A stretch of 64,000 nucleotides of DNA. Source: Clostridia bacterium (GTDB taxonomy: Bacteria > Bacillota > Clostridia > Oscillospirales > RGIG5299). The translations under genes and the position numbers were made by a program. The notes under the pieces were generated by a model, which worked only from the letters and a program-made list of their open reading frames with translations, ran no database searches and was not told the origin of the DNA. Below, one piece after another: positions 1-64,000 of the stretch (positions are counted from its first letter, which is position 1; the number at the start of each line of letters is the position of its first letter). The stretch spans positions 11,745 through 75,744 of the forward strand of contig JAFVQJ010000023.1 of NCBI GenBank assembly GCA_017504945.1, written 5' to 3'.

Positions 1-405
1 TCTGTCAAAGCATCTTGACACCCTCGAGAGCATCTCTGCGCAGACGAATATGTTAAAAGGAGCGTATTCCTCTAAGATTATATCGGCGTTTCTGCCTACT
101 ATAACGCAGTCTCTGCCCGATCTTGCTATCGATTCCAAAACCTTCTTTTGCTCAAGCAAAAGATTGGTCTTTGAGCTTTGAAAAACGGGAAGAGATATAA
201 AGGAGCTGCCGAAGGTGAGCGGTATCTGCTGCCAGACGTTATTTTCAAGCGACGCCTCAACGTATTTTTCGTCAAGCTCGCAGTTTTTCGAGATGGCGGT
301 GATTATCTCTCTGTCGTAATAATCAAAGCCGAGCTCGTCGGCAAGACGCTTTCCCAGCTCTCTGCCTCCGCTTCCGAATTCGCGGCTTACGGTAATAATT
401 TTCAT
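1..405 (-). CDS. Cytidylate kinase-like family protein (Cytidylate_kin2), runs off the left window edge
   Basis: Not in the ORF track. Hand translation from ATG at 405 (RBS AAAGGAG upstream) gives MKIITVSREFGSGGRELGKRLADELGFDYYDREII...DCVIVGRNADIIL; SREFGSGG and VIVGRxAD are typical of the family. Confidence 0.85.
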   Translation of the reverse strand, partial: MKIITVSREFGSGGRELGKRLADELGFDYYDREIITAISKNCELDEKYVEASLENNVWQQIPLTFGSSFISLPVFQSSKTNLLLEQKKVLESIARSGRDCVIVGRNADIILEEYAPFNIFVCAEMLSRVSRCFDR

Positions 406-479
406 AATGCTTCTCCTTTGCCAAAGTGATGTCTATATATTTAAGTATAGCATAAATACAATAAAACTACAACAGAAAC

Positions 480-508
480 TTGACATTTTGCGCCGCCGAA
501 TTTATAAT
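480..508 (+). promoter_or_regulatory. sigma-A promoter for the LMW phosphatase gene
   Basis: TTGACA (480-485), 17 nt spacer, TATAAT (503-508). Confidence 0.75.
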
Positions 509-535
509 AAATAAAACGGAAAAAGAGGTAACGGA

Positions 536-985
536 ATGAAAAAGGTGCTTTTTTTATGCCACGGCAATATCTGCCGCTCGCCCATAGCGGAATACGTGTT
601 TAAGAATATTTCAAAGGGCAGGGAAATATACTGCGAATCGAAGGCGGTGTCGTCAGAGGAGCTTGGAAATCCTATCTATCCTCCCGCGGCGGCGGTGCTT
701 CGCGCACACGGCGTGCCGTTTGGAAACCACAGAGCGCGCAAGACGGAAAAAAGCGATTACGACGCCTTTGATTATATAATAGTAATGGAGAGCTACAATA
801 TTCCGCGTCTTATGAGAATAATCGGAGAAGACCCCAAAGGAAAGGTCCGCCGTCTGCTCGATTTCACAAATAAGCCGGGAGATATCGAGGACCCGTGGTA
901 CAGCGGAAATTTCGAGAAGGTATATTCGCAGATCGAAGAGGGCTGTTCCGCCTTGCTTAAAGTCCTCGACGGCGAAAATAAATAA
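536..985 (+). CDS. Low-molecular-weight protein-tyrosine phosphatase
   Basis: P-loop CHGNICRS and downstream IEDPWY motif. Confidence 0.92.
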   Translation: MKKVLFLCHGNICRSPIAEYVFKNISKGREIYCESKAVSSEELGNPIYPPAAAVLRAHGVPFGNHRARKTEKSDYDAFDYIIVMESYNIPRLMRIIGEDPKGKVRRLLDFTNKPGDIEDPWYSGNFEKVYSQIEEGCSALLKVLDGENK

Positions 986-1197
986 AAATACAAAAACTGC
1001 AGTTTTTTATTAAAAAACTATTGCATTTTGCTTAAAATTTTATATAATAGAATTACAATAAAATTTTTCGAAAGGAAAAAAGCAAAATGAAAAAGATACT
1101 TGCAATAGCACTTACTCTTACTCTTATTTTAGCCCTTGCTGTTATGCCCACCAGCGCAGCTTCTCTCTCTTCCAACTGGACTGAGATCTGGAATATG
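903..1197 (+). repeat. 5' constant block of a tandem duplication, copy 1 (copy 2 at 2209-2505)
   Basis: Near-identical to 2209-2505. Covers the 3' end of the phosphatase gene, the intergenic promoter, the RBS and the signal-peptide coding region. Confidence 0.95.
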
Positions 1198-1992
1198 GTT
1201 GACGGATGCGGCGAGCTCGTAGTGGATAACGACGGATCTATCTATTTCGATAGCGAAATCGGCGGCTTCCACGGCGGAATTGGTGTTACCTACAATGAAA
1301 AGGTAGCGGTTGACGGCCTTGAAATACACATTAAGCTTGAAAATCTTACCGGTGTAAATACATTCCTTCCCGCTACTCTCGGTCAGCTTATTTCAGTAAA
1401 CCTTTCCGCAGATAAAGCAACCGATTTCGTACCCTACAGTGTTAACGGTACCGCACAGGAACCCACTGCAGACTGGAAAAACCCCAATTGCGGCTTTGCT
1501 ACCGGCCTTGACGTAAAGTGCCTCTCCACTGCAGCGGTTACCTTTACTCAGGTTGGCAACGACGAGACCTACGGTATCTTCGGCGGTATGACCTCCGCTA
1601 TTAAGATCGGTTACGATGCAGTTGTCGGTGACGTTATTAACAGCGGCGACGAGTTCCTCCTCAAGTTCGTAGTTGACGGTGAAAACGTAAAGGTTCTCGT
1701 TAACGGCGCTGAGCTCGGCGTTACCTTCCTTGCAGCAGACGTTCTTGATGCAGAAGGTAAAGCATACCTCTCATTCAGCAATCAGGGCTTTGGTACCTCG
1801 CACGCAGCACTTATCGTTAAGTACATCAACGGTGTAGCAGCTAACGATTGGGCAGGCGAAGCAGGTTCTTGCGCTCCCATCACTCCCGATGAGCCCGAGA
1901 CTCCCTCCGAGCCCGCTCCCTCTGAGCCCGAGTCCTCTATCGTTATCACTCCTCCCGCTGAGAACAAAGGCGGCTGCGGAAATAACGCATAA
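1087..1992 (+). CDS. Secreted protein of unknown function, paralog 1 (signal peptide, probable beta-rich domain, Pro/Glu/Ser linker, KGGCGNNA tail)
   Basis: Sec signal MKKILAIALTLTLILALAVMPTSA; strong RBS GAAAGGA; downstream terminator. Confidence 0.85.
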   Translation: MKKILAIALTLTLILALAVMPTSAASLSSNWTEIWNMVDGCGELVVDNDGSIYFDSEIGGFHGGIGVTYNEKVAVDGLEIHIKLENLTGVNTFLPATLGQLISVNLSADKATDFVPYSVNGTAQEPTADWKNPNCGFATGLDVKCLSTAAVTFTQVGNDETYGIFGGMTSAIKIGYDAVVGDVINSGDEFLLKFVVDGENVKVLVNGAELGVTFLAADVLDAEGKAYLSFSNQGFGTSHAALIVKYINGVAANDWAGEAGSCAPITPDEPETPSEPAPSEPESSIVITPPAENKGGCGNNA

Positions 1993-2032
1993 TTTGATTT
2001 AAAACTAAAGGATCCACCCATACGGGTGGATC
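1909..2032 (+). repeat. 3' constant block of the tandem duplication, copy 1 (copy 2 at 3208-3331)
   Basis: Identical run encoding EPAPSEPESSIVITPPAENKGGCGNNA, the stop codon and the terminator stem. Confidence 0.95.
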
Positions 2033-2043
2033 TTTTGTTTTTT
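2007..2043 (+). terminator. Rho-independent terminator
   Basis: AAAGGATCCACCC-ATAC-GGGTGGATCTTT followed by a T-tract. Confidence 0.85.
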
Positions 2044-2208
2044 GCTAAAGTTAAGGGTGATTACCGCTCGAGCCACGAGGTTCCTCTATGATTGAAATTT
2101 CCCACTGCGCGTGGGGCGCCTATTTCTTGTAGCGATAAGAAATAGGAAAAGAAGCGCTTTAAAGGGGAAGCTTCCCCTATGCTCGCGAGCGAGAAAAAAG
2201 CAAAATCC

Positions 2209-2290
2209 GCGGAAATTTCGAGAAGGTATATTCGCAGATCGAAGAGGGCTGTGCCGCCTTGCTTAAAGTCCTCGACGGCGAAAATAAATA
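2209..2290 (+). pseudogene. Duplicated 3' fragment of the LMW phosphatase gene
   Basis: Copy of ~903-985 (encoding ...GNFEKVYSQIEEGCAALLKVLDGENK*) with no start codon or catalytic motif. Confidence 0.85.
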
Positions 2291-2394
2291 AAAATACAAA
2301 AACTACAGTTTTTTATTAAAAAAACTATTGCATTTTGTTTAAAAAATATATATAATAGAATTACAATAAAATTTTTCGAAAGGAAAAAAGCAAA

Positions 2395-3291
2395 ATGAAA
2401 AAGATACTTGCAATAGCACTTACCCTTACTCTTATTTTAGCCCTTGCTGTTATGCCCACCAGCGCAGCAACTCTCTCTTCCAACTGGAATGAGATCTGGA
2501 ATATGTGTCTTGATGCAAATGGCGCTCAGGAACAGGCCGGCGAAGCAATTGCAGACGATACAGGCGCTATCACCCTTAACAATGATGGCTTTGGTTGGTT
2601 CTCAAAAGTTGGTCTTGTGTACAATGAAAAGGTAACCGTTGATGGTCTTGAGCTTATTATCTCCATAGATAACCTCTATGACGGTGCTGATCTCCCCGGT
2701 ATGCCTACAGCACTTACTTCTTTCGTTAATGTTATTCTTTCTGCTGATAAAGCAGACAACTTTGTTCAGTATGATGTCACCGATGGAACAAACCCCATGG
2801 GTGGTTTCTCTAACGGTCTAAACATGACAGCAGCTACTTCCGCAGCTTTGACCTTCGCCATGAATAACGACCGCGCTTCTTGGAGCGCATTCGGCGGTAT
2901 GGATTCTGCTATTAAGGTTTCATATGAGAACCTTTATGGCAACTTTGCTGATGAGGCTGATATCACCGTTAAATTTGTTGCAAACGGCGACAATATTGAT
3001 ATTCTTCTTGACGGTCAAGTAGCAATGAGTTTTGCGGCAGCAGAGGTTCTCGATGCTGACGGTAAAGCATATCTCGCATTCGCAGCTAACGGCTACGGCA
3101 ATGCAGCAGCTAATATGACCGTTAAAGCCATCAACGGCCAAACAGCTAACAGCTTCCTTGCCGCAGGTGGCGGAACACCCTACGCTCCCGACGCTCCTGA
3201 GTCAAGCGAGCCCGCTCCCTCTGAGCCCGAGTCCTCTATCGTTATCACTCCTCCCGCTGAGAACAAAGGCGGCTGCGGAAATAACGCATAA
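2395..3291 (+). CDS. Secreted protein of unknown function, paralog 2
   Basis: Same signal peptide and C-terminal tail as 1087-1992. The central domain is homologous but strongly diverged; shared blocks include YNEKVxVDGLE, FGGMxSAIK and VLDAxGKAYL. Confidence 0.85.
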   Translation: MKKILAIALTLTLILALAVMPTSAATLSSNWNEIWNMCLDANGAQEQAGEAIADDTGAITLNNDGFGWFSKVGLVYNEKVTVDGLELIISIDNLYDGADLPGMPTALTSFVNVILSADKADNFVQYDVTDGTNPMGGFSNGLNMTAATSAALTFAMNNDRASWSAFGGMDSAIKVSYENLYGNFADEADITVKFVANGDNIDILLDGQVAMSFAAAEVLDADGKAYLAFAANGYGNAAANMTVKAINGQTANSFLAAGGGTPYAPDAPESSEPAPSEPESSIVITPPAENKGGCGNNA

Positions 3292-3305
3292 TTTGATTTA
3301 AAACT

Positions 3306-3341
3306 AAAGGATCCACCCATACGGGTGGATCCTTTGTTTTT
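3306..3341 (+). terminator. Rho-independent terminator
   Basis: AAAGGATCCACCC-ATAC-GGGTGGATCCTTT plus T-tract. Confidence 0.85.
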
Positions 3342-3374
3342 GTTCAAACGGTGGCGGCGTCGCTTTCTCAAAAT

Positions 3375-3920
3375 CCCCACTGCGCGTGGAGCGCCTATTT
3401 CTTGTAGCGACAAGAAATAGGAAAAGAAGCGCTTTAAAGGGGAAGCTTCCCCTATGCTCGCGAGAGAAAGGAAAACAAAAATCCCCTTTCACTTCGGCGA
3501 AAAGCATACGGAAGCAAAAGCTTCCTATGCATTTCTTATGCGAAAGGAAAGTTTATACAAAGGGTGAAAGGGGGTTGCTTGTTCGCATTTACCCCTCTTT
3601 TGTTGCGTTTCCAAAAGATGCGCAAGGTTTCAAAAGGGCGGTAGCCCTTTGCGGTTTCAAGGGGTTAGCCGCGAAGATGACATAAAGCAATAGATAAGTA
3701 CAGCTAAAGCGGCGTAAGGGGGAAATTCCGAATCCCCCTTGCGCCGAGGGCGAGAAAAAGATTCTTTTCCCCCTTTTCTCATCTTTGAGAAAAGGGGAGC
3801 CCCGCGGCTCGAGCGGTAAAGCCCCGCGGCTTGAGCGGAAATGAAAAAGAAAAATCAAATTGGTGTGCGCCCTGCGGCTTGAGCGGGGGAAAAAGCAAGA
3901 TCCGCACAGCGTGCGGATCC
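3375..3920. repeat. Non-coding palindrome-rich element (partial second copy at ~2101-2208)
   Basis: Successive hairpins: CCTATTTCTTGT-agcg-ACAAGAAATAGG, GGGGAAGCTTCCCC, CCCCTTTTCTCA-tctt-TGAGAAAAGGGG. Three copies of CC(C/T)GCGGCT(C/T)GAGCGG near 3801, 3823 and 3871. Confidence 0.75.
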
Positions 3921-3929
3921 GATTTAAAA

Positions 3930-4463
3930 TTATTTTCTTTTTATATCGTGCCTTATAATTCCGAGCGCTATTGAAATAAGGCTGAGTATTTCGCAAATTA
4001 TAGCGCCTATCGCAACGTTTGCGACGTTATATATAAGCCACGAGGGCGAGCTTATAAGTCCCGAAAGTCTTATTGCCTTGGAATTATCCTTGCTGTAGCC
4101 CACCGTCATCGCCGTAAGACCGATAACGGGAAGCAACTCAATAACGGCGTTAAACAGCGTGAATTCCTTTGAAAACAGCGTAAAGGTGGCAATATACGAT
4201 AAAACGTATATTATGATAAATACCGCTATCCACACGGGGCTATCTGCTTTCAGCTTTTTCTTATCGTAAAAAACAAGCCCTCTTACCGTGTCGACGGCGT
4301 TTAAAATTCCGCCCGTGTAGGCGCCGAGCATAAAAAAGCTTATTGCAAAGAGGGTTGAGCCGAAAAGGTGGCAAATTATTACCGATTCCCTCTTTTTAAA
4401 CTGATATGACAAAATATTAAACGCCATGGCGACTATGCCGACTGCCTGTGCAAGCTCTTCCAT
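3930..4463 (-). CDS. YgjV-family inner membrane protein
   Basis: Multi-TM protein with the SYQxKKRxxI...FxxLGAYTG...WLIYN pattern typical of YgjV. Confidence 0.75.
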   Translation of the reverse strand: MEELAQAVGIVAMAFNILSYQFKKRESVIICHLFGSTLFAISFFMLGAYTGGILNAVDTVRGLVFYDKKKLKADSPVWIAVFIIIYVLSYIATFTLFSKEFTLFNAVIELLPVIGLTAMTVGYSKDNSKAIRLSGLISSPSWLIYNVANVAIGAIICEILSLISIALGIIRHDIKRK

Positions 4464-4601
4464 AAAATACTCCCCAAAAAACAGTTACTAAATTATATCA
4501 CAAAACAATTCGGTAATCAAGATGACAAAAAGCCGATATATTTGTCTTGAAAGACAGTGCCGGTTGTGTTATAATTATAAAAAATTCTGCGGAGATGCGA
4601 T

Positions 4602-5780
4602 ATGAATTACAGAAGCGATAAATACGGAAATAATCTCTCTTGTCTTGGATTCGGCTGTATGCGCTTTACACGCAATATGGGAAAGCTCGATTTCGAAAAG
4701 GCGGAACGGGAAATAATGCTTGCCGTTGAAAACGGAGTAAACTATTTCGACACGGCGTATATCTATCCCGGAAGCGAGGCGCTTCTCGGCGAGATAGTTT
4801 ATAAAAACGGAATAAGAGATAAGATAAATATTGCAACGAAGCTTCCGCATTACCTTATTAAAAGCCGCGAAACGCTTGACAAGATGTTTGACGAGCAGTT
4901 AAAGCGGTTGCGTACCGACCACGTTGACTACTATCTTATGCATATGCTCACGGATATCGGCGCGTGGGAGCGTATGAAAGAACTCGGAATAGAGGACTGG
5001 ATAGCCGAAAAGAAGGCGTGCGGTCAGATAAGGCAGATAGGCTTTTCCTACCACGGCAACAGCGAGATGTTTTGCACTCTCGTTGACGCCTATTTGTGGG
5101 ATTTTGCGATGATACAGTATAACTATATGGACGAGCATTCGCAGGCGGGCAAAAAGGGGCTTCAATATGCAAGCTCGAAGGGGCTTGCCGTTATGATAAT
5201 GGAGCCGCTTCGCGGCGGACGTCTTGTAAACCGTCTGCCCGACGAGGTGCTGAAGCTGTTTGCAAGCTCGAAAAGAAATATAACTCCTGCCGCGTGGGCG
5301 CTCAAATGGCTTTACGATCAGCCCGAGGTGACGGTGGTGCTTTCGGGTATGAATTCGAGCGAGATGGTTGCGGAAAATATTAAAACGGCATCGGAAAGCT
5401 TTGTCGGCGAGCTTGATGAATCCGATAAGGAGCTGCTTGCAAGGGTCGTAAAGGCGATAAACAAGAGGATAAAGGTAGGCTGCACCGGCTGCGGATATTG
5501 TGTGCCCTGTCCGCAGAAGGTGGATATTCCCGGCATATTCTCCGCCTATAACCGCCGCTATTCAGAGGGCAAATACAAGGCGCTTAAGGAATATATGATG
5601 TGTACTACTCTCAGAAAGGACTCGACTGCCGCTTCGAACTGCATCGGCTGCGGCAAATGCGAAAAGCACTGTCCGCAGGCGATACCGATAAGGGAAAAGC
5701 TTAAGGAGGCACAAAAGGAGCTTGAGGGTCCTATTTACAAAATAGCGAGCAAGGTTGCAAAAAAAGCAGTTAAGTTTTAA
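4602..5780 (+). CDS. Aldo/keto reductase with C-terminal 4Fe-4S dicluster domain
   Basis: LGFGCMR, NYFDTAYIY, IATKLP, MEPLRGG; C-terminal CTGCGYCVPCP and CIGCGKCEKHCP. Confidence 0.92.
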   Translation: MNYRSDKYGNNLSCLGFGCMRFTRNMGKLDFEKAEREIMLAVENGVNYFDTAYIYPGSEALLGEIVYKNGIRDKINIATKLPHYLIKSRETLDKMFDEQLKRLRTDHVDYYLMHMLTDIGAWERMKELGIEDWIAEKKACGQIRQIGFSYHGNSEMFCTLVDAYLWDFAMIQYNYMDEHSQAGKKGLQYASSKGLAVMIMEPLRGGRLVNRLPDEVLKLFASSKRNITPAAWALKWLYDQPEVTVVLSGMNSSEMVAENIKTASESFVGELDESDKELLARVVKAINKRIKVGCTGCGYCVPCPQKVDIPGIFSAYNRRYSEGKYKALKEYMMCTTLRKDSTAASNCIGCGKCEKHCPQAIPIREKLKEAQKELEGPIYKIASKVAKKAVKF

Positions 5781-5801
5781 AACAAAAAAATAAATCCCTT
5801 T

Positions 5802-7616
5802 TGAGCGTCACTCTAAAGGACAGGTTTCAAAAATACGGCATATCTCGAAAGATGTATGCCGTATTTTTGCATTTGTGACCACAAATGCAGTGCTTGTCAG
5901 TAAAATTGACAAGTTATAGGTGAACATAAAAAAGGCTCCCTTTTGCTATACATAGCAAAAACCACGGCTCATTTTGAGGCGTGGTTAATCAATAATTATT
6001 ATGATGGCATTGTTATTACAATTCCGGGGACTATTTCTGTTATCACATAATATACCTTCTGTCCGTTTATCTCGAAGGTGGATAAGTACACATAATCCGC
6101 AGGGACATCTGCTTCTACTGTATAGAAGTAACTTTCTATCTGATTATGAGAAGTCTTTGACGGAAAAGAACAATACCAAAGAGGAGAACGCTCTTCAGAC
6201 AGTGATGAGATGGATATATCGGTCATCTTTTCATAATATTGTTGCGAGTCACCATCGTATGTATATAGGCATCCAACGATAATCTTTTCATCTGTGCGGC
6301 AGACAAACATCGCATCGATATTTTCCTCACCGTTTTTCAGATTGAAGGCTTCAAGCATAACTACGTTATCATAATCTTCTTCTACAAGCACGCGAACATT
6401 CTCAAGATAAGCATGATAAGCATCTGTCTTGCTGTCGGAGCCCTTATTCGAGTTTATGACTCTTAAGATTCCTATAGCAGCATAAATTACCACGAACGCA
6501 ATCAAGCAAATGGCGAGTATCTTTCTAAACTTACGTCTGTTTGCAGGATATAGAGTAACATCTGCTGATTCATCCGAGACGTTTAATGTTTGTAAGGAAT
6601 CATCAATTTCTTGGTTCTTTTGCTCGGCTAACTGTCTTATCGCTAATTTACCATAATTCAAATGGGCGGCTTCTTTTGCTAATACCTCATAATATTCGTT
6701 AGCTTCTTCTTCATTCCCCTGCATAAGAGAGAGTCTTGCTTTGCAAAGTTTACGGTGATATTGGTTGAGTATTACAGGTGTAGGCGTATTGACCCACGCA
6801 ATACAAGCATCAATATTTTGCTTCAAATAGAGATCATAAAATGTCATTCGGGGGAAGCGTGTACGGCAGTTTGCTTGTTTGCTCGTTTTTTCCTTAGCCA
6901 ATGCAATTTCATATTGCTCACATACGCTTCGGAGATTTTCGTCATCACCAATATCAAAATACACATTAGCAAGATATATAAGATAATGATATTTATAACG
7001 ATTTGCAGTTTTCGGATCATTTAATTTTAATTTACAAATACTGATGACATTTTGATAGTGTCCGCAAAAATACTCGCCATATAATTGCCATAAAGCCGCA
7101 GGTGTATCAAAATTTCCTTGATATACGGTGGCAAGATACGTATCGGCATCCAGTTTTTTATTCAATATTGACAGTATGCACTTGTTGAATACAATCGGAC
7201 TACCTATTAGAATCATCAAAAGGAATACAACTAATGCTGCAAGCGTAGCAAATATGTTGCCCTGCAAAGCAACCAAGCAATATCCCAAAACAATGCACAT
7301 GGCAAATACAGTACACCAAATTTTATATCTTCTTACATATCGTTTTGCTTTTTGAATAACATCGGGATTGTTTTGCATAACGCCACCTCCTAAACCACCT
7401 TGCTTTACCGATGATATAATTGTTATACCATAAAACTGCCCAAAAGTAAATAGGACGGCTTGAATTTTCACTCAAACCGCCCTATTTTGTTAGGAAGCCT
7501 TACAACATTCGACCTCTGCAGGTCTGCTCGCACTTTCGGGGGATGATATGCCAAGCGGAAAAGATAATCCATGCTTTTTTGTCGGTAGGTAAAAACTGTC
7601 CTTAAGAGTACAGCCC
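5802..7616. mobile_element. Transposase-free insertion cassette bounded by imperfect terminal inverted repeats, inserted in a terminator loop
   Basis: Left end GAGCGTCACTCTAAAGGACAGGTTT (5803-5827). Right end reverse complement GGGCTGTACTCTTAAGGACAGTTTT (7592-7616). The flanks rejoin into the hairpin AAAAAATAAATCCC-TTTC-GGGATTTATTTTTT. Interior is AT-richer than the neighbours. Confidence 0.7.
5999..7378 (-). CDS. Membrane protein with TPR-like helical region, cargo of the insertion
   Basis: Probable start ATG 7378 after GGAGGTGG (ORF track begins at 7471). Two N-terminal TM helices, a TPR-like stretch (YLANVYFDIGD, ARLSLMQGNEEEANEYY), a third TM helix and a C-terminal domain. Confidence 0.7.
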   Translation of the reverse strand: MQNNPDVIQKAKRYVRRYKIWCTVFAMCIVLGYCLVALQGNIFATLAALVVFLLMILIGSPIVFNKCILSILNKKLDADTYLATVYQGNFDTPAALWQLYGEYFCGHYQNVISICKLKLNDPKTANRYKYHYLIYLANVYFDIGDDENLRSVCEQYEIALAKEKTSKQANCRTRFPRMTFYDLYLKQNIDACIAWVNTPTPVILNQYHRKLCKARLSLMQGNEEEANEYYEVLAKEAAHLNYGKLAIRQLAEQKNQEIDDSLQTLNVSDESADVTLYPANRRKFRKILAICLIAFVVIYAAIGILRVINSNKGSDSKTDAYHAYLENVRVLVEEDYDNVVMLEAFNLKNGEENIDAMFVCRTDEKIIVGCLYTYDGDSQQYYEKMTDISISSLSEERSPLWYCSFPSKTSHNQIESYFYTVEADVPADYVYLSTFEINGQKVYYVITEIVPGIVITMPS

Positions 7617-7636
7617 TTTCGGGATTTATTTTTTGT

Positions 7637-8179
7637 TTATTCAATAGATTCGTCGTATTCCGCTATGTAGGGGAGATTTCTGTAAAGCTCGCCGCAGTCA
7701 AGACCGTAGCCGATAACGAACTGATCGGGAATGGTAAAGAGTGATATATCGGAGTTGAAATCAACGGCACGTCTTGAGGGCTTATCAAGCAGGGTGATCA
7801 CCTTCAGGGAAAGCGGATTGCGAGCCTTCAGCATTTCGGTAACCTTTTTGAGAGTTCTGCCGGTGTCGATAATATCCTCGACCAAAATTACGTGGTATTC
7901 GGAGATATCCTGCAAAATGTCGAGCAGGATCTTTACGTTGCCCGAGGAAACGGTTCCGTGACCGTAGCTCTTTGCGCACATAAACGAGATCTCGCAGGGA
8001 ATTGTGATGGCACGGCAAAGATCGGCATGGAAGATAAAGGAGCCTGTGAGAATTCCCACTATGAGCAACGGACGACCCTTGTATTCCTCGTCGATCTGAG
8101 CGGCAACCTCTTTGATCCTGGCGTCGATCTCTTCTTTTGTAATGAGTATCTGTTTGATTCTTTTGTTATAATTATCCAT
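7637..8179 (-). CDS. hpt: Hypoxanthine phosphoribosyltransferase
   Basis: PRPP-binding VILVEDIIDTGRT, LLDKPSRR, FVIGYGLD..YRNLPYI; ATG 8179 after GAGG. Confidence 0.93.
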   Translation of the reverse strand: MDNYNKRIKQILITKEEIDARIKEVAAQIDEEYKGRPLLIVGILTGSFIFHADLCRAITIPCEISFMCAKSYGHGTVSSGNVKILLDILQDISEYHVILVEDIIDTGRTLKKVTEMLKARNPLSLKVITLLDKPSRRAVDFNSDISLFTIPDQFVIGYGLDCGELYRNLPYIAEYDESIE

Positions 8180-8247
8180 AAAGCGCCTCACGAAATATAA
8201 TATAAATAATTATAACATTTTTTGGGAAAAATGCAACAATAAAAGAC

Positions 8248-8276
8248 AAAAAAAGACGTCTTATGACGTCTTTTTT
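8248..8276 (-). terminator. Terminator after the etfB-etfA-ldh operon
   Basis: AAAAAAAGACGTC-TTAT-GACGTCTTTTTT. Confidence 0.75.
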
Positions 8277-8281
8277 GCAGT

Positions 8282-9673
8282 TTAATATATCTTTCCGGGG
8301 TTTAAAATGTTCTTTTCGTCGAAAACCTTTTTTATTCCCTCCATAATAGCTACGTGAACGTCGCCATACTGATATTTCAGATAGCTCTTTTTTACGTAGC
8401 CGATTCCGTGCTCGCCCGAAACAAGTCCTCCAAGCTCTCGTGCTTTTTTATACATACTGTCGAAGCAAAGAGAAAGGGTCCTTTCCCATTTTGTTTTTGA
8501 TAGCTTATCACGGCATATGTAAACGTGAAGGTTTCCGTCGCCTGCATGACCGAAGCTCGGAATTCTTACGTTATGTATTTCGGCAAGCTCGTGAGTGTAT
8601 TTGATAAATTCGTCTATTTTGTTGACCGGCACGACCACGTCGCACTCGTCCATTTCGGTGGTCGACGCCTTTATTGCCTCAAGAAAAGCTCCGCGTGCAG
8701 ACCACACTGCCTTTTTTCTCTCGTCGGTATCGACAATATAAACGTCGGTAGCACCTATTTCAAGACAGAGATCGGCAACTATCTCCATATCCTTATCGAC
8801 CTGCTCTTTGGTACTGCCGTCAAAGGTGAGGAGTATATAGGCGTCGCTCTTGGTATCGGGGAATTTTTTGCCGAGATAATCCTCGGAAAAAAGAATGGTA
8901 TCTCTTGACATATATTCTATTGCGGTAGGGATTACCTTTGAGCATATTATTTTCGGAACTGCCTCAATGGCGCTTTTCATATTACAAAAAGGTACTAATA
9001 GACTTATTGAATGCTTCGGCAACGGCACGAGCTTTAAAACTGCCTCGGATATTATGCAAAGGGTGCCTTCAGAGCCGATAACAAGATCCTTCAAGCTGTA
9101 GCCGGAGCTGTTTTTCGCAACCTTACCTCCGAGCGTTATAACCTCACCGTTTGGCATGACGACGGTGAGTGAGCGAACGTAATCTCTCGTAACGCCGTAT
9201 TTTACCGCTCTCATTCCGCCTGCATTGGTGGATATATTCCCTCCTACCGTTGCCGATTTTTCGCCCGGGTCTGGCGGATAGAGAAAATCGTGTTGCTCGG
9301 CAAATTCCGCAAGCTCCATAAGCAAAACGCCGGGCTGTACGGTGACGGTAAGATTGTCACTGTCGAGCGAAAGTATCTTGTTCATCTTTAGAGTTTCCAT
9401 AAGGATACCGCCCATAACAGGAACTGCCGCACCGACGAGTCCCGTGCCGCTGCCGCGAACCGTAACGGGAATGCTTCTCGAATAGGCGAGCTTCATAACG
9501 GCAGATATTTCCTCGGTGGAGCTTACTTTTACAACAGTTTCGGGCATTTTTTCAACGCCAGAAAGCTCGTCGTGAGAATAGTCGGGACTTATTTCGTCGC
9601 CGACGAGGACGTTTTTGTTTCCCAAAATTGCCTTTAAGGCTGCAATGTCGGCATCGGTAACTTTATTATACAT
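8282..9673 (-). CDS. lctD: FAD-linked 2-hydroxyacid dehydrogenase (GlcD/LctD-like D-lactate dehydrogenase subunit)
   Basis: [57 protein letters not shown]; overlaps the etfA stop. Confidence 0.85.
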
Positions 9674-10862
9674 CGCGGTTCTCCCTTATTTTAGTTATCA
9701 GCTCGGGTAAAATGGCAGCTGCATCGCCGACAATGCAGTAATGTGCAATATCGAAAATGGGGGCATTTTTGTCGGTGTTTATTGCAACGATACACTCGGA
9801 GGATTTCATGCCTGCGGCAAATTGAACCGCACCCGAAATGCCGAGACAAATAATGAGCTTTGGCTTTACTGTTCTGCCGGAAAGACCTATTTGGCGTTTG
9901 GCGTCGAAAATACTGTTTTCAACAAGCGGTCTTGTGCAGGCGACAATGCCTCCCAGAAGCTTTGCAAGCTCTTTTGCGTTTTCCATAACGGCATCGTCAA
10001 GTGCGCCTCTGCCGACGGCAACAATTACCTTTGCTTCGGAAATGTCAATATCGGTGGGCTTCAGAGTGGTGGAGATTATTTCAATATCCGAAACCAACAT
10101 TTCAAAAGGAACGTCCATTCTTATTATCTCGCCGTGCGGCTCGGTGGGCACGGGCTCTGAAAAGACCTTATAGCGCGCGGTGCAGAACTGCGGTCTTGTG
10201 TTAGGAGTGATTATCTGCGCCATAATGTTGCCGCCGAATGCGGGACGTATTTGAACGAGGTCGGTGTTTTCCTTCATTTCAAGCACAGTACAGTCTGCGG
10301 TAAGACCGGTGCGGCATCTCGCCGCAATTCTCGGAGCCAACTGTCTGCCGAGGTCGGTTGCGCCAACGAGAACAGACGAGGGCTTTATCTTTTGAATAAA
10401 ATCATAAAATGCGGCCGTGAATGGCTCGATTCTGAAATCGGCAAATTGAGGATGATCGTAAACGAATACCTTATCGACGCCGTAGCGGAGAAGTCTTCGC
10501 GCATTTTTATCCAGCTGATAGCCTATCATTATTACGTAAACGGGATGATTCGTTACCTTGGCAAGCTCGTGAGCCTTGCCGATAAGCTCACAGGTGACTC
10601 GGTGAAGCTTGTTTCTGGTGCAGTCGGCAAAGACACAAATACCGTTCCAAAGAGACTTGTCAACGCTTTTTCTGGCGTGACTGTCGTCAATGTATTCCAC
10701 GATACCCTCGCTTTTTCTTACGCATATCTTACACATTTTGCAGGCGGCGGATATTGAAAGCTCGCTTCCGTTATAGGATATGGCGCTAAAAGGACAGAGC
10801 TTTACTATATTTGCTGCTTTTTCGGGGGTGAGTGCTTTTTGATTGATTACAAGGTTTCCCAT
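9666..10862 (-). CDS. etfA: Electron transfer flavoprotein large subunit with N-terminal ferredoxin-like extension (LctC-like)
   Basis: [38 protein letters not shown]; N-terminal CP...CKMCKIC. Confidence 0.92.
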
Positions 10863-11663
10863 TTACTTTTCCACCTCGAGCATTTTTTTCGATACAAGCA
10901 GAGAATAAAGATTACTTGCCTGATTTTTATAATCGCCGTCGAATGTTATCTTGGTATCGTTTTTTTCGGGCGGAAATATACGTTCAACTTGAGTTGCCGA
11001 ACCGTTTAACCCAAAGCGCTCGGCGTTTTTGTCGTTAAAATCGTCAAGCGATAAAAATCTTACTACGTCGTCGTTTAAGGATCTTTTTATTTTATAAGAG
11101 GGAAGCCGCGGAGTGTTTATGTCGCCCTCGACCGAAATAAGACAGGGCATGGTTATTGAAAGGGACACCGTTTTATCGTCAAGACCTGCGGTGAGATAAA
11201 GCTTGTTTTCTCTTATATCGTTAACGGAAATGACGTTTGAAACGTTGGGAATACCGAGATACTCCGCAAGCTCGGCACCGACTTGAGCGGTGTCGCCGTC
11301 TGTCGTTTGCTTGCCGCAGATAATTATATCGTATTTTCCGCTTATCTTTATTCCGTGAGAAAGAGTGTGGGCGGTTGAGAGAACGTCTGCTCCCGCAAAA
11401 CGCCTGTCGGAAAGGACGGTGCCGCGAGAGGCGCCCATGCACACCGTTTCCAAAATCACGTCCTTTGCCTGAGGCGGTCCCATCGTAATGCTTTCGACCT
11501 CGGCACCGAATTTTTCGGAAATAAAAAGCGCCGTTTCAATAGCATAGAGATCATAGGGGTTGATTTTACTCAAAACGCCGTTTCTTTTCAGAACGCCGGT
11601 AACGGGATCGACCTCAACGTTGCTTGAACCGGGCACCTGCTTTACACAAACTAAAATTTTCAC
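10863..11663 (-). CDS. etfB: Electron transfer flavoprotein small subunit (LctB-like)
   Basis: ILVCVKQVP, NPYDLYAIE, LSDRRFAGAD, GKQTTDGDTAQVG. Confidence 0.93.
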   Translation of the reverse strand: MKILVCVKQVPGSSNVEVDPVTGVLKRNGVLSKINPYDLYAIETALFISEKFGAEVESITMGPPQAKDVILETVCMGASRGTVLSDRRFAGADVLSTAHTLSHGIKISGKYDIIICGKQTTDGDTAQVGAELAEYLGIPNVSNVISVNDIRENKLYLTAGLDDKTVSLSITMPCLISVEGDINTPRLPSYKIKRSLNDDVVRFLSLDDFNDKNAERFGLNGSATQVERIFPPEKNDTKITFDGDYKNQASNLYSLLVSKKMLEVEK

Positions 11664-11702
11664 AAAGGACCTCCCTGAAATGAAATGAATTATTGTAGAA
11701 AA

Positions 11703-11753
11703 ATTATAGCATAAAGCTACGTAATTATCAATATATTGTTAAAATGATAACAA
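11703..11753 (-). promoter_or_regulatory. sigma-A promoter of etfB-etfA-ldh with an adjacent Rex-like operator
   Basis: Minus strand: TTGATA (11726-31), 17 nt, TG-TATAAT (11703-08). Palindrome TTGTTAA-AATG-ATAACAA at 11736-11753 matches the clostridial Rex consensus TTGTTAANNNNTTAACAA with one mismatch. Confidence 0.65.
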
Positions 11754-11795
11754 TTTTCACAGAAATTTGTAAAAGTTGCACAAAAAAGCACATTA

Positions 11796-11824
11796 AAAAA
11801 GACACTCTGAGGAGTGCCTTTTTG
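11796..11824 (-). terminator. Terminator after the AIM24-family gene
   Basis: AAAAAGACACTC-TGAG-GAGTGCCTTTTT. Confidence 0.65.
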
Positions 11825-11844
11825 TGTAATATCAATAAACGGAT

Positions 11845-12573
11845 TCAGTCGCCCAAGCGGATGTTTATTCCGCCGCCGTTATTGTTGTTATCGTCGTTTA
11901 CGTGAATATAGGGGGAAATTCTCTGCGCGGTGTTTATTACGGGCATAGACTGGATATAGACCTTTCCGGGACCGGTAACGCGGGTGTGAAAAAGCCCCTC
12001 GCCGCCGAAAAAGACGTTTTTAAAGCCCTTTACCGTTTGGATATCCATACTGCAGCTCTCGCTCATTGCGGCAAGGTAGCCGGTGTCGATGACGATGCTC
12101 TCGCCTGCGGCAAGATCGTATTCCTTGCAGTATCCGTCTATCTCAAGAAAGACGGTGCCGTTTCCGGTTATCTTTTGCATAATAAAGCCTTCACCGCCGA
12201 AAAATCCGCCGCCGAGTCTCTTTTGCAGATATATTGAAAGCTCAAGTCCCTTTTCCATTGCAAGAAAGCCGCGCTTTTGAACGATAATGCCGTTGCCCTC
12301 GGTTACCTGATAGGGAATTATCGAGCCGGGAAAGCTCGAGGCAAAGGCTATCATACCTGCGCCACCCTCTGCGGTGTATTCGTTTATAAATAGCGATTCG
12401 CCCGAAAACATTCTGCCAAGTACCTTTTTGAAGCCGCCGCCCGAATTGGTGGTCATTTTCATATTGGGACTCATCCAGCTCATTGCGCCGCTTTCGGTGC
12501 AAACGGTCTGATTCGCCTCGGGATAACAGATAACGACGGGCAGGTTTCCGCCCTCTATCTCATATTTTAACAT
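11845..12573 (-). CDS. AIM24 / TIGR00266 family protein
   Basis: ESGAMSWMS, GESLFINEY, GFFGGEGFIMQ, FFGGEGLF, GPGKVYIQSMP. Confidence 0.88.
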   Translation of the reverse strand: MLKYEIEGGNLPVVICYPEANQTVCTESGAMSWMSPNMKMTTNSGGGFKKVLGRMFSGESLFINEYTAEGGAGMIAFASSFPGSIIPYQVTEGNGIIVQKRGFLAMEKGLELSIYLQKRLGGGFFGGEGFIMQKITGNGTVFLEIDGYCKEYDLAAGESIVIDTGYLAAMSESCSMDIQTVKGFKNVFFGGEGLFHTRVTGPGKVYIQSMPVINTAQRISPYIHVNDDNNNNGGGINIRLGD

Positions 12574-12738
12574 ATTATCTCTCCTTTGCCTTTTTTGTAT
12601 TATACCACAGGCTTGAAATATAAGTCAATATCTGAAAATATTTTATGCAAATATAGACTTTTATATTTGTTTGTGCTATACTTTTAAAAGGTTTCAGACT
12701 TCTGCATGAATGCAGCTGTGACGAAGGAAGTAATTTAT

Positions 12739-13290
12739 ATGAAAAGTAATAGTAAGCTTATTAAAATGATACTTGCGGCGCTCTTTTTGGCGCTTGCATA
12801 TATAATGCCGTTTTTGACGGGGCAGATACCCGATATAGGTGCAATGCTTTGTCCTATGCATATTCCGGTGCTTCTTTGCGGCTTTGTTTGCGGCTGGCCG
12901 TGGGGACTGCTGGTAGGATTTATTGCGCCGCTCCTTCGCTCGTTTTTGACGGGCGGCTTTCCGCCTATATTTCCAACCGCCGTGGCAATGGCTTTTGAGC
13001 TTGCGGCATACGGCGCCGTTTCGGGCTTGATGCATAAGATTTTACCTAAAAAAAGGCCGTATATCTACTGCTCGTTAGTCATCGCAATGGCAGTGGGAAG
13101 AGCAGCTTGGGGAATTGCAACGGCAATTTGCCTCGGAATAAGCGGAAAGGCATTTGGAATCGAGGCGTTTTTTGCGGGTGCGATAGTAAATGCCATACCG
13201 GGAATAGCGTTGCAGATAGTGCTCGTTCCCGTGATCGTTATGATATTTGAAAAGATAGCTTACAATAATAGAAAAAGCGACAGCAATTAA
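12739..13290 (+). CDS. ECF transporter S component
   Basis: Six-TM protein with AALFLALAY..P, LCPMHIPVLLCG, AMAFEL and PGIALQI motifs; ATG 12739 after AAGGAAG. Confidence 0.8.
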   Translation: MKSNSKLIKMILAALFLALAYIMPFLTGQIPDIGAMLCPMHIPVLLCGFVCGWPWGLLVGFIAPLLRSFLTGGFPPIFPTAVAMAFELAAYGAVSGLMHKILPKKRPYIYCSLVIAMAVGRAAWGIATAICLGISGKAFGIEAFFAGAIVNAIPGIALQIVLVPVIVMIFEKIAYNNRKSDSN

Positions 13291-13307
13291 AGAGGCAAGA
13301 TCTATTT

Positions 13308-14615
13308 ATGAACACAGTAGCCGATGATATTTATTTATCAAAGGAAAACAAAATAACGCGAAATGCATATATCTGGGAGTGCGCCTTTGAGTATTTTATC
13401 TCTCTCCTGATATCCGACGCCTATCTTTCAAGCTTATTAAGCTATATGAATATAAGCGACGGTATGATAGGCGTTATCACCGCACTTATATCGTTTTCAT
13501 TTATCTTTCAGCTTTTGTCGCTCGTTGCGGTGAAAAAGATAGTAAGGGTAAAGAGGACTGTAACGGTAATTCATTTTGCCAGTCAGCTGTTTTTTACAAC
13601 GATGTTTTTCCTTCCGTTTTTATCGGCGTCCACAGAGATGAAAACGGGACTTGTAATAATCTGCACCGTTTTCGGATATCTCGGAAGCCGAATGGTAACG
13701 GCGCTCATTTTTAAATGGGGAATGACTTCGGTAGATCCTCATAAGAGAGCAAGCTACTCGGCGACCAAGGAAATGGTGTCGCTCGTGAGCGGAACCGCCG
13801 TTATGCTTCTTTCGGGCTACGCGGTGGACCTTTTTGCCGCAAAAGGCAATATTGAGGGCGGATTTATCTTTTTGGCAGTTGTAATATTTGCCTTCAATCT
13901 TTTGGATCTTATTTGCCTTCTCCTTATGAAGAATCCGAAGGGAAATACCGAAAATACCGATAAAGAGCCGATTTTAAAGGTAGTGGTATCGCTTTTTAAA
14001 AACAAGGCGTTTCTATCTATTACCGTTATTACCGTGCTGTATTTTTCGGCGATGTATCTCACGAACAGCTTTATGGGAATATATAAGATCGCAAAAGAGG
14101 ATCTTGGCTTTACCGTAGGTGAGGCGCAGGTAATAAATATAGTGGGTATGCTTTTTCGCTTTGCTATATCCAAGCCGATAGGAAGGTTTTCCGATAAAAC
14201 CTCTTATTCTACGGGATTTTTGGTTGGTGCGGTAATGTTTAGCGTTTGCTTTTTCTTGAATATCTTCACTTCGCCGTCGGCAAGGTGGATGATATGGGTA
14301 TATACCCTCCTTTTTAACGGCGCACAGGCGGCAATGCAACAGAACGTTGTGAATATCACTTTCGACTACGTTAAAGAGGAAGAATTCGTTCAGGCGACCT
14401 CGATAAAATCGGCAATAGCGGGAGGCGTGGGATTTCTTACCTCCATTTTGGGCGGTTGGATAGTCGACGCCGTTCAAGCCTCCGGAAACAGCTTTATGGG
14501 AATAGAGGTAAGAGGTCAGCAGATACTTTCAGCAATTTCTTGCATACTTTCGGTAATGCTTGTGCTGTTTATGATATTCGTTATGAAAAAGCAAAAGCGA
14601 GTGGACGAAGAATAG
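13308..14615 (+). CDS. MFS transporter
   Basis: ~12 hydrophobic helices in two halves; IGRFSDK loop motif. Confidence 0.8.
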   Translation: MNTVADDIYLSKENKITRNAYIWECAFEYFISLLISDAYLSSLLSYMNISDGMIGVITALISFSFIFQLLSLVAVKKIVRVKRTVTVIHFASQLFFTTMFFLPFLSASTEMKTGLVIICTVFGYLGSRMVTALIFKWGMTSVDPHKRASYSATKEMVSLVSGTAVMLLSGYAVDLFAAKGNIEGGFIFLAVVIFAFNLLDLICLLLMKNPKGNTENTDKEPILKVVVSLFKNKAFLSITVITVLYFSAMYLTNSFMGIYKIAKEDLGFTVGEAQVINIVGMLFRFAISKPIGRFSDKTSYSTGFLVGAVMFSVCFFLNIFTSPSARWMIWVYTLLFNGAQAAMQQNVVNITFDYVKEEEFVQATSIKSAIAGGVGFLTSILGGWIVDAVQASGNSFMGIEVRGQQILSAISCILSVMLVLFMIFVMKKQKRVDEE

Positions 14616-14634
14616 TTTAAAGGGCGGCGAAAAA

Positions 14635-15690
14635 ATGGAAGGTCGCAATGAATTAATTGAATATTTCAAGGCATATCCCGAGCTTGAGATTCGTGATATC
14701 TTTAAGTTCCTTTTTCAGAGCATCTTCGGTTGCGAGCATATTGCATTGTCGGAGCGATCGGTGGTTGCGAAAATTGAGGAGGAGGCAGCCTCCTTTTTTG
14801 GAAACGGCGACAAAGAGGTTACTTCGCTTATCGGCGATTACAGCCGCATTTCTCTTTCGGTGCTTAATACGGGAATTACTCCGCAAACGCTTGGAAGGCT
14901 CGTTTGCCTTTCGGCAAAGCACGGCAAAAAGGGAAGCGAAGATGAGCTTGAAAAAAGGCTTTTTGAGGTAAAAGAGCTTATTTTAAGCGGCAAATTGCCA
15001 TTTGAAATAAACGAATTTGAAGAGCAGGCGGAAAAATGGAGAGAAAGCGGCTTTGCACCGCTTCATCACTCCGATCTCTATCGAGAAAAATACAAGCCCG
15101 CCTACCGTCTTGCTTCAAATGCATATATTCCTTTTTTGCCGCTTTTTGCAAGGCTTGACACACTGCTTTCAAACGGTAGAGTCATTTTGGCAATAGAGGG
15201 CGGAAGCGCAAGCGGAAAGACGACTCTCGCATCACTTTTAAAGGAGCTTTACGGCGCCGCTGTCTTTCACGCCGACGATTATTTTCTTCAGCCGCATCAA
15301 AGAACGAAAGAGCGTCTTTCGGAGATAGGCGGCAACCTCGACAGAGAAAGACTTAAGGAGGAAATTCTTATTCCGCTTTCCCAAAACGGAGAGGTGCGCT
15401 TCAGACGTTACGACTGTCAAAGCGGCAGGCTGCTTGCTCCGAAAAGCGTGACGACTGCACCGCTTACCGTTATAGAGGGCGCCTATTCGCTGCACCCCGA
15501 GTTAAGAGGATTTTACGACATCACCGTATTTCTCGATATAGATAAGGAGCTTCAAAAAGCACGGGTAACGGCGAGAAACGGAGAAATGGCGCACCGATTC
15601 TTTGATGAGTGGATACCCCTTGAGGATATTTACTTTAAAGAGCTTGATATAAAGAAAAAAGCAGATATTATAATAAAAATAGGAGAGTAA
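14635..15690 (+). CDS. Uridine/nucleoside kinase-like P-loop protein with N-terminal domain of unknown function
   Basis: C-terminal half has AIEGGSASGKTT, FHADDYF, VIEGAYSL and FFDEWIPLED; the first ~170 aa are unrecognised. Confidence 0.7.
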   Translation: MEGRNELIEYFKAYPELEIRDIFKFLFQSIFGCEHIALSERSVVAKIEEEAASFFGNGDKEVTSLIGDYSRISLSVLNTGITPQTLGRLVCLSAKHGKKGSEDELEKRLFEVKELILSGKLPFEINEFEEQAEKWRESGFAPLHHSDLYREKYKPAYRLASNAYIPFLPLFARLDTLLSNGRVILAIEGGSASGKTTLASLLKELYGAAVFHADDYFLQPHQRTKERLSEIGGNLDRERLKEEILIPLSQNGEVRFRRYDCQSGRLLAPKSVTTAPLTVIEGAYSLHPELRGFYDITVFLDIDKELQKARVTARNGEMAHRFFDEWIPLEDIYFKELDIKKKADIIIKIGE

Positions 15691-15696
15691 TGTAAA

Positions 15697-17106
15697 ATGG
15701 TTAAAAAAATTTTATTGATCCTTACCGTCGTTGTAATGCTTTTGCCGTTTGCCTCCTGCGGAGCAAAGCCCGCATTGGCAGACTACGTAGTAACCTACGG
15801 CGCGGGTGAGAAAAAGGCGGCAGAGCTACTTGTAGAAAAAATCAAGGAAAAGACGGGTATTGCTCTTGAGCTTGTGGCAGAAAACACCGTAAACAGCGAT
15901 CTGGTGATCTCTGTGAATGCAGATGAGGTCGGAAACTTCGAGGGAAACCTTGGATACGATGACTTTACCGTATATACCGAGGGTAAAGGTCTTCACATTG
16001 TCGGCGGCTCCGACTATGCAACGAATACTGCCGTTACAAGACTCGTAAAGCTGATGAGTGCCAATCCTGACGAATTTGACGTGGCAAAGCTTTCACTTTC
16101 CTACGCGTTACCGTCGAGAGAGGAATATATCCAAAATCCCGAAAAGCTTGCACTCCATTGGGAATCGGATTTCGAAACACCATCGTGGATGCTGGATTTT
16201 GAAGAGAAATACAGAGCGATGACAGACGTTGACGGAAGACTTATCTCGTGCTTACACCGCGGAGAAGCAGTCTATTATCCCGAAAACTCAATAGAGGGAA
16301 TAATAAGTGCGATATATATGGGCGGCGATATGATAGAGATCGACCCGCGCCTTACCAAAGACGGAGTTTTCGTCTTAATGCACGATGAAACCCTCGGCCG
16401 CACCACAGACGTCTATTCAAAGGTCGGTAAAAACGGATTGCCATCAACGGTAAATATAAGCGATTGGACCTATGAGCAGCTTATGCAGCTGAACTTAAAG
16501 GATGCAAGCGGAGACGTCACACCTTATAAGATACCCACCCTTGAGGAGGCTATAAAGGTCTCTGCAAACCGAATTTTCATAAGACTTGACGTCAAGGGCC
16601 CCACGGGAAGCGATCTTCCGTTTTGGGATTTTGAAAAGGATATCTGGCCGCTTCTGGAAAAATATAACTGTCACTCAACCGTGCTTTATACCTGGCAAAA
16701 ATTTTTCCGTGCAGACAGCTTTAAGCTTGTAAAGAAATACCGTAACCTTTCGGAGAAAGCCTCGGGAAAAGCAATGCTTGGCTTTTTGAATAACAAAACC
16801 ACGGCAGATGATGCACTTAAGGTTATCGAAAATCACGATCTTGCTTATGCAATGAGACTCTCCTTCAATTTAAGCGAATTCGGCTACAATACCTTCCTTT
16901 CCGAAAATAAGGACAGGCTTGATGGTTTTAAGGGCAAAATAAGAATTTATGCCGACGTTCACAACACAAACCCGAAATATCCGCAAAACAAGGAATCTTA
17001 CGAGCTTTACGAAACGCTTTATAACGCGGGAATAAACGTTCAGCTTGCAGACAAAAGTATCCTGATATGCAAATACGTTGCGGAAAACTTCACCGCAACG
17101 AAGTAA
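15697..17106 (+). CDS. Lipoprotein glycerophosphodiester phosphodiesterase with N-terminal accessory domain
   Basis: Lipobox FASC; HRG..YPENSI, IEIDPRLTKDGVFVLMHD, IPTLEE. Confidence 0.85.
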   Translation: MVKKILLILTVVVMLLPFASCGAKPALADYVVTYGAGEKKAAELLVEKIKEKTGIALELVAENTVNSDLVISVNADEVGNFEGNLGYDDFTVYTEGKGLHIVGGSDYATNTAVTRLVKLMSANPDEFDVAKLSLSYALPSREEYIQNPEKLALHWESDFETPSWMLDFEEKYRAMTDVDGRLISCLHRGEAVYYPENSIEGIISAIYMGGDMIEIDPRLTKDGVFVLMHDETLGRTTDVYSKVGKNGLPSTVNISDWTYEQLMQLNLKDASGDVTPYKIPTLEEAIKVSANRIFIRLDVKGPTGSDLPFWDFEKDIWPLLEKYNCHSTVLYTWQKFFRADSFKLVKKYRNLSEKASGKAMLGFLNNKTTADDALKVIENHDLAYAMRLSFNLSEFGYNTFLSENKDRLDGFKGKIRIYADVHNTNPKYPQNKESYELYETLYNAGINVQLADKSILICKYVAENFTATK

Positions 17107-17130
17107 ATCAAAAACAAAAAAGCTATCCCA

Positions 17131-17166
17131 TTGCGAGACTTCTCATAAGGAAGTCTCGCAGTTTTA
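17131..17166 (+). terminator. Terminator after the phosphodiesterase gene
   Basis: TGCGAGACTTC-TCATAAG-GAAGTCTCGCA followed by GTTTTAT. Confidence 0.7.
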
Positions 17167-17340
17167 TTCGCCAAATATATTTGGCGAGTGATATTGCTTC
17201 GCAGTGATATGATGCTTCGCATCGTGATATTCGGCTACGCCGAGTTTGGCGAATAAAATAACACTGAAACCGCAAGGTTTCAATAACACTATTGCGTAAG
17301 CGATAATATCACTCCGACAAAGTCGGAATATAACTCTTGC
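17161..17340. repeat. Hairpin-ladder element A (GTGATAT-like x4, then ATATCAC-like x4, interleaved with mini-hairpins)
   Basis: GTTTTAT 17161; GTGATAT 17188, 17204, 17224; ATAACAC 17258, 17283; ATATCAC 17306; ATATAAC 17328; palindromic spacers. Confidence 0.85.
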
Positions 17341-17365
17341 TTTCTCAGCAGATTTTTGATATAAT
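17337..17365 (+). promoter_or_regulatory. sigma-A promoter with extended -10, abutting ladder A
   Basis: TTGCTT (17337-42), 17 nt, TATAAT (17360-65) preceded by TG. Confidence 0.7.
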
Positions 17366-17505
17366 ACAATCAGCATGATAGGGGTATGGGCTTTGCCCTA
17401 TGCCTTTGTAATACAAAGGCGAAACTGGCGATAAAACGGAATGACAAATTCTCATTTAGCAAATAGTTGAATTAATCAAAAATTACAATATATGGAGGAA
17501 TTAAA

Positions 17506-17931
17506 ATGAATAAAATTCAAAAAAGAGATTTGTTGGGATTTTTTGTTTTTTTGCTGATTTTAGTTGCTATTTTTTGTATATCTGTTTTTGTATATCCAAT
17601 GTGTTTGACAAGTGAAGGCTATTCGGGTGAACATGTCACCCCAAGCCTGAAAGAAATAATAAAATCTATGTTGTTCTTTATTCCAATTATATTATCTTTT
17701 TTTGCTGCAATATATCTCTATTATTTTGCTTTAAAATTCAAGAGATTTAATAAGTTGGTTTTTCCGTGTATTGTTATTGATGCTACGGTTTTAGTATTTT
17801 TGGGTGGTATCGCATTATGCGGTGGAGCTTTTTTGTGGTTAATGTTTTTAATAATTCCCGCTTCTTTTGTCTTGTTCATTTTAGGAATTATTTTTGGTTG
17901 GAAACTTGATAACAAATCCAAAAAGGCATAA
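17506..17931 (+). CDS. AT-rich orphan membrane protein (about four TM helices)
   Basis: RBS GGAGGA; very hydrophobic; base composition visibly more AT-rich than the flanking genes. Confidence 0.75.
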   Translation: MNKIQKRDLLGFFVFLLILVAIFCISVFVYPMCLTSEGYSGEHVTPSLKEIIKSMLFFIPIILSFFAAIYLYYFALKFKRFNKLVFPCIVIDATVLVFLGGIALCGGAFLWLMFLIIPASFVLFILGIIFGWKLDNKSKKA

Positions 17932-17965
17932 AAAATTCAACAGATTTCAGTTTATCGAATATATA

Positions 17966-18010
17966 AAGATCCCCGACAGACGTTTTAAAAATCTGTCGGG
18001 GTTATCTCTT
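17966..18010 (+). terminator. Terminator after the orphan gene
   Basis: CCCCGACAGA...TCTGTCGGGG stem followed by a T-rich tail. Confidence 0.7.
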
Positions 18011-18040
18011 TGTTTTCTGAGGATCAAATATCGCTTATCC

Positions 18041-18088
18041 GTAGGGGTGTTCTTTGAACGCCCGCGGACGAACACAGCTCGTCCCTAC
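18041..18088. repeat. GTAG-type REP doublet (REPIN-like)
   Basis: GTAGGGGTGTTCTTTGAACGCCCG followed by the inverted unit CGGACGAACACAGCTCGTCCCTAC. Confidence 0.65.
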
Positions 18089-18167
18089 CGTGTATTGGTA
18101 AAAATATTTTGAAATTTTTCGCTAATTCTGCACGCCCTTCGGGATAGCTTTTTTAATTTGTAAAAGC

Positions 18168-20117
18168 TTACACAGCCTTGAGCCTGTTGCTCTTGCTTTT
18201 TACTACCTGCAGGATAACGGGAACCGCGATCAGCGCAACGCCGATAAGGTCGGTAACGAGTCCGGGGTAGATGAGAAGCAGACCGCCTGCGGCGCTCGGA
18301 ATTCTCTCATACCATTTCATATTGGTAAGGAAATATCCCTCAAGCGAAGCAGATACCGCAAATATGCCTATAAACGAGGTTATGCAGATGAGGATTACCT
18401 CGGGGACGTTTGTATCGATAAGGAGCATTGCGGGGTTTAGTGCAAAAACGTAAGGAACGATAAACGCGCCGATAGCAAGCTTTGTTGCGGTAAACGCCGT
18501 TTTCATTGGGTTTGCCTGTGCAATCGCGGCGCCCGCATAAGCGGCAAGTGCAACGGGCGGAGTGAGGTCGGCAACGATACCGAAATAGAAAACGAAGAAG
18601 TGAGCGGCAATGGGGGGAATACCGAGCTCAACCAGAATGGGAGCGCAGGTAGCCGCCATAATGCAGTAGTTTGCGGTGGTGGGAACACCCATGCCCAAAA
18701 CTATGCAGCAAAGCATCGTGAGGAAGAGGGCGATTATCTTAACGTTGCCCGCAATGGAAATAATGCCGTTAAAGAGAAGGTAAGCAAGACCTGTTGAGGT
18801 GATAAGTCCCGCAACGATACCTGCAACACCGCAGGCTGCGGCGACGGTTATCATACCCTGACCGCCTGCCGCCAACGCTTCAAGCAAGCGCTTGGGGGTA
18901 ATGCGGGTATTTTTGTTAAAGAGGCTTACCAAAATTGCGGCAACTATCGCAATAGCTGCGGCGTAGGCTATTGAATAGGTGCTGGTGCCTACGAGGTAGA
19001 TAAGGAGAAGAAGGGGGAAAAGCAGGTAGCACTGCTTTAAAAGGGGCTTTAGCTTGGGAAGCTCTTCCTTTGTAAGACCCTTAAGTCCCATCTTCTTTGC
19101 CTCAAGATGAACCGTGATAAATACGCCCGCGAAATAGAGAACTGCAGGCAAAATCGCCTTTACCACTATGTTTGAATAAGAAACGCCGAGAGTTTCAGCC
19201 ATAAGGAAGGCGGCGGCGCCCATAATAGGAGGCATTATCTGACCGCCCGTTGAAGCCGAAGCCTCTGCCGCGGCGGCAAATTCGGGCTTATAGCCGGTGC
19301 GCTTCATGAGAGGAATGGTAACTGCGCCCGAGCCTACGGTATTTGCAACCGACGAGCCCGAGACCATACCCTCGAGAGCCGAAGCAACAACAGCAACCTT
19401 TGCGGGACCGCCGGAGAAGCGTCCGACAAAGGCGTTAGAGATGTTAATAAAGAAATCGGCAATGCCGGTGCGCTCAAGAAATGCGCCGAATATAATGAAT
19501 ACCACTATGTATTTCGAGCAAACGTTAATGGGGGTTGAAAGTATGCCCTCCTTGGAATAGAAGAGAACGCGAACGGTCTCGGTTATTCTTGCAAGGAAAT
19601 TGGGGTTGGTTGAGCCCCAGATAAGCGCATAGACGAGAAGCACGCCCGCAACGACGAGTATCGGAATACCGACGCTTCTGCGGCAAAGCTCGGCAAGACA
19701 CAAAATGCCGATGATGCCGATTATCATTTCAAAAGTGGATATTTTAAAGTTGGAAACTATCCTTGTTGCGTTAAAGCAATAGTAAAGGAAGGAGCCGGTG
19801 CCGAGCACCAGAAAAATTATATCGTACCACGGAATATGATTTACCTTCTGCGTACCCTTTTGTGCGGGGAAAACGAGAAATCCGATAAAGGTGATAAACG
19901 CCATAAAAGAGGTAAGACGGATCTCGTCGAGCCAGGTTGCAAAAAGGGTAACGTAAAGACAGAATACCGCAAAGGTGGCAAGAATTGCCGTAACTATCCA
20001 CTTGGGAGCGCCTTCCCATATTCTTACGTTTGACTCACGGTCAAACTTTTTCATTACGTCGTCAAGCGACATGGCTTCTGCGGCTTCGGGAACGTTTTTC
20101 TTTTTGAAAAGTGCCAT
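18168..20117 (-). CDS. TRAP transporter fused permease (4TM/12TM, TAXI-type)
   Basis: GGPAKVAVVAS, SGSSVAN, EASASTGGQIMPPIMGAAAF, LGMGVPTTANY, ADLTPPVALAAY. Confidence 0.93.
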   Translation of the reverse strand: MALFKKKNVPEAAEAMSLDDVMKKFDRESNVRIWEGAPKWIVTAILATFAVFCLYVTLFATWLDEIRLTSFMAFITFIGFLVFPAQKGTQKVNHIPWYDIIFLVLGTGSFLYYCFNATRIVSNFKISTFEMIIGIIGILCLAELCRRSVGIPILVVAGVLLVYALIWGSTNPNFLARITETVRVLFYSKEGILSTPINVCSKYIVVFIIFGAFLERTGIADFFINISNAFVGRFSGGPAKVAVVASALEGMVSGSSVANTVGSGAVTIPLMKRTGYKPEFAAAAEASASTGGQIMPPIMGAAAFLMAETLGVSYSNIVVKAILPAVLYFAGVFITVHLEAKKMGLKGLTKEELPKLKPLLKQCYLLFPLLLLIYLVGTSTYSIAYAAAIAIVAAILVSLFNKNTRITPKRLLEALAAGGQGMITVAAACGVAGIVAGLITSTGLAYLLFNGIISIAGNVKIIALFLTMLCCIVLGMGVPTTANYCIMAATCAPILVELGIPPIAAHFFVFYFGIVADLTPPVALAAYAGAAIAQANPMKTAFTATKLAIGAFIVPYVFALNPAMLLIDTNVPEVILICITSFIGIFAVSASLEGYFLTNMKWYERIPSAAGGLLLIYPGLVTDLIGVALIAVPVILQVVKSKSNRLKAV

Positions 20118-20143
20118 GATGACCTCCTGGGAATATGATAAGC

Positions 20144-20180
20144 AAAAAAATGGCTGAAGCGTTAACTGCAGCCATTTTTA
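20144..20180 (-). terminator. Intergenic stem-loop between the TAXI binding-protein gene and the permease gene
   Basis: AAAAAATGGCTG...CAGCCATTTTT. Confidence 0.55.
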
Positions 20181-20199
20181 AAAGACCTGCTAAAGAAAA

Positions 20200-21150
20200 T
20201 TATTCGGAAACTACGGTAATATTCTTTTCTGCAAAATATTTTGCGGCGCCCTTGTGGAAGGGAACGGTGATACCCTCGGTAGCATTCTCGAGAGAAAGCT
20301 CTGCGCCCTTTGCGTGAGCGGCAGTGATAGAGTCGATATTATCGAAGATAGCCTTGGTGATATTGTAAACGTCCTCCTCGGAGGCGTTTGCGCTTACGAT
20401 AAGGGTTGCCTTAACGGTAACGGTGGTTATCTCCTCGGTCTGACCGCTGTAGGTGCCTGCGGGGATCTTGTAAACGCTGTAGAAGGGTGAAGCCTGAAGA
20501 AGAGTGGATGCAACCTCGCCGCTGATGTCGATAAGGTGAGCCTTGCCGTTGGTGTAGAGCTCCTGAATTGCGGGAGTGGGAGCGCCTGCAACAACGAATG
20601 CTGCGTCGATCTTTCTGTTGGTAAGGTTGTCTGCCGAATCTGCAAACGACTGATACTGAGGAATTATATCGTTCTCGGTAAGACCTGCTGCGTTAAGAAT
20701 GTCGATAGCGTTGAAGTAAACGCCCGAGCCCGGAGCGCCGATGGAAACCTTTTTGCCTTTGAGGTCGGCAACGGATTTGATGTTGGGGTCGGAGGTAACG
20801 AGCTGAACTGCCTCGGCGTAAAGACCGCCGATTACGCGGAAGGACTTAACTGCGCCGTCTGCCTCGAAGGAGCGGGTGCCTGCCCAAGCGTAAGACATAA
20901 CGTCTGACTGAACGGTGCCGAGCTGATAGTTGTCAGAGTCGATACCGATGATGTTAGCCTTGGAGCCGTCGGTTGAAACAACGTTGATATTGATGCCGGT
21001 GGTCTGCTTTATCTGGTTGCCGAGTATGCCGCCGTAACCGTAGTAGGTGCCTGCGGTGCCGCCTGTGCCCATCGTCATCATAGAGCCGCCGCAGGATGCG
21101 AGTGAGAATATAACTGCGACTGCCAATAAAAGTGCAATGATTTTTTTCAT
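20200..21150 (-). CDS. TAXI-family TRAP solute-binding lipoprotein
   Basis: Lipobox LASC; TGGTAGTYY, TDGSKANI, DLKGKKVSIGAPGSG, PFHKGAAKYF. Confidence 0.93.
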   Translation of the reverse strand: MKKIIALLLAVAVIFSLASCGGSMMTMGTGGTAGTYYGYGGILGNQIKQTTGININVVSTDGSKANIIGIDSDNYQLGTVQSDVMSYAWAGTRSFEADGAVKSFRVIGGLYAEAVQLVTSDPNIKSVADLKGKKVSIGAPGSGVYFNAIDILNAAGLTENDIIPQYQSFADSADNLTNRKIDAAFVVAGAPTPAIQELYTNGKAHLIDISGEVASTLLQASPFYSVYKIPAGTYSGQTEEITTVTVKATLIVSANASEEDVYNITKAIFDNIDSITAAHAKGAELSLENATEGITVPFHKGAAKYFAEKNITVVSE

Positions 21151-21297
21151 TTTTGTTCTCCTTGTTTATTAAAGTGTAACATATATTATACATAATATTT
21201 TATCATTTTGCAAGTCTTTGTTTATTTATTGTTACAAATATCCAAAAAAATCAAGCTTTTTCACACTTATAAGCGCTGTTTTTTGGTTATTTTCAAC

Positions 21298-21334
21298 AAA
21301 AAAGCGTCCCGCCTTTGCAAGCGGGACGTTTTTT
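21298..21334 (-). terminator. Terminator after the aconitase X operon
   Basis: AAAAAGCGTCCCGC...GCGGGACGTTTTTT. Confidence 0.75.
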
Positions 21335-21345
21335 ATTCGGTATAT

Positions 21346-21789
21346 TTATTCAACGGTAACGGTGCCGTCTTTTGAAACGGTTATCTTCATTCCGTCCTTG
21401 ACGTAATTTAAAAACTCGTCGCCAAGACAGTCGATAACGGGCATTGAAACGTTTTCCACCCAAACGTCTGCCAATATTGCGCCTGCGGCTGCAAGCGAGT
21501 CGATATGGCTTGCAAAGAGCATGCAGGCGGGATTTTTCTCCATGGCGCAGGCACAGTAGAGCACCAAGCCGCCGGTGGTGGAGCCTATAGTCTGCGGAAG
21601 GCAAAGAGCCTTATTTATAAGCGGCTTGCCGTGAAGCTGCTTGTTGTTCTGGTCGCCGCATTTTACCTCTTTGTCGCCAAACTGCAGAGCCATCTGAAAT
21701 GATGCGAGGGTGTTAAAGCCTTCGGTGGTAACTACTGCCTCAGCCGTTACCTCGCCGGGAGTAATAACTCTTCCTTTAAACTGTTTCAT
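21346..21789 (-). CDS. Aconitase X small (swivel) subunit, DUF126
   Basis: GRVITPGEVTAEAVV...LHGKPLINKALCLPQTIGSTTGG...IDSLAAAGA; TAATG overlap with the large subunit. Confidence 0.85.
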   Translation of the reverse strand: MKQFKGRVITPGEVTAEAVVTTEGFNTLASFQMALQFGDKEVKCGDQNNKQLHGKPLINKALCLPQTIGSTTGGLVLYCACAMEKNPACMLFASHIDSLAAAGAILADVWVENVSMPVIDCLGDEFLNYVKDGMKITVSKDGTVTVE

Positions 21790-23057
21790 TATCTTTTACC
21801 TCCGTTCGTAATTGCCTCGAGGATCTCCGCGTCGGTGTAATATCTTGCGCTGGTGTAGGTGCGGAGCTTGTTTGAGGAGGTTATAACGGGCATCGTCTTG
21901 CAAAGGGGATTGTTCATATACATAAGCGGGCAGATATACGAGGTGATAACGCCCGTTTTTTCAAGCCTTTTTGCATATTCCGTTTCGTTAAACGCCTTTA
22001 AGACCTTGGGAGCGGCGGTAAATACGGTGGGAATTACAACCTTTTTGCCCTGAAGCTTTTCTTCAAGCTTAACAGTCCAATCCTTTAATTGCTCGAGAGA
22101 AAGGTGAGGACAGCCTACAAAGCAAAGCTTGGGAGCGGCATCGGGATTTTTCCATATAACGGGATAGTTGTTTTTAACTCTTTCGAGCTCGGCGTCGTCT
22201 ATAACATATTCCTTTGCGCCCTCTGCGATGAGCTTTGCACCAAGCGAGACTGCCTCGGGAGTGAGGTTTTCAATGTGGTAAAGACCTACCGCGCCGTTTG
22301 AAGCGGTTGCGGCGCCGAAATCCTTGAGGTATGCGCAGGCGGCATCGTTAAGCTCGGTGCCTATCCATTTATCAAGACCCGAAACGTAAGGCACGTCCTC
22401 CATTACCTTCATACCGATAGCGGAGCCGAGCAGCTGTGCCTCGGGCTTTTTTGTGGTGTTTATCTTTACTATCCAGGTGGCCTTTCTGCCCTCGTCGGTG
22501 AGAAGTCCGAAATAGGGAACGTAGCCCACGATAGAGCCCATAATATCGATAATTCCCGAGTTTCTGTTGCATCGTGCGCCAAGCACCGAGTTTGCGTAAA
22601 CGACGGCGCTCGATTCAGCCCACGAGAGAACCTCTCCCATCTTCGGCTTGTTGCCCATTTCGTCCATATAGCAGGTGCAGGAGAAGGCGTCGTCGTTCAT
22701 AAGACCGAGCTCCTTAAGCTGCTTCTCGTAGAAATCCTGCTTGGTATACATAAATTTGTTAAAAACGAGATTCTGAAGAAAATTTGCGGGAACGTTTTTG
22801 TCAAGCGGACGGGGGTCGACCGAAAACTGCTGACCGCTTGCAACGCCTGCATCGAGGAGCTTTTGCATAAGGTCGTAAACGGGCGACATTACCTTAAGTC
22901 CGAAGGATGTGACGAGATGGTTGTATTTCGAGGTGATGGGCACGAGCTTTTCAGCCTCGAAGGCGTCGCCGTACATAACGAGTGTCTTCATGACCTTGGC
23001 AAGAGTTTCACCCTTCTCGCCGTCTAAAATTGCCTGCTGTTCTTTGGTGAGTATCAT
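21789..23057 (-). CDS. Aconitase X large (catalytic) subunit, DUF521
   Basis: MILTKEQQAILDGEKGE, FSCTCY, WAESSAVVYANSVLGARCNRN, LKDFGAATASNGAVGLYHI..LTPEA, GCPHLS. Confidence 0.9.
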   Translation of the reverse strand: MILTKEQQAILDGEKGETLAKVMKTLVMYGDAFEAEKLVPITSKYNHLVTSFGLKVMSPVYDLMQKLLDAGVASGQQFSVDPRPLDKNVPANFLQNLVFNKFMYTKQDFYEKQLKELGLMNDDAFSCTCYMDEMGNKPKMGEVLSWAESSAVVYANSVLGARCNRNSGIIDIMGSIVGYVPYFGLLTDEGRKATWIVKINTTKKPEAQLLGSAIGMKVMEDVPYVSGLDKWIGTELNDAACAYLKDFGAATASNGAVGLYHIENLTPEAVSLGAKLIAEGAKEYVIDDAELERVKNNYPVIWKNPDAAPKLCFVGCPHLSLEQLKDWTVKLEEKLQGKKVVIPTVFTAAPKVLKAFNETEYAKRLEKTGVITSYICPLMYMNNPLCKTMPVITSSNKLRTYTSARYYTDAEILEAITNGGKR

Positions 23058-23072
23058 TTCATTTCCTCCCTA

Positions 23073-25142
23073 TCAAAGCTTCATTGCAACGTCCCAAGCG
23101 CCCCAGATAACGGAGCGAAGGTTTCCGACCTTAAGAGCGTCGCCTATAACGTGAACGTTTTTACCCTTAACGGCAAGAGGTGCGGGATTATAGCCTACCG
23201 AGGTGATTACCGAATCGGCGTCTATCTCAAACGTTTTGCCTTCCTTATCCTTGAGCAGTACCTTTCCGTCATTTATCTCGCAAACGCCCGTTTCGAGATA
23301 GACGGGAAGGTCGTTTGCCTTGAAGCAGTCACGCAGATAGCTGGTGTTTGCAAGGCAGATGCCGGGAGTGGTGATAAGGTCGTCCTGCATTTCGACTATC
23401 GCGGGCTTTTTGCCGCCAAGGAAAAGCTCGTAGGCGATCTCACAGCCGGTAAGGCCGCCGCCGATAATAACGACGTTTTCGCCGACCTCCTTCTTTCCGA
23501 GGAGAAAATCAATAGCCTCGATTGCCTTTTCGGCGCCCTTTATAGGAATTTTCTTTGCCACCGCACCGGTTGCGATTATTATCTCGTCGGCGCCGAGTGA
23601 TGAGAGGTCTTTAACCTCGGTGTTCATCTTTATCTCAATGGGATATTTCGCTATCTCGCGGTTATACCAAGCGATAAGCGCTCTGTCCTTCTCCTTGAAG
23701 GAGGGAGTCGCCGCGGCAATAAACACGCCGCCGAGGTTATCGGACTTTTCGTAAAGAATAACGCTGTGGCCTCTCTTTGCGCAAACTATTGCGGCCTCCA
23801 TACCGCCTATACCGCCGCCGATAACGGCAATTTTCTTTGCCTTCTTTGCGGGCTCGATCTTATATTTTTCCGACTGCATAGTTCTCGGATTGAGAGCGCA
23901 TCTTGCAAGACCCATAGTGTCCTTGAGGTCCTGAGTGTTGGCATGTCCCTTTGATGATGAGAAGTTAAAGCAGCCTGCGTGACAGCAGATGCAGGGCTTT
24001 ATGTCCTCCACCCTGTCCTCTATCATTTTGGTTATCCACTCGGGGTCGGTAAGGAACTGACGTGCAACGCCGACGGCGTCGATCTTTCCGTCCGAAACTG
24101 CCTTGGCACCGACCTCGGCGTCCATTCTTCCGGCGCAGACGACGGGGATATTGACGAATTTCTTTATATGAGCAACGTCCTCAAGGTTGCAGTTTTCGGG
24201 CATATACATAGGCGGATGAGCCCAGTACCACGAGTCGTAGGTGCCGTTGTCGGCGTTGAGCATATCGTAGCCGGCGTCCTCAAGATATTTTGCCGCCTTT
24301 TCCGATTCAGCCATATTTCTGCCTACCTCAACGTAGTCCTCACCGGGCATTGCGCCTTCGCAAAAGCCCTTCATCTTGGACTCGACGGAATAACGGAGCG
24401 AAACGGGGAAATCGTCGCCGCAGGACTCCTTTATAGCCTTTACTATTTCGGTTGCGAAGCGGTAACGGTTTTCAAAGCTGCCGCCGTAATCGTCCTCGCG
24501 CTTGTTGAAGAATTCTATTGCAAACTGATCGAGCAAATAGCCTTCGTGGACAGCGTGGACCTCAACGCCGTCAACGCCGGCGTCCTTACAAAGCTTTGCG
24601 GTCTTTGCAAAAGCCTCGATTATCTCGTGGATCTGCTCGAGAGTCATTTCGGGGCAGATGATGTCGTGCGCCCAGCGCGAAGGCTGTGCAGAGGGACTTG
24701 CAAGCTCGTGAGAGGTGTCTAACACGGGCTTTATAAGGGCGCGCGTGAATTTGTTTTTGTGTAAAGGAGCAACGAGCTCGGTAATTGCCCAGGAGCGACC
24801 CATACCTGCGGTAAGCTGAACGAAAAGCTTTGCGCCGGTCTTGTGGATCTCATCCATAAACTCCTTTAATTCCTCAAACATTTTGGGGTTTTGCCAAAGC
24901 CACTTACCCCAGAAGGTATCACGAAGGGGAGCGATGCCGGGGATAATAAGACCTACGTTATTGTTTGCTCTTTCAAGGAAAAGCCTTGCAGCCTCCTTGT
25001 CGAAATGACATCCGCCGAGCTCGAACCAGCCGAAAAGCGAGGTGCCGCCCATAGGACACATAACGATACGGTTTTTGATCTCTACGTTGCCTATCTTCCA
25101 AGGGGTAAACAACGCTTCGTATTTTTTATCGATTTTCTCCAT
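23073..25142 (-). CDS. Old-yellow-enzyme family 2-enoate reductase-like flavoprotein (FMN, 4Fe-4S, FAD/NADH)
   Basis: LFTPWKIG..EIKNRIVM, HAVHEGYL, CICCHAGC...C, two Rossmann motifs GGGIGG and GGGLTG. Confidence 0.88.
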   Translation of the reverse strand: MEKIDKKYEALFTPWKIGNVEIKNRIVMCPMGGTSLFGWFELGGCHFDKEAARLFLERANNNVGLIIPGIAPLRDTFWGKWLWQNPKMFEELKEFMDEIHKTGAKLFVQLTAGMGRSWAITELVAPLHKNKFTRALIKPVLDTSHELASPSAQPSRWAHDIICPEMTLEQIHEIIEAFAKTAKLCKDAGVDGVEVHAVHEGYLLDQFAIEFFNKREDDYGGSFENRYRFATEIVKAIKESCGDDFPVSLRYSVESKMKGFCEGAMPGEDYVEVGRNMAESEKAAKYLEDAGYDMLNADNGTYDSWYWAHPPMYMPENCNLEDVAHIKKFVNIPVVCAGRMDAEVGAKAVSDGKIDAVGVARQFLTDPEWITKMIEDRVEDIKPCICCHAGCFNFSSSKGHANTQDLKDTMGLARCALNPRTMQSEKYKIEPAKKAKKIAVIGGGIGGMEAAIVCAKRGHSVILYEKSDNLGGVFIAAATPSFKEKDRALIAWYNREIAKYPIEIKMNTEVKDLSSLGADEIIIATGAVAKKIPIKGAEKAIEAIDFLLGKKEVGENVVIIGGGLTGCEIAYELFLGGKKPAIVEMQDDLITTPGICLANTSYLRDCFKANDLPVYLETGVCEINDGKVLLKDKEGKTFEIDADSVITSVGYNPAPLAVKGKNVHVIGDALKVGNLRSVIWGAWDVAMKL

Positions 25143-25236
25143 TTTCGTCTATCCTTTCATAGATATGATTATATTATACATCAAAAATCAAAATATGTAA
25201 AGAAAAATCCCCGCGAAGAAAAACGCGGGGAAAAAA

Positions 25237-25626
25237 TTATTTTTGTTTTTCCAAAACGTAGGTATTGAAGTCGCCGGGTGCGGTTATCGTCTTATCCTTT
25301 GCATTGTAATAGAGCTCTCTGAACCCGAGCATGCCGCTGCCGGTATCGACCCAAACTACCGTATATTTTGCGGTGGAGTCGTCATCGTCCTCATCGTCGA
25401 CCTCGGTAAGAGTTCCCTGATGAGTGGAGGTGTTGTTGTAATAGGTATCGGTGTAAACGCAGGTGATGGATTCTCCGTCGATCTCAAAGGTGAAATCGGC
25501 ATAGCCCTGTGAAACGTGATAAGTGCCGTCAACTCCGTCGCTGCCGCCGGGAAGTGTGCAGGAGGCAAGAATGGCGAAAATACAAGCCAAAACCGCCACG
25601 ACCGCCAAAGACTTTTTGAAATTCAT
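25237..25626 (-). CDS. Small lipoprotein of unknown function
   Basis: Signal peptide with lipobox LASC; beta-rich acidic body. Confidence 0.7.
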   Translation of the reverse strand: MNFKKSLAVVAVLACIFAILASCTLPGGSDGVDGTYHVSQGYADFTFEIDGESITCVYTDTYYNNTSTHQGTLTEVDDEDDDDSTAKYTVVWVDTGSGMLGFRELYYNAKDKTITAPGDFNTYVLEKQK

Positions 25627-25628
25627 AT

Positions 25629-26585
25629 TTAAAGCTCCTTTAAAAATTCTTTTTCAATTTGATTTTTGAAATTCTTTCCTGTTTCGCAAATATAGCGAAG
25701 GGTGGGTAAAAGCATATCCTCGTTTACCTCAAGGGCGGCGATCGCCTGCCTGAAGGTCTCGAAGCTGAGGTCGCCCTCGTAGCCTATTTCCTTAAGAGAA
25801 TTACAAAAATGATTCCAGTTTATATTTCCCGCCATCGGTGCAAGGTGCGCGTCCGTCGTGCCGTCGTTATCGTGAATATGCAGGCATTTTATTCGTTTTC
25901 CCAATACGGGAACGAAAACCCTGAAATCCTTTGAAAGAAGCCGTATATGCCCCGTATCAAGACAGAAGCCGAATACCGCTTTTCCCGCCTTGGCGTTTAA
26001 GCTGTCGATATATTCCGCCGCCTCGTAAGGATCGGAGCATACGCCCTCGATAACGGGACCGCCGCCTGCGGTAAAGAGATTTTCAAGACAAACGGTAACG
26101 TCGCATTTCAAAAGAGTGGGGATAAGCGACTCGTAAAGGCGGTAATTCAATCTCTTTACCGAAGCCGCCGTGTTGACGTTATCGCCGAGCGAAAGAGAGA
26201 TACCGTGGATAACGAGCCTTTTGCACCCAACACTGTTGCAGACCTCAATTACTTTTTTATAAATTTCGGTCATATCGTCGAGAATCTCGGGGGAAGAAGA
26301 CAGATAAGCGGGGAACGGAGCGTGAGCTTGGGTGATAAAGAGTCCCGCTTCTTTTATTGCGTAAAGCTCCTCCTTGAAATATTCAAGCACCTCATTTAAC
26401 GGGCGGAAATAGATGCAGTCCTTTCTTTTTTCGCCGTCGAAAATGACGCTTCGCGGACAGGCGTGCTCAACGCCGTTCCAATCAACAGCGTCAAAGCCTG
26501 CCTCGGCAATCAGACGGTAGCATTTTTTTGCGCCGAGATGCTCTATAATTCCACCGCTTTGAACTGAAATTTTCATAACGCTCAC
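25629..26585 (-). CDS. Sugar phosphate isomerase/epimerase family TIM barrel (AP endonuclease 2 fold)
   Basis: VCLENL, FCLDTGH, LHIHDNDG..DAHLAP..GNINW, SFE. Confidence 0.85.
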   Translation of the reverse strand: MSVMKISVQSGGIIEHLGAKKCYRLIAEAGFDAVDWNGVEHACPRSVIFDGEKRKDCIYFRPLNEVLEYFKEELYAIKEAGLFITQAHAPFPAYLSSSPEILDDMTEIYKKVIEVCNSVGCKRLVIHGISLSLGDNVNTAASVKRLNYRLYESLIPTLLKCDVTVCLENLFTAGGGPVIEGVCSDPYEAAEYIDSLNAKAGKAVFGFCLDTGHIRLLSKDFRVFVPVLGKRIKCLHIHDNDGTTDAHLAPMAGNINWNHFCNSLKEIGYEGDLSFETFRQAIAALEVNEDMLLPTLRYICETGKNFKNQIEKEFLKEL

Positions 26586-26980
26586 TCCTTTGAGGTTTTA
26601 AACAGAAAACGCTTTGCCAAAAGCTCTGCAAAAAAGAATAAAAGACAGCCTATTGCGTAGCAGACGATATCGAAAACGGAAAAGCTTCTTCCGAGTAAAA
26701 TAACGAAGAAAAGTATTTTGTGAAGCCCCAAAAGCTTTACGAAATCAAAATACTGAAGTATCTCGACCGCTGTCGAAAAGAGAAAGACGTAAAGAGGCAA
26801 AAGCGTAAGCTTTTTCGGGAAAAATATTCGTATAAAGGCGCACATAAAGGCGGCAAAAAGGATATCTCCGCCGTAGGGTCTTATAAAGCTGTCCCTCACG
26901 AAAAGGGTGATGATGAGTTCAATAACAAATAAAGCCGCTGTCAAGACGCCGTAAAAAGCTCTTTCCTTTTTCAATGGCAA
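26582..26980 (-). CDS. DUF2809-type membrane protein
   Basis: FVRDSFIRPYGGDIL..., AVEILQY, LGRSFSVFDIVCYAIG; probable TTG start at 26980. Confidence 0.75.
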   Translation of the reverse strand: MPLKKERAFYGVLTAALFVIELIITLFVRDSFIRPYGGDILFAAFMCAFIRIFFPKKLTLLPLYVFLFSTAVEILQYFDFVKLLGLHKILFFVILLGRSFSVFDIVCYAIGCLLFFFAELLAKRFLFKTSKE

Positions 26981-27067
26981 TGCACCTGCCTTTTTATTGA
27001 TTATAGCACACTCCCGCAAATAAATCAAGATGTGGTATTGTATATCGCCATTGCTTTTGCAATGGAT

Positions 27068-27100
27068 AAAAAAATCCAAGTCCGAAGACTTGGATTTTTT
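27068..27100 (-). terminator. Terminator after the small orphan gene
   Basis: AAAAAATCCAAGT-CCGAAG-ACTTGGATTTTTT. Confidence 0.75.
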
Positions 27101-27129
27101 GGCTGTTACGAATTATTATGGTGCCACTA

Positions 27130-27312
27130 TTATTTGTTTGATTTTAATATTTTAAGAAAAACAAAGAAAAGAACAATTGAAATTAAATGCAAGATGATAG
27201 CAATTATTGATATAATTATATGTAGCTCGATAAATAGACCAACAAGGTGAATAAACGAAGCTGTCAAAATGCAGAATAAAGCTAATAAAGAAACAATCTT
27301 TTCTTTTTTCAT
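27130..27312 (-). CDS. Very AT-rich 60-aa orphan membrane protein (two TM helices)
   Basis: RBS GGAG upstream, hydrophobic sequence, own promoter and terminator. Confidence 0.55.
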   Translation of the reverse strand: MKKEKIVSLLALFCILTASFIHLVGLFIELHIIISIIAIILHLISIVLFFVFLKILKSNK

Positions 27313-27433
27313 AATATTAACACTCCAATAAAGCTATATTACATATTTTTGTTTGCTGATTGAAACGTTGGGACAAATAGAATTATCTTATGAAAAGATT
27401 AAATTTTTCATAAACGTACCGCCCTTTTTTGTT

Positions 27434-27462
27434 ATTATATCATAAATTCATATACTTGTCAA
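27434..27462 (-). promoter_or_regulatory. Consensus sigma-A promoter with extended -10, abutting ladder B
   Basis: Minus strand: TTGACA (27457-62), 17 nt, TATAAT (27434-39) preceded by TG. Confidence 0.8.
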
Positions 27463-27635
27463 ATGATGCATCGCCTGCGGCGATATGATGTTTTTCGCTT
27501 CGCTCAAAATGATGTTGCTCCACTGCGTTCCGCAATGATGCGATGTTTGCCCAATGTGCCGCAAGGCACACATCATTAGGCGCAGCCGTCATCATTGGCG
27601 AAGCCGTCATCATTTGCCGCAGGCAAACATCATTC
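27461..27635. repeat. Hairpin-ladder element B (ATGATG x4, then CATCAT x4, interleaved with mini-hairpins)
   Basis: ATGATG at 27463, 27485, 27509, 27535; CATCAT at 27571, 27590, 27608, 27628. Confidence 0.88.
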
Positions 27636-27676
27636 AAAAAACGCACCTTTGTCGGTAGACAAAAGTGCGTTTTTTG
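27636..27676 (-). terminator. Terminator after the tRNA operon
   Basis: AAAAAACGCAC(C)TTTGTC-GGTA-GACAAAAGTGCGTTTTTT directly 3' of the tRNA-Tyr CCA. Confidence 0.75.
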
Positions 27677-27677
27677 T

Positions 27678-27763
27678 TGGTGGGGGAAGGTGGATTCGGA
27701 CCACCGAAGCTGAAAAGCAACAGATTTACAGTCTGCCCCCTTTGGCCACTCGGGAATTCCCCC
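27678..27763 (-). tRNA. tRNA-Tyr (GTA)
   Basis: GGGGGAATTCCCGAGTGGCCAAAGGGGGCAGACTGTAAATCTG...CCACCTTCCCCCACCA; long variable arm; encoded CCA. Confidence 0.95.
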
Positions 27764-27791
27764 ATATATAAAGTTGTTTTTTTAGGTTGTA

Positions 27792-27867
27792 TGGAGCTGG
27801 TGAACGGAATCGAACCATCAACCTGCTGATTACAAATCAGCTGCTCTGCCGATTGAGCTACACCAGC
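27792..27867 (-). tRNA. tRNA-Thr (TGT)
   Basis: GCTGGTGTAGCTCAATCGGCAGAGCAGCTGATTTGTAATCAGCAGGTTGATGGTTCGATTCCGTTCACCAGCTCCA, 76 nt. Confidence 0.96.
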
Positions 27868-27891
27868 GTATCTCTTTTTGACAGCTTGTAA

Positions 27892-27920
27892 ATTATATCA
27901 AAAATTAGCGGGCTTGTCAA
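27892..27920 (-). promoter_or_regulatory. sigma-A promoter of the tRNA-Thr/Tyr operon
   Basis: TTGACA (27915-20), 17 nt, TATAAT (27892-97). Confidence 0.85.
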
Positions 27921-28004
27921 TAGTAAAAATAATATTTTTTCAATCTTTTTTCAAACGCTGTTATAACCTCAAAAAATGCGGATAAAATAACGCAAGGTGA
28001 TAAA

Positions 28005-29462
28005 ATGACGTACGTGAGCAAAAGCCTTGATATAAACACAGCCGCTATAAAGGCGGCGTTTTCATACGAAAAGACTGTTATTGTGAGGGAGACCGTTTGC
28101 AAAAAAAGCGGTGTAAGAACAGCCGTCTGCTTTATCGACGGAATGGTAAACGGAAAGATAGTAAATGAGAGCATTATAGAGCGTATAATAGATTTTGATG
28201 CAAAAAGCTCCGAAAGTTTTATAAATGAGCTTGCGAGCTTTGGCGTTTGCGCCTCCGATACCAAGACGGAGAGAGATATTGAAAAGCTTAAGAACGGACT
28301 TTGCGAGGGAAATACCGTCGTCTTTGTCGACGGTGAGGAGAAAGCCCTTTTAATAGACACGAAGGGATACCTTTTAAAGGCGATAACCGAGCCCGCGGGT
28401 GAGAGCATTTCAAAGGGTCCGCACGAGGGCTTTACCGAGGAGATACTCGTGAATATGTCGCTTTTGAGGCGAAGGATAGCAAACCCCGATCTCAAAATGG
28501 AGATGATGGAGATAGGGGAAAAGACACATACCAAGGTTTGCCTTTGCTATATTGATAAGATCGTTAAAAAAAGAACGGTAAGAGAGGTAAAAAAACGTCT
28601 TGCCCTACTTGACTGCGACGAGATACTCGACTCAAACTATATTGCCGAATATATAAGAGATAACCCCTATTCGCCGTTTAAGACGGTGGGCTCGACGGAG
28701 CGTCCCGACTCGGTGGCGGCGAAGCTTTTGGAGGGCAGGGTGGCGATAATGGTAAACGGGACGCCTGCGGTGCTTACCGTCCCCTATATCTTCGCCGAAT
28801 ATTTTCAGTCAAGCGAGGACTACTACGTCAGCTTCTACTATGCCACCGTAGGCAGAATTCTTCGCTTTATAAGCTTTTTTATAAGCATTTCACTGCCGTC
28901 GCTCTACGTTGCCTTTACGAACTACCATCAGGACGAGATACCGATAAAGCTGTTTATAGCGATAGCGGCATCACGCGACGGCGTGCCGATATCCAATCTG
29001 CTCGAGGTGATAGTAATGCTCATCGGCTTCGAGCTGCTGCGTGAGGCGGGCGACAGAATTCCCGCCTCCTTCGGAGTGTCGCTGAGCGTTGTGGGAACGC
29101 TCGTTATAGGACAGGTCGCCGTGACGGCAAAGCTTATCTCCGCGCCGGTGGTATTTATTGTGGCAATAACCGCCACCACGGGACTTCTGATACCCAAAAT
29201 GAAGGGCGCGATAATTTTTGTGAGGCTTGTGATCCTCGCACTGTCGTCGGTGCTTGGAATTTACGGTTATCTGCTCGGAATAACGCTTTTAACGGTATAT
29301 CTTTGCTCAATGAGGTCGTTTGGTGTGGAGTATATGGACTATTTATTGCCCGTTTTCAGAAAAAGCTCCCCCGACGTACCGTTAAGGAGCATAATTCCTG
29401 CGATGAAGCGGCGTCCCGATTTTGCCCAAAGCAGAAGGAGAAGGGGAGAGAAGAATGATTAA
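28005..29462 (+). CDS. gerKA: Spore germination receptor A subunit (GerA/GerKA family)
   Basis: KGPHEGFTE, YSPFKT..STERPD, LLEGRVAIMVNGTP, ELLREAG.RIP. Confidence 0.9.
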   Translation: MTYVSKSLDINTAAIKAAFSYEKTVIVRETVCKKSGVRTAVCFIDGMVNGKIVNESIIERIIDFDAKSSESFINELASFGVCASDTKTERDIEKLKNGLCEGNTVVFVDGEEKALLIDTKGYLLKAITEPAGESISKGPHEGFTEEILVNMSLLRRRIANPDLKMEMMEIGEKTHTKVCLCYIDKIVKKRTVREVKKRLALLDCDEILDSNYIAEYIRDNPYSPFKTVGSTERPDSVAAKLLEGRVAIMVNGTPAVLTVPYIFAEYFQSSEDYYVSFYYATVGRILRFISFFISISLPSLYVAFTNYHQDEIPIKLFIAIAASRDGVPISNLLEVIVMLIGFELLREAGDRIPASFGVSLSVVGTLVIGQVAVTAKLISAPVVFIVAITATTGLLIPKMKGAIIFVRLVILALSSVLGIYGYLLGITLLTVYLCSMRSFGVEYMDYLLPVFRKSSPDVPLRSIIPAMKRRPDFAQSRRRRGEKND

Positions 29463-30558
29463 AAGAGCGGCTTGCATTTTTATTGCCGTATGCATTTTTT
29501 TACTTACCCTTACGGGGCTCGGCGGCTGCTTTGACTACGAGGAGATGAACAAGCTTATACTTCTCACCGCCGTCGGAATAGACAGAGAGGACGAGGGATA
29601 CAGAGTTTCGGCGCAGATAATCGTGAGCAAGGGAAGTATGGTTGGAGCGGCGCCGTCGATGATAGTAAAGAGCGCGAGCGGTAAGACTGTTACCGAGGCG
29701 ATAAACAAAATACAGTATTATTACGCCGAGCCGATATATTTGGAGCATATAAAAATAGTGGTCTTGAGTAAGGAGGTCGCCTCCGAGAGTATGGAAAAAA
29801 CGGTGGAATTTATAGGCATTTTGGGACCGTTTTACAACTTCGAGGTGACGGTTGCGGCAAACGCAACAGCCGAGGAGGTCTTAAAGGCAGGCTCCTTTTC
29901 GAGCCATATAAACGCTATGGAGGCGGCGCAGATGATATCGGGTAACAATATATCCGCTCTGCCTCCCTCCGTTAAGGGCTACGAGATAATGACGGGCAAA
30001 AGCGATTACGTATTGCCGGAGCTTTATTTGCGTGATAACGACGATACCGAAAACAATAGCTCGGAGGAAAAGGCAAGGAAGATAATCATCACCGAGGGCG
30101 GCGCCGTAATGAAGGACGGAAAGCTCGTTTCGGAGCTTGACGCGACAGAGTGCAGCGGCTTTTTGCTTGCGGCAAAAAAGACTCTTAACTGCAATATCTC
30201 TCTTGACGAGGGCGAAGCGGTAACGGTTATTGAAAACGTGCGAAAAATAAGCGTTTGCGTAAAGGACGGAGTGGCTACGGCAAGGATATCGGTCACACTT
30301 AAATTGGACGGTGCCCTTGAAGATAAGGAAGAGGCAAAAAAACAGCTTGAGGAAAGAATAGAGCAGACTCTTAATAAGCTCTACGGCGTCATCGGGTGCG
30401 ACGCGCTCGGGCTTTTCGAGCTGTTTGAAGCGCATTGCCCGAGCTTTTTTGAAGGCAAAGAGCAGTTTGAAGAGGAGATCTACGGCATAAAAACCGAGGT
30501 GGAGCTTTCGCTCGTTTACGAATCGGGTAAAAATCCGCTTGAGGACAAAACGAATTAA
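29455..30558 (+). CDS. gerKC: Spore germination receptor C subunit, Ger(x)C lipoprotein
   Basis: Lipobox-like LGGC followed by FDYEEMNKL...AVGID; GKTVTEA; ATG 29455 overlaps the gerA stop. Confidence 0.8.
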   Translation: MIKRAACIFIAVCIFLLTLTGLGGCFDYEEMNKLILLTAVGIDREDEGYRVSAQIIVSKGSMVGAAPSMIVKSASGKTVTEAINKIQYYYAEPIYLEHIKIVVLSKEVASESMEKTVEFIGILGPFYNFEVTVAANATAEEVLKAGSFSSHINAMEAAQMISGNNISALPPSVKGYEIMTGKSDYVLPELYLRDNDDTENNSSEEKARKIIITEGGAVMKDGKLVSELDATECSGFLLAAKKTLNCNISLDEGEAVTVIENVRKISVCVKDGVATARISVTLKLDGALEDKEEAKKQLEERIEQTLNKLYGVIGCDALGLFELFEAHCPSFFEGKEQFEEEIYGIKTEVELSLVYESGKNPLEDKTN

Positions 30559-30570
30559 AGAGGCAGACAA

Positions 30571-31641
30571 ATGAAGATATTCTCAAAATACCGACTTTTT
30601 ACCGTAATAGCCTTTTTTATCTTCGGAAACACCTTGCTTACAAAAACGGTTTTTCAAGGCGGCAAGGATTTTTATCTTTCGGCGCTTATTGCCGTTTGCT
30701 TTGCCGCGATTATTCTCGTTGCGGTAACGGCGCCGTTTTTGAAATATCCCTACCTGACTGCAGGCGAATATATTAAAATGAAAACGGGAAAGGCCGGAGA
30801 AAAGGCAATAAACGCTCTGCTGCTTATATTTTTATCCCTCTCGGCGTTAAAGCTCTACCTTGAATTTATAAAATTTCTCACCTCGGTGTCGCTCAATATT
30901 ACGCCCAACTACTTTATCGCGATAGCGGTATCGGTGTTCGTTTTACTGCTTTCATTGCTCGGAATCGAAAATATATCGGCGTACACCTCGGCGGTGTTTA
31001 TATTTGCGGCGGCTTTCGCGGTGTATTCGGTAATATCGGGAGCGTCGCTCTTCAAAATAGAGACGTTTATGCCGCTTGCCGACATAAAGACCGAGAAAAT
31101 GCTCGGTAACGCCGCCGAGATATTTCTTTTTATTCTTTCCGACGTCGCGGCAATAATATTTTTCTGCAAAAGGGGATCAAACGGAAAAGACGTTTTAAAA
31201 TCGTCGCTTGCCGCTTTGGCGGTGTGGTTTGCCGTTACGGCGGCGGTGGGAGCATTGCCGATCGCCGTTTTTGGCGAAGGATACGAGATTTTTAAATATC
31301 CCGTTTTTCAGGCGCTGGCGTCTGTAAAAGGAGTTTCATTTTTGCCGAAAAACAGCTTTCTTTTTCTCGTTTTGGGATTTATTATAATGATAATAAAGCT
31401 CTCGGTTACCCTTTCATTTATTGGAGAGGTAACAGAAAATATAACGGGCGGTAAAAGGACGGGAAAGGCGAGGATAATAACGAGAGCCGTGCCGGTGGTA
31501 TTGATAACGTCGGTTGCATCGTTTTTGCTTATAAACGGAATCAAGGCGGAGGAAGAGATAAAGATGATCTGCGCCGTAGCCGCCGTTGCTTCGTTTTCAG
31601 CGCTTTTGATATTGAATTTAAAGAGATACCGAAGAAAATAA
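30571..31641 (+). CDS. gerKB: Spore germination receptor B subunit (APC-family permease-like)
   Basis: ~10 TM helices, TP..F and YP.. motifs; third gene of the ger operon. Confidence 0.7.
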   Translation: MKIFSKYRLFTVIAFFIFGNTLLTKTVFQGGKDFYLSALIAVCFAAIILVAVTAPFLKYPYLTAGEYIKMKTGKAGEKAINALLLIFLSLSALKLYLEFIKFLTSVSLNITPNYFIAIAVSVFVLLLSLLGIENISAYTSAVFIFAAAFAVYSVISGASLFKIETFMPLADIKTEKMLGNAAEIFLFILSDVAAIIFFCKRGSNGKDVLKSSLAALAVWFAVTAAVGALPIAVFGEGYEIFKYPVFQALASVKGVSFLPKNSFLFLVLGFIIMIIKLSVTLSFIGEVTENITGGKRTGKARIITRAVPVVLITSVASFLLINGIKAEEEIKMICAVAAVASFSALLILNLKRYRRK

Positions 31642-31669
31642 AAAAGCACCGTGAGATCCACGGTGCTTT
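31641..31669. terminator. Bidirectional terminator between gerKB and gpsA
   Basis: AAAAAGCACCGTG-AGATC-CACGGTGCTTT. Confidence 0.75.
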
Positions 31670-31673
31670 GTAT

Positions 31674-32675
31674 TTATTTCCAGCTTTCCTCGCGCTCCGA
31701 CTTCTTTTCACGAAGCATAAGGTCGGTTATTGCTTCCTTGGGAGATTTGTTTTCGTAAAGAACGCGGTATATCTCGGTGATTATCGGCATATCCGCCTTT
31801 TCCTTAATGGCAAGTCTGTAAGCGGCGGACGCGGTCTTATAGCCCTCGACAGTCATACCTATCTCGGCTACCGCCTCCGATGCGGGAACGCCCTTGCCTA
31901 TGAGAATACCGCAGCGTCTGTTACGGCTGTGCATACTGGTGCAGGTAACGATAAGGTCGCCGATACCCGCAAGACCGGAGAAGGTCTCTCTGTCGCCTCC
32001 CATTTTAACGCCGAGCCGTGCTATCTCCGCAATTCCTCTCGTCATTAAAGCCGCCTTGGTGTTGTCGCCGAGTCCAAGACCGTCAACCGTTCCCGCGGCA
32101 AGCGCAATGACGTTTTTAAGAGCGCCGCCGAGCTCGGTCCCTACGATATCCTTGGTGGTATAAAGGCGGAAGGACTCGTTCATAAGCTGATTTTGCACGT
32201 ATCTTGCCGTGCGCTTGCTTTTTGAGGCAACTACGTTTGCCGTGGGAATTCCTCTTGCAACCTCCTCGGCGTGAGAGGGACCCGACATAACGGCAAGCGC
32301 CTTGGGATTTGAAAGCTCCTCGTTGATGACCTCGGAAAGCCTCATAAGAGAGGACTCCTCAAGTCCCTTACCGATGTTTACCACCGTCTGACCGTTGTAG
32401 ATACCCTTAAGCTCTCTGCAAACGGAGCGCACCGCAACGCTGGGAACGGCAAGAATTATAATGTCCGCTCCTTCGGTGCAGGCAATATCGGAGGTAAGCT
32501 CTATGCTTTTTGGAATCAAGGCTCCCTTTAAAAGCGGGTTTTCACGGGTGGCGGAAAGAGTGTCGATCTCGCTTTGAAATTTACTCCAAAGAGAAACGCG
32601 ATGACCGTGCTTTGCGGTCATTATCGCCATGGCGGTGCCCCAACCGCCCGAACCCAAAACTGCAATGTTAGCCAT
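31674..32675 (-). CDS. gpsA: NAD(P)H-dependent glycerol-3-phosphate dehydrogenase
   Basis: GSGGWGTA, SGPSHAEEV, GGALKNVIA, GDLIVTCTSMHSRNRR. Confidence 0.95.
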   Translation of the reverse strand: MANIAVLGSGGWGTAMAIMTAKHGHRVSLWSKFQSEIDTLSATRENPLLKGALIPKSIELTSDIACTEGADIIILAVPSVAVRSVCRELKGIYNGQTVVNIGKGLEESSLMRLSEVINEELSNPKALAVMSGPSHAEEVARGIPTANVVASKSKRTARYVQNQLMNESFRLYTTKDIVGTELGGALKNVIALAAGTVDGLGLGDNTKAALMTRGIAEIARLGVKMGGDRETFSGLAGIGDLIVTCTSMHSRNRRCGILIGKGVPASEAVAEIGMTVEGYKTASAAYRLAIKEKADMPIITEIYRVLYENKSPKEAITDLMLREKKSEREESWK

Positions 32676-32679
32676 AAAA

Positions 32680-33321
32680 TCACTTATCCTTTTTGCTTCC
32701 TATCTTGCTCTCGGTGCCCTTTATGAGCCTTACGATGTTCGCTCTGTGCGAAATAATTGCGGCGGTGCCGATTGCCGCAAAAACGGCGGTAGGCCATATT
32801 ACCGTTTCAAAGGGTACCTTGAAAAGAAAATGAGTGTAGAGAAAATAGAAAACGGGAGTCATAAAGCCTGCGGCAACAGAGCCAAGGCTTACGTATTTGG
32901 TAATTGCCACTATAATTCCCCACATAACGAGGAGTGAGAGCATGGTAAGCGGAGTGATTCCCAACAAAACGCCGGCCGTTACCGCAATGCCTTTTCCGCC
33001 CTTAAAACCGTAAAAAACGGGAAAAAGATGACCCATAACGGCAAAAAATGCAATTATTGCAAGGTAAAGATCGCCTGCAGAGCCCAAGATAAGTCTTGCA
33101 AGCAAAACGGCGACAAGACCTTTAAGCATATCGAGCACCATTACCAAAACGCCCTTTTTTGCGCCGAGCACTCTTATTACGTTGGTGCCGCCCGCGTTTC
33201 CGCTGCCGAAATCTCTTATATCCTTATGTATGAGCCTTTCGGTAATTATTATCGAAAAGCTTATGCTGCCAAGCAGGTAAGCGACGATACAAAGCGCCGC
33301 GACCGTTAGGTAAAATTCCAT
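32680..33321 (-). CDS. plsY: Glycerol-3-phosphate acyltransferase
   Basis: YLLGSI, DIRDFGSGNAGGTN, GHLFPVFYGFKGGKG, HRANIVRL. Confidence 0.95.
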   Translation of the reverse strand: MEFYLTVAALCIVAYLLGSISFSIIITERLIHKDIRDFGSGNAGGTNVIRVLGAKKGVLVMVLDMLKGLVAVLLARLILGSAGDLYLAIIAFFAVMGHLFPVFYGFKGGKGIAVTAGVLLGITPLTMLSLLVMWGIIVAITKYVSLGSVAAGFMTPVFYFLYTHFLFKVPFETVIWPTAVFAAIGTAAIISHRANIVRLIKGTESKIGSKKDK

Positions 33322-33331
33322 AACAAAAACC

Positions 33332-34675
33332 TCAAAGCTCGAATTTTTCGCCTCTCGTGCGAACGTTAAAGACTATGGGAGTGCCTTTAAATCCAAAGAC
33401 CTCTCTCAAGCGGTTTTCGATGTAGCGCTGATAAGAAAAATGGAAAAGCTCCTTGCTGTTTACGAAAAAGCTGAAGGAGGGCGGACGGACGCCCGTCTGC
33501 GTCATATAATATATCTTCAGACGCTTGCCCTTGTCCGACGGCGGCTCGGTACGCTCGGTGCAGTCGGCAAGAAATTCGTTTAAAACACCGGTTGCGATGC
33601 GTTTCTGATTTTCTGCGTTTGCAAGAGATACCGTTTTAAAGAGCTTATCTATTCGTTTACCCGTTTTTGCCGAGATAAACACCGTTTCAACGTAGTCCAT
33701 AAAGGAAAATTCCTTTTTGATATCGTTAAGCTGCTTGTTCATGGTGTAGGAGTCCTTATCCTCAACGATATCCCACTTATTAACGGCAATGACGGTTGCC
33801 TTTCCGGCGTTGTGAGCATAGCCCACTATCTTGGTGTCCTGCTCCGAGGGACCCTCGGTGGCGTCTATCATAAGAACGGCAACGTCGGCTCTGTCGATGG
33901 CTGAATACGCTCTTATAATGCTGTATTTTTCAATGTTTTCTTCAATTTTGGACTGCTTTCTTATTCCCGCCGTGTCGATAAGATTGAATTTGCCCCACGG
34001 CGTTTCTATAAGATTGTCAACGGCGTCACGGGTGGTGCCCGCCACGTCGGAGACTATCATTCTGTCCTCCTCGAGCACGCGGTTTACCAAGGAGGATTTT
34101 CCGGCGTTTGGCTTACCGATGATGGCAACGGTAATGATGCCCTCCTCCTCTGCCTCCTTCTCAGCCTCGCGAGAGGGAAGGTGAGAGAATATCTCGTCGA
34201 GCAGGTCGCCCGTGCCGTGACCGTGAAGCGACGAAACGGGGAAGGGATCTCCAAGCCCCAAATTGTAAAACTCGTAAAGCTCCGCGGGCGGCTCGCCTAT
34301 TGAGTCGACCTTGTTGACGCAAAGCACGACGGGCTTTTTCGATTTCTTTAGCTTATCGGCGACGGCGTGGTCGTCGGCGGTAACGCCTACGGTAACGTCT
34401 GCAAGCATAACTATAACGTCGGCGGTGTCTATTGCTATCTCCGCCTGACGGGTCATTTTTGAAACTATCGGGTCGTTTACGTTTTTTTCAATACCGCCGG
34501 TATCGATTACTATAAAAGGTCTGTCGAGCCACTCCGCCTCGGCGTAAACTCTGTCACGGGTAACGCCGGGGGTATCGTCAACGATGGAAATACGCTTTCC
34601 CGCAAGCTTGTTGAAAAGCGTTGATTTTCCCACGTTGGGACGTCCTATAATTGCAACAACGGGTTTTTTCATCAA
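33332..34675 (-). CDS. der: Ribosome biogenesis GTPase Der/EngA
   Basis: Two G domains (GRPNVGKS, GKPNAGKS) and a C-terminal KH-like domain. Confidence 0.97.
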   Translation of the reverse strand: MMKKPVVAIIGRPNVGKSTLFNKLAGKRISIVDDTPGVTRDRVYAEAEWLDRPFIVIDTGGIEKNVNDPIVSKMTRQAEIAIDTADVIVMLADVTVGVTADDHAVADKLKKSKKPVVLCVNKVDSIGEPPAELYEFYNLGLGDPFPVSSLHGHGTGDLLDEIFSHLPSREAEKEAEEEGIITVAIIGKPNAGKSSLVNRVLEEDRMIVSDVAGTTRDAVDNLIETPWGKFNLIDTAGIRKQSKIEENIEKYSIIRAYSAIDRADVAVLMIDATEGPSEQDTKIVGYAHNAGKATVIAVNKWDIVEDKDSYTMNKQLNDIKKEFSFMDYVETVFISAKTGKRIDKLFKTVSLANAENQKRIATGVLNEFLADCTERTEPPSDKGKRLKIYYMTQTGVRPPSFSFFVNSKELFHFSYQRYIENRLREVFGFKGTPIVFNVRTRGEKFEL

Positions 34676-34692
34676 AAAACCTCCATAAGCTA

Positions 34693-35985
34693 TTATTTCA
34701 AAACAGCAGAAACGAAATCGCTTCCGCTTCCGCCTACTATCCTCACCTTGACTCCGAGCGCCCTTTCAACGTCGGCGGGGGTGAGAGAATCGAGGAACAT
34801 ATCTCCCTCAAAGCGAAGCATCGAGGAGGGGATAAGCAAATATTCCCCAAGCTCCTTGCCCTTGAGCTGATCTATTATATCTGTGGCGGTAACAAGACCG
34901 CTCACGGTAACGCTCTTTCCGAAGAAATTATTTTCTATCGCAAAAACATTACACCTTAAATTATGCACTTTTTTTGCAATTTCGTCAACTGATTTAACAA
35001 TATTTTTACAAGCGGCAACGCCGGTTGCTATCGAAACGCCGTGGCGCTGACGCTTTGTCTTAAGCTTCGAGAGAGCCTCCGCTACCTCGCTGTCAAACAG
35101 CGAAAGAAGCCCCACTCCGTTTTCGAGCTGGGTAAATTCCTCGTAAAAACTTGCGTCGGGACAGTCCTTTCCCGCCTTTACGAAAAATTCGTCGGCAGGG
35201 AAAACGAGCCTCGTTCCGAGCTCATTAAGACATCTGTCGCCAAACTCGGTAACGGTTTTTATCACCTCGAGGCTCGACTCGCTGTCAAACGCCTTGAGCG
35301 GATAAAGCCCTTCACGGTGGTCGGTAAGACCAACGGGGACGACGGATACGCTCGAAACGGCGGGATAAAGCTCCTTAAGACCGTTTAGGGTGTATAAAAG
35401 CTCCTTACCGTCGTTTATATCTCTGCAAAGCACTATCTGGCACTTCATTTCGATGTGAGCCTCTGCAAGACGCTTCATAAGCTCGCCTATCCTGTCGGCA
35501 AAGCGGTTTCCGAGCATCTTCTTGCGAAGCTCACCGTTTAGCGTGTGAACGGAAACGTTTATGGGACTGATCTTTAACTTTATTATTCTGTCGATGTCAC
35601 AGTCCTTCAAATTGGTGAGGGTAACGTAATTCCCGTGCATAAAGGAAAGACGGAGATCGTCGTCCTTGACGTATATCGTATCTCGCATTCCCTTGGGGTT
35701 TTGGTCGATAAAGCAGAAGATGCATTTGTTTGAGCAGCTCTTTTGCGAGTCCATCAAAAAGCTGTCAAACTCAAGACCGAGGTCGTCGTATTCGTCTTTT
35801 TTAACGGAAACTTTTATCTCCTTGCCGTTTCTCAAAACGGTTACCGACGGATCCTCCGCTACCGAGTAGTACATATAATCAAGAATATCCCTTATCTCGT
35901 TTCCGTTTATCGAAATAAGCTCGTCGCCCGCAAAAATGACCTTTGCGGCAGGGGAACGCCTGTCTACCGAAACGACCTTTGCCAA
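34693..35985 (-). CDS. DUF512 PDZ / radical-SAM-like protein
   Basis: N-terminal PDZ-like segment, CSNKCIFCFIDQ, KDDDLRLSF, QLENGVG; usual position upstream of der. Confidence 0.88.
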   Translation of the reverse strand: MAKVVSVDRRSPAAKVIFAGDELISINGNEIRDILDYMYYSVAEDPSVTVLRNGKEIKVSVKKDEYDDLGLEFDSFLMDSQKSCSNKCIFCFIDQNPKGMRDTIYVKDDDLRLSFMHGNYVTLTNLKDCDIDRIIKLKISPINVSVHTLNGELRKKMLGNRFADRIGELMKRLAEAHIEMKCQIVLCRDINDGKELLYTLNGLKELYPAVSSVSVVPVGLTDHREGLYPLKAFDSESSLEVIKTVTEFGDRCLNELGTRLVFPADEFFVKAGKDCPDASFYEEFTQLENGVGLLSLFDSEVAEALSKLKTKRQRHGVSIATGVAACKNIVKSVDEIAKKVHNLRCNVFAIENNFFGKSVTVSGLVTATDIIDQLKGKELGEYLLIPSSMLRFEGDMFLDSLTPADVERALGVKVRIVGGSGSDFVSAVLK

Positions 35986-36042
35986 TTACCTTCACCTCTC
36001 AATAAACAAAAAAGAGTTGCCAAAACAACTCTTTCCGTTTAA

Positions 36043-36243
36043 TTATGCTTCGTTAGCTTTCTCTGCTTCTTTCTTTACTACCTCTTTGCCGTCGTAAAAT
36101 CCGCAAGCGCTGCAAACGGTGTGCGGCTTTATGAGCTCGTGACAATGAGGACAAGCGATAAGATTGGGAGTGTCGAGCTTCCAAACGTTAGAACGTCTCT
36201 TATCTCTTCTTGCTTTTGAAACCTTTCTCTTCGGTACTGCCAT
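36043..36243 (-). CDS. rpmF: 50S ribosomal protein L32
   Basis: MAVPKRKVSKARRDKRR and zinc-binding CxxC...CxxC. Confidence 0.96.
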   Translation of the reverse strand: MAVPKRKVSKARRDKRRSNVWKLDTPNLIACPHCHELIKPHTVCSACGFYDGKEVVKKEAEKANEA

Positions 36244-36296
36244 TTTTAAATCCTCCTTTTATGGTAAGCGATGTTTTAATTTACTTTTTTGAACAC

Positions 36297-36698
36297 TTAT
36301 AACTCAATTCCGGGGCAGTCTTCACTGCACAGCTTCTGGTAGGGAAGCGAAAGGCAAAGTGCCTCCCAGACGAGCGGATCGAGCTCAATGCCGTTATTTT
36401 CCGCCAAAACGCAGTCAAACGATTCCTCGTCCTTAAATACCACGGTGTAATCCTCGCTTGAAGCTACAGTAAGTTTGTATTCGGAAAGACATCTGTCGCA
36501 GGCGACGGTGAGCTCCGTTTCAAACGAGATATTGAGAAGCACGGTGCCGTTTGCATCGGTAAGCTTGGCGGTAACGCTTATCGGGAAGTCGGCCTTAAAG
36601 CCTGCATTCTCGTAATCGTAGCCGGGAAAGCCGTTTATTTCGAAACGGACCGTGTCGCTTCCGCCGTTTTTGGTAAGATTTTGTAAATTGTATCTCAA
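36297..36698 (-). CDS. YceD/DUF177 family protein
   Basis: CDRCL and LCSEDCPG motifs; upstream of rpmF; probable TTG start after GGGAGG. Confidence 0.85.
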   Translation of the reverse strand: MRYNLQNLTKNGGSDTVRFEINGFPGYDYENAGFKADFPISVTAKLTDANGTVLLNISFETELTVACDRCLSEYKLTVASSEDYTVVFKDEESFDCVLAENNGIELDPLVWEALCLSLPYQKLCSEDCPGIEL

Positions 36699-36912
36699 CG
36701 TTAAAACCTCCCAAACGGCAAAAAAACACCGCAATTAAAGTGTACCGAATAATTATAAACCTTAATTTCGATTTTGTCAACCGATTTTATTCTTTTTTGC
36801 ATTAAAATAACCGATAAAAATATAATAAACACATTTTTTGTAAAATTATATTGTAATCGGTTAAAAAAATTGTTATAATAAATTATCACGCTGTTTGCAA
36901 GGAGGTCATTTT

Positions 36913-37851
36913 ATGTCTGCAATAATATTTGAAAAAACCGAAAATTCATTTTTCCTCGTGCCCTCCGAGCTGGTAGACAGGTATCTCGACGGCGCAAGCG
37001 AGCTTGAGCTTAAGCTTATGCTCTATCTGCTTCGCAACGGAGGCAAGCTTCTTTCGGAGGATATGCTTGCGCAAAAATTCTCCGTTTCCGCAGAAGAAAT
37101 AATGGGCGCCGTTGATTTTTGGGTAAAGAGCGGAATAATCGTTAAAAAGAACGAACGCTATTCGATAAATTTCTCGGTGAAGGACAGCCGTCCGAGCTAT
37201 TCTGCCGACGTTATCGCAAAGCGGGTTGAGGGCGACCCGAATCTGAGGGCGCTTATAAACGGTGTAGAAACGCTGTTTGGCAAAATGCTCTCGCCCACCG
37301 AATTGAATTCTCTTATGACGCTCTACGAGTGGGACGGAATTTCCCCCGAGCTTATTTTGCTCATAATCTCGCATTGCAAGGAAAACGGCAAAAAGGGCTT
37401 TAAATACATAGAAAAGACCGCTGTCGAGTGGTTCGAGGCGGGAATAGACACGGTGGAAAAGGCAGAAGCCAAAATAAAGGAATCGGAGCGCAGAAAAAGC
37501 ACCGAATACACCGTTCAGAAGATAATAGGCGCCGAAAACAGAGCGCTCACCGCCAAGGAAAAGGAATGCGTAAATGCTTGGATAAACGAGCTTGAGACAA
37601 GTGAAGAGCTTATATCCCGCGCATATGAAACCACCGTTGAGAAAACGGGAAAATACTCGATAGGCTATATGAACACCGTTTTGCGAAGCTGGCACACGCA
37701 GGGAATAAAAACGGTAAAGGATCTTGAAAAGGATAAAAAGCCTGCCGCAAAGAAAACGTCCGCAAAGAGTAAGAACGCAAAGCTCAATGCGGGGAAATAC
37801 GCCGAATACTCTTGGGAAATACTCAAAAACGAAACTGAAAATCTCGATTAA
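36913..37851 (+). CDS. DnaD/DnaB-domain replication initiation protein
   Basis: Two DnaB_2-like repeats (YIEKTAVEW..GI.T and YMNTVLRSW..GI.T); ATG 36913 after GGAGG. Confidence 0.85.
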   Translation: MSAIIFEKTENSFFLVPSELVDRYLDGASELELKLMLYLLRNGGKLLSEDMLAQKFSVSAEEIMGAVDFWVKSGIIVKKNERYSINFSVKDSRPSYSADVIAKRVEGDPNLRALINGVETLFGKMLSPTELNSLMTLYEWDGISPELILLIISHCKENGKKGFKYIEKTAVEWFEAGIDTVEKAEAKIKESERRKSTEYTVQKIIGAENRALTAKEKECVNAWINELETSEELISRAYETTVEKTGKYSIGYMNTVLRSWHTQGIKTVKDLEKDKKPAAKKTSAKSKNAKLNAGKYAEYSWEILKNETENLD

Positions 37852-37863
37852 CGGAGAATAAAG

Positions 37864-38883
37864 ATGTATAACGCAGAAGCATATAAGGCAGTACTTGCCA
37901 AATACGAAGCAAGGCGCATCCGCCGTGAGCGCGAGCTTGAGGAAAACAGAAAAAAGGCTATCACCTCGGTGCCGCAGATAGAGACCATCGACGCCGAGCT
38001 TGCATCGCTTGCCTCGGCGGCGGTGCTTAAGGCTATGAGCAGCGAGACCGAAAAGGCAAAGAAAAAGGCGATAAAGGAATTTAAGGAGAGAAGCGTTGAG
38101 CTTCAGGCGCAGAAGATAGAGCTTTTGGTAACGGGCGGCTTCTCCACCGATTTTCTCGATGAGAAATTTCAGTGCAAAAAATGTCAGGATAAGGGCTTTA
38201 TCGGCACGAAAATGTGTGATTGCTTCAGAAAAGAGCTTAATCGCGAGTGCTACGGAAGGACAAAGCTTGCCTCGATAATCGACGATTGCACCTTCAAAAG
38301 CTTTGATCTCAGCTTTTACGACGACGAGCCCATTGCCGAATACGGCAGAAGCGCAAAGGAAAATATGAAGCGCGTTTACGACTATTGCCGTGAATACGCC
38401 GCAAGCTTCACCACCGCGTCGCCGAATTTACTTCTTACCGGTCAACCCGGGCTTGGAAAGACCTTCCTCTCCTCCGCGATAGCGAGAGAGGTAATAGACC
38501 GCGGCTTTTACGTGCTTTACGAGAGCTGTCAGAATATACTCACGAGAATGGAAAACGCTAAATTCAAAAACTTGAACGACGATTTTTCCGATCTTTTAAG
38601 CTGTGAGCTGCTTATAATCGACGATCTCGGCGCGGAATTCAAAACGCAGTTTTCCGAATCGTGCATTTATAATATAATCAACAGCCGAATAATCTCAAAG
38701 CTTCCCACCGTGATAAGCACCAACCTCACGCCCGACGAGATATCGGAAAGCTACCACGAGAGGATAGGCTCGCGCATTTTGGGCGAATATACCACCGTTA
38801 TGTTTTTGGGAACCGACGTAAGACTTCAAAAGCTTGCGCGCGCCTCGAAAAAGAAAAAGAATAAGGAAAAGACCGAGAGATGA
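37864..38883 (+). CDS. DnaC/DnaI-like helicase loader ATPase
   Basis: Zn motif CKKCQD.G...CDC, Walker A GQPGLGKT, Walker B LLIIDDLG, ISTNL. Confidence 0.88.
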   Translation: MYNAEAYKAVLAKYEARRIRRERELEENRKKAITSVPQIETIDAELASLASAAVLKAMSSETEKAKKKAIKEFKERSVELQAQKIELLVTGGFSTDFLDEKFQCKKCQDKGFIGTKMCDCFRKELNRECYGRTKLASIIDDCTFKSFDLSFYDDEPIAEYGRSAKENMKRVYDYCREYAASFTTASPNLLLTGQPGLGKTFLSSAIAREVIDRGFYVLYESCQNILTRMENAKFKNLNDDFSDLLSCELLIIDDLGAEFKTQFSESCIYNIINSRIISKLPTVISTNLTPDEISESYHERIGSRILGEYTTVMFLGTDVRLQKLARASKKKKNKEKTER

Positions 38884-40220
38884 AAAGTCTTTATGACGTC
38901 GGCAGGGAATATGCAGAAAGCGATTACGCCGTATTCTCAATGCCGGGACATAAAAACAGAGCGAGCTTCGTTCTTCCCGAGGGCGCATATCGGTACGATT
39001 TTACCGAGCTTTCGGTGACCGACGATCTTTATTGCTCGGAAAACGGAATAAAAAATATTGAAATAACTGCCGAAAAGCTTTTTGGCAGTTATTTTTCGTG
39101 TCTTTCGGTGGCAGGTGCATCGCTTTGCGTTATGGCGGCGATGGGCATTGCGAGAAAATTTACCGAAAAGATAGTGATATCGCGCTTTTGCCACTCGAGC
39201 GCGGTAAACGGAATGAGCATTTTCGGGCTCACACCCGTCTGGCTCACGCAGAAGCGATGCGGCACCGCCTTTGCGCCTCTTTGTGCAGAGGAGATAGAGA
39301 GAAAAATAGCGGAGGACAGCTCAATAGGCGCCGTTTTTATAACCACTCCCGATTACTACGGTACCGTTACCGACCTTAAAGGGATATCAACGGTGTGCAA
39401 AAGGCACAAAAAGCTTTTGATCGTAGATAACTCTCACGGCACTCACTTCGTGCTTGGCGGCACTCACCCGATAAAATACGCCGATATAACTTGCGATTCC
39501 CTTCACAAAACGCTGCCGTCGCTCACGGGAACGGCACTGCTCAATATTTCAAAGAGCCTTGAGAATAAGGTAGAAAAGGACGAGGTAAAGGATGTAATGA
39601 AGCGTCTTTCCTCCACGAGCCCCTCCTATTTGCTTGCACTTTCTGCGGAAAGCTGTATAAATTGGATGATAAAAGAGGGAAAAAGCGCCTATTTGAAGGC
39701 AAATCGGACGGCGCTTGAGGCAAGAGAAAAAATAGAGGCGCTCGGATTTGAGCTGAATTGCGGAAAGGTTGACCCCTGCAGAATATGTATCTCTGCGCTC
39801 GGCTTCGGAATTGACGGTAAGCGGCTTTACAGCCTTTTGCTTGACGAAAAGGTGGTCTGCGAGATGGCGGACGACGTTTTTGCCGTTGCGATATTAACGC
39901 CGTTTAACAGCGAGAGCGACCTTTCCCGTCTTATAAACGCCCTTGAAAAGATTGCAAAAAACGGCAAAAAACGCCCTGCAAATATCCCGCCGCTTGAATT
40001 TTATATTCCGAAATGCGCCAAAAGGCTTGCATTTTTCGACGGCGAAAAAACCGAAAAGCTGCCCCTGTGTTCGTCGTATGGCAGAATATCTGCCGAAAAC
40101 AAATATATTTATCCTCCCTCAAGACCGATAGTTCTCTGCGGCGAGATAATTGACGAAAAGGTAATAGATGAGCTTACCGCCGCGGGAGAAAAGACGGTAA
40201 GGGTAGTTTCGGAAAAATAA
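38880..40220 (+). CDS. Orn/Lys/Arg decarboxylase family PLP enzyme (YaaO-like)
   Basis: FSMPGHK, DFTEL, TTPDYYG, SLHKTLP, STSPSY, YPP. Confidence 0.88.
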   Translation: MKSLYDVGREYAESDYAVFSMPGHKNRASFVLPEGAYRYDFTELSVTDDLYCSENGIKNIEITAEKLFGSYFSCLSVAGASLCVMAAMGIARKFTEKIVISRFCHSSAVNGMSIFGLTPVWLTQKRCGTAFAPLCAEEIERKIAEDSSIGAVFITTPDYYGTVTDLKGISTVCKRHKKLLIVDNSHGTHFVLGGTHPIKYADITCDSLHKTLPSLTGTALLNISKSLENKVEKDEVKDVMKRLSSTSPSYLLALSAESCINWMIKEGKSAYLKANRTALEAREKIEALGFELNCGKVDPCRICISALGFGIDGKRLYSLLLDEKVVCEMADDVFAVAILTPFNSESDLSRLINALEKIAKNGKKRPANIPPLEFYIPKCAKRLAFFDGEKTEKLPLCSSYGRISAENKYIYPPSRPIVLCGEIIDEKVIDELTAAGEKTVRVVSEK

Positions 40221-40285
40221 TTATTGTAATGTTTAAAAAAATATAGTATAATAATATATTAAGAAAATAAGAAAGGGCAAAAACA

Positions 40286-40609
40286 ATGAAACTTGTAATG
40301 GCAATTGTTAATAACGACGACAGCAACAGAGTTCAGAAGGCGCTGGCAAGCGGCGGATTTTCGGCAACCAAGCTTGCAACCACCGGCGGTTTTCTTATGT
40401 CGGGAAATACTACCTTTATAATAGGTACCGAGGACGAGCGCGTTACCGCTCTTATAGACATTTTGAGAATACACTCCAAAAGACGTTACGAAAGGCTTGA
40501 GACCGTTAACGTATCCGACGGCAGCTTTATCGCTCCCGCCTCCACCGAGATAATGGTCGGCGGCGCAACGGTATTCGTAATGAACGTCGAAAGGTTTGAA
40601 AAGATTTGA
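40286..40609 (+). CDS. darA: Cyclic-di-AMP receptor, PII-like (DarA/PstA)
   Basis: MKLVMAIVNNDD, TKLATTGGFL..GNTT, VGGATVFV. Confidence 0.92.
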   Translation: MKLVMAIVNNDDSNRVQKALASGGFSATKLATTGGFLMSGNTTFIIGTEDERVTALIDILRIHSKRRYERLETVNVSDGSFIAPASTEIMVGGATVFVMNVERFEKI

Positions 40610-41589
40610 CAGGGCAGACAGGCATTATCGGAAACTCACGCAATATCGAGCTTATAAAGGCGCTTGCAAACGGCAAGAGCTTCGGTAATGCATTTCTGTT
40701 TTTAGGCAAAAAGGGGTCGGGAAGGCATTTGCTTGCCTCGCACCTTATGGCGTCGTTGCTTTGCGAAAAAAGCAACCATTGCGGCGAGTGCCGCGCCTGC
40801 AGACTGGCGCAAAAAGGCATACATCCCGATATTATCCTTCTCACCCCGGGTGAGAACAGGAAAAACGTCAGCGTTGAGGACGTAAGAGAGTTTGTAAAAG
40901 AGGCGTTTATGAAAACGGTTGAGGGAAAGAAAAAGTTCCTCGTTATAAACGACGTCGACAAGCTCAACGTTCAGTCGCAAAACGCTCTTCTCCTTGTGCT
41001 TGAGGAGCCGCCGGAGCAGACGGTATTCGTGCTTTTTGCAGAAAATAAAAACCGCGTTTTGCAAACCGTGCTTTCGCGCTCCACCGTAATAAATACAGAT
41101 ATAATACCTATTAAAGATATAGAAGAATACCTTATTGAAAAGGGAACGGAGCCAAAAAAGGCGCTGTATGCGGCAAGGCTCTCGGAGGGCTCCGTGGGAA
41201 AGGCGCTTGAGCTTTGCGAAGGCGAAAGGGACGAGAGTCAGATCTCGGAGGCGTTAAGGAGCTTTGCTCTTAAAAGTCCCTTTTTGGCGTATGAAAAATT
41301 TTTTTCACTCTCGCTTTCGAGCCGCGATGATATAATGGGGCTTGCAAAGGGAATTCTGGGCGCGGCAAGAGATCTTCTCGTTTACAAAGCCACGGGTAAA
41401 ATAGAAAAAACGGAGTTTTTCTCCGATGAAGCGCTTATAATAAAGGCGTCCTCGGTGCTTTCCGAGGAGGGACTTATAAAGCTTATAACGGTAGCCGACG
41501 AGACCGTTTCGTTTGCGGAGCAAAACTGCAACGTCGGTGCGCTTTCGGCGAATTTATTTATAAAAGGTTGGGAATGTTTCAATGGTTGA
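40606..41589 (+). CDS. holB: DNA polymerase III delta' subunit
   Basis: Degenerate P-loop, CGECRAC, HPDI, SQNALL..LEEPP, TVLSR. Confidence 0.88.
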   Translation: MTGQTGIIGNSRNIELIKALANGKSFGNAFLFLGKKGSGRHLLASHLMASLLCEKSNHCGECRACRLAQKGIHPDIILLTPGENRKNVSVEDVREFVKEAFMKTVEGKKKFLVINDVDKLNVQSQNALLLVLEEPPEQTVFVLFAENKNRVLQTVLSRSTVINTDIIPIKDIEEYLIEKGTEPKKALYAARLSEGSVGKALELCEGERDESQISEALRSFALKSPFLAYEKFFSLSLSSRDDIMGLAKGILGAARDLLVYKATGKIEKTEFFSDEALIIKASSVLSEEGLIKLITVADETVSFAEQNCNVGALSANLFIKGWECFNG

Positions 41590-42457
41590 GGTAATAGGAG
41601 TTTCCTTTAAAAAATCCGGCAAGGTCTACTATTTCAGTCCGGGTAAACTAAAAATAGAAAAGGGTTATAACGTAATAGTCGAAACGGCGCGCGGCGTTGA
41701 ATTCGGCTACGTGGCGTTCGGCAACCGCGAGGTTGACGAGTCGACTATCGTTGCCCCCTTGAAGCAGGTGCTTCGAATAGCCACCGAGAAGGATAAGCAA
41801 AATAACGAATCAAACCGTCAGCGCGAAAAAGAGGCGTTTGCGATATGCGAAAACAAGATAGCGAAGCACGGCCTTGAAATGAAGCTCGTTGACGTTGAAT
41901 ATACCTTCGACGGCAGTAAGATACTGTTTTACTTCACGGCGGACGGCAGAGTTGATTTCAGAGAGCTCGTTAAGGATCTTGCTTCGGCATTTCGCACCCG
42001 CATAGAGCTTCGTCAGATAGGCGTGCGCGACGAGAGCAAGCTGCTCGGAGGTCTCGGAATATGCGGTCAGCCCTATTGCTGCTCGAGATTTTTAAACGAT
42101 TTTCAGCCCGTTTCGATAAAAATGGCAAAGGAACAGGGGCTTTCTCTTAATCCCACCAAGATATCCGGTGCCTGCGGCAGACTTATGTGCTGTCTTAAAT
42201 ACGAGCAGGAGGCGTATGAGGAGCTTATAAAGAAAACGCCGCGAGTGGGCGCGATAGTCAAAACGCCCGACGGCGAGGGAACGGTAAGCGACGTAAATCT
42301 TCTTCGCGGAAGACTCAAGGTGAAACTGAAAAGCGAACTTCCCGACTCGGCACCGAAGGAATACGCCGCAAAAGAGGTAAGGCTTATCAAGAACGCCTCT
42401 AACAGACAAAACGACGAAAATATAGATATGGAAGCTCTCAAAAAGCTTGAAGAATAA
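41582..42457 (+). CDS. ricT: PSP1 / RicT (YaaT) protein
   Basis: FYFTADGRVDFRELVKDLA, GLGICGQPYCC, ISGACGRLMCCLKYE. Confidence 0.93.
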   Translation: MVEVIGVSFKKSGKVYYFSPGKLKIEKGYNVIVETARGVEFGYVAFGNREVDESTIVAPLKQVLRIATEKDKQNNESNRQREKEAFAICENKIAKHGLEMKLVDVEYTFDGSKILFYFTADGRVDFRELVKDLASAFRTRIELRQIGVRDESKLLGGLGICGQPYCCSRFLNDFQPVSIKMAKEQGLSLNPTKISGACGRLMCCLKYEQEAYEELIKKTPRVGAIVKTPDGEGTVSDVNLLRGRLKVKLKSELPDSAPKEYAAKEVRLIKNASNRQNDENIDMEALKKLEE

Positions 42458-42492
42458 AAAATATCCGCTCTTTTAAAGAGCGGATATTTTTT
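42456..42492. terminator. Bidirectional terminator
   Basis: AAAAAATATCCGCTCTTT-T-AAAGAGCGGATATTTTTT. Confidence 0.8.
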
Positions 42493-42506
42493 ATTTTTTT
42501 ACCGTT

Positions 42507-44357
42507 TTATTTTATTATCTTTATTCCGGTGGTGTTGTTGAAATCACCGAGATCGAGCGAAGAACAGCCGGAGCAGTATATCGAGCTTATATGCTCGTTG
42601 CCCGAAAGCGCGGCAATCGAGGTAACGGAGGTAACGCCGTTTATCTTAAGGTATTTAAGATTTTCGCACGATGCAAGGGGTGAAACGTCGGTAAATGCGT
42701 TTTGCTCGTTGAAGATGTCTGCCGATGCGGGCGAGTTTGAAATATCGAGCGTTACGACGTTTAACGACGCAAAGTCGGCAAGCGAGGTAATGCCGCAGTT
42801 TCTCGCGGTAAGCGTTGTGAGCGCAGAGGAGGAAAGGGCGGTAAAGCTGCTTACGGGGTTACCGCTTATATCCACCGACTTCAACGAGGTCTTGCCCGAA
42901 AGTGCCGAGATCGAGGTAATGCCGTTGTTTGCAAGCTCGAGGTTCTGAAGCTTTCCGAGCTTCGCAAGAGCGTTTATCGACTGTATCTGGTTGCCGGAAA
43001 GCTCAAGCGTTACGAGCGAGGTGCATTTTTCAAGATCGACGATGCTGCTTATATTATTGTAGGCGGCGGTGAAGCTCTTGAGATTCTTGAGCGACTTAAG
43101 GGGAGAAAGCGATGAAATGCCGTTAAAGGAAACGCTCAGCGTTTCAAGCTTTGAATTGGAGCTGAACGCCGTGAGAGATTTGAGCTGATTCTGGTCGAAT
43201 ATCGCCGTCTTGAGATTTACGAGCTGACTTATGGGCGTTACCGACGATATGAAGTTTGAGCTCATATCAACGTAGGTGAGGGTGGTTATGGAGCATATCG
43301 ACTTGAATATCGCATTGGATACCGAGCAGTTTACGAGAGAGAGCGACTCGAGCGATGGTAGCTGTGAGAAATCGCAATACTCGGTAATTGACTGCTGATC
43401 CTTCAAATAAAGCGTTTTGAGGTTTTTGAAGTTGGGAAGATCTGCAAGCGAGGTAACGCTTCCGTCGCCGGTGTAGAGAGAGGAATCTATCTCCTCAAGA
43501 AGCATAATATCGGAGAATGTTATCGATTTAACGCTTTTTCCTAAATTTGCGGCAACTATCTTGCCGAGCACCGCGTCCTTAAAGGTGTATTTCTTGGAGG
43601 GATCGGCGAAGTTGTAGTTTACGGTCGCAACGCGGCTTATGAGCCCTTCCGAATTTACGGCGACAGCCTTGACTACAAGACTGCTCTCATAGGCGCTGAC
43701 GTCTATGGGATCACTGTATTTTGCCGACGAAACGGTGGGAACGGTGCCGTCAAGCGTGTAGTATATGTCACATTCCGAGTCGGTTGAAATGGTAACGGAG
43801 GTTACCTTTTCTGTGGTATTTGCAGAGGGGAGAATTCTCACCGCGGCAGGCGAGATATCGTCAAGCCTTGATTTTACCGAAAGGCTGGTAATGGAGTCGA
43901 TAACGTCGTAGGCAGAGGTCATTTTGCCTGCGCGAACGTAAAAGCCTATGAGGAAGGCGGGATATCTGTACTCGTTGGGAGCAAGATAAATGCCCTCGTC
44001 AACGGTCTTTAAAACGTTGTTTTCGTCGTTACACATCTCGTAGCATACGGCAAGCTTCAAACGGTAATCAACGTTATCCGCGGCAAGCGACACCGCCTCG
44101 GTGTAATGCTCGAGAGCGGAGGCGTAAAGCCCCTGATCGAAAAACTCGTTGCCCTTGTTAAAGGCGCTTACTGCGGCGCCGTTATTCGCAAGCAGGGTAT
44201 TGTAAACGAATACCGATGAGAAAAAGAGAATAACGGTAACCGAGAAGGAAACTAACATGCGGAAAAAGACCGAAAGATGAAAATCGTGCTTCGGTTTTTT
44301 CTTTTTCGGCATTTTCTTAAGCTCTATTTTGTTTGAGGGAATTTTAGTGGTGTTCAT
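42507..44357 (-). CDS. Membrane-anchored TPR + chitobiase/FN3-associated + internalin-like leucine-rich-repeat protein
   Basis: N-terminal TM helix, TPR (FNKGNEFFDQGLYASALEHY), IYYTLDGTVPT motif, many LxxLxLxxNxI repeats. Confidence 0.82.
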   Translation of the reverse strand: MNTTKIPSNKIELKKMPKKKKPKHDFHLSVFFRMLVSFSVTVILFFSSVFVYNTLLANNGAAVSAFNKGNEFFDQGLYASALEHYTEAVSLAADNVDYRLKLAVCYEMCNDENNVLKTVDEGIYLAPNEYRYPAFLIGFYVRAGKMTSAYDVIDSITSLSVKSRLDDISPAAVRILPSANTTEKVTSVTISTDSECDIYYTLDGTVPTVSSAKYSDPIDVSAYESSLVVKAVAVNSEGLISRVATVNYNFADPSKKYTFKDAVLGKIVAANLGKSVKSITFSDIMLLEEIDSSLYTGDGSVTSLADLPNFKNLKTLYLKDQQSITEYCDFSQLPSLESLSLVNCSVSNAIFKSICSITTLTYVDMSSNFISSVTPISQLVNLKTAIFDQNQLKSLTAFSSNSKLETLSVSFNGISSLSPLKSLKNLKSFTAAYNNISSIVDLEKCTSLVTLELSGNQIQSINALAKLGKLQNLELANNGITSISALSGKTSLKSVDISGNPVSSFTALSSSALTTLTARNCGITSLADFASLNVVTLDISNSPASADIFNEQNAFTDVSPLASCENLKYLKINGVTSVTSIAALSGNEHISSIYCSGCSSLDLGDFNNTTGIKIIK

Positions 44358-44386
44358 AAAATCACCTTTCGTAAAAAAGAAAACTG

Positions 44387-45748
44387 TTATTTTCTCGTTT
44401 TAAGAGGAGTATAGCGAATGGGAGTTGCAATGCTCTTGTAGGCGGGACGGATTATCTTCTTGCAGGAGGTAAGCTCTTCAAGACGGTGTGCGCTCCAGCC
44501 CGTTATTCTCGAAAGAGCAAACAGGGGAGTGAAAAGCTCTGTGGGAATGCCGAGCATTTTATAAACGAAGCCCGAATACATATCTACGTTTGAGGATATC
44601 TGCTTTTCGCTCTTTTTATATCTCGAATAGATATAAGGAGTGAGCTCTTCGACCTTTTTAATAAGATTAAACTCGTTGTAAAGGGCGGCATCCTTTTTCG
44701 CAAGCTTTTCGGCATACTGCTTCAAAAGGAGCGAGCGGGGATCGCTTAAGGTATAGACCGCGTGACCCATACCGTAGATAAGGCCCGATCTGTCGCATAC
44801 CTCTTTTCTTATTATTCTTTCGAGGAAAGCAATTATTTCCTCGTCGTCCGACCAGTTGCTTACGCTTGACTTGATAACGTCCATCATCTCGACGACCTTG
44901 ATGTTTGCACCGCCGTGCTTGGGACCCTTAAGCGAGTTTACCGCGCCCGATATTGCGGCGTAAATGTCGGTTCCCGATGAGGTGAGAACGCGGGTGGTGA
45001 AGGTGGAGTTGTTACCGCCGCCGTGCTCCGCGTGTAAAACAAGACAGAGGTCAAGAAGCTTGGCTTCCTCGTCGGTATATCCTTCCTTTCCTCTTATGAG
45101 AGAGAGGAAGGCCTCGGCGATGGATTTGCTTTTTGAGGAGAGAGCGGGAATATCGACCTCCGAAAGTCTGCCCTGCTCGTTCAAGTAGTTTAAAGCGATT
45201 ATGATGGGGAAGCGTGCGATAAGCTCGACCGACTGGCGAATCGAGTTTTCAAGCGAGCAATCGTCGGCTCTCTTGTCGTATGAGTAGAGGGCAAGCACCG
45301 AGGAGGCAAGCTTGTTCATATAGTTAGAGGTCTTAATGCCCTTTATTACGGATTCAACGTATCCGTCGGGCAGGCGGCTCGCATCGAAGAGAATAGTCTT
45401 GAAGCGGTCAAGCTGCTGGGCATTGGGAAGCTTTCCGAAGAGGAGAAGATATGCGGTCTCCTCAAAGCCGTAGCGATCGTCGGCGGTGATGCCGCTTACT
45501 ATATCGTTGATATTTATGCCGCGGTAGATCAGCTCGCCCTTGCAGGGCTTTTTCTCACCCTCGTCGATGATATAGCCGTGAACGTTACATATCTTGGTAA
45601 GACCTGCTATAACACCAGTTCCGTCGCTGTTGCGGAGTCCGCGCTTGACGGCTATCTTGTTATAATATGAATTATCGAGGTTGTTATACTTCTCGTATCT
45701 GTTTACGACCTCGTTAATAAACGTCTGATATTGCTTTGTAGTAGTCAT
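44387..45748 (-). CDS. gltA: Citrate synthase (Si-type)
   Basis: GELIYRG, LHAEHGGGNNSTF, GPKHGGAN, YGMGHAVY..SDPR, NVDMYSG. Confidence 0.92.
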   Translation of the reverse strand: MTTTKQYQTFINEVVNRYEKYNNLDNSYYNKIAVKRGLRNSDGTGVIAGLTKICNVHGYIIDEGEKKPCKGELIYRGININDIVSGITADDRYGFEETAYLLLFGKLPNAQQLDRFKTILFDASRLPDGYVESVIKGIKTSNYMNKLASSVLALYSYDKRADDCSLENSIRQSVELIARFPIIIALNYLNEQGRLSEVDIPALSSKSKSIAEAFLSLIRGKEGYTDEEAKLLDLCLVLHAEHGGGNNSTFTTRVLTSSGTDIYAAISGAVNSLKGPKHGGANIKVVEMMDVIKSSVSNWSDDEEIIAFLERIIRKEVCDRSGLIYGMGHAVYTLSDPRSLLLKQYAEKLAKKDAALYNEFNLIKKVEELTPYIYSRYKKSEKQISSNVDMYSGFVYKMLGIPTELFTPLFALSRITGWSAHRLEELTSCKKIIRPAYKSIATPIRYTPLKTRK

Positions 45749-45878
45749 AATTATCACATCCTAACGTATATATTAATATATTTCACAAAAATAATTAAGA
45801 GAAAATGCAATAAAATTTTTTAAATTACTATAAAAACACTATAATATTATTATAAAATGCGATGGAAGGAAAAGAAAT

Positions 45879-46823
45879 ATGAGACTTTTGAAATTTTTGT
45901 GCATAGTGATCGCGCTCTCTCTGCCGATAGTTACGGTGCCTTATTTTTTCGCTTCGGCGGTAAGGCTTAAAGGAGGAGTGGACGAAAATACCGTGATATC
46001 GGTCTACGACGTTTCGCTTTCGCAAAGAACGGAAATGAGGCTTTTTGACTATCTTTGCGGCGTCGTGGCGGCTGAAATGCCTGCTCTCTACAACGTAGAG
46101 GCGCTTAAGGCGCAGGCTGTGGCGGCGTTTACATATTTTGCAAAGAGAGCCGAGTCGGGAGAGGAAAGCGAGGCGCATGCGGGCTGTGCCGTCTGCACAA
46201 GCTCCTCTCATTGCAGCGCCTTTATAAACGAGGAGCGTCAGAAAGAGCGTTGGGGAGAAAATTACGGTGTCTACCGCACGAAAATAGAGGAGGCGGTGAG
46301 AGCCGTTTACGGAAAGGTGATAACCTACGGCGGAAAAGCCATCGACGCTCTCTATTTTGCGCGCTCGTCGGGCAAGACTGAAAGCGCCGCGGACGTTTGG
46401 GGCAATCACTACGGCTATCTTACAGCCGTCAACAGCGAGGTCGACGAGAGCGGGAGCGGCTTTGTGTCGGAGGTGGTAATGAGCCTTTCGGAGTTTGAGG
46501 AAAAATTTAAGGAAAAATATCCGAATGCAAGCGAAAGTGGGATATTCACAGAGGTTGCTCGCTCCGGATCGGGCGGAGTTTTGTCGGCAAAGGTGCTTGG
46601 GGTTACCGTTACGGGCAGAGAGCTTCGCTCGATGTACTCCCTCAATTCCACTAATTTTACGGTAAGCGAGCAGGACGGAAAGATAACCTTTACCGTAAAG
46701 GGAAAGGGACACGGCGTGGGTATGAGCCAATACGGCGCAAACGCAATGGCAAAGCTCGGCTACGGCTGGGAGGAGATAATAAAGCACTATTATACCGGCG
46801 TGGAAATATCAAATTACCGATAA
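45879..46823 (+). CDS. spoIID: Stage II sporulation protein D
   Basis: YLCGVVAAEMP...EALKAQAVAA, GHGVGMSQYGA, IIKHYYTG. Confidence 0.92.
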   Translation: MRLLKFLCIVIALSLPIVTVPYFFASAVRLKGGVDENTVISVYDVSLSQRTEMRLFDYLCGVVAAEMPALYNVEALKAQAVAAFTYFAKRAESGEESEAHAGCAVCTSSSHCSAFINEERQKERWGENYGVYRTKIEEAVRAVYGKVITYGGKAIDALYFARSSGKTESAADVWGNHYGYLTAVNSEVDESGSGFVSEVVMSLSEFEEKFKEKYPNASESGIFTEVARSGSGGVLSAKVLGVTVTGRELRSMYSLNSTNFTVSEQDGKITFTVKGKGHGVGMSQYGANAMAKLGYGWEEIIKHYYTGVEISNYR

Positions 46824-46883
46824 AAGAATAAAACGGCGCGATAATGTTAAAAATAAAGGCAGAATAAATAACGGAGGATAAAA

Positions 46884-47615
46884 ATGAACAAAAACGACAT
46901 TATCTACGCCATTAAAAAATTTTTAAAGGGCAACGGATTTTATCTTGCTCTCGGAATATGTCTTGTGGCGGTGCTGACTCTTGCAATAACCACCGCAGGC
47001 GGCGATATCCCCGAGGATATCGAATATCCGAGCTCGGTTACCGAGCTTCCGAGCAGTGAGCCGCCCTCAAGCGTAACGCCGCCCGAAAGCGACGTTGAGG
47101 ACGTGGGCAAAAACGAGAGCGGCGTAACGCCCGACAGCTCCGAGCCCGAATCCGAGCCCGAGCCTGAACCCGAACCGGAACCGGAACCCGAGCCTGAGCC
47201 GGAACCCGACAAAAGCTTTTATTTGCCGACGGAAAACACGGTAACTCTCGGATATTCGAAAGACAATCTCGTATTTTCCGACACGCTCGGCGAGTGGCGC
47301 ACTCACCTTGCAACCGATTTTGAGGGTGATATAGGCGATAAGATACGTGCTGTGTCGTACGGCGAGGTCGCCGACATCTACAACGACGAGCTTTACGGCA
47401 CCACCGTGATAATCGACCACGGCGAAAACCTTCTTTCGAGATATTCGGGGCTTCGTAACGTAACGGTTAAAACGGGCGAAACGGTTGAGGGAAAAAGCGT
47501 TATCGGCGAGCTTTCGGGCGATATTCCGCTTGAGGAAAGAGATGGAGTACACCTTCATTTCGAGCTTATCAAAAACGGTGAGCAGATAGATATAAATGAA
47601 CTTTTAACCAAGTAA
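46884..47615 (+). CDS. M23 peptidase-domain protein (SpoIIQ-like) with PE-repeat linker
   Basis: N-terminal TM helix, (EP)n linker, WRTHLATD (HxxxD) and HLHFE; directly after spoIID. Confidence 0.8.
   Translation: MNKNDIIYAIKKFLKGNGFYLALGICLVAVLTLAITTAGGDIPEDIEYPSSVTELPSSEPPSSVTPPESDVEDVGKNESGVTPDSSEPESEPEPEPEPEPEPEPEPEPDKSFYLPTENTVTLGYSKDNLVFSDTLGEWRTHLATDFEGDIGDKIRAVSYGEVADIYNDELYGTTVIIDHGENLLSRYSGLRNVTVKTGETVEGKSVIGELSGDIPLEERDGVHLHFELIKNGEQIDINELLTK
47141..47208 (+). repeat. In-frame Glu-Pro hexamer repeat
   Basis: GA(G/A)CC(N) repeated about 10 times, encoding EPESEPEPEPEP... Confidence 0.85.
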
Positions 47616-47631
47616 AAATGTGCAAATGCAC

Positions 47632-47665
47632 AAAAAGAGATTCGCTTTTTTGCGAATCTCTTTTT
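47632..47665 (+). terminator. Terminator after the spoIID-M23 pair
   Basis: AAAAAGAGATTCGC-TTTTTT-GCGAATCTCTTTTT. Confidence 0.75.
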
Positions 47666-47693
47666 AAAATTCATAAAAATTTTCAAAAAACTA

Positions 47694-47722
47694 TTGACAA
47701 ACATTGGGAAAAGGCATATACT
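47694..47722 (+). promoter_or_regulatory. sigma-A promoter for the sigH-like gene
   Basis: TTGACA (47694-99), 17 nt, TATACT (47717-22). Confidence 0.7.
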
Positions 47723-47756
47723 TACTATGTATTATTATTTTGGGGGATAGCCGCCG

Positions 47757-48332
47757 TTGAAGCTTTTAGAGGTAAACTACGATGAAATGACGGACGTTGA
47801 ACTCGTCAAAGCTTTTTCGAAGGGCGACTCCAACGCCATCGGCGTTATCTTCTCGCGCTATACGGGATTTCTCAAGTCAAAGGCGGCATCGTTTGACTGC
47901 AGCTATTACAACGAGGACCTTATGCAAGAGGGCAAGATAGGCTTGTTTAAGGCGGTGCTTCACTTCGATGAAAGCGCCGGCGTGCCCTTTTCCTCTTATG
48001 CAACGGTTTGTGCATTTCACGAAATGCTTAAATTTTATAAGCGCGCGGTGATACGTCAGCGTGAAAACGAAATAAGCGATACGGCTCTTGCCGAGGCGGT
48101 CGACAAGCTTTCGCTCGACGATCTTCTCATCGGCAACGAGGGAGCCGAATTTATAAATAAGGCTATCGAATCGGAACTTTCCGATTTTGAAAAGCAGGTG
48201 CTTCGCGGCTACTTTATGAAAAAAAGCTATCAGCAGATAGCCGTCGAGCTTGACAGCAAGCCCAAGGCGGTCGATAACGCCCTTTCGCGCATAAAGAAAA
48301 AGATCGCGAAAAAGCTTGCGCAAAGAAACTGA
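47757..48332 (+). CDS. sigH: SigH-like RNA polymerase sigma factor
   Basis: EDLMQEGKIGLFKA; region 4 LSDFEKQVL...SYQQIA...KAVDNALSRIKKK. Confidence 0.8.
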   Translation: MKLLEVNYDEMTDVELVKAFSKGDSNAIGVIFSRYTGFLKSKAASFDCSYYNEDLMQEGKIGLFKAVLHFDESAGVPFSSYATVCAFHEMLKFYKRAVIRQRENEISDTALAEAVDKLSLDDLLIGNEGAEFINKAIESELSDFEKQVLRGYFMKKSYQQIAVELDSKPKAVDNALSRIKKKIAKKLAQRN

Positions 48333-48431
48333 AAATACGCCCGAATAGCTTAAAAAAAGCGCCTTTTCGGAGATGGCGGTGAGAGTCCGCCGAGGGCAAA
48401 AAAATATTATTACCAAAAGGTAGGTAAAACC

Positions 48432-48713
48432 ATGTTCCAGGACAAGACTTTAGTCTGCAAAGAGTGTGGAAAGGAATTCATTTTCACCGCAGGCGAGCAG
48501 GAATTCTACGCCGAGAAAGAATTCAAAAACGAGCCTCAGCGTTGCAAGGAGTGCAGAACTAACAGAAAACAGGCTATCAGAGCTACGAGAGAGATGTTCG
48601 AAGCAGTTTGCGCCGGTTGCGGCGGCACTGCAAAGGTTCCCTTCCAGCCCAAAGACGGCAGACCTGTTTACTGCAGCGAATGCTACGCAAAAATGAAGGA
48701 AGAAAACAACTGA
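48432..48713 (+). CDS. Zinc-ribbon + CxxC-x17-CxxC domain protein
   Basis: DKTLVCKECGKEFIFTAGEQEFY..K.F.NEPQRCKECR; CAGCG...VPFQP..GRPVYCSECY. Confidence 0.9.
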   Translation: MFQDKTLVCKECGKEFIFTAGEQEFYAEKEFKNEPQRCKECRTNRKQAIRATREMFEAVCAGCGGTAKVPFQPKDGRPVYCSECYAKMKEENN

Positions 48714-48799
48714 GCGATCGGTTGTTCGGCGAATTAACTGCTTTGTAAGTTTTTGTAAGTGAATTTTATTTATAATTAAATACAACGGTCAGTTAATTA

Positions 48800-48836
48800 A
48801 AAGCTCCGTCACACTTGGTGTGACGGAGTTTTTTTG
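48800..48836. terminator. Bidirectional terminator
   Basis: CTCCGTCACAC-TTG-GTGTGACGGAG followed by TTTTTTT. Confidence 0.8.
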
Positions 48837-48838
48837 AT

Positions 48839-50089
48839 TTATCTTATCTGGCCGTTGCCCTTTATTACGAATTTATAGGTGTTTAATTCCGAAAGCCCCA
48901 TGGGACCTCTCGCGTGCATCTTTTGAGTGGAGATGCCTATTTCCGCGCCGAGCCCGAACTCAAAGCCGTCGGTAAATCGGGTGGAGGCGTTGTGATATAC
49001 CGCCGCCGAATCTACTCCCTTTAAGAAGAGCGCCGCCGCCTCCTCGTTTTCGGTAACGATGCACTCGGAGTGGTGTGAGCTGTGCTCGTTTATATGAGCT
49101 ATCGCATCGGAAAGGGAGGAAACCTCTTTTACCGACATTTTATAGTCAAGATACTCTGTATAATAGTCCTCTTCTGTTGCCAAAAAGACCTTTTCCTTTG
49201 AAGAAAGGGCGTTGAAGCAGGCGCTTGAGCAATAGAGCGAAACGCTCTTTTGGTCAAGACGCTCCTTGATCTTGTCAAGAAGTCCGAGCCTGCTTTCGTG
49301 AATGAGCAGACTCTCGGCGGCGTTGCAGACCGAAACCCTCGAGGTCTTGGCGTTGAAGATGATATCGAGCGCCTTTTTCTCGTCGGCGTGCTCGTCGACG
49401 TAGATATGGCAGTTGCCGGTGCCCGTTTCAATAACGGGTATCAGCGAGTTTTCAACCGTTGCGCGAATAAGCCCCGCGCCGCCTCTGGGAATAAGCAGGT
49501 CGACGTAGTCCTTCATTTTCATAAGCGCCGCCGTGTCCTCTCTCGAAACGGAGTCGACGAAGCAGACGGTGTCCTCTGAAAGACCTGCCTTTGAAACGGC
49601 GTCGCGCATTATTTTACAGAGTATTCGGTTTGAGTTTATCGCTTCCTTGCCGCCCTTTAAAATAACGGCGTTGCCCGATTTTATGCAGAGCGCCGCCGCA
49701 TCCGCCGTGACGTTGGGACGCGACTCGTAGATAATTCCGATAACGCCTATCGGCACCGAGATCTTGGTTATTTTAAGCCCGTTCGGACGCACTTCCTCAC
49801 TCAAAACCCTGCCCGACGGATCGGGAAGCTCGGTAACCTGCAAGATGCCCTCGATAATGCCGTCGATGCGCTTGTCCGTAAGGGAAAGGCGGTCGATCAT
49901 AGACTCGCTCATACCGCTTTTTTTTGCGTTTTCGAGGTCCTTTTCATTTTCAAAAATTATTTCGGCGCGCCTTTTTGAGATCGCCAACGCAATCTCCGAA
50001 AGAGCGGCGTTTTTTTGATTGGAATCGGCGGCGCAAATGCCGTAGGACGCTTTCTTTGCCGCCTTGCAAAGCGCTGTTATATCAAACAT
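48839..50089 (-). CDS. proA: Gamma-glutamyl phosphate reductase
   Basis: GIIYESRPNVT, IPRGGAGLI, VSVCNAAE, NASTRFTDG.EFGLGAEIGISTQKMHARGPMG. Confidence 0.96.
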   Translation of the reverse strand: MFDITALCKAAKKASYGICAADSNQKNAALSEIALAISKRRAEIIFENEKDLENAKKSGMSESMIDRLSLTDKRIDGIIEGILQVTELPDPSGRVLSEEVRPNGLKITKISVPIGVIGIIYESRPNVTADAAALCIKSGNAVILKGGKEAINSNRILCKIMRDAVSKAGLSEDTVCFVDSVSREDTAALMKMKDYVDLLIPRGGAGLIRATVENSLIPVIETGTGNCHIYVDEHADEKKALDIIFNAKTSRVSVCNAAESLLIHESRLGLLDKIKERLDQKSVSLYCSSACFNALSSKEKVFLATEEDYYTEYLDYKMSVKEVSSLSDAIAHINEHSSHHSECIVTENEEAAALFLKGVDSAAVYHNASTRFTDGFEFGLGAEIGISTQKMHARGPMGLSELNTYKFVIKGNGQIR

Positions 50090-50094
50090 TAAAA

Positions 50095-50892
50095 TCAGTC
50101 CTTTTTCGGGAAAAATGTACCGATAAAGGCTTTGCCTTCAACGATATTGTAGAGCTCGTCGGCTCTTTGGCTGTTGATAAAATAGGTGTCGATTCCCGCC
50201 GCCGTGGCAACCTCTGCGGCGTGCACCTTGGTTATCATACCGCCCGTTCCCACACCTGAAACGGATATGCCGCAATGAGCCTTTATCTCGTCGTTTATCT
50301 CGGGAACCACCGAGATTATCCTGGCGTTTTCGTTTTTGGTGGGGTCGCAGTCGTAAAGACCGTCGCGGTCTGTCATAATGCAGAGGGTATCGCACTCGGA
50401 AAGCACCGCAACGAAGGCGGAGAGTGCGTCGTTATCGCCGAAGTTGCTTATTCCTATCTCGGCAGTGGAGATGGCGTCGTTTTCGTTGACTATCGGCACG
50501 ACGTTGTAATCAAGAAGGGTAAAAAAACTGTTTTTGGCGTTTTGCCTTTTGGTATCGACGTCGGCAATATCCTTGGTAAGAAGGAGCTGACCTATCGTGT
50601 AGCCGTATTCGGAAAAGAGCTTGTCGTAAAGATCCATAAGGGCGCACTGACCTACGGCGGCTGCCGCCTGACGCTCTCTCACCGTCTTCGGCTTGCCCGA
50701 AATGCCGAGCTTTGAGGCGCCTATTCCGATAGCGCCCGACGAGATGAGTACCACCTCTATATCTCTGTTTTTGAGGTCTGCAATAAGCCTTACCAGCTTC
50801 TCAATGGCTCCGATATTGATTTTTCCGTTTTTGTAGGTCACCGATGAGGTGCCGACCTTTATTGCAATTCGTTTTATGGTGCGCTCGGACAT
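50095..50892 (-). CDS. proB: Glutamate 5-kinase (short form lacking the PUA domain)
   Basis: IKVGTSS, SSGAIG, AAAAVGQ, IVNENDA, FGDND, GTGGMITK; ATG 50892 after GGAGG. Confidence 0.94.
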   Translation of the reverse strand: MSERTIKRIAIKVGTSSVTYKNGKINIGAIEKLVRLIADLKNRDIEVVLISSGAIGIGASKLGISGKPKTVRERQAAAAVGQCALMDLYDKLFSEYGYTIGQLLLTKDIADVDTKRQNAKNSFFTLLDYNVVPIVNENDAISTAEIGISNFGDNDALSAFVAVLSECDTLCIMTDRDGLYDCDPTKNENARIISVVPEINDEIKAHCGISVSGVGTGGMITKVHAAEVATAAGIDTYFINSQRADELYNIVEGKAFIGTFFPKKD

Positions 50893-51088
50893 AAAAACAA
50901 CGCCTCCGTTAAAATAGACTATAAAATATTTTACCACTTTAGCGCGTTATAGTCAACCGAAAAGTTGTATAAAAGAAAAAATGAAAAATAAATGTTAAAA
51001 TTTGATGATTTTTTATAAAATACTCTTTAAAAAAATATTATTTTATATTATAATATTATTTAAGAGAAAAAAACGGAGGTTTAAAATA

Positions 51089-51412
51089 ATGGAAAGACAG
51101 TACAATATCAATATCTGCGGTTATCAGTGCAACATCATAAGCGAGGAGAGTCGCGAGGAGATAGACAGAGCCATCGCGGCGGTTACCGAGCGCGTAAAGG
51201 CTATTACCGAGAATAACGACAGAGTGTCCACCACCATGGCGGCGCTTCTCGTTTCTATGGATCTTTACGAGGAGCTTGAGGAGGCTAAAATGGCAACGGG
51301 CAATCTCCGTATGCAGCTTAAGGGCTATTTCGACGACGCCGCCAGAGCCGACGAGGAAAAGCGCGCCTTAAAGCATGAGATAGCCGTTTTGAAGGCACGT
51401 CTCGGAGAATAA
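51089..51412 (+). CDS. zapA: Cell division protein ZapA
   Basis: INICGYQCNI.SEES, AALLVSMDL, C-terminal coiled coil; ATG 51089 after GGAGG. Confidence 0.75.
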   Translation: MERQYNINICGYQCNIISEESREEIDRAIAAVTERVKAITENNDRVSTTMAALLVSMDLYEELEEAKMATGNLRMQLKGYFDDAARADEEKRALKHEIAVLKARLGE

Positions 51413-51417
51413 TTTAA

Positions 51418-51870
51418 ATGCAGCTTAAAGTTAAAATAATTGAAAAAGAAAATATCGCGCCCGTACCGCTTCCCAAAAAACAGTCGGAGGAAGCGGCGGG
51501 CTTTAATCTGTCTGCCTCAATAGAGAAGGAGATAACGCTTGCTCACGGCGAGCTTGCGGTAATACCCACCGGCATTGCCGTTGAAATGGAAAGGGGTTAT
51601 ACCGGCCTTCTGTTCGGAAGAAGCGGTCTTGGGGTAAAGCACGGAATACATCCCTCAAACGCCGTCGGCGTTATCGACAGCGATTACAGAGGCGAGATAT
51701 GCGTTGGGCTTTGCAACGTAAGCAGCCGCCCCTACGTTATAAAGCCGTTTGACAGAGTGGCACAGCTCGTTATTATAAAAACGGCAGAGGTCGATATAGT
51801 GGAGGCATCAACCCTTTCCGAAAGCGAAAGAGGAGAAAAGGGCTTTGGCTCAACGGGAAAAGGCGTATAA
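51418..51870 (+). CDS. dut: dUTP diphosphatase (trimeric type)
   Basis: GRSGL, GVIDSDYRGEI, DRVAQL, RGEKGFGSTG. Confidence 0.93.
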   Translation: MQLKVKIIEKENIAPVPLPKKQSEEAAGFNLSASIEKEITLAHGELAVIPTGIAVEMERGYTGLLFGRSGLGVKHGIHPSNAVGVIDSDYRGEICVGLCNVSSRPYVIKPFDRVAQLVIIKTAEVDIVEASTLSESERGEKGFGSTGKGV

Positions 51871-51891
51871 TCATCGGAAGGAAGAAAAGCA

Positions 51892-52896
<1,005 letters not shown>

Positions 52897-52908
52897 GGTG
52901 ACTGACCG

Positions 52909-53745
52909 ATGGGCTTCTTCAAAAGCAAGTTTTTCATAGCGCTTTTGGCGGCGGTATTGTTTATCGCCGGCTTTTCTCTCTATTCCGTTACTCTCACGGA
53001 CGGCACAGCCGCGGGCAATATGGGTAAGGCGGTAACCGTTTTCTTTAAGGACGGCATCAATTCCGTGGGCAGATTTTTTGCCCGCGGCTTCGACGGTCTT
53101 TTTAACTACGGAAATCTCTTAAAGGAGAACGAGGAGCTTAAGCAGCAGATAAACGAGCTTGAAAAGGAGCTTATCAAAAACAGCGAGCTTATCGACGAGA
53201 ACGAGGAGCTTCGCAATATGCTCGGAATAATAGGCGACGAGAAAAAATACGAGCTCGTTGAGGGCTACGCCGTTTCCAAGGCGGACGGCGACTGGTTCTC
53301 GGTATTTACGGTAAACGTGGGCAGCTCAAAGGGCGTTTCGAAGGGCGACCCCGTTATCACCTGTGACGGACTTGCGGGCATCGTTACCGATGTCGGTGCA
53401 AATTGGGCTATCGTAACCTCGGTGATCGACACCGAATCAAACGTAGGCGGTCTTGTTTTAAGAACGGGCGACGCGGCTGTTTTAAAGGGTGACGCGGCTC
53501 TTATGCAAAAGGGACTTTGCCGCCTTTCTTATATTTCAAATACCGCGGTAATAAGCAGAGGAGATCTCGTTTACACCTCGGGACTCGGCGGCGTGGTGCC
53601 CTACGGAATTAAAATAGGCAAGATAAACGAGATATATTCCGACGAGCAGGGCGTTTCACTCTACGCGGTAATTCAGCCGTCCGTTGATTTTGCGAGCATT
53701 ACCAACGTTTACGTAATGATCGGAGAAGCAAATGAAGCTGATTGA
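52909..53745 (+). CDS. mreC: Rod shape-determining protein MreC
   Basis: TM helix, coiled coil (ENEELK..ENEELR), GLAGIV, GDLVYTSGLGGVVP.GI.IG. Confidence 0.92.
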   Translation: MGFFKSKFFIALLAAVLFIAGFSLYSVTLTDGTAAGNMGKAVTVFFKDGINSVGRFFARGFDGLFNYGNLLKENEELKQQINELEKELIKNSELIDENEELRNMLGIIGDEKKYELVEGYAVSKADGDWFSVFTVNVGSSKGVSKGDPVITCDGLAGIVTDVGANWAIVTSVIDTESNVGGLVLRTGDAAVLKGDAALMQKGLCRLSYISNTAVISRGDLVYTSGLGGVVPYGIKIGKINEIYSDEQGVSLYAVIQPSVDFASITNVYVMIGEANEAD

Positions 53746-54253
53746 AAAAATAACGGGTAAACGAATAGTAATTTATTTATTGCTTATCATCTCGCTCTTT
53801 TTAGAAACGGCAACGGCGCGTTTCTCTCTTTTCGGAGCAGAACCGTGCTTTGTATATCCCTGTCTGCTTACGGCGTGCTTTTACTTGGGCGAAAAGGAAA
53901 CGGCAATATTGGGTCTGATTTTCGGAATACTGCTCGATTTCGAGACCTCATTTATAGGATACAACGCAATATTTTTTGCGGTAACTCTTTACGGCATTTC
54001 AATAATGCTTCGCACCTTTTTGAACCGAAACGTGCTTACCTTCAGCGCGACCTCGCTTGCGACAAACGCGCTTTATATATTGCTTGCCTTCATCTTTTAT
54101 CTCTGCATAGGCAAGAAAATTCCGTTTTTTACGGGTTTTGCGGTTTTGGTGCTTCCGAAGCTTATTTTAAGCTTTGCGGTGGCGGAGATAAACTATTTTA
54201 TCTGCTATTTTGTAAGGGATCGCTTTACAAAATTCTGGGGAATCAATAAATAA
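53732..54253 (+). CDS. mreD: Rod shape-determining protein MreD
   Basis: Hydrophobic protein with GLIFGILLD, between mreC and pbp2. Confidence 0.78.
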   Translation: MKLIEKITGKRIVIYLLLIISLFLETATARFSLFGAEPCFVYPCLLTACFYLGEKETAILGLIFGILLDFETSFIGYNAIFFAVTLYGISIMLRTFLNRNVLTFSATSLATNALYILLAFIFYLCIGKKIPFFTGFAVLVLPKLILSFAVAEINYFICYFVRDRFTKFWGINK

Positions 54254-54279
54254 AATAACGGAAACGCTTTGAAAGGAGA

Positions 54280-56316
54280 GTGGCAATGAAAAAGAACCGA
54301 ATAATCATTTATTTCGTGGCAGTGGCTCTCGTTGCCGCTATCTTTTCCGGCAGACTTATAGACCTTCAAATAGTAAACGGTGAGGGCTATTATAAGCAAA
54401 CGCTCACCTCTATAACCAAAAGGACCGAGCTGAAGGCGTATCGCGGAGAGGTGCTTGACCGCTACGGCAGACCTCTTATAACCAACGTTATGAAATACGT
54501 GGTCTATATTGAGCGCTCCTTTATTCCGGAGGATAGCTATAACGACAGTCTGCTTGCAATAGCAAAGCTTTTTCGTGAAAGAGAAATACCCTATACCGAC
54601 ACCTTTATGATAGGCTATTTTCCCTATAAATTCCTCACGCTTGAGGAAAATTCACAAATAGACTCATATACCTTCGCCGACTTTTTGAAGTATTACGGCG
54701 TTAAAAATAACGGAAGTGCGCCCGAGATAATGGAGGCGCTTTCAAAGAAATTCAGGCTGCAGGGCTACGGCGAGACCGAAAAGAGAATTCTTATCGGCTT
54801 GCGTTACGATATGTACCGAAACGGTACCTCAAGCGGCAACCCCCTTATGTTTGCCGACGGTATCGACATTGAAACGGTAACGATACTTGAGGAAAATTCC
54901 TCTAAATATCCGGGCGTAATAGTTGAGGCTGAAACGGAGAGCAAATACACCTATCCGGGATACGCCTCCCATATTCTCGGCAGAGTGGGCAAGATATCCT
55001 CCTCCGAATACGCCGCCCTGAAGGGCGAGGGCTACACGATAAACGACTATATCGGCAAGGACGGAATTCAGAAATCCTTCGAGAGCTATCTTCGCGGCAT
55101 AAACGGCGTTAAGACCACCTATCTTGACAGCGATTACAATATAATCTCCACAGAGATAACCGAGCCTGCCAAAAACGGCAATAACGTAGTTTTAACGATA
55201 GATATAGAGCTTCAGATAACGGTTGAGAACGCACTTGCGGACCTCATTGCCGATATGCAGCAAAACAAGAGCAAATATCCAAACGGCGACGGCGACGCCG
55301 ACTCGGGCGCCGCGGTGGTGCTCGACGTAAAAACGGGCGAGATACTTGCAATGGCAAGTCATCCCACCTACGACCTGACCACCTTCACAGAGGATTACAA
55401 CTCGCTTGCATCAAACAGTCTGCTTCCGCTTCTCAACAGAGCGATAGGCGGCACCTACGAGCCCGGCTCGACTTATAAGCTCGTTTCGGCTATAATGGCG
55501 CTCAACGAGGATCTTATTACCTCGAAGACGATTTACAAATGCTCGGGCAGATATACCTATTACAGCGACTATCAGCCATACTGCTACGGTCAGATTGCCC
55601 ACGGCAACCTGAATATGAAAAGCGCGATAAGAAACTCCTGCAACTCCTACTTTTTCGATATAATACGTCAGCTCGGGCTCTCAACTCATAACCGATATTC
55701 GGCGATGTTCGGCTTCGGTCAGCTCACGGGTGTTGAGCTTATGGGCGAGTCGAGAGGATATTATCTCTCGAAGGAGCTTTTCGATCAGCGCGGTATGACG
55801 CCGGGCGATCAGCTTATGGTCGCGATAGGTCAGCTGAACACGGTAACGCCCATACAGCTTGCCTCCTACGTTCAGATGATAGCAAACGGTGAGGAGCGGC
55901 TTCAGCCGCATCTGCTCAAGGAGGTAATAGATTCGGGCTACAATAACGTTATTCATCAAAGCGGTCCGGTGGCTCTTTCGAGCTTTTCAGACCTCGGAAT
56001 ATCCAAAAAGGATATTGAGGCGGTCCACGAGGGAATGATATCTGCGGTAGCCGATATTTACAGAAGAAACCAGATGCTCGGCGAATTCAAGGCGGCGGCG
56101 AAAACGGGAACGGCAGAGGTGCCGGGAGGATCCCCGAACGCCATTTACGTTACCTTCGCGCCGTATGACGACCCCGAAATTGCCATTGCGGCGGTAATAG
56201 AGCACGGCGGCGAGGGCGGATATCTTGACGAGCTTGTAGCAAAGACCATGAAGCAATATTTCAGTACAAACGGTTCCGACTCGGATATAAACACCGAAGG
56301 AAGCTTAATTAAATAA
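54280..56316 (+). CDS. mrdA: Class B penicillin-binding protein 2
   Basis: RGEVLDRYG, GKDGIQK, PGSTYK (SxxK), SCN, KTG. Confidence 0.9.
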   Translation: MAMKKNRIIIYFVAVALVAAIFSGRLIDLQIVNGEGYYKQTLTSITKRTELKAYRGEVLDRYGRPLITNVMKYVVYIERSFIPEDSYNDSLLAIAKLFREREIPYTDTFMIGYFPYKFLTLEENSQIDSYTFADFLKYYGVKNNGSAPEIMEALSKKFRLQGYGETEKRILIGLRYDMYRNGTSSGNPLMFADGIDIETVTILEENSSKYPGVIVEAETESKYTYPGYASHILGRVGKISSSEYAALKGEGYTINDYIGKDGIQKSFESYLRGINGVKTTYLDSDYNIISTEITEPAKNGNNVVLTIDIELQITVENALADLIADMQQNKSKYPNGDGDADSGAAVVLDVKTGEILAMASHPTYDLTTFTEDYNSLASNSLLPLLNRAIGGTYEPGSTYKLVSAIMALNEDLITSKTIYKCSGRYTYYSDYQPYCYGQIAHGNLNMKSAIRNSCNSYFFDIIRQLGLSTHNRYSAMFGFGQLTGVELMGESRGYYLSKELFDQRGMTPGDQLMVAIGQLNTVTPIQLASYVQMIANGEERLQPHLLKEVIDSGYNNVIHQSGPVALSSFSDLGISKKDIEAVHEGMISAVADIYRRNQMLGEFKAAAKTGTAEVPGGSPNAIYVTFAPYDDPEIAIAAVIEHGGEGGYLDELVAKTMKQYFSTNGSDSDINTEGSLIK

Positions 56317-56331
56317 AAAAGGAAGAGAAAA

Positions 56332-57411
56332 ATGGGGATAAGACATTTAATTGATTTCAGTAACATTGACGTTGCAAGGTGGAACGAGCTTGTAAAGCTT
56401 ACAAACGAGATAATCGATTCACCGCAGGATTTTGCATCCGCCTGCAAGGGAAAGGTGCTCGCAACGCTCTTTTACGAGCCCTCAACGAGAACGAAATTCT
56501 CCTTTCAAACGGCAATGCTTCGCCTCGGAGGAAGCTATATCGGCTTTGATAACGCCGAAAATTCCTCTGTTTCGAAGGGCGAAACGCTTCGCGACACCAT
56601 AAAGATAGTAAATAACTACGCCGATATAATCGCAATGCGCCATCCCTACGAGGGCGCGGCTTATGCGGCAACGCTTTATTCCTCAACTCCCGTTATAAAC
56701 GCGGGCGACGGCGGTCATATGCACCCCACCCAGACTCTTGCCGACCTCACCACCATGATGAGAGAAAAGGGAACGCTCGAGGGTCTTAAAATAGGCATCT
56801 GCGGCGACCTCAAATACGGCAGGACCGTTCACTCGCTTTTAAAGGCGATGTCGCTTTTCAAAAACAACAAGTTTTATCTTATCTCCACCGAAAGCCTTTC
56901 AACTCCCAAATATATAATCGACGAGATCGTCAAAAGCGGAAACAGCTACGTTGAGTGCGACTCGCTCGATAAATATATCGACGAATTCGATTGCCTTTAT
57001 ATGACCCGTATCCAGCAGGAGAGATTTGCCTCCGAGGAGGAGTATCTTGCGCAGAAGGGCATCTTTGTTCTCGACGAGGCGAAGATGAAAAAGGCAAGAA
57101 AGGACCTTATAATAATGCATCCTCTGCCCAAAATAGACGAGATAACCGACGAGGTCGATTTCGACCCCCGCGCTCTCTATTTCAAGCAGGCCAAATACGG
57201 TATGTATGCGAGAATGGCGCTTATAAAAACTCTTCTTTCGGAGGATTTCGAGCTTCCCGAAAGACCTGTTCCGAGCAATTTGAACAACGTATTTTGCAGC
57301 AACCATAAATGCATAACGAGGCTTGAGCCCAACCTTCCCGCACAGTTTGGCGGAGAAGAGGGCGCAAGATTTTGCAAATACTGTGATTTTGAAGCTATCG
57401 AATGGAGATAA
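56332..57411 (+). CDS. pyrB: Aspartate carbamoyltransferase with fused C-terminal PyrI-like zinc domain
   Basis: FYEPSTRT, HPTQTL, GDLKYGRTVHS, RIQQER, MHPLP; tail CSNHKCIT...CKYCD. Confidence 0.93.
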   Translation: MGIRHLIDFSNIDVARWNELVKLTNEIIDSPQDFASACKGKVLATLFYEPSTRTKFSFQTAMLRLGGSYIGFDNAENSSVSKGETLRDTIKIVNNYADIIAMRHPYEGAAYAATLYSSTPVINAGDGGHMHPTQTLADLTTMMREKGTLEGLKIGICGDLKYGRTVHSLLKAMSLFKNNKFYLISTESLSTPKYIIDEIVKSGNSYVECDSLDKYIDEFDCLYMTRIQQERFASEEEYLAQKGIFVLDEAKMKKARKDLIIMHPLPKIDEITDEVDFDPRALYFKQAKYGMYARMALIKTLLSEDFELPERPVPSNLNNVFCSNHKCITRLEPNLPAQFGGEEGARFCKYCDFEAIEWR

Positions 57412-57414
57412 GCA

Positions 57415-57792
57415 ATGTATAAAATGCTTAAAATAGCGCCCGAAATGTCAGGCTATTTTCTTGAAAAATTCGGGTACGATAAGGAAATTTCCGTTTTCGG
57501 CTCGTGTGATGACCGTGGCTTTTTGGCCCTTTGCTTCTACGATGAGAAAAAAGAGCCCGCAGAGATAGTAGGCTTTCACGTTTACGAGAAAACGGAGGAA
57601 AGCTATTGGATAGAAAATATCATCAGAGCCACCATAAACAGCCTTGAGCTTTCGGGCAGCAAGGTGTGTGAATACAGGGGCAAGGAATATATTCCGCAGT
57701 TTAAGGCGTGCAGATTCAAGGAAAAGGACGGAATCCTTTCCGCCGATCTTAAGGCAATATTTGCCGCAGGCTCACCGTGCTGCCATGGATAA
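57415..57792 (+). CDS. Hypothetical protein
   Basis: In-operon ORF with RBS GGAG; overlaps the next gene start. Confidence 0.6.
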   Translation: MYKMLKIAPEMSGYFLEKFGYDKEISVFGSCDDRGFLALCFYDEKKEPAEIVGFHVYEKTEESYWIENIIRATINSLELSGSKVCEYRGKEYIPQFKACRFKEKDGILSADLKAIFAAGSPCCHG

Positions 57793-58996
57793 GAGAAGGG
57801 TAGCGGTAATAGGCGGCGGCGCCGCGGGAATGATGGCGGCAATAACAGCCGCAGGCGAAGGCAAAGAGGTAACTCTTTTTGAAAAAAACAAAATGCTCGG
57901 CAGAAAGCTTTTGATAACGGGCAAGGGCAGATGCAACGTCACCAACGATTGCGAGCCCGAGGAGCTTATAAAAAACGTAGCTACAAATCCGCGCTTTCTG
58001 TACAGCGCTTTTTACGGCTTTGATTCACACAAGACCATGGAATATTTCGAGAGTCGCGGAGTCAAGCTCAAAACGGAGAGAGGACGTCGCGTTTTTCCCG
58101 AAAGCGATCGCTCGGCAGACATTGTAAACGCTCTTCGCAAAAATATAAATGAGTTAAATATAAATATAATAAACGACACTGTAGTTTCAGTTGATTTTGA
58201 TAAAACGGTATGCTGTAAGGGCAAAAGCTACCGTTTCGATTCGGTTATTATCGCAACGGGCGGAAAATCATATCCGCTAACCGGCTCCACGGGCGACGGC
58301 TACCGATTTGCGACCTCACTCGGTCATAGTGTGACGCCGCTTACTCCCGCCCTCGTTCCTGTTAACACGAAGGAAAAATGGGTGCGCGATCTTTCGGGAC
58401 TTTCCCTCAAAAACGTCGACCTTGTCTGCCGTCAGGGAGGAAAAAGAATCTTTTCCGAGCGCGGCGAAATGCTTTTTACCCACACGGGCGTTTCGGGACC
58501 TCTCGTTCTCTCGCTCTCATCGGTGCTTGATCCCAAAAGACTTGAGGAGGCGGAGCTTACTATCGACTTAAAGCCGGCGCTTGACGAAAAAACGCTTGAA
58601 AACCGCATAATGCGCGAGATAGAGGCGGAGAAAAACCGCGAGATAAAAAACGTATTGCGAAAGCTTCTGCCGCAGACGCTTATCGTTCCGGTTTTAACTT
58701 TATCGGCGGTAAACGGCGAGAAAAAGGCAAACTCCGTTACCGTTTCTGAGAGGCAGGCGCTCGTTAAAACTCTTAAAGGAATAAAGCTCACGGTAAAGGA
58801 GCTTGGCGGCTTTGACGAGGCTGTTATAACCTCGGGCGGTGTATCGGTCAGGGAGATAGACCCCAAGACGATGCAGTCAAAAATAGTTAAAGACCTGTAT
58901 TTTGCAGGCGAAATAATAGACGTAGATGCATATACCGGCGGCTACAATCTTCAAATAGCCTTTTCAACGGGCTATCTTGCCGGTAAAAACGCATAA
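57785..58996 (+). CDS. HI0933/YhiN-family flavoprotein
   Basis: Start MDKRRVAVIGGGAAG at 57785; GRKLLITGKGRCNVTN, ATGGKSYPLTGSTGDG, TGGYNLQIAFSTG. Confidence 0.92.
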   Translation: MDKRRVAVIGGGAAGMMAAITAAGEGKEVTLFEKNKMLGRKLLITGKGRCNVTNDCEPEELIKNVATNPRFLYSAFYGFDSHKTMEYFESRGVKLKTERGRRVFPESDRSADIVNALRKNINELNINIINDTVVSVDFDKTVCCKGKSYRFDSVIIATGGKSYPLTGSTGDGYRFATSLGHSVTPLTPALVPVNTKEKWVRDLSGLSLKNVDLVCRQGGKRIFSERGEMLFTHTGVSGPLVLSLSSVLDPKRLEEAELTIDLKPALDEKTLENRIMREIEAEKNREIKNVLRKLLPQTLIVPVLTLSAVNGEKKANSVTVSERQALVKTLKGIKLTVKELGGFDEAVITSGGVSVREIDPKTMQSKIVKDLYFAGEIIDVDAYTGGYNLQIAFSTGYLAGKNA

Positions 58997-59012
58997 AAGA
59001 AAGGATATTTAT

Positions 59013-59684
59013 ATGGATCGCATCATAAATATAGCAGTGGACGGACCTTCCGGCGCAGGAAAAAGCACACTTTGCAAGCTTCTTGCAAAAAAATACGGGC
59101 TTATTCATCTCGACACGGGCGCGCTTTACCGCGCTGTCGGCTCCTACGCTCTTTCAAAGGGAAAGGATACCAAGTCGGTTGCCGAGATAGAGCCGCTTCT
59201 TTCGGAGATAAAAATCGAGGTCGATTACAAGGACGGAAAGCAGCTCACCTTCGTTAACGGCGAGGATTATACCGAGAGAATAAGATATCCCGAGGTATCC
59301 ATGGCGGCTTCAAACGTTTCGGCGCTTGTGCCCGTAAGAAGCTTTTTGCTCGATATTCAGCGTCAAATAGGCAAAAAGCAGAGCGTCGTGCTCGACGGCA
59401 GAGATATCGGCACCGTTGTTTTGCCCGATGCGGATATAAAGATATTTATGACCGTCGACGCAAGAGAACGCGCAAAGCGCCGCACCGCCGAGCTTTTGGA
59501 AAAGGGCTTTGAGGCAAAGGAGGAGGAGATATACAAAGAGATACTTCTTCGCGATAAAAACGACTCCACCCGCGCCACAGCACCCCTAAAGAGAGCCGAC
59601 GACGCCATTGATTTTATAAACGAAAACGGTATTGAGCAGAGCTTTGAAAGGCTTTGCGCCGTAATAGAGGAAAAGCTTAAATGA
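59013..59684 (+). CDS. cmk: Cytidylate kinase
   Basis: AVDGPSGAGKST, DTGALYRA, LDGRDIGTVVLPDA, RDKNDSTR. Confidence 0.95.
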   Translation: MDRIINIAVDGPSGAGKSTLCKLLAKKYGLIHLDTGALYRAVGSYALSKGKDTKSVAEIEPLLSEIKIEVDYKDGKQLTFVNGEDYTERIRYPEVSMAASNVSALVPVRSFLLDIQRQIGKKQSVVLDGRDIGTVVLPDADIKIFMTVDARERAKRRTAELLEKGFEAKEEEIYKEILLRDKNDSTRATAPLKRADDAIDFINENGIEQSFERLCAVIEEKLK

Positions 59685-60247
59685 AAAAAGGATTTGTTTT
59701 CGGCTTTGTGGGAGCGCTCGTTAAGGTGATATTCCCCTATAAGCTTGTTTTCAAGGGCGAGGTGCCCCGTGAAGGCTCCTTGGTAGCCTGCGCCAACCAC
59801 CTTTCATATATCGACTTTTTCTTCGTGCACGATGCTATCGGGCGCCACGTTTCCTTTATGGCAAAAAAGGAGCTTACCCGATTTAAGATATTCGATTATT
59901 TTATGAAGAAAAACAACATTATCCCCGTTAACCGCAATGCAAACGATATCACGGCGATAAAGCGATCCCTTAAGGTGTTAAAGAGCGGTAACGTGCTCGG
60001 TATTTTCCCCGAGGGCACGAGAAAATACAAAAACAAGACGGATGAATTTCACAACGGCGCCGCAATGGTCGCGATAAGGACCGCTTCGCCCGTCGTTCCT
60101 ATAAGAATAATCTCAAAGAACGACAGAGTGCGAGTTTTCAGGCGCTCGACGGTAATAATCGGCGAGCCGATAGACCTTGGCGGAATAAAGGATTACGACG
60201 AGGCGTCCCGCATTATAAAAGAAAAAATATATTCGTTGGAGATATAA
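59681..60247 (+). CDS. plsC: 1-acyl-sn-glycerol-3-phosphate acyltransferase
   Basis: NHLSYID, FMAKKEL, IFPEGTR. Confidence 0.9.
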   Translation: MKKGFVFGFVGALVKVIFPYKLVFKGEVPREGSLVACANHLSYIDFFFVHDAIGRHVSFMAKKELTRFKIFDYFMKKNNIIPVNRNANDITAIKRSLKVLKSGNVLGIFPEGTRKYKNKTDEFHNGAAMVAIRTASPVVPIRIISKNDRVRVFRRSTVIIGEPIDLGGIKDYDEASRIIKEKIYSLEI

Positions 60248-60248
60248 A

Positions 60249-62237
60249 TTGGAAATAGAGATTGCAAAGACCGCCGGCTTTTGCTTCGGGGTAGACAGGG
60301 CGGTCTCCGAGCTTTATAAGCTGATAGAGCAGGGAAACGGTAAAAGGATATTTACCGTGGGCCCCATAATACATAATCCGCATATAATAAACGACCTCGA
60401 GAAAAAAGGAGTTTACGCGGTAAACGACGTGTCCGAGCTTCCGCCCGACTGCTTCGCGGTCATAAGGACTCACGGAGTAACGGCAGATACGGTAAAATAC
60501 CTTTCAGAAAACGGAATGGAATACGCCGACTTTACTTGCCCCTTCGTTAAGAAAATTCAAAAGCTTGCCGACAGCACCGATGAAGAAACCCTCTTTTTGA
60601 TAGCGGGCGATATAACTCATCCCGAGGTGAAGGGAATAGTCAGCTATGCAAAAGGCGAGGTAATTGCCTTTAACTCGGCGGATGAATTGGAAAAAATTGT
60701 AAAAGAAAAGCCCGAAATCAGAGAAAAAAAGGCAATTTTGGCGGCGCAGACCACCTTCAGCCTTAACGAATGGAAAAAAATTTCCGAAATTTCAAGAAAA
60801 TACTTTATTTTTTTAACAATATATGATACAATATGCGATGCAACTGAAAAAAGGCAGCGTGAAGCAAGTCGGCTGGCGCTCGAGAACGATGCTGTGATCG
60901 TTATCGGCGGTAAGAAAAGCTCGAATACGGCAAAGCTTTTTGAAACGGCGTCGCAGCTTTGCAAAAACACTTTTTTGGTTGAAAATGTCGGTGAAATTCC
61001 GATAAATATTATAAAGAAAGCAAAAAAGATTGGTGTTACCGCAGGAGCATCGACTCCCAAGGGTATCATCAAGGAGGTAGTAGAAGAGATGTCAGAATTG
61101 AACGGAGAAAATTTTAACGATATCAGCTTCGAGGAGGGTTTACTTGCAACGCTTAAGCCTGTTTCCAACGGAGACAGAGTTACCGCAACCGTAATAGCAG
61201 TAGCATCCGGCGAAATTCAGCTTGATATCGGTACGAAGCACGCAGGCTATATGTCGGCTTCGGAATTTTCTGTAACACCTGTAGCCGATCTTCGCAAGGT
61301 CGTCAACGTAGGTGACGAAATGGAGGTGCAGGTCGTTCGTGTAAATGACGTCGAAGGCACGGTTGCGCTCTCGCGCAAGCGCGTTGAATTTGATGCATTT
61401 AAGAAAGAACTCGATGACGCGGCAAAGACCGGTGTTGTTTTGTCCGGAAAGGTAACCGAAGTTATCAATAACGCAGGCGTTATCGTAACCTATAAGGGTC
61501 AGACCGTATTCGTACCCGCTGCACAGACCGGCATTGCAAAGGACGGAGACCTTTCCGTTTTAGCAGGCAAGGAAGTTAACTTCAAAATAATCGGTATCAG
61601 AATTGAGCGCCGTCGCCGCAAGGTAGTGGGCTCCATTAAGTATGCCGAGAGAGACGTAAGAAAAGAAGCGATCGAAAAGGTATTTTCCGATATAGAGATC
61701 GGCAAGGAATACGAGGGCACCGTAAAGTCCATCACTCCCTTCGGCGCATTCGTCGATATCGGCGGTGTTGACGGCCTCGTTCACATTTCCGAGCTTTCAT
61801 GGAAGAAGATCAAGCATCCCTCCGAGGTAGTTTCGGTAGGCGATACCGTAAAGGTATTCGTAAAGGACTTTTCCGAGGAGACCCACAAGATCTCACTCGG
61901 TTACCGTCGTCCCGAGGATAACCTCTTCTTCGCATTTATCAAGGACAATCAGATAGGCGACGTTATCGACGTTAAGATCGTTAAGATCATGCCCTACGGC
62001 GCATTTGCAGAGATAGTTTCCGGCGTTGACGGCTACATTCACATCTCGCAGATAGCAAACTGCCGTGTAAACAACATTAACGACTACCTCAAGGTAGGCG
62101 ACGTTGTTAAGGCAAAGATCACCGAAATAAACAACGAAAAATTCCGCGTTTCTCTCTCAATAAGAGCGCTTCTTGAGGAAGCACCCGCAGAGGAAGCTGC
62201 TGCAGAAGAAGCTGCAGAAGCAGTAGAAGCAGAGTAA
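60249..62237 (+). CDS. ispH: Bifunctional IspH (LytB) / ribosomal protein S1-like fusion
   Basis: AGFCFGV, IIHN, RTHG, TCPFV, QTT, TICDAT, SSN, TAGASTP, then four S1 repeats (FGAFVDIGGVDGLVHISE). Confidence 0.94.
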   Translation: MEIEIAKTAGFCFGVDRAVSELYKLIEQGNGKRIFTVGPIIHNPHIINDLEKKGVYAVNDVSELPPDCFAVIRTHGVTADTVKYLSENGMEYADFTCPFVKKIQKLADSTDEETLFLIAGDITHPEVKGIVSYAKGEVIAFNSADELEKIVKEKPEIREKKAILAAQTTFSLNEWKKISEISRKYFIFLTIYDTICDATEKRQREASRLALENDAVIVIGGKKSSNTAKLFETASQLCKNTFLVENVGEIPINIIKKAKKIGVTAGASTPKGIIKEVVEEMSELNGENFNDISFEEGLLATLKPVSNGDRVTATVIAVASGEIQLDIGTKHAGYMSASEFSVTPVADLRKVVNVGDEMEVQVVRVNDVEGTVALSRKRVEFDAFKKELDDAAKTGVVLSGKVTEVINNAGVIVTYKGQTVFVPAAQTGIAKDGDLSVLAGKEVNFKIIGIRIERRRRKVVGSIKYAERDVRKEAIEKVFSDIEIGKEYEGTVKSITPFGAFVDIGGVDGLVHISELSWKKIKHPSEVVSVGDTVKVFVKDFSEETHKISLGYRRPEDNLFFAFIKDNQIGDVIDVKIVKIMPYGAFAEIVSGVDGYIHISQIANCRVNNINDYLKVGDVVKAKITEINNEKFRVSLSIRALLEEAPAEEAAAEEAAEAVEAE

Positions 62238-62240
62238 AAG

Positions 62241-62268
62241 AAAAAAGCCTCTCCCTCGGGAGAGGCTT
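62241..62268 (+). terminator. Terminator after ispH-rpsA
   Basis: AAAGCCTCTCCC-TC-GGGAGAGGCTTT. Confidence 0.7.
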
Positions 62269-62343
62269 TAACATTATTAAAGACACTTGCTTATAATGAT
62301 AGTGCGGGGAAGACCGCAAAACAAAATAAGCAGGTGAAACAAT

Positions 62344-62994
62344 GTGAAATTCGGAGTAGCATTGCTTCGTTTTGACGGCGGCGCGGGCGAACTGGGAGTG
62401 CTTGCGGCGCTTGACAGCTTGGGAGTTAAGGTCGGCGCAATATCGGGTGTGGGAATAAACGCCATCGGCGCAATGCTTTATGCGTCGTGCACCGATGCCT
62501 TAAGCGCCTGCAAAACGGTAACGGACCTTTCTCCCCACAAAAGCCTGCGCGATATACTGTTTCGTTCAAAGGCAAGAGGAAGAAAACGGCTTATTGCCGA
62601 GCTTGAAAGGGCAAGGGTAAAAAGACTTTGCGATATGAGAATACCCGTCTACCTTATGGTAGCGGACAAGGACGGGCAGATAACCGTTATAACGTCGGAT
62701 AAGGGCTTTATAAGCGGAAGCTACGGCAAAAAATGCGAGCTGTCGGCGGTCTCTGCCGCGGATCTCATATTGCAGTGCTCGAAAAACCGAGTTGAGAGAG
62801 GAATAAACTTCAAAAACCCTCTCGAGATGCAGAACATAGACGCGATTATAAGCATAAGCGGCGAGGAACGAAAAAGCGGAAGGACCGATTACGGCTATAA
62901 CCTTTCGCTTGGCAAAAGCACTGCCTTTAAGACGGCGTACGACGGAGTCATATCGGAAAACGAAGAAATGCTGAAGTCAATTTTTTTAAGATAG
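62344..62994 (+). CDS. Degenerate patatin-like protein
   Basis: GGAGELGVLAALDSLGVKVGAISGVGINAIGAMLYAS resembles the patatin N-terminus, but the GxSxG serine is absent. Confidence 0.55.
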   Translation: MKFGVALLRFDGGAGELGVLAALDSLGVKVGAISGVGINAIGAMLYASCTDALSACKTVTDLSPHKSLRDILFRSKARGRKRLIAELERARVKRLCDMRIPVYLMVADKDGQITVITSDKGFISGSYGKKCELSAVSAADLILQCSKNRVERGINFKNPLEMQNIDAIISISGEERKSGRTDYGYNLSLGKSTAFKTAYDGVISENEEMLKSIFLR

Positions 62995-63004
62995 GAAGAT
63001 AACT

Positions 63005-63406
63005 ATGCAAAGATGCGGCGAGGTAATCGGGATTGAGGGAAACAGCGCTACGGTGCGAGTAAAAATGGCAAACTCATGCAGTCCCGAATGTGAAAATTAC
63101 GGTTTATGCAAAAAGCACGAGGAGGATATCGTTGCAATAAACTCCGTCGGTGCCAAGGTGGGCGACAGAGTAAAGCTCGAAACTCCCGACGGCCCTCTTT
63201 TGCTCTATGCCTTCATAACCTTTATTATCCCGCTCTTTCTTTGTCTTTTGCTTGCGGGAGCGGCTTGGTGTATTACCGAGTCGGCAATAGCGGCAATGAT
63301 CGGCGGTGCGGTAGGTCTTGCCCTGTCGGCAGTTGTGGTTTTCAAGACCGACAGAAAGCTGAAAAAGACCGAAAAACCGTCAGTAATAACCGAAATAGAA
63401 GAATAA
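63005..63406 (+). CDS. RseC/MucC family protein
   Basis: GEVIGI...CSPECENYGLC, NSVGAKVGDRV, YAFITFIIPL, two TM helices. Confidence 0.8.
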   Translation: MQRCGEVIGIEGNSATVRVKMANSCSPECENYGLCKKHEEDIVAINSVGAKVGDRVKLETPDGPLLLYAFITFIIPLFLCLLLAGAAWCITESAIAAMIGGAVGLALSAVVVFKTDRKLKKTEKPSVITEIEE

Positions 63407-63413
63407 ACGCTTC

Positions 63414-63442
63414 AAAAGGCTCTTTTTGTAAAGAGCCTTTTT
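63414..63442 (+). terminator. Terminator
   Basis: AAAAGGCTCTTT-TTGT-AAAGAGCCTTTT. Confidence 0.7.
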
Positions 63443-63451
63443 GTTATAATG

Positions 63452-63521
63452 TGCAAAAAATTGCTGAATTGTTGCAAAAAATTGCTATCTACTTGAAAAA
63501 TGAAAAAAATGCTGATATAAT
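63452..63521 (+). promoter_or_regulatory. sigma-A promoter with an upstream 14-bp direct-repeat operator
   Basis: TGCAAAAAATTGCT at 63452 and 63473; TTGAAA (63493-98), 17 nt, TG-TATAAT (63516-21). Confidence 0.7.
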
Positions 63522-63579
63522 ATAATACGTTAGAATATATCTAATTTTAAAACTATTATTTAGAAAGGAAAAAACAGCA

Positions 63580-64000
63580 ATGAAAAGAATTTTGGCAATC
63601 ATTCTCACCGCCGTTATGCTCGTTGGCTGCATCGGAATTCTCGCATCGTGCGGAGCTCCCGAGGTTCAGTCAACTATCGTTGACGGCAAATTCGACCCCG
63701 CGATCACCATTACCTGGGCGTATCCCTTCGTAGGCTCCGGTCAGGAAACGGTCGATCACCACAAGGATGCCGACGGCAATCCCGACTGGACTACCGCTGA
63801 CACCTCGTGGACCAGACTTGCTCAAGAGCAGTACGGCATTAAAATGAAGCTCGAGTGGGAGATACACGACGGCGGAGCTTACATTGATAAGCTCAACAAT
63901 GCAGTATTCCTCGGCGAGATCCCCGATTACGTAAACTGCCTTTACGACACCTTCGCAATAGATTTCGTAAAGAAGCTTTACGATGCCGATCTCATTCAGT
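63580..64000 (+). CDS. ABC transporter extracellular solute-binding lipoprotein (carbohydrate type), runs off the right window edge
   Basis: Not in the ORF track. Hand translation MKRILAIILTAVMLVGCIGILASCGAPEV...EQYGIKMKLEW...YIDKLNNAVFLGEIPDYV; lipobox LASC; RBS GAAAGGA. Confidence 0.8.
   Translation, partial: MKRILAIILTAVMLVGCIGILASCGAPEVQSTIVDGKFDPAITITWAYPFVGSGQETVDHHKDADGNPDWTTADTSWTRLAQEQYGIKMKLEWEIHDGGAYIDKLNNAVFLGEIPDYVNCLYDTFAIDFVKKLYDADLIQ

Follow-up and report, generated by a model that had tools for sequence, protein, structure and literature searches.

According to our analysis of the window (the whole stretch of DNA under study, 64,000 nucleotides), its two hairpin ladders and the genes behind them are probably copies of one family of modular, non-autonomous mobile cassettes of gut Clostridia with exchangeable cargo. 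The ladder forms the front part of a small cassette equipped with a promoter of its own, a single small gene that can be exchanged, and a terminator. As a whole, the cassette would begin with an end hairpin (H0; behind a tRNA gene, a full terminator instead), followed by a double Gut-1 ladder and an outward-facing consensus promoter with its -35 box against the last heptamer. Next would come a conserved leader, a single small cargo gene, usually low in GC and with its own ribosome binding site, a terminator and finally a right inverted repeat. An initial annotation had described a shared architecture at the two loci (hairpin or terminator, 4+4 ladder, TTGnnn-17-TGnTATAAT, AT-rich orphan gene, terminator). 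Both loci were re-read and the description proved accurate, including the same ladder design and loop asymmetry; ladder, promoter, small low-GC gene and terminator make up one recurrent module. The genome under study (G000) measures 1.38 Mb with a GC content of 0.469, in an assembly that is 86% complete.

Parts of the two loci

Locus 1, on the + strand, is an insertion of about 1 kb within the loop of a host intrinsic terminator. The left arm of this terminator (AAAAAAGCTATCCC, 17116-17129) lies directly behind a phosphodiesterase-like gene (15697-17106) and has a perfect 14-nt reverse complement in the right arm (GGGATAGCTTTTTT, 18141-18154), which also serves a convergent TRAP permease gene (18168-20117, - strand). 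Both arms are found in the congeners G001 and G003 as well. The inserted element starts with the terminal hairpin H0 (17133-17159), which likely replaces the terminator of the upstream gene and is followed by the T-rich box F0 (GTTTTAT). The ladder spans 17159-17334 and consists of F0 and three GTGATAT boxes, a center box and four inverted boxes. Its A half (17159-17258) is the Gut-1 motif proper (Rfam RF01706, 58.6 bits), where GTGATAT at 17188, 17204 and 17224 separates hairpins with C-TNC-G loops. The outer box X (17162-17175) and the center box X' (17245-17258) form 14-nt arms that are 100% complementary. The B half (17258-17334) carries four ATAWMAC boxes (ATAACAC at 17258 and 17283, ATATCAC at 17306, ATATAAC at 17328) with GCAA, GTAA and AAA loops in the hairpins between them, and is itself an inverted Gut-1 match (- strand, 17253-17336, 25.5 bits, E 0.0078).

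Behind the ladder, the cassette promoter TTGCTT-17-TGATATAAT occupies 17337-17365 (-35 box at 17337-17342, TGATATAAT at 17357-17365). It is followed by a conserved two-hairpin leader (17381-17435), which ends just upstream of the cargo ribosome binding site, is found in many cassettes and matches no Rfam family. The cargo (17506-17931, GC 0.29) encodes a predicted membrane protein of 141 aa with no Pfam family; it has 51 close relatives at 67-99% identity, none of which (0/51) is named or contains a Pfam domain. The cassette terminator CCCCGACAGA...TCTGTCGGGG (17971-18001) has a motif that also lies downstream in 24 of 80 cassettes defined by their promoter, and in cassettes of relatives. An inverted pair of GTAG-type REP hairpins, read from the sequence at 18041-18088, lies within the element; in relatives, RAYT-like genes are flanked by REPs of this type. 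At the right end of the element stands TTTTTCGCTAATTCTGCACGCC (18115-18136), a relative of CTCCGATAAGRACATCACSC, which forms the right inverted repeat in other copies.

The cassette at locus 2 (- strand) sits directly behind a tRNA gene. tRNA-Thr (27792-27867) precedes tRNA-Tyr (27678-27763), and the variable region begins right behind the CCA end of the latter, the exact point from which four congeners diverge. H0 is replaced by a terminator hairpin (27636-27675) that travels with the ladder, and related stems precede other ladders. The ladder (27462-27635) is built of four (A)ATGATG boxes, a center box (27534-27552) that pairs with the outer box at 27622-27633, and CATCAT(T) boxes. The promoter TTGACA-17-TGATATAAT covers 27462-27434, with the -35 box at 27462-27457 and TGATATAAT at 27442-27434. 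As previously noted, the -35 box lies within 2 nt of the last ladder motif at both loci: it starts 2 nt past it at locus 1 and overlaps it by 1 nt at locus 2. The cargo (27130-27312, GC 0.235) encodes a predicted membrane protein of 60 aa, again with no Pfam family, and its terminator was read from the sequence at 27068-27100. Directly behind lies what is left of an initial hairpin from a different ladder type (ATCCATTGCAAAAGCAATGG, 27048-27067; compared with C28:4915, C18:115633 and C23:82561), and the next promoter comes after it at 27030-27001. This succession suggests tandem cassettes.

The ladder as a Gut-1 repeat

Both ladders belong to Gut-1, a repeat of gut Clostridia that is catalogued but unexplained; contrary to what had first been supposed, the element is not undescribed. 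With the Rfam covariance model RF01706 (gathering cut-off 50 bits), G000 gave 56 matches at E<=10, 20 of them over the cut-off. A de novo detector, which looks for a 7-mer (at most 1 mismatch) in at least 3 direct and then at least 3 inverted copies, found 36 ladders including both loci, and 0 in a shuffled genome; the total in G000 is about 36-40. Ladder 2 reaches at most 21.0 bits with the model (E 0.087), under the cut-off, and is placed in the family by its shared architecture and by intermediate copies, not by score. The two ladders had been described as sharing no obvious primary sequence. This holds for the heptamers, which differ (at least 8 variants occur among the ladders of G000), but not for an RTGAWRT-like core, which both ladders share along with the pairing of outer and center box and the loop asymmetry; they belong to one family.

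A terminal hairpin, counted when it ends at most 12 nt from the A half, is present before 30 of the 35 ladders scored in G000. Six of 35 ladders lie behind one of the 31 tRNA genes, and many lie between convergent genes. The tie between ladder and promoter that the initial annotation proposed to test over the genome is real as an enrichment, but a strict promoter adjoins the B end in only 9 of the 30 ladders scored, against 0.027 per random window (about 11-fold).

Gut-1 is listed, from the human gut only, as a likely non-coding RNA in the part of Weinberg et al. (2010; PMC2864571) that we consulted, and each ladder could thus be read as two convergent genes for free-standing small RNAs that are intergenic by chance. 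The Rfam match over the cut-off agrees with this reading, as do GNRA loops, typical of RNA, and strong compensatory changes: X and X' covary across 30 copies, and 15 of 33 pairs show compensatory change. One RNA run also yielded contigs with ladder-like sequence, a weak indication given possible DNA carry-over. However, the A half lies directly behind a terminator or hairpin with no promoter ahead of it, and the mirror-image halves give either strand the same design, which argues against an RNA gene. The stems contain 1264 Watson-Crick pairs versus 10 T:G and 9 A/C, a wobble share of about 0.8% with no strand bias that would be unusual for a conserved RNA. Folding gave z-scores of -8.5 and -8.3 as DNA and of -8.7 as RNA, strengths reached by 0 of 200 shuffles. 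Hairpins of the A half close with C-TNC-G loops and those of the B half with C-GNA-G or C-GNRA-G; the commonest class is the C-GNA-G triloop or its complement. C-GNA-G triloops form unusually stable DNA mini-hairpins. The near-pure Watson-Crick stems with GNA/GNRA loops therefore indicate hairpins at the DNA level. Since the element also moves as DNA within an insertion, we consider the small-RNA reading unlikely. In the cassette reading, the ladder would be an optional, end-proximal module acting as DNA (single-strand hairpins) rather than as a free small RNA.

Insertion, cargo exchange and associated proteins

Copies of the element are present or absent between congeners. Besides locus 1, host arms of 9-14 nt surround at least 8 others among the 35 copies, and the arm-enclosed copies span about 350-390 bp without cargo and about 1040-1730 bp with cargo. 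An empty site was found in G003 (contig C150), where the terminator GCCGAGAGC-AAAAT-GCTCTCGGC is intact; in G001 (contig C26), a ladder element lies inside the loop of this same terminator. G000 carries another element in opposite orientation at the orthologous terminator and G002 is empty there, and at two further sites the element is missing in congeners. The short copies and the G001 element have imperfect terminal inverted repeats of about 20 nt (GGCGTGATACTCTTAACGGAG ... CTCCGATAAGGACATCACCC), which are weak at locus 1 of G000. Among the five flank pairs read, three show a 2-4 nt A/T match and each of the other two has one mismatch (ATT/ATT, ATTT/ATTT and AAT/AAT but also GTT/ATT); the lone empty/filled pair is ambiguous for target duplication. 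Locus 2 lacks a clean insertion boundary, and G000 and G001 differ there by a whole block of terminator, spacer and -35 box. The Pfam families Y1, IS110, rve, DDE_Tnp_1, IS256, resolvase and reverse transcriptase had no match in the 86% complete G000. Mobility is thus deduced from insertion polymorphism alone, neither a transposase nor a recombinase being linked to the element.

The cargo varies while the flanking modules stay constant. The initial annotation had suggested looking for cargo swapping, and we observed it at locus 1 in G000, G001 and G003: the flanks (upstream gene) are 94-98% identical, B half and promoter 87-93%, and the cargo is unrelated. G001 and G003 carry the same site, B half, promoter and terminator as G000; compared with each other, they are 93% identical in the leader and 97% in the post-cargo part, versus 4% in the cargo. 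A near-identical promoter, TTGTTTTCTCTGCCGATTTGTGTTATAAT, is found in cassettes of G001, G003 and G016 and at no fewer than 120 sites in other species, and relatives contain ten more cassettes, each with a different gene of 101-188 aa (GC 0.32-0.40). The ladder of locus 2 recurs in other families with other cargo, with copies 87-88% identical in families f24 and f13. The locus-2 terminator, ladder and -35 box are found behind tRNA-Tyr with a truncated gene for a PF05635 four-helix-bundle protein (4HB) in G027; in G016 they follow a different tRNA and come with different cargo.

That three congeners differ in cargo at one position, behind a shared B half and promoter, could also mean that the ladder is a fixed, integron-like landing pad or attachment structure where a site-specific recombinase captures foreign single-gene cassettes. 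The cassettes behind tRNA genes, the tRNA-Tyr 3' end occurring twice in G002 and the presence of one tyrosine recombinase in the genome fit this proposal, already raised in the initial annotation. Against it, the ladder is inside the inserted unit and travels with it into host terminators. No repeat is common to both cargo boundaries in 21 cassettes, and the single tyrosine recombinase of G000 (PF00589) is far from any ladder. The supposed bond between ladder and cargo is not supported either: among 73 cases from other species, 71 have the locus-1-type chassis of promoter, leader and terminator but no ladder, so that the ladder is not needed for expression, and G001 keeps the 60-aa gene of locus 2 (96% DNA identity) without one. 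For locus 2, this is an outcome that the initial annotation had named as refuting its proposal. A fixed landing pad is therefore improbable. To explain cargo exchange in mobile cassettes, we suggest homologous recombination among the many dispersed copies, with crossovers that could fall in those modules that are conserved (B half, promoter, leader and terminator).

The movement could instead be due to an IS200/RAYT-type Y1 (HUH) single-strand transposase, with ladders as REP/BIME-like arrays made of heptamer-plus-hairpin units. In support of this, the hairpins are DNA-like, the targets are single-stranded terminator loops, and 9 of 80 cassettes sharing the locus-1 promoter encode as cargo a protein of about 170 aa that has an HUH motif and a YIYENP end (three of four tested match Pfam Y1_Tnp, one of them over the cut-off). 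However, these Y1-carrying cassettes have no ladder, and Y1 genes are flanked by classical GTAG-type REPs, not by ladders. A Y1 gene was found in none of the five genomes of the genus (one of them 97% complete) and in none of the 11 genomes with at least 9 Gut-1 matches, and Y1/ladder co-occurrence is 4/16/4/17 (odds ratio about 1). We regard such an origin as doubtful at best.

The initial annotation had proposed looking for a recombinase or nuclease that co-occurs with the ladders; none does, and PF05635 is the sole family that does so. All three PF05635 genes of G000 lie directly behind a ladder (69-96 bits to PF05635), and PDB 2RLD matches one of their products (E 2e-29). In relatives, 21 of 28 PF05635 genes are behind ladders with a relaxed detector and 11 of 28 with the strict one. 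Genome co-occurrence of 4HB and ladder is 18/2/3/18 (18/20 genomes; Fisher 1.1e-6, kinship ignored) and partly reflects co-inheritance because the two are physically linked. The ladder is probably a binding array for the four-helix-bundle proteins that some cassettes encode; three 4HB genes facing at least 8 heptamer variants count against one-to-one specificity. By their PF05635 match, the three proteins resemble Avd, for which the part consulted of a study of the Avd-reverse transcriptase complex (bioRxiv 10.1101/344556) serves as comparison. They differ in that G000 lacks a reverse transcriptase and in that the proposed partner is a heptamer/hairpin array, not a DGR template RNA.

This specific link to PF05635 genes, the promoter enrichment at the B end, the variable presence at orthologous sites and the 80-90% identity of copies across families (about 70-76% for compared flanking gene stretches) make it very unlikely that ladders are retained as passive intergenic repeats because they serve the host (for example by protecting mRNA 3' ends or insulating transcription, in the manner of E. 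coli REPs) and that promoter and orphan gene are incidental neighbors, even though the frequent hairpin or terminator ahead, the 21 of 30 ladders without an adjoining strict promoter and the many positions between convergent genes would suit that reading. For a mobile cassette, splitting a host terminator would be tolerated because H0 and the T-rich first box put an end to transcription from upstream and the far side of the unit is closed by the cassette terminator. Closed on both sides in this way, the element would be a self-insulated expression unit.

Comparison with known systems

Integron cassettes are single small genes, often orphan and exchangeable, beside a structured, recombination-prone repeat, and may occur in tandem. 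The cassettes described here are likewise single exchangeable small genes beside a structured repeat, possibly in tandem. They differ in that each has its own promoter and terminator and no attC-type site on one cargo side only, and an integron integrase or attI is not evident.

REP/REPIN elements with RAYT transposases, as presented in the consulted parts of PMC3116915 and PMC3337134, also have short conserved heads followed by GC hairpins, form inverted sets, are extragenic, multi-copy and non-autonomous, and have one or few linked protein genes per genome. In contrast, the head of the ladder is the 7-mer RTGAWRT, not GTAG, each element has 7-8 hairpins of unrelated sequence, and ladders co-occur with a four-helix bundle rather than with a Y1 transposase. 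True GTAG REPs coexist with ladders as a separate family. Membership in REPIN/RAYT was rejected, as 0 of 5 genus genomes has a RAYT (Y1) gene and GTAG REPs flank it where it is present; so was membership in IS200/IS605, with no Y1 gene in G000 and inverted repeats as element ends.

The Gut-1 RNA motif RF01706 (Weinberg et al., 2010, Genome Biol 11:R31, PMC2864571, in the part consulted) shares with the ladders its gut habitat, the heptamer/hairpin unit with boxes of the GUGAAAU type and loops of the CUUCG type, and the alternation of four boxes with three hairpins. Rfam models 77 nt as a small RNA, whereas our ladders measure about 175 nt with two mirror halves and an end hairpin, lie inside a mobile insertion, have nearly no wobble pairs and vary in heptamer between copies.

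Mobile insertion cassettes (MICs), such as MIC231 of Bacillus cereus (PMC6542083, consulted in part), share inverted-repeat ends around passenger genes, lack of a transposase, multiple copies and modular cargo. A difference is that no cognate IS or transposase for our cassettes was found among 7 transposase/recombinase Pfam families in G000, one tyrosine recombinase apart. Also unlike MICs, the cassettes described here have their own consensus promoter, leader and terminator, contain an internal hairpin-ladder module, and enter terminator loops or sit behind tRNA genes.

Anatomy of the two loci and identity of the ladder

The architecture shared by the two loci is a modular mobile expression cassette with the Gut-1 repeat as its front module. 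Such a cassette comprises an end hairpin, a ladder (a 4+4 array of heptamers and hairpins, with an A half and an inverted B half), a promoter, a leader, one small cargo gene, a terminator and a right inverted repeat. Direct reading and string searches located every part that the initial annotation had described at both loci and confirmed its observation.

Locus 1 reads on the forward strand and opens with the end hairpin, H0 (17133–17159), followed by a T-rich box GTTTTAT. Three GTGATAT heptamers come next (17188, 17204 and 17224), each with a short perfect hairpin behind it, then a centre box (17245–17258) exactly complementary to the outer box (17162–17175), and four ATAWMAC boxes (17258, 17283, 17306 and 17328) with hairpins in between. 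The −35 element TTGCTT (17337–17342) lies 2 nt past the last box and is followed by a 17-nt spacer, with the extended −10 TGATATAAT at 17357–17365. The cargo ORF of 141 aa (17506–17931) is closed by the cassette terminator at 17971–18001, and the element also contains an inverted pair of GTAG-type REP hairpins (18041–18088).

Locus 2 lies on the reverse strand, where tRNA-Thr and tRNA-Tyr are followed by a terminator (27636–27675). In its ladder, hairpins accompany four (A)ATGATG heptamers; a centre box follows, and the CATCAT(T) boxes run as far as 27462, the first position of the −35 TTGACA (27462–27457); a 17-nt spacer follows, and the extended −10 is again TGATATAAT (27442–27434). The 60-aa cargo ORF (27312–27130) has its own terminator (27068–27100, reverse strand). 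Directly after it, on the same strand, we found a vestige of a TATCATCA-type ladder, namely its first hairpin (ATCCATTGCAAAAGCAATGG, 27048–27067), and then the next promoter (27030–27001), which suggests tandem cassettes behind tRNA-Tyr.

The GC content of the cargo genes is 0.29 (141-aa ORF) and 0.235 (60-aa ORF) against 0.469 for the genome, and a Pfam scan assigned neither to a family. For the 141-aa protein, 51 close relatives were found (67–99% identity), all unnamed and devoid of Pfam domains, and no distant ones. Both ladders fold far more stably than expected (z-scores of −8.5 and −8.3 as DNA, −8.7 as RNA), none of 200 shuffles being equally stable.

The architecture had been put forward as a candidate undescribed platform; its front module turns out to be a known repeat. 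The Rfam model RF01706 (Gut-1) matches 17159–17235 at 58.6 bits (cut-off 50), and the second half of the locus 1 ladder gives a match of 25.5 bits on the opposite strand. The locus 2 ladder scores only 21 bits. Across the genome of the window (G000) the model gives 56 hits with E ≤ 10, of which 20 exceed the cut-off. Most are arranged as convergent pairs separated by about 20 nt, and the full unit thus consists of two Gut-1 halves in mirror image. In its main text, the paper of Weinberg et al. (2010; PMC2864571) presents Gut-1 as a probable non-coding RNA from human gut sequence only and assigns it no function. Elsewhere in the literature searched, Gut-1 is named only as a folding benchmark (PMC13674262).

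A ladder detector, requiring a heptamer (at most one mismatch) at least three times in direct and then at least three times in inverted orientation at 14–30 nt spacing, reported 36 places in the 1,378,398-nt genome and none in a shuffled genome. The heptamer is uniform inside any one copy and varies between copies (GTGATAT, ATGATAT, GTGAAAT, GTGAAGT, ATGAAAT, GTGATGT, AATGATG and others). Taking the stronger half as A gave an orientation for 35 copies, and in 30 of these the A half is preceded, at no more than 12 nt, by the end of a hairpin with a stem of 7 or more and one mismatch at most. This is either a GC hairpin (for instance GGCGTGATACTC-ttaac-GAGTATCACGCC) or a full A-run/T-run terminator. 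A strict promoter (TTGNNN, 13–15 nt, TGNTANNNT, 120–300 nt from the A start) is present in 9 of the 30 copies with enough sequence, compared to a rate of 0.027 in random 180-nt windows. Nearly all copies thus have a hairpin or terminator in front of the ladder, and about a third have a promoter behind it.

A blastn search of both ladder regions against 50,697 GenBank phage records returned no phage copy. One RNA run (X19) yielded ladder-like contigs, at contig level only and possibly from other organisms or from DNA. Contigs of G000 often break within ladders (end of C8 and starts of C23, C19, C26, C28, C29 and C14); one and the same ladder stands at both the C8 end and the C23 start, so these repeats limit assembly. 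On contig C21 of G000, beyond the window, AATCGTTRA occurs three to five times at about 20-nt spacing between ladder and promoter (about 5130–5330 and 800–990), which looks like an operator array.

Insertion sites and cargo exchange

A 14-mer, AAAAAAGCTATCCC, at 17116–17129 recurs as its exact complement, GGGATAGCTTTTTT, at 18141–18154. The two are the arms of a bidirectional terminator between a phosphodiesterase-like gene (15697–17106) and a convergent TRAP permease gene (18168–20117, reverse strand), and all the locus 1 parts reported initially fall inside the loop of that terminator. Host arms of 9–14 nt likewise surround at least 8 further copies of the 35, the enclosed spans measuring about 350–390 bp without a gene or about 1040–1730 bp with genes. 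At the ends of the short copies are inverted repeats, imperfect and about 20 nt long.

Empty and filled sites were found among the congeners G001, G002 and G003. Downstream of one orthologous gene the terminator GCCGAGAGC-AAAAT-GCTCTCGGC is intact in G003, and G002 is empty; G001 carries a GTGAAGT-type ladder element within the terminator loop, and G000 a GTGATAT-type element that has the opposite orientation and sits in a different terminator. At two further sites G000 has an element where the congeners have other, intact terminators. The flanks suggest a target duplication of 2–4 A/T nucleotides, which is not clean. The 5.7-kb contig C76 of G003, at the site of a G000 element, was considered as an autonomous element and contains ordinary genes only.

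Cassettes also sit behind tRNA genes, 6 of the 35 ladder copies beginning within 90 nt of one of 31 such genes. At locus 2 the four congeneric genomes diverge directly past the CCA end of tRNA-Tyr. The 60-aa gene recurs in G001 (96% DNA identity), there with another terminator, a 58-nt spacer, a related promoter and no ladder. In G003 an ATGAAAT-type ladder comes first, then a different gene and another ladder. G002 shows neither, but about 190 nt behind its tRNA-Tyr gene (contig C5, about 94,950–95,100; L022) the 3′ end of that gene is present a second time, as left by integration at a tRNA. In G027, a relative from family f24, tRNA-Tyr is followed by the locus 2 terminator and ladder (87% identity) and then by a truncated PF05635 gene; in the relative G016 (family f13) this terminator and ladder follow a different tRNA and come with a different gene. 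Terminator, ladder and −35 are therefore a travelling block, on which the 60-aa orphan does not depend.

The split terminator of locus 1 is also present in G001 and G003. Among the three genomes, identity is 94–98% in the upstream gene, 76–84% in H0 plus the A half (with three different H0 hairpins) and 87–93% in the B half plus promoter. Between G001 and G003 the leader is 93% and the post-cargo segment 97% identical, and the cargo 4%. The cargo is the 141-aa orphan in G000, an 83-aa membrane protein in G001, and a Cys-rich protein with an ArsC-like phosphatase (named from its translation) in G003. Ten more cassettes, from G001, G003, G016 and the relative G040, hold ten different genes (101–188 aa, GC 0.32–0.40). 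Seven of them have a common promoter family, TTGYTTTCTCTGCYGAT..GTGDTATAAT, and the leader and the terminator (CCCCGACAGA..TCTGTCGGGG) are common to many of them and to many cassettes of a wider scan.

A conserved two-hairpin leader (GGGGTATGGGC..GCCC..GCCTTTGTAATACAAAGGCGAAACTGGCGATAAA; 17381–17435 at locus 1) ends just before the ribosome binding site of the cargo. It occurs in cassettes of many species and, inverted, beside cargo-less ladder elements; a search of Rfam gave no match. Many cassettes have a long GC-rich structured leader (AAAAGCCTCCCTCCGGGAGGGAGG ... GCTCCCTCCCGGAGGGAGCC) between promoter and cargo, for example loci L092, L096–L098, L102, L105 and L012 (contig C2 of G003).

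No repeat at both cargo boundaries is common to the 21 cassettes examined. A site-specific core was rejected, as a GATAAAT..AATT-like repeat seen in G001 and G003 is not general across these 21. The simplest reading is that cargo is exchanged by homologous recombination within the conserved modules. The platform with exchangeable foreign genes proposed in the initial annotation is partly borne out, with cargo at 4% identity between flanks at 93–97%. The landing-pad role is not: the ladder is the front module of the mobile cassette itself.

Ladder pairing and candidate protein partners

The stems of 34 distinct ladders contain 1264 Watson–Crick pairs, 10 T:G pairs and 9 A/C oppositions. When 30 copies of the GTGATAT type, drawn from at least 10 genomes, are aligned, 33 consensus pairs emerge. 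Compensatory changes are present in 15 of them, and the long-range pair between outer and centre box is U-A in 15 copies, C-G in 10, A-U in 2, U-G in 2 and broken in 1. The pairing of the ladder is under selection. The loops are C-TNC-G or C-TTNC-G in the A half and C-GNA-G or C-GNRA-G in the B half, and therefore both strands read alike. Given this symmetry and the near absence of wobble pairs, DNA hairpins fit better than an RNA from one strand. Wobble asymmetry was discarded as a cue to transcript orientation, the counts (10 T:G vs. 9 A/C) being too few.

A search of G000 (86% complete) for Y1, IS110, rve, DDE_Tnp_1, IS256, resolvase and reverse transcriptase found none of them; the genome has one tyrosine recombinase. 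Y1-like cargo with HUH and YIYENP motifs is found in 8 of 41 relatives and in none of the 5 genomes of the genus. Y1/RAYT as the enzyme of the ladder was rejected, because its presence does not track Gut-1 (co-occurrence 4/16/4/17) and because Y1-like genes are flanked by GTAG REPs of their own, of the same type as the pair at 18041–18088.

The Avd-like four-helix-bundle proteins of PF05635 are candidate partners of the ladder. All three PF05635 genes of G000 lie directly behind a ladder and promoter. Across 41 genomes, among 28 PF05635 genes with at least 250 nt upstream, a ladder-like array within 420 nt precedes 21 with the relaxed detector and 11 with the strict one; 5 of the 7 genes lacking an array have plain tandem heptamers instead. 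Tandem heptamers of the TAGTTGC, CAAATTG and GCATAAT types, with no hairpins between them, stand before PF05635 genes at L049–L052 and L058. Gut-1 occurs in 20 of the 41 genomes and its co-occurrence with PF05635 is 18/2/3/18 (Fisher 1.1e-6, uncorrected for kinship and linkage). A scheme of one heptamer per paralogue is not supported, there being 3 genes for 8 or more variants of the heptamer. The nearest solved structure to the PF05635 protein is the uncharacterised 2RLD. Our best reading is that the ladder acts at the level of DNA, as an array of hairpins near the end of the element to which the Avd-like protein would bind.

The wider chassis and known systems

Scanning one-genome-per-species contigs for the cassette promoter pattern gave at least 120 stretches, of which 80 loci were analyzed. 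All matches listed come from uncultured Clostridia, Oscillospiraceae or Eubacteriales, and many isolates among them point to the ruminant gut. A ladder is present in only 2 of the 73 analyzed loci with enough upstream sequence; the chassis of promoter, leader and terminator is thus the broader entity, and the ladder one optional part of it. In the ladder-less loci among these 73, the left inverted repeat stands at the ladder position, often together with a GTAG-type REP pair between the left end and the promoter. In ladder-less cassettes (L092–L171) the −35 of the conserved promoter lies in the loop of an inverted repeat (CGGCAGAGAA / TTCTCTGCCG).

The 52 complete first ORFs from the 80 loci have a median length of 121 aa and a GC content of 0.385. 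A Pfam scan of 20 of these proteins matched 13 to a family and 7 to none. DUF559 appeared twice and IS200-like Y1 three times (one above the cut-off), and DMP19, GNAT, HAD, EamA, DUF5104, hexapeptide transferase, DUF3784 and, weakly, DUF7027 were found in one protein each.

Gut-1, an orphan "gut-only" RNA in Rfam since 2010, can be read here as part of a mobile expression cassette that insulates itself. These cassettes occupy terminator loops and tRNA tails, make up roughly 1% of a 1.4-Mb genome and carry a changing set of cargo (membrane orphans, GNAT, NUDIX, HAD, DUF559, ArsC and Avd-like proteins). A more speculative proposal, which we regard as rather improbable, is that the Gut-1 ladder is not an sRNA but the DNA partner of PF05635 proteins, as a single-strand hairpin array. 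Jointly they would form a new repeat-protein system parallel to REP-RAYT that, with no classical transposase, builds and spreads terminator-loop-seeking expression cassettes in which small orphan genes are shuffled among gut Clostridia. The reading of Gut-1 as a cassette module, if right, would bear on the spread and expression of small orphan genes in uncultured gut Clostridia and on why these MAGs break at such repeats, and the function of the widespread PF05635 "23S rRNA intervening sequence" proteins would become testable.

We found no paper describing this cassette in the literature on Gut-1 and on terminator-loop MITEs in Clostridia, a search that covered the main text of Weinberg et al. 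(2010). The closest known kinds are the mobile insertion cassette (MIC) concept (PMC6542083) and the REPIN/RAYT systems (PMC3116915, PMC3337134).

Follow-up and report, generated by a model that had tools for sequence, protein, structure and literature searches.

What is the ladder of short hairpins that lies between two convergent protein-coding genes of a Clostridia bacterium, and what does it do there? The ladder occupies 17161-17334 on the + strand of the window, by which we mean the whole 64,000-nt stretch of DNA that was analysed. In the initial annotation it had been divided into 7-mers and hairpins over 17161..17340. Each segment of that parse is found again at the base level and the start is correct; only the end has to be moved, to 17334. 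The parts of the ladder are as follows.

17161..17243, + strand: left (strong) arm, M1-H1-M2-H2-M3-H3-M4-H4, the Rfam Gut-1 unit (segmentation computed), with M1 GTTTTAT at 17161-67, H1 at 17168-87, M2 GTGATAT at 17188-94, H2 at 17195-203, M3 GTGATAT at 17204-10, H3 at 17211-23, M4 GTGATAT at 17224-30 and H4 at 17231-43
17244..17257, + strand: central segment, 14 nt, a copy of the 3' half of H1 followed by the complement of M1
17258..17334, + strand: right (weak) arm, M5'-H5-M6'-H6-M7'-H7-M8', an inverted, degenerate Gut-1 unit on the - strand, with M5' ATAACAC at 17258-64, H5 at 17265-82, M6' ATAACAC at 17283-89, H6 at 17290-305, M7' ATATCAC at 17306-12, H7 at 17313-27 and M8' ATATAAC at 17328-34

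Each left-arm 7-mer precedes a small perfect hairpin; the right-arm 7-mers are near-complementary to these and have three hairpins between them. Read from the sequence, the nested rungs pair at 7/7 positions for M2:M7' and at 6/7 each for M1:M8', M3:M6' and M4:M5'. The loops are also as first described, that is, C-GNA-G on the minus strand for three left-arm hairpins (H2 GAA, H3 GAA and H4 GTA, all C-G closed) and GNAA on the plus strand for two right-arm hairpins (H5 GCAA, H6 GTAA). The spaced pair GTGATAT-N(7-22)-GTGATAT has two matches in the window, against 0.00 expected from 100 shuffles. The ladder is not a chance pattern.

Folding was calculated with both RNA and DNA parameters, as had been suggested at the outset, and the ladder folds far better than its shuffles: z-scores against 200 shuffles are -8.6 for the + strand as RNA, -7.5 for the - strand as RNA and -9.2 for the + strand as DNA, and 0/200 shuffles fold as well. 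The centre can pair with M1 and the 5' half of H1, because it repeats the 3' half of H1; in the resulting fold, which we call S1, this pairing extends over 15 bp. The relation between the centre and M1-H1 is present in 71/105 loci versus 31/105 in a swapped-locus control. Nearest-neighbour energies for the top strand of the window, followed by the computed optimum, are listed here.

Hairpins only: RNA -45.2, DNA -29.6 kcal/mol
Ladder: RNA -50.9, DNA -31.1 kcal/mol
Alternative S1: RNA -52.2, DNA -28.0 kcal/mol
Computed optimum (MFE): RNA -63.8, DNA -39.8 kcal/mol

The first three are close in energy and all lie above the optimum. The 7-mers can pair in the nested order proposed earlier, and the stacked four-way-junction ladder built on it is one of three near-isoenergetic folds. 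The pairing of the centre with M1-H1 was absent from the initial annotation, as were a hairpin (P0) in front of the array and the Rfam name of the element.

That name is Gut-1. RF01706 matches 17159-17235 (+) along the full model, positions 1-77, with 58.6 bits versus a cut-off of 50, and matches 17253-17336 on the - strand with 25.5 bits (E 0.012), under the cut-off. Membership in Rfam Gut-1 is taken here as a covariance-model score of at least the gathering cut-off of 50 bits, which the left arm passes and the right arm alone fails. Since the two matches lie on the + and - strands, the ladder can be described as two Gut-1 units face to face. The element had not been recognised as a named one, and a match to a described Rfam family had been set down beforehand as grounds against its novelty; RF01706, at 58.6 bits for the left arm, is such a match.

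In the excerpted text of Weinberg et al. 2010 (Genome Biol 11:R31, PMC2864571), Gut-1 is listed as 'certainly' RNA ('Y') and not cis-regulatory ('n'), and is known solely from human-gut metagenomes. A literature search found no publication treating Gut-1 as a repeat or a cassette end, a point on which the motif's original supplementary discussion may bear. The window resembles the family in its left arm, which matches full-length over the cut-off and has three hairpins joined by GUGAAAU-like words, and in its source, since both come from gut-derived, uncultured organisms. It differs in scale and in setting. The Rfam model is 77 nt long and typed as an sRNA gene, whereas in the window it corresponds to one arm of a mirrored unit of 174 nt, with a preceding hairpin, a central pairing segment and many copies. 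The unit in the window is, moreover, the front end of a cassette that lies inside a terminator. This cassette, about 1.0 kb long (~17130-18140), consists of P0, the ladder, a promoter, a leader X, a 141-aa ORF, a terminator and a tail. Its parts other than the ladder, with the host sequence on either side, are given below.

17118..17129, + strand: left half of the split host bidirectional terminator, an A-run plus GCTATCCC (17122-29), complementary to 18141-48
17133..17159, + strand: P0, 27 nt, a perfect 10-bp hairpin with a 7-nt loop, then AGTTTTATT; terminator-like, and the first feature of the cassette
17338..17370, + strand: cassette promoter, TTGCTT-17 nt-TATAAT with TG upstream (by eye), beginning 3 nt past M8'
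17378..17449, + strand: leader X, structured and conserved, separating the promoter from the ORF, with 12 copies in the genome
17506..17931, + strand: passenger ORF, 141 aa, with a hydrophobic N-terminus; no Pfam family found
17971..18001, + strand: terminator-like hairpin of the passenger gene, CCCCGACAGA ... TCTGTCGGGG, with a T-rich tail after it (read from the sequence)
18002..18140, + strand: 3' tail of the cassette, 139 nt, with a branched hairpin, an AT-rich palindrome and the end ...GCACGCCCTTC
18141..18154, + strand: right half of the split host terminator, GGGATAGC (18141-48) plus six T, predicted and then found

For the promoter, a scan returns an overlapping candidate, TTCTCA-17-TACAAT at 17342-17370 (9/12 matches); both paralogues and orthologues retain the -10 element. 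Leader X has no Rfam match above noise. The stretch 17971..18001 matches a multi-copy sequence in the sister genome G001, and the end motifs of the tail resemble, by eye only, the ends of other copies. The sequence shared among paralogues and orthologues starts with the very first base of P0. P0 itself is replaceable: the orthologous loci of the window, G001 and a second sister genome, G003, have three different perfect P0 hairpins between flanks that are 92-93% identical, and this wholesale exchange points to module swapping or gene conversion among copies.

Several further observations concern these parts. Of the P0 variants (at 17133-17159 in the window and at the equivalent place in L031 and L032), two turn up again in further copies of the ladder. 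Leader X, ~60-70 nt long, follows a -10 element and precedes unrelated genes elsewhere (other copies are at G000 C5:16378-16446, C10:11051-11119, C14:94638-94698, C30:25149-25196, C3:7329-7362 and others); in gene-less elements it points towards the ladder, with a terminator after X. The closest paralogue of the window's cassette (L074 437-1453 (-), which is G000 C24) has two passengers, an Avd-like gene and a 338-aa protein that is an AraC-type regulator by the look of its sequence.

The host genes on either side of the cassette are convergent, a GDPD gene at 15697-17106 (+) and a TRAP DctM gene at 18168-20117 (-). From the left flank it was predicted that a complement and a T-run would lie downstream of the next gene, and they were found at 18141-54. 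The inverted repeats on either side of the element in the window, with their A-run and T-run (17118-29 : 18141-54), are thus specific to this locus, and the cassette lies in the loop of a host bidirectional terminator. Five long copies of the GTGATAT sub-family also have inverted repeats peculiar to their locus, preceded by an A-run and followed by a T-run, which places each of the five likewise in the loop of a host bidirectional terminator. A strict test, requiring a perfect stem of at least 7 bp with A-rich and T-rich flanks, is passed by 11/37 ladder loci of the window's genome (8 with stems of at least 9 bp) and by 92/3000 random positions; of the 37 loci, 7 to 9 are truncated by contig ends. 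Two further loci have a split terminator by eye with one mismatch.

What lies between the half-stems varies in size. Gene-less elements span 360-430 nt and retain P0 and the ladder, elements with one gene span ~1040 nt, and one element with two genes spans 1732 nt. At the same half-stems as in the window, the distance is 1027 nt in the window, 785 nt in G001 and 1597 nt in G003, and the two sister genomes have other passenger genes at this split terminator. An unoccupied version of the window's locus was sought and not found: the genes on either side have no match in G002 or G004, and of the 50 stretches returned when metagenomes were scanned for the pattern of the intact terminator, none has related flanks at the protein or DNA level. 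Synteny around two other, fragmented, contigs gave no empty sites. We therefore infer insertion from the way in which the inverted repeats are split and from the differing lengths between them.

Many other cassettes, and mini-elements that have no gene, begin with this module, both in the window's genome and in related gut Clostridia. The search for such ladders across genome and MAGs that the initial annotation called for is productive in both. In the window's genome (1.38 Mb in 33 contigs, 86% complete) Gut-1 has 54 matches at E <= 1, 20 of them over the cut-off, at 37 loci, and two-armed arrays occur in other MAGs. In at least 17/37 loci two units form a pair, the left one + and the right one -, and many of the 37 are at contig ends. 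Sub-families differ in their 7-mer (GTGATAT, GTGAAAT, GTGAAGT, ATGATAT, ATGATGT and others); whichever word an element has in its left arm, the complement of that word is found in its right arm.

Compensatory changes among homologues, another check proposed at the start, are present in the hairpins; paralogues also vary compensatorily in the outer stem of P0. The 7-mers of the two arms co-vary as well. Across 58 loci with at least 3 words per arm, pooled from the window's genome and other MAGs (related genomes and paralogous copies, so that the counts are non-independent), 94.7% of word positions are Watson-Crick within a locus versus 81.6% when arms are swapped between loci. Pairing the words from the centre outward gives 1292/1365 Watson-Crick positions; when words are matched at random inside each locus the mean is 1276.4 (sd 4.2), and 0/1000 such matchings reach 1292. 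Mismatches in the paired words of these loci are G.T in 29 cases versus A.C in 11, and a clade of ~8 loci departs from the centre-nested register. Statistical support for the rungs of the ladder is real but modest.

A few copies are arranged differently. At G000 C18:115633-115708 and C23:82561-82636 the topology is reversed, so that the complement words come before the Gut-1 arm, and one such copy adjoins a tRNA-Pro terminator in the opposite orientation. Between two ladders at G000 C17:8493-13191, gene order differs from that in G001:C14 and G003:C31, with one block inverted and re-joined; ladders may therefore mark rearrangement breakpoints.

If the element moves, a gene for its mobility might be sought nearby. 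The initial annotation asked for neighbouring genes to be tabulated, and of the kinds that it listed only the four-helix-bundle (Avd-like) genes recur. The window's genome (86% complete) has 0 matches to the reverse transcriptase family PF00078 and 0 to the Y1 transposase family PF01797; it has one tyrosine recombinase gene only, on another contig, and no recombinase or transposase in it is tied to the element. These counts bear directly on a REP/REPIN-type repeat mobilised by a RAYT (Y1 HUH) transposase, which would share with the ladder a constant word plus hairpin in many extragenic copies, at gene 3' ends and in inverted pairs. PF01797 also has 0 matches in the Gut-1-rich genomes G007, G016 and G036; it occurs in 8/32 other genomes, those with <17 Gut-1 matches or none, and the hairpin stems are not conserved in sequence, unlike those of REPs. 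We consider this explanation extremely improbable. With no correlation between PF01797 and Gut-1 load, the RAYT/Y1 link was rejected; DGR or retro-mobility was rejected on the count for PF00078, and an integron-like system on the single tyrosine recombinase and the lack of a cassette array.

PF05635 (Avd-like, '23S rRNA intervening sequence protein') gives a different picture. The window's genome has three such genes, all near a ladder: two are directly downstream of one and the third is within ~510 nt. The closest paralogue of the window's ladder is the setting for one of these two, and tRNA-Leu precedes the other; the window's own cassette has no PF05635 gene. Among 41 genomes of the order, PF05635 is present in 18/20 with Gut-1 vs 3/21 without, a comparison that is no formal test because the genomes are kin. 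The three proteins were also used as queries to collect 80 PF05635 loci from other MAGs, whose records name Acutalibacteraceae, Oscillospiraceae or Clostridia, mostly from animal guts. Rfam Gut-1 is directly upstream of the PF05635 gene and co-oriented with it in 34/39 evaluable loci (40 scanned), and our own parser finds a two-armed array directly upstream in 71/77 evaluable loci of the 80. In 14 of these loci that were viewed in detail, the order is usually a tRNA gene (varied tRNAs) with a canonical terminator, followed by the ladder and then by a -10 element and a Shine-Dalgarno sequence in front of the Avd-like gene. This adjacency may mean only that the gene is the commonest passenger.

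The preferred neighbours of the element are stable-RNA genes in general. In other MAGs the unit of ladder and Avd-like gene is also seen after a 6S RNA and tRNA cluster, a tmRNA gene precedes the Avd-like gene at L108, and L111 has two tandem ladders. For tRNA-adjacent copies, an origin of the right extension from a tRNA fragment was considered and set aside, as no convincing T-arm can be seen by eye.

From this material we propose, at a probability of roughly 45%, that the ladder is the structure-defined, cis-acting end of a terminator-targeting mobile cassette, that it probably acts as folded single-stranded DNA, and that the Avd-like four-helix-bundle protein (PF05635) is the prime candidate for the factor that reads it. 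The ladder would be the portion without which such elements cannot spread, and it would be defined by structure, not by sequence. It would be recognised as one folded strand, DNA most likely; there, constant 7-mers bear short hairpins with C-G-closed G(N)NA loops, and left-arm 7-mers can zip up with right-arm ones. A cis-acting site for spread is suggested because the array is kept in all derivatives, is structure-defined and lies outside the cassette transcript. The Avd-like protein is the first candidate reader because it is the only recurrent gene partner, and the fullest copies encode it directly downstream. On landing in a terminator loop, the cassette need not break host expression, because it brings P0 and its own promoter.

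Whether the array is transcribed matters for this reading. Of 17 candidate runs, all with a small share of the query and available as contigs only, four RNA libraries were examined, animal-gut or bovine metagenomes by record; depth from contigs shows neither strand nor ends, and RNA libraries can contain DNA. In the leader X bin (17401-17481) summed contig depth is 16-1142, in contigs with many unrelated flanks. The ladder bins have a summed depth of 0 in some runs and 1.3-6.4 in others, and the flanking genes have mostly 0-5.3, with 23.8 in the last bin. The abundant X transcript does not include the ladder. The array is upstream of the cassette promoter, and what precedes it is a terminator-like hairpin, not a promoter. 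As a side observation, X is the most abundant block of the region in the contigs of the four libraries.

These findings weigh on the classification of Gut-1 as a free-standing small RNA gene, the type given to it by Rfam and by Weinberg et al. 2010. The left-arm Rfam match over the cut-off agrees with that type, and so do the ratings 'Y' for RNA and 'n' for cis-regulatory in the excerpted text (PMC2864571). Such a gene would have to be reconciled with a terminator-like hairpin and no promoter in front of it, with 37 loci in 1.38 Mb, many of them inverted pairs and many at contig ends, with a place inside split terminators, with low depth in RNA-library contigs (where no strand or ends are shown) and with a 77-nt model that spans one arm of a 174-nt unit. 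In the window and its relatives we regard it as very unlikely.

The choice between DNA and RNA can be approached through the loops. Our survey covers 322 distinct hairpins from 108 loci, 136 from left arms and 186 from right arms, all given on the Gut-1 sense strand. Left-arm loops are cTNCg in 62/136 and cTNNCg in 31/136 (93/136 together); right-arm loops are cGNAg in 36/186, cGNRAg in 35/186 and cGNYAg in 25/186 (96/186 together). Therefore, on whichever strand carries its ATWTCAC-type word, each arm has G(N)NA loops closed by C-G. Stems vary between sub-families and linkers are constant. The motifs d(cGNAg) and d(cGNNAg) form unusually stable DNA hairpins, and RNA favours GNRA and cUNCGg loops. 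A reading of the left-arm loops as UUCG tetraloops was tried and rejected, because the register gives C-G-closed UUC triloops, not cUUCGg. Mismatches in the stems carry a second signal. Read on the top strand, they include 25 G.T and 0 A.C in the right arm, against 4 G.T and 3 A.C in the left; so the top strand appears to be selected to fold, at least in the right arm, and this would hold for RNA or DNA alike. Left-arm loops are G(N)NA on the bottom strand only, which folding of the top strand does not account for.

In the initial annotation the element was thought to function as folded or extruded DNA rather than as RNA. The loop types, the place of the array between a terminator-like hairpin and a promoter, and the low depth in RNA libraries agree with folded DNA, and that choice is plausible. 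The right-arm excess of G.T over A.C (25 vs 0) counts against symmetric extrusion of both strands as a cruciform, as it points to one strand folding. Put together, loop chemistry favours DNA, and the strand asymmetry plausibly fits either DNA or a read-through RNA.

A read-through RNA would arise from transcription that passes a weak P0; the array would then fold compactly in the transcript and spare both termination and the neighbouring genes. Compact folding without disturbing neighbours is a role often proposed for 3'-end REP or BOX repeats. Gene calls from a crude ORF picker at the 37 loci place a co-oriented feature on the P0 side of the array in 28/37, 7 of them tRNA genes, so that read-through into the array is possible. 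In these 28, the feature on the other side is co-oriented in 11 and opposite in 10, and a contig end takes its place in 7; where the P0-side feature is opposite, the other side is opposite in 5, co-oriented in 2 and a contig end in 2. Many P0 hairpins have no good T-run, the sense strand as RNA folds with the z-score of -8.6 given above, its right-arm stems show the G.T excess, and in gene-less elements of 360-430 nt within terminator loops folding would unite the half-stems. The loops fit RNA less well, being mostly C-G-closed triloops in the left arm (62/136) with no true cUNCGg register; in right-arm tetraloops the third position has no purine preference (35 GNRA vs 25 GNYA). Folding of the array cannot rescue the half-stems in gene-carrying cassettes of 1-1.7 kb, and the arrays of other MAGs follow canonical tRNA-gene terminators with A-run, stem and T-run. 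Read-through RNA is possible on these grounds, if somewhat unlikely.

The ladder might instead serve the cassette promoter as an upstream control region or insulator, with the 7-mers as operators or the palindromes as a supercoil buffer, often for self-regulation by the Avd-like protein. The last 7-mer is 3 nt before the -35 region in the window and 12-125 nt before the PF05635 match in the 71 loci with a two-armed array, and several of the 14 loci viewed in detail share the sequence of the final two hairpins. Such a role would leave unexplained why gene-less elements keep the array with no downstream gene or outward promoter. The 7-mer spacing in the window's ladder is uneven (16, 20, 27 nt), which suits phased protein binding poorly, and the selection that is seen acts on intra-strand pairing. 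We judge this role distinctly improbable.

Returning to the cassette-end reading, several known systems resemble the element in part. REP/BIME and REPIN of Proteobacteria and BOX of Streptococcus pneumoniae are multi-copy, extragenic, hairpin-forming, modular repeats at 3' ends and in inverted pairs. The ladder is likewise multi-copy, extragenic and modular, at the 3' ends of transcription units and in inverted pairs. Here, however, the stems vary (the 322 distinct hairpin sequences of the 108 loci) and the linkers are constant, the reverse of REPs, and no RAYT was found; unlike REP/BIME and BOX, many ladder copies carry a promoter and a passenger gene. Integron cassettes are small, single-gene and promoterless, arrayed beside intI/attI, and their attC sites are conserved in folded single-strand structure. 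The site in the window is similarly conserved in structure, not sequence, with cargo exchanged at a fixed site. The present cassettes differ in being dispersed, in having their own promoter and in targeting a terminator hairpin loop, and there is no array beside an integrase (the lone tyrosine recombinase gene of the genome is on another contig).

Other systems choose their target by a hairpin, as the present element seems to do: IS1397/ISKpn1 insert into REP palindrome loops, and class C group II introns home beside terminator hairpins. They encode a transposase or an RT, whereas none was found here. A diversity-generating retroelement (DGR), in which an RT gene accompanies Avd, does not fit a genome with 0 matches to PF00078. 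A MITE would have terminal inverted repeats, a target-site duplication and a parent IS that encodes a transposase; the end motifs GGCGTGAT... and ...ATCACSCC are seen by eye only, and no clear target-site duplication and no parent IS were found. In Coxiella burnetii, for example, 23S rRNA has intervening sequences that contain a PF05635 (S23p / Avd-like) ORF according to excerpts of two articles (PMC4990558, PMC10053308). As described there, they too are small selfish elements with a PF05635 gene, lodged in a host RNA-coding hairpin. The host hairpin in those excerpts is rRNA helix 45, not a terminator, and no Gut-1 array is reported in them. The window's cassette, moreover, lacks the PF05635 gene that its closest paralogue has, and lies between two protein-coding genes rather than in 23S helix 25 or 45.

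A more far-reaching version of the proposal can be put forward, though we think it doubtful. The Gut-1 array may be a docking platform for pentameric Avd-like four-helix bundles, and array and gene together may form the autonomous core of an undescribed mobile element that has no classical transposase, targets single-stranded hairpin loops and ferries promoter-equipped cassettes between them. The targeted hairpins would then be terminators in the present case and helices of rRNA in that of the 23S intervening sequences.

Since 2010, Gut-1 has stood as an orphan 'RNA gene' from uncultured bacteria of the gut. Should it instead be the structured end of gene cassettes that move, the type assigned by Rfam would mislead annotation, and many contig breaks in MAGs of gut Clostridia would receive a named cause. 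The cassettes would also offer a tractable system for placing DNA into terminator hairpins without harm to neighbouring genes, and the widespread Avd-like (PF05635) proteins found outside retroelements would gain a candidate function.

Follow-up and report, generated by a model that had tools for sequence, protein, structure and literature searches.

A ladder of repeated words and mini-hairpins behind tRNA-Tyr, probable core of a gene-less and apparently mobile cassette in gut Clostridia

Downstream of a tRNA-Tyr gene in a gut Clostridia genome, one six-letter word occurs four times and is followed by four copies of its reverse complement, with small GC hairpins in between (ladder B in the following). 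What is this structure, is it peculiar to one locus, and what might read it? We addressed these questions in the window (the whole stretch of DNA analysed, 64 kb), in the 1.38-Mb genome to which it belongs (the own genome in the following), and in related genomes; positions refer to the window unless a contig is named.

Anatomy and fold of the ladder B cassette

On the plus strand, ATGATG lies at 27463, 27485, 27509 and 27535, and its complement CATCAT at 27571, 27590, 27608 and 27628. Direct reading and the word count bear out the earlier note, which had described four words, four complements and small GC hairpins between them, and all the hairpins that it named were seen, namely ATCGCC-tgc-GGCGAT (27470-27484), TGTGCC-gcaa-GGCACA at the centre, GGC-gca-GCC, GGC-gaa-GCC and TTTGCC-gca-GGCAAA. 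Ladder B packs into 171 nt 8 of the 31 ATGATG/CATCAT matches of the window, over the whole of which 19.8 +/- 4.4 were expected. Its minimum free energy is -76.4 kcal/mol on the plus strand (z -4.84) and -84.7 kcal/mol on the minus strand (z -6.09), values that none of 200 shuffles equalled on either strand. A census of loci where a 6-mer occurs at least three times and then its reverse complement at least three times returned 27 loci in the own genome, against 0 in each of five Markov-2 simulations. Ladder B is a real, structured, non-coding repeat.

The ladder forms the core of a cassette of ~245 nt on the minus strand, in which the CCA end of tRNA-Tyr, a terminator, ladder B and a promoter follow one another in that order:

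27678..27763, minus strand: tRNA-Tyr (GTA), found by ARAGORN; Rfam tRNA 50.3 bits
27635..27676, minus strand: intrinsic two-way terminator (terminator scan and inverted repeat), first module of the cassette
27461..27635: ladder B, eight words and GC mini-hairpins, core of the minus-strand cassette
27571..27634, minus strand: proximal half-ladder, four ATGATG as read on the minus strand
27542..27570, minus strand: centre, with the hairpin TGTGCC-gcaa-GGCACA (27555-27570) and a 10-nt segment
27463..27540, minus strand: distal half-ladder, four CATCAT on the minus strand and hairpins with GNA loops
27434..27462, minus strand: outward promoter of sigma-70 type, TTGACA-17-TATAAT with a TG extension, 12/12 consensus
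27440..27646, minus strand: 68-aa ORF across ladder B, from the ORF list; not a gene

The tRNA-Tyr closes a tRNA-Thr/tRNA-Tyr unit, and the cassette is bounded on the left by its CCA end. The placement of ladder B at the 3' end of tRNA-Tyr in the earlier note holds in that the ladder lies downstream in the direction of transcription, but a 42-nt terminator, composed of an A-tract, a 19-pair stem, a 4-nt loop and a T-tract, separates the two. At the other end, the promoter (27462-27434) abuts the last ladder word and reads away from ladder B. The same terminator sequence is found with other tRNAs and other word families, and the same promoter, including its spacer, in sibling copies at different tRNAs, which indicates that both modules belong to the element rather than to the host locus. 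A strict promoter pattern was matched at 26 of 73 sibling loci, and, in every word family read, the -35 box directly adjoins the last word or shares letters with it. At this locus, the terminator would end the tRNA-Thr/tRNA-Tyr transcript and the promoter would restart transcription toward the downstream genes; the order of the modules thus suggests a cassette that stops and restarts transcription.

Within the ladder, the proximal half carries three mini-hairpins (H0, 27612-27626; 27597-27605; 27579-27587). The 10-nt segment of the centre (27542-27551) is 100% complementary to 27622-27631, an inverted repeat that corresponds to a long-range pairing (P1) whose partner consists of the 5' arm of H0 and the preceding word; P1 competes with H0. 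Pairings of the P1 type, read by eye, recur in other word families with changed letters, and half-ladders closed by the pairing of H0 with the centre stand alone elsewhere in the own genome.

Folding potential is also a property of the segments between words, since the 60 and 69 distinct inter-word segments have mean minimum free energies of -2.62 and -4.48, respectively, versus -0.37 and -1.27 after shuffling. RNAalifold applied to 46 aligned copies yielded a nested four-way-junction consensus of four word-to-word rungs plus local hairpins. Compensatory changes affect 9 of its 44 pairs, all in local hairpins of the distal half, while the long-range rungs are invariant over the 46 copies, so that covariation neither supports nor refutes the four-way junction. 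In the same alignment, the hairpin units between words vary in number (0-5) and order, as if units had been gained, lost or swapped at the repeated words.

On either strand, loops are TNC in the 5' half and GNA in the 3' half, a placement that makes the design mirror-symmetric. Among the 69 distal hairpins, 33 have GNA triloops (GAA 19, GCA 5, GTA 5, GGA 4), versus 6 GNRA tetraloops, and 44 of the 460 GCGAAGC sites of the own genome lie inside ladders, which occupy 0.53% of it (~18-fold enrichment). C-GNA-G triloops of the GCGAAGC type form unusually stable mini-hairpins in DNA, which makes us lean to single-stranded DNA: we infer that the folded strand is more likely DNA than RNA.

Sibling copies, word families and spread

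A search of one-genome-per-species contigs placed an exact 21-mer from the centre of ladder B in gut Clostridia MAGs, in at least 120 stretches. The 80 of these stretches that were fetched come from MAGs of animal and human guts labelled Oscillospiraceae, Acutalibacteraceae, Ruminococcaceae, Clostridia and similar, and their modules follow the same order as in the ladder B cassette. Fifty-five of the 80 lie behind a tRNA or a tRNA-like CCA end: 36 after a tRNA recognised by ARAGORN (13 identities) and 19 after a pseudo tRNA end of the type '...CCA + A-tract'. Another 17 lie elsewhere and mostly belong to a subtype where a different hairpin replaces the terminator, and eight are cut. In the own genome, a ladder lies directly downstream of 9 of the 31 tRNA genes, and two more of these genes are followed by one placed behind a duplicated tRNA end. 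The suggestion of a tRNA integration hotspot gains support from related genomes, 7 of 17 of which have a ladder after the 3' end of tRNA-Tyr, built on five different words plus one reversed-order type. Among metagenome contigs with an identical tRNA-Tyr end, the ladder comes next in 11 of 56.

The ends of tRNA genes are also the site of a second small element. In the own genome (G000), at least 16 terminal nucleotides of eight tRNA/tmRNA genes recur 123-330 nt downstream. The interval between the repeated ends contains the terminator of the host and the T-arm copied as its reverse complement, together with a conserved core of ~100 nt that exists in two types; no Rfam family matched at E<=0.01. 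Examples are:

C5:33114-33379 (L070): second tRNA-end element
C5:58883-59142 (L071): second tRNA-end element
C8:10782-11040 (L072): second tRNA-end element
C31:112-360 (L073): second tRNA-end element
C21:7371-7640 (L074): second tRNA-end element

Ladders come after the pseudo CCA ends of this element just as after genuine ones. Two 295-nt repeats that are 94.6% identical (G000:C21:946-1240 and 5286-5576; L045) flank a gene encoding a 948-aa GDSL-lipase-like protein downstream of the tmRNA gene. In each of them, a pseudo tmRNA 3' end and a terminator are accompanied by an ATGATAT ladder and by 3 to 5 directly repeated copies of a 9-10-nt word.

The earlier note had also proposed that ladder B is a second member of the family of another ladder of the window:

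17159..17435, plus strand: ladder A, GTGATAT word family, with promoter and 3' tail; Gut-1 match at 17159-17235

Ladder A matches the Rfam family Gut-1 (RF01706) with 58.6 bits. The Gut-1 consensus consists of three mini-hairpins with a 7-nt word between them, and ladder B has this build, with at least three short hairpins spaced by a conserved 7-nt word, although its score of 21 bits (E 0.087), from a match that lies partly on the terminator, is below the Rfam gathering threshold of 50 bits. The model corresponds to the proximal half of ladder B. By its sequence, ladder B is a sub-threshold relative of Gut-1, and the possibility raised beforehand that it would prove to be a known repeat or ncRNA family holds only in this loose sense; matches to other Rfam families (TUG1_2, miRNAs, snoRNAs) were weak, at chance level and far below threshold. 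The own genome has 54 matches to the Gut-1 model at E<=1, of which 20 are above threshold, and the two closest relatives of ladder B in this genome score 28.6-30.5 bits. Kinship of the two ladders is supported by this shared build with another word and by the fact that both are followed by an outward promoter, siblings of both word types driving a PF05635 gene (see below). Word families of the own genome (GTGATAT, GTGAAAT, ATGATAT, GTGAAGT, RTGATGT and a reversed-order type) follow a common plan. In the reversed-order ladders of this genome (C14:20-154, C18:115572-115700, C23:81561-81704), TATCATCA words with GNA hairpins come first and the complementary words second; one of the three precedes a PF05635 gene.

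Comparison with relatives points to spread between genomes. In G001, of the same genus, the flanks are 96% identical, but 94 nt with another terminator stand where 224 nt are found here, and this allele is a replacement rather than a simple absence of ladder B. G003 has an ATGAAAT ladder at the same tRNA-Tyr CCA end. In G027, which belongs to another family, ladder B is present at 91.6% identity behind that genome's own, different tRNA-Tyr, and the cassette is far more alike between bacterial families than the DNA that flanks it. Two further relatives of ladder B in the own genome (~80% identity) are split over four contig ends, and many other ladders of this genome also lie at contig ends. 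Dispersal, presence or absence in close relatives, swapped words and likeness across families together indicate a cassette that is apparently mobile and spreads horizontally.

No target-site duplication is visible at the borders of ladder B, and no transposase-bearing parent was found. The only close empty-site comparison (G001) is a replacement, and the ends of the cassette are accordingly approximate. A metagenome scan with a host-flank 28-mer, aimed at near-isogenic empty sites, gave 0 matches, and comparison by synteny of the other ladder loci with four same-genus genomes, whose assemblies are too fragmented, yielded no clean empty site. DNA contigs over the locus break at the ladder and at the tRNAs, none of them showing an empty-site allele. 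A half-ladder form, in which 27551 is joined to 27621, stands in one contig of low depth (3.8, side 21) and probably comes from another organism.

The PF05635 link and competing explanations

Genes of the PF05635/TIGR02436 family, which encode Avd-like four-helix bundles, recur next to ladders. They are the first downstream ORF in 14 of 36 sibling copies, the other 22 having other genes downstream, and in the own genome each of the three PF05635 genes comes immediately after a ladder and promoter, every ladder being of another word family. Of the 29 PF05635 genes inspected in 41 relatives, none lacks a short-repeat array in the ~300 nt upstream: 20 are preceded by hairpin ladders (10 of them behind a tRNA), five by tandem heptamers and four by inverted arrays without hairpins. 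A repeat count of at least 5 was obtained upstream of 21 of these 29 genes versus 5.2% of 1027 control upstream regions, and, across Bacillota, a period-7 array lies upstream of 16 of 26 PF05635 genes versus 7 of 1030 controls. At the level of genomes, Gut-1 and PF05635 are both present in 17 of the 41, PF05635 only in four, Gut-1 only in two and neither in 18, figures that cover 30 families and in which related genomes are not independent; all nine genomes with at least 14 Gut-1 matches have PF05635.

The arrangement of gene and arrays differs between designs. A complementary array lies downstream of the PF05635 gene in 8 of 21 non-ladder cassettes versus 0 of 7 of the ladder type, in which the gene stands outside both arrays rather than being enclosed by them. 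Several PF05635 genes and their heptamer arrays are embedded in genes for RNase P RNA (L340, L343, in G092 and G174) or for 23S rRNA (L334, L335, in G104 and G120), the RNase P RNA and 23S rRNA host genes having been recognised by eye from the flanking sequence. Five others (L215, L226, L227, L217, L350) lie behind tRNAs with a terminator-like hairpin split by inverted arrays, a design that has a word of the 'cttacct' type and is devoid of mini-hairpins.

As to ladder B itself, a tblastn search found no PF05635 gene or remnant near it, and its G027 counterpart has a 5'-truncated one. The own genome has no PF05635 gene behind any ladder of the ATGATG type, from which it follows that the cognate reader would be absent from this 86%-complete assembly. 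The tail of ladder A resembles the 3' flank of a PF05635 gene (75% over 56 nt, E 3e-5, on C24; by eye nearer to G001:C12), so that ladder A looks like a cassette after loss of its gene. PADLOC gave no match for the PF05635 proteins, whose closest solved relatives (2rld and 2gsc, with 5 chains per entry) are uncharacterised.

We favour, and as a whole hold to be probable, an explanation in which ladder B forms the heart of a modular cassette that lacks its gene here and whose array is read in trans. Record labels place the hosts, gut Clostridia, in Oscillospiraceae, Acutalibacteraceae and Ruminococcaceae. In full, the cassette comprises a tRNA or tRNA-like CCA end, a two-way terminator, an array of 7-nt words and mini-hairpins, its mirror image, a strong outward promoter and, often, a PF05635/TIGR02436 gene together with variable genes. 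The ladder would be the cis-acting part, displaying its 7-nt words between stable C-GNA-G mini-hairpins on a folded single strand, and the trans-acting factor reading these words would most likely be the PF05635 protein of full copies, an Avd-like four-helix bundle also called '23S rRNA intervening-sequence protein'. Such a putative reading could control the adjoining promoter and/or the copying of the cassette. Ladders A and B are both copies that lack the gene, ladder A probably through gene loss, as the shared 3' flank suggests. Linked inheritance alone would give the same association between ladders and PF05635.

The alternative that survives best, although we hold it to be unlikely, is that ladder B acts as a structured small RNA or a 3' trailer RNA, as Rfam files Gut-1. 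Such an RNA would arise from terminator read-through or from its own start and might, for instance, provide an end that resists nucleases, sequester a protein or guide processing. Gut-1 was indeed put forward as a non-coding RNA (PMC2864571), compensatory changes preserve the hairpins, the fold is stable on both strands (z -4.8 and -6.1), and the PF05635 cassettes that lie within genes for 23S rRNA and RNase P RNA can only act at the level of RNA. Two RNA libraries also contain contigs with pieces of the ladder (for example a 78-nt contig on 27461-27538 with 1 differing letter), but they show neither transcription nor strand; these libraries give some cover on the ladder and none on the flanking coding parts, and in a multi-copy family an uncovered part is no evidence. 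Moreover, ladder B lies between a strong terminator and an outward promoter, no promoter was seen to drive it, and its mirror symmetry, with GNA loops in the 3' half of both strands, singles out no one transcript. The excess of triloops of the GCGAAGC type (33, versus 6 GNRA tetraloops) is more typical of stable DNA mini-hairpins, and the copy number, presence or absence and cross-family identity are those of a repeat, unlike those of one RNA gene.

It appears improbable that ladder B is a REP/BIME- or REPIN-like repeat moved by a Y1 HUH transposase of the RAYT/IS200 type that reads 'word + hairpin' single-stranded DNA. Its short conserved word beside a small hairpin, its inverted clusters, its extragenic position behind terminators and the DNA-like character of its hairpins all resemble such repeats, but the expected enzyme is lacking. 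The own genome (86% complete) has no PF01797 match, and, although 14 of the 41 relatives have Y1 genes, only 5 of the 9 ladder-rich genomes do, two of these matches being broken or partial. Not one of the 10 inspected Y1 genes has ladders at its flanks; where both flanks are readable, they have single hairpins of the IS200 kind. Reverse transcriptases are likewise absent from all five genomes of the own genus and present in only 9 of the 41 relatives.

We regard as very improbable that ladder B is one arm of an integrase-type islet in the 3' end of the tRNA, i.e. an att remnant with arm-type repeats. Its position at a tRNA 3' end and its word repeats in two orientations, reminiscent of arm-type sites, would fit, as would the tmRNA gene of the own genome, where ladders placed after repeated tmRNA 3' ends flank a 4-kb insert. 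The last 16 nt of tRNA-Tyr, however, are single-copy in the own genome, the sole tyrosine recombinase gene of which is far away on another contig, and the junction falls after the CCA in 13 different tRNAs, which are not alike at their own 3' ends. Phage and plasmid collections have no match to the 251-nt cassette. In IMG/VR, the 21-mer is present in three contigs, and the copies of ladder B lie at contig ends beside tRNA-like CCA ends; although this placement could suit an islet, these copies are most likely host flank rather than phage cargo. One IMG/VR contig start (L319) has tandem ladder B cassettes with small ORFs between them (ladder, promoter-ORF, ladder and so on), an integron-like layout with no visible recombinase. 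No Y1 transposase, reverse transcriptase or integrase goes with the ladders.

Finally, an ordinary intergenic region or a 68-aa protein gene, symmetrical by chance, is refuted: the 68-codon frame that spans ladder B, and whose conservation would have spoken for a gene, is open in only 13 of the 46 aligned copies, 26 of which have no open frame in any of the six frames, and neither the 27 real ladder loci versus none simulated nor the spread of the 21-mer over at least 120 stretches fits chance.

Significance and comparison with known systems

Since its publication in 2010, the 'gut-only' RNA motif Gut-1 has remained an orphan, and the Gut-1-type arrays described here are halves of terminator-ladder-promoter cassettes. 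These cassettes pile up behind tRNA genes and are associated, both at single genes and across genomes, with PF05635, a very widespread family with solved structures for which we know of no role outside diversity-generating retroelements. A literature search covering sources other than Additional file 1 of PMC2864571, in which Gut-1 is discussed, returned nothing on hairpin ladders downstream of tRNAs or on heptamer arrays next to PF05635 genes. A testable question follows, namely whether the PF05635 protein binds the words, on which strand, and whether it moves or regulates the cassette. The cassettes also matter in practice, as they break MAG assemblies, supply strong predicted promoters to neighbouring genes and mark the tRNA-side site of gene-content difference between close strains.

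Gut-1 is listed as 'human gut only', in an entry that gives no function (Weinberg et al., 2010; PMC2864571). It shares with ladder B an occurrence in gut Clostridia and at least three small GC hairpins spaced by a 7-nt word of the R-T-G-A-W-R-T type. In contrast, the word of ladder B is ATGATGT, and the Rfam model covers one half only, with no record of the second, mirrored half, of the flanking terminator and promoter, of the position at tRNAs or of the link to PF05635.

With REP, BIME and REPIN sequences, the ladders have in common units of word plus hairpin, inverted clusters, an extragenic site on the terminator side, and many copies set against few or no protein genes. They differ in that there is no RAYT/Y1 gene and in that each ladder is made of 4+4 units with different hairpins rather than of doublets of one palindrome.

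The PF05635 protein resembles Avd, the accessory protein of diversity-generating retroelements (PMC10053308). Unlike what such retroelements would require, however, the five genomes of the own genus yielded no reverse transcriptase, and no template/variable repeat pair was seen.

Set beside the intervening sequences of 23S rRNA with an S23p/PF05635 ORF, the hairpin ladders resemble a more elaborate version, placed next to tRNAs, of the heptamer-armed PF05635 cassettes found there. A wider reading, which taken whole we hold to be quite unlikely, would unite the ladders (including Gut-1), the 23S rRNA/RNase P intervening sequences and the heptamer repeats in one mobile system. Here, an oligomer of the Avd-like four-helix bundle would read 7-nt words on a folded single strand, and would steer copying of the cassette toward structured-RNA genes, at their ends (for example the CCA end of a tRNA) or in their hairpin loops, although the cassette itself encodes no transposase, integrase or reverse transcriptase. 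In such a system, ladder B would be non-autonomous, like a REPIN without its RAYT.

The favoured explanation, a gene-less copy of a modular cassette, can itself be set beside these intervening sequences. Both have two complementary arrays of 7-nt words with the same protein family adjoining, both insert in or beside structured-RNA genes without breaking them, and gene-less copies exist. Ladder B, with its 4 + 4 words, has the array and complementary array of PF05635 cassettes, although, unlike the intervening-sequence-like ones, this copy has no PF05635 gene in or beside its arrays. In the intervening-sequence type of design, the gene may lie between the two arrays (8/21), whereas in the ladder type it does not (0/7). 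Ladders are further set apart from intervening sequences by a mini-hairpin after every word, a terminator and a promoter of their own, and a site after the CCA of a tRNA.
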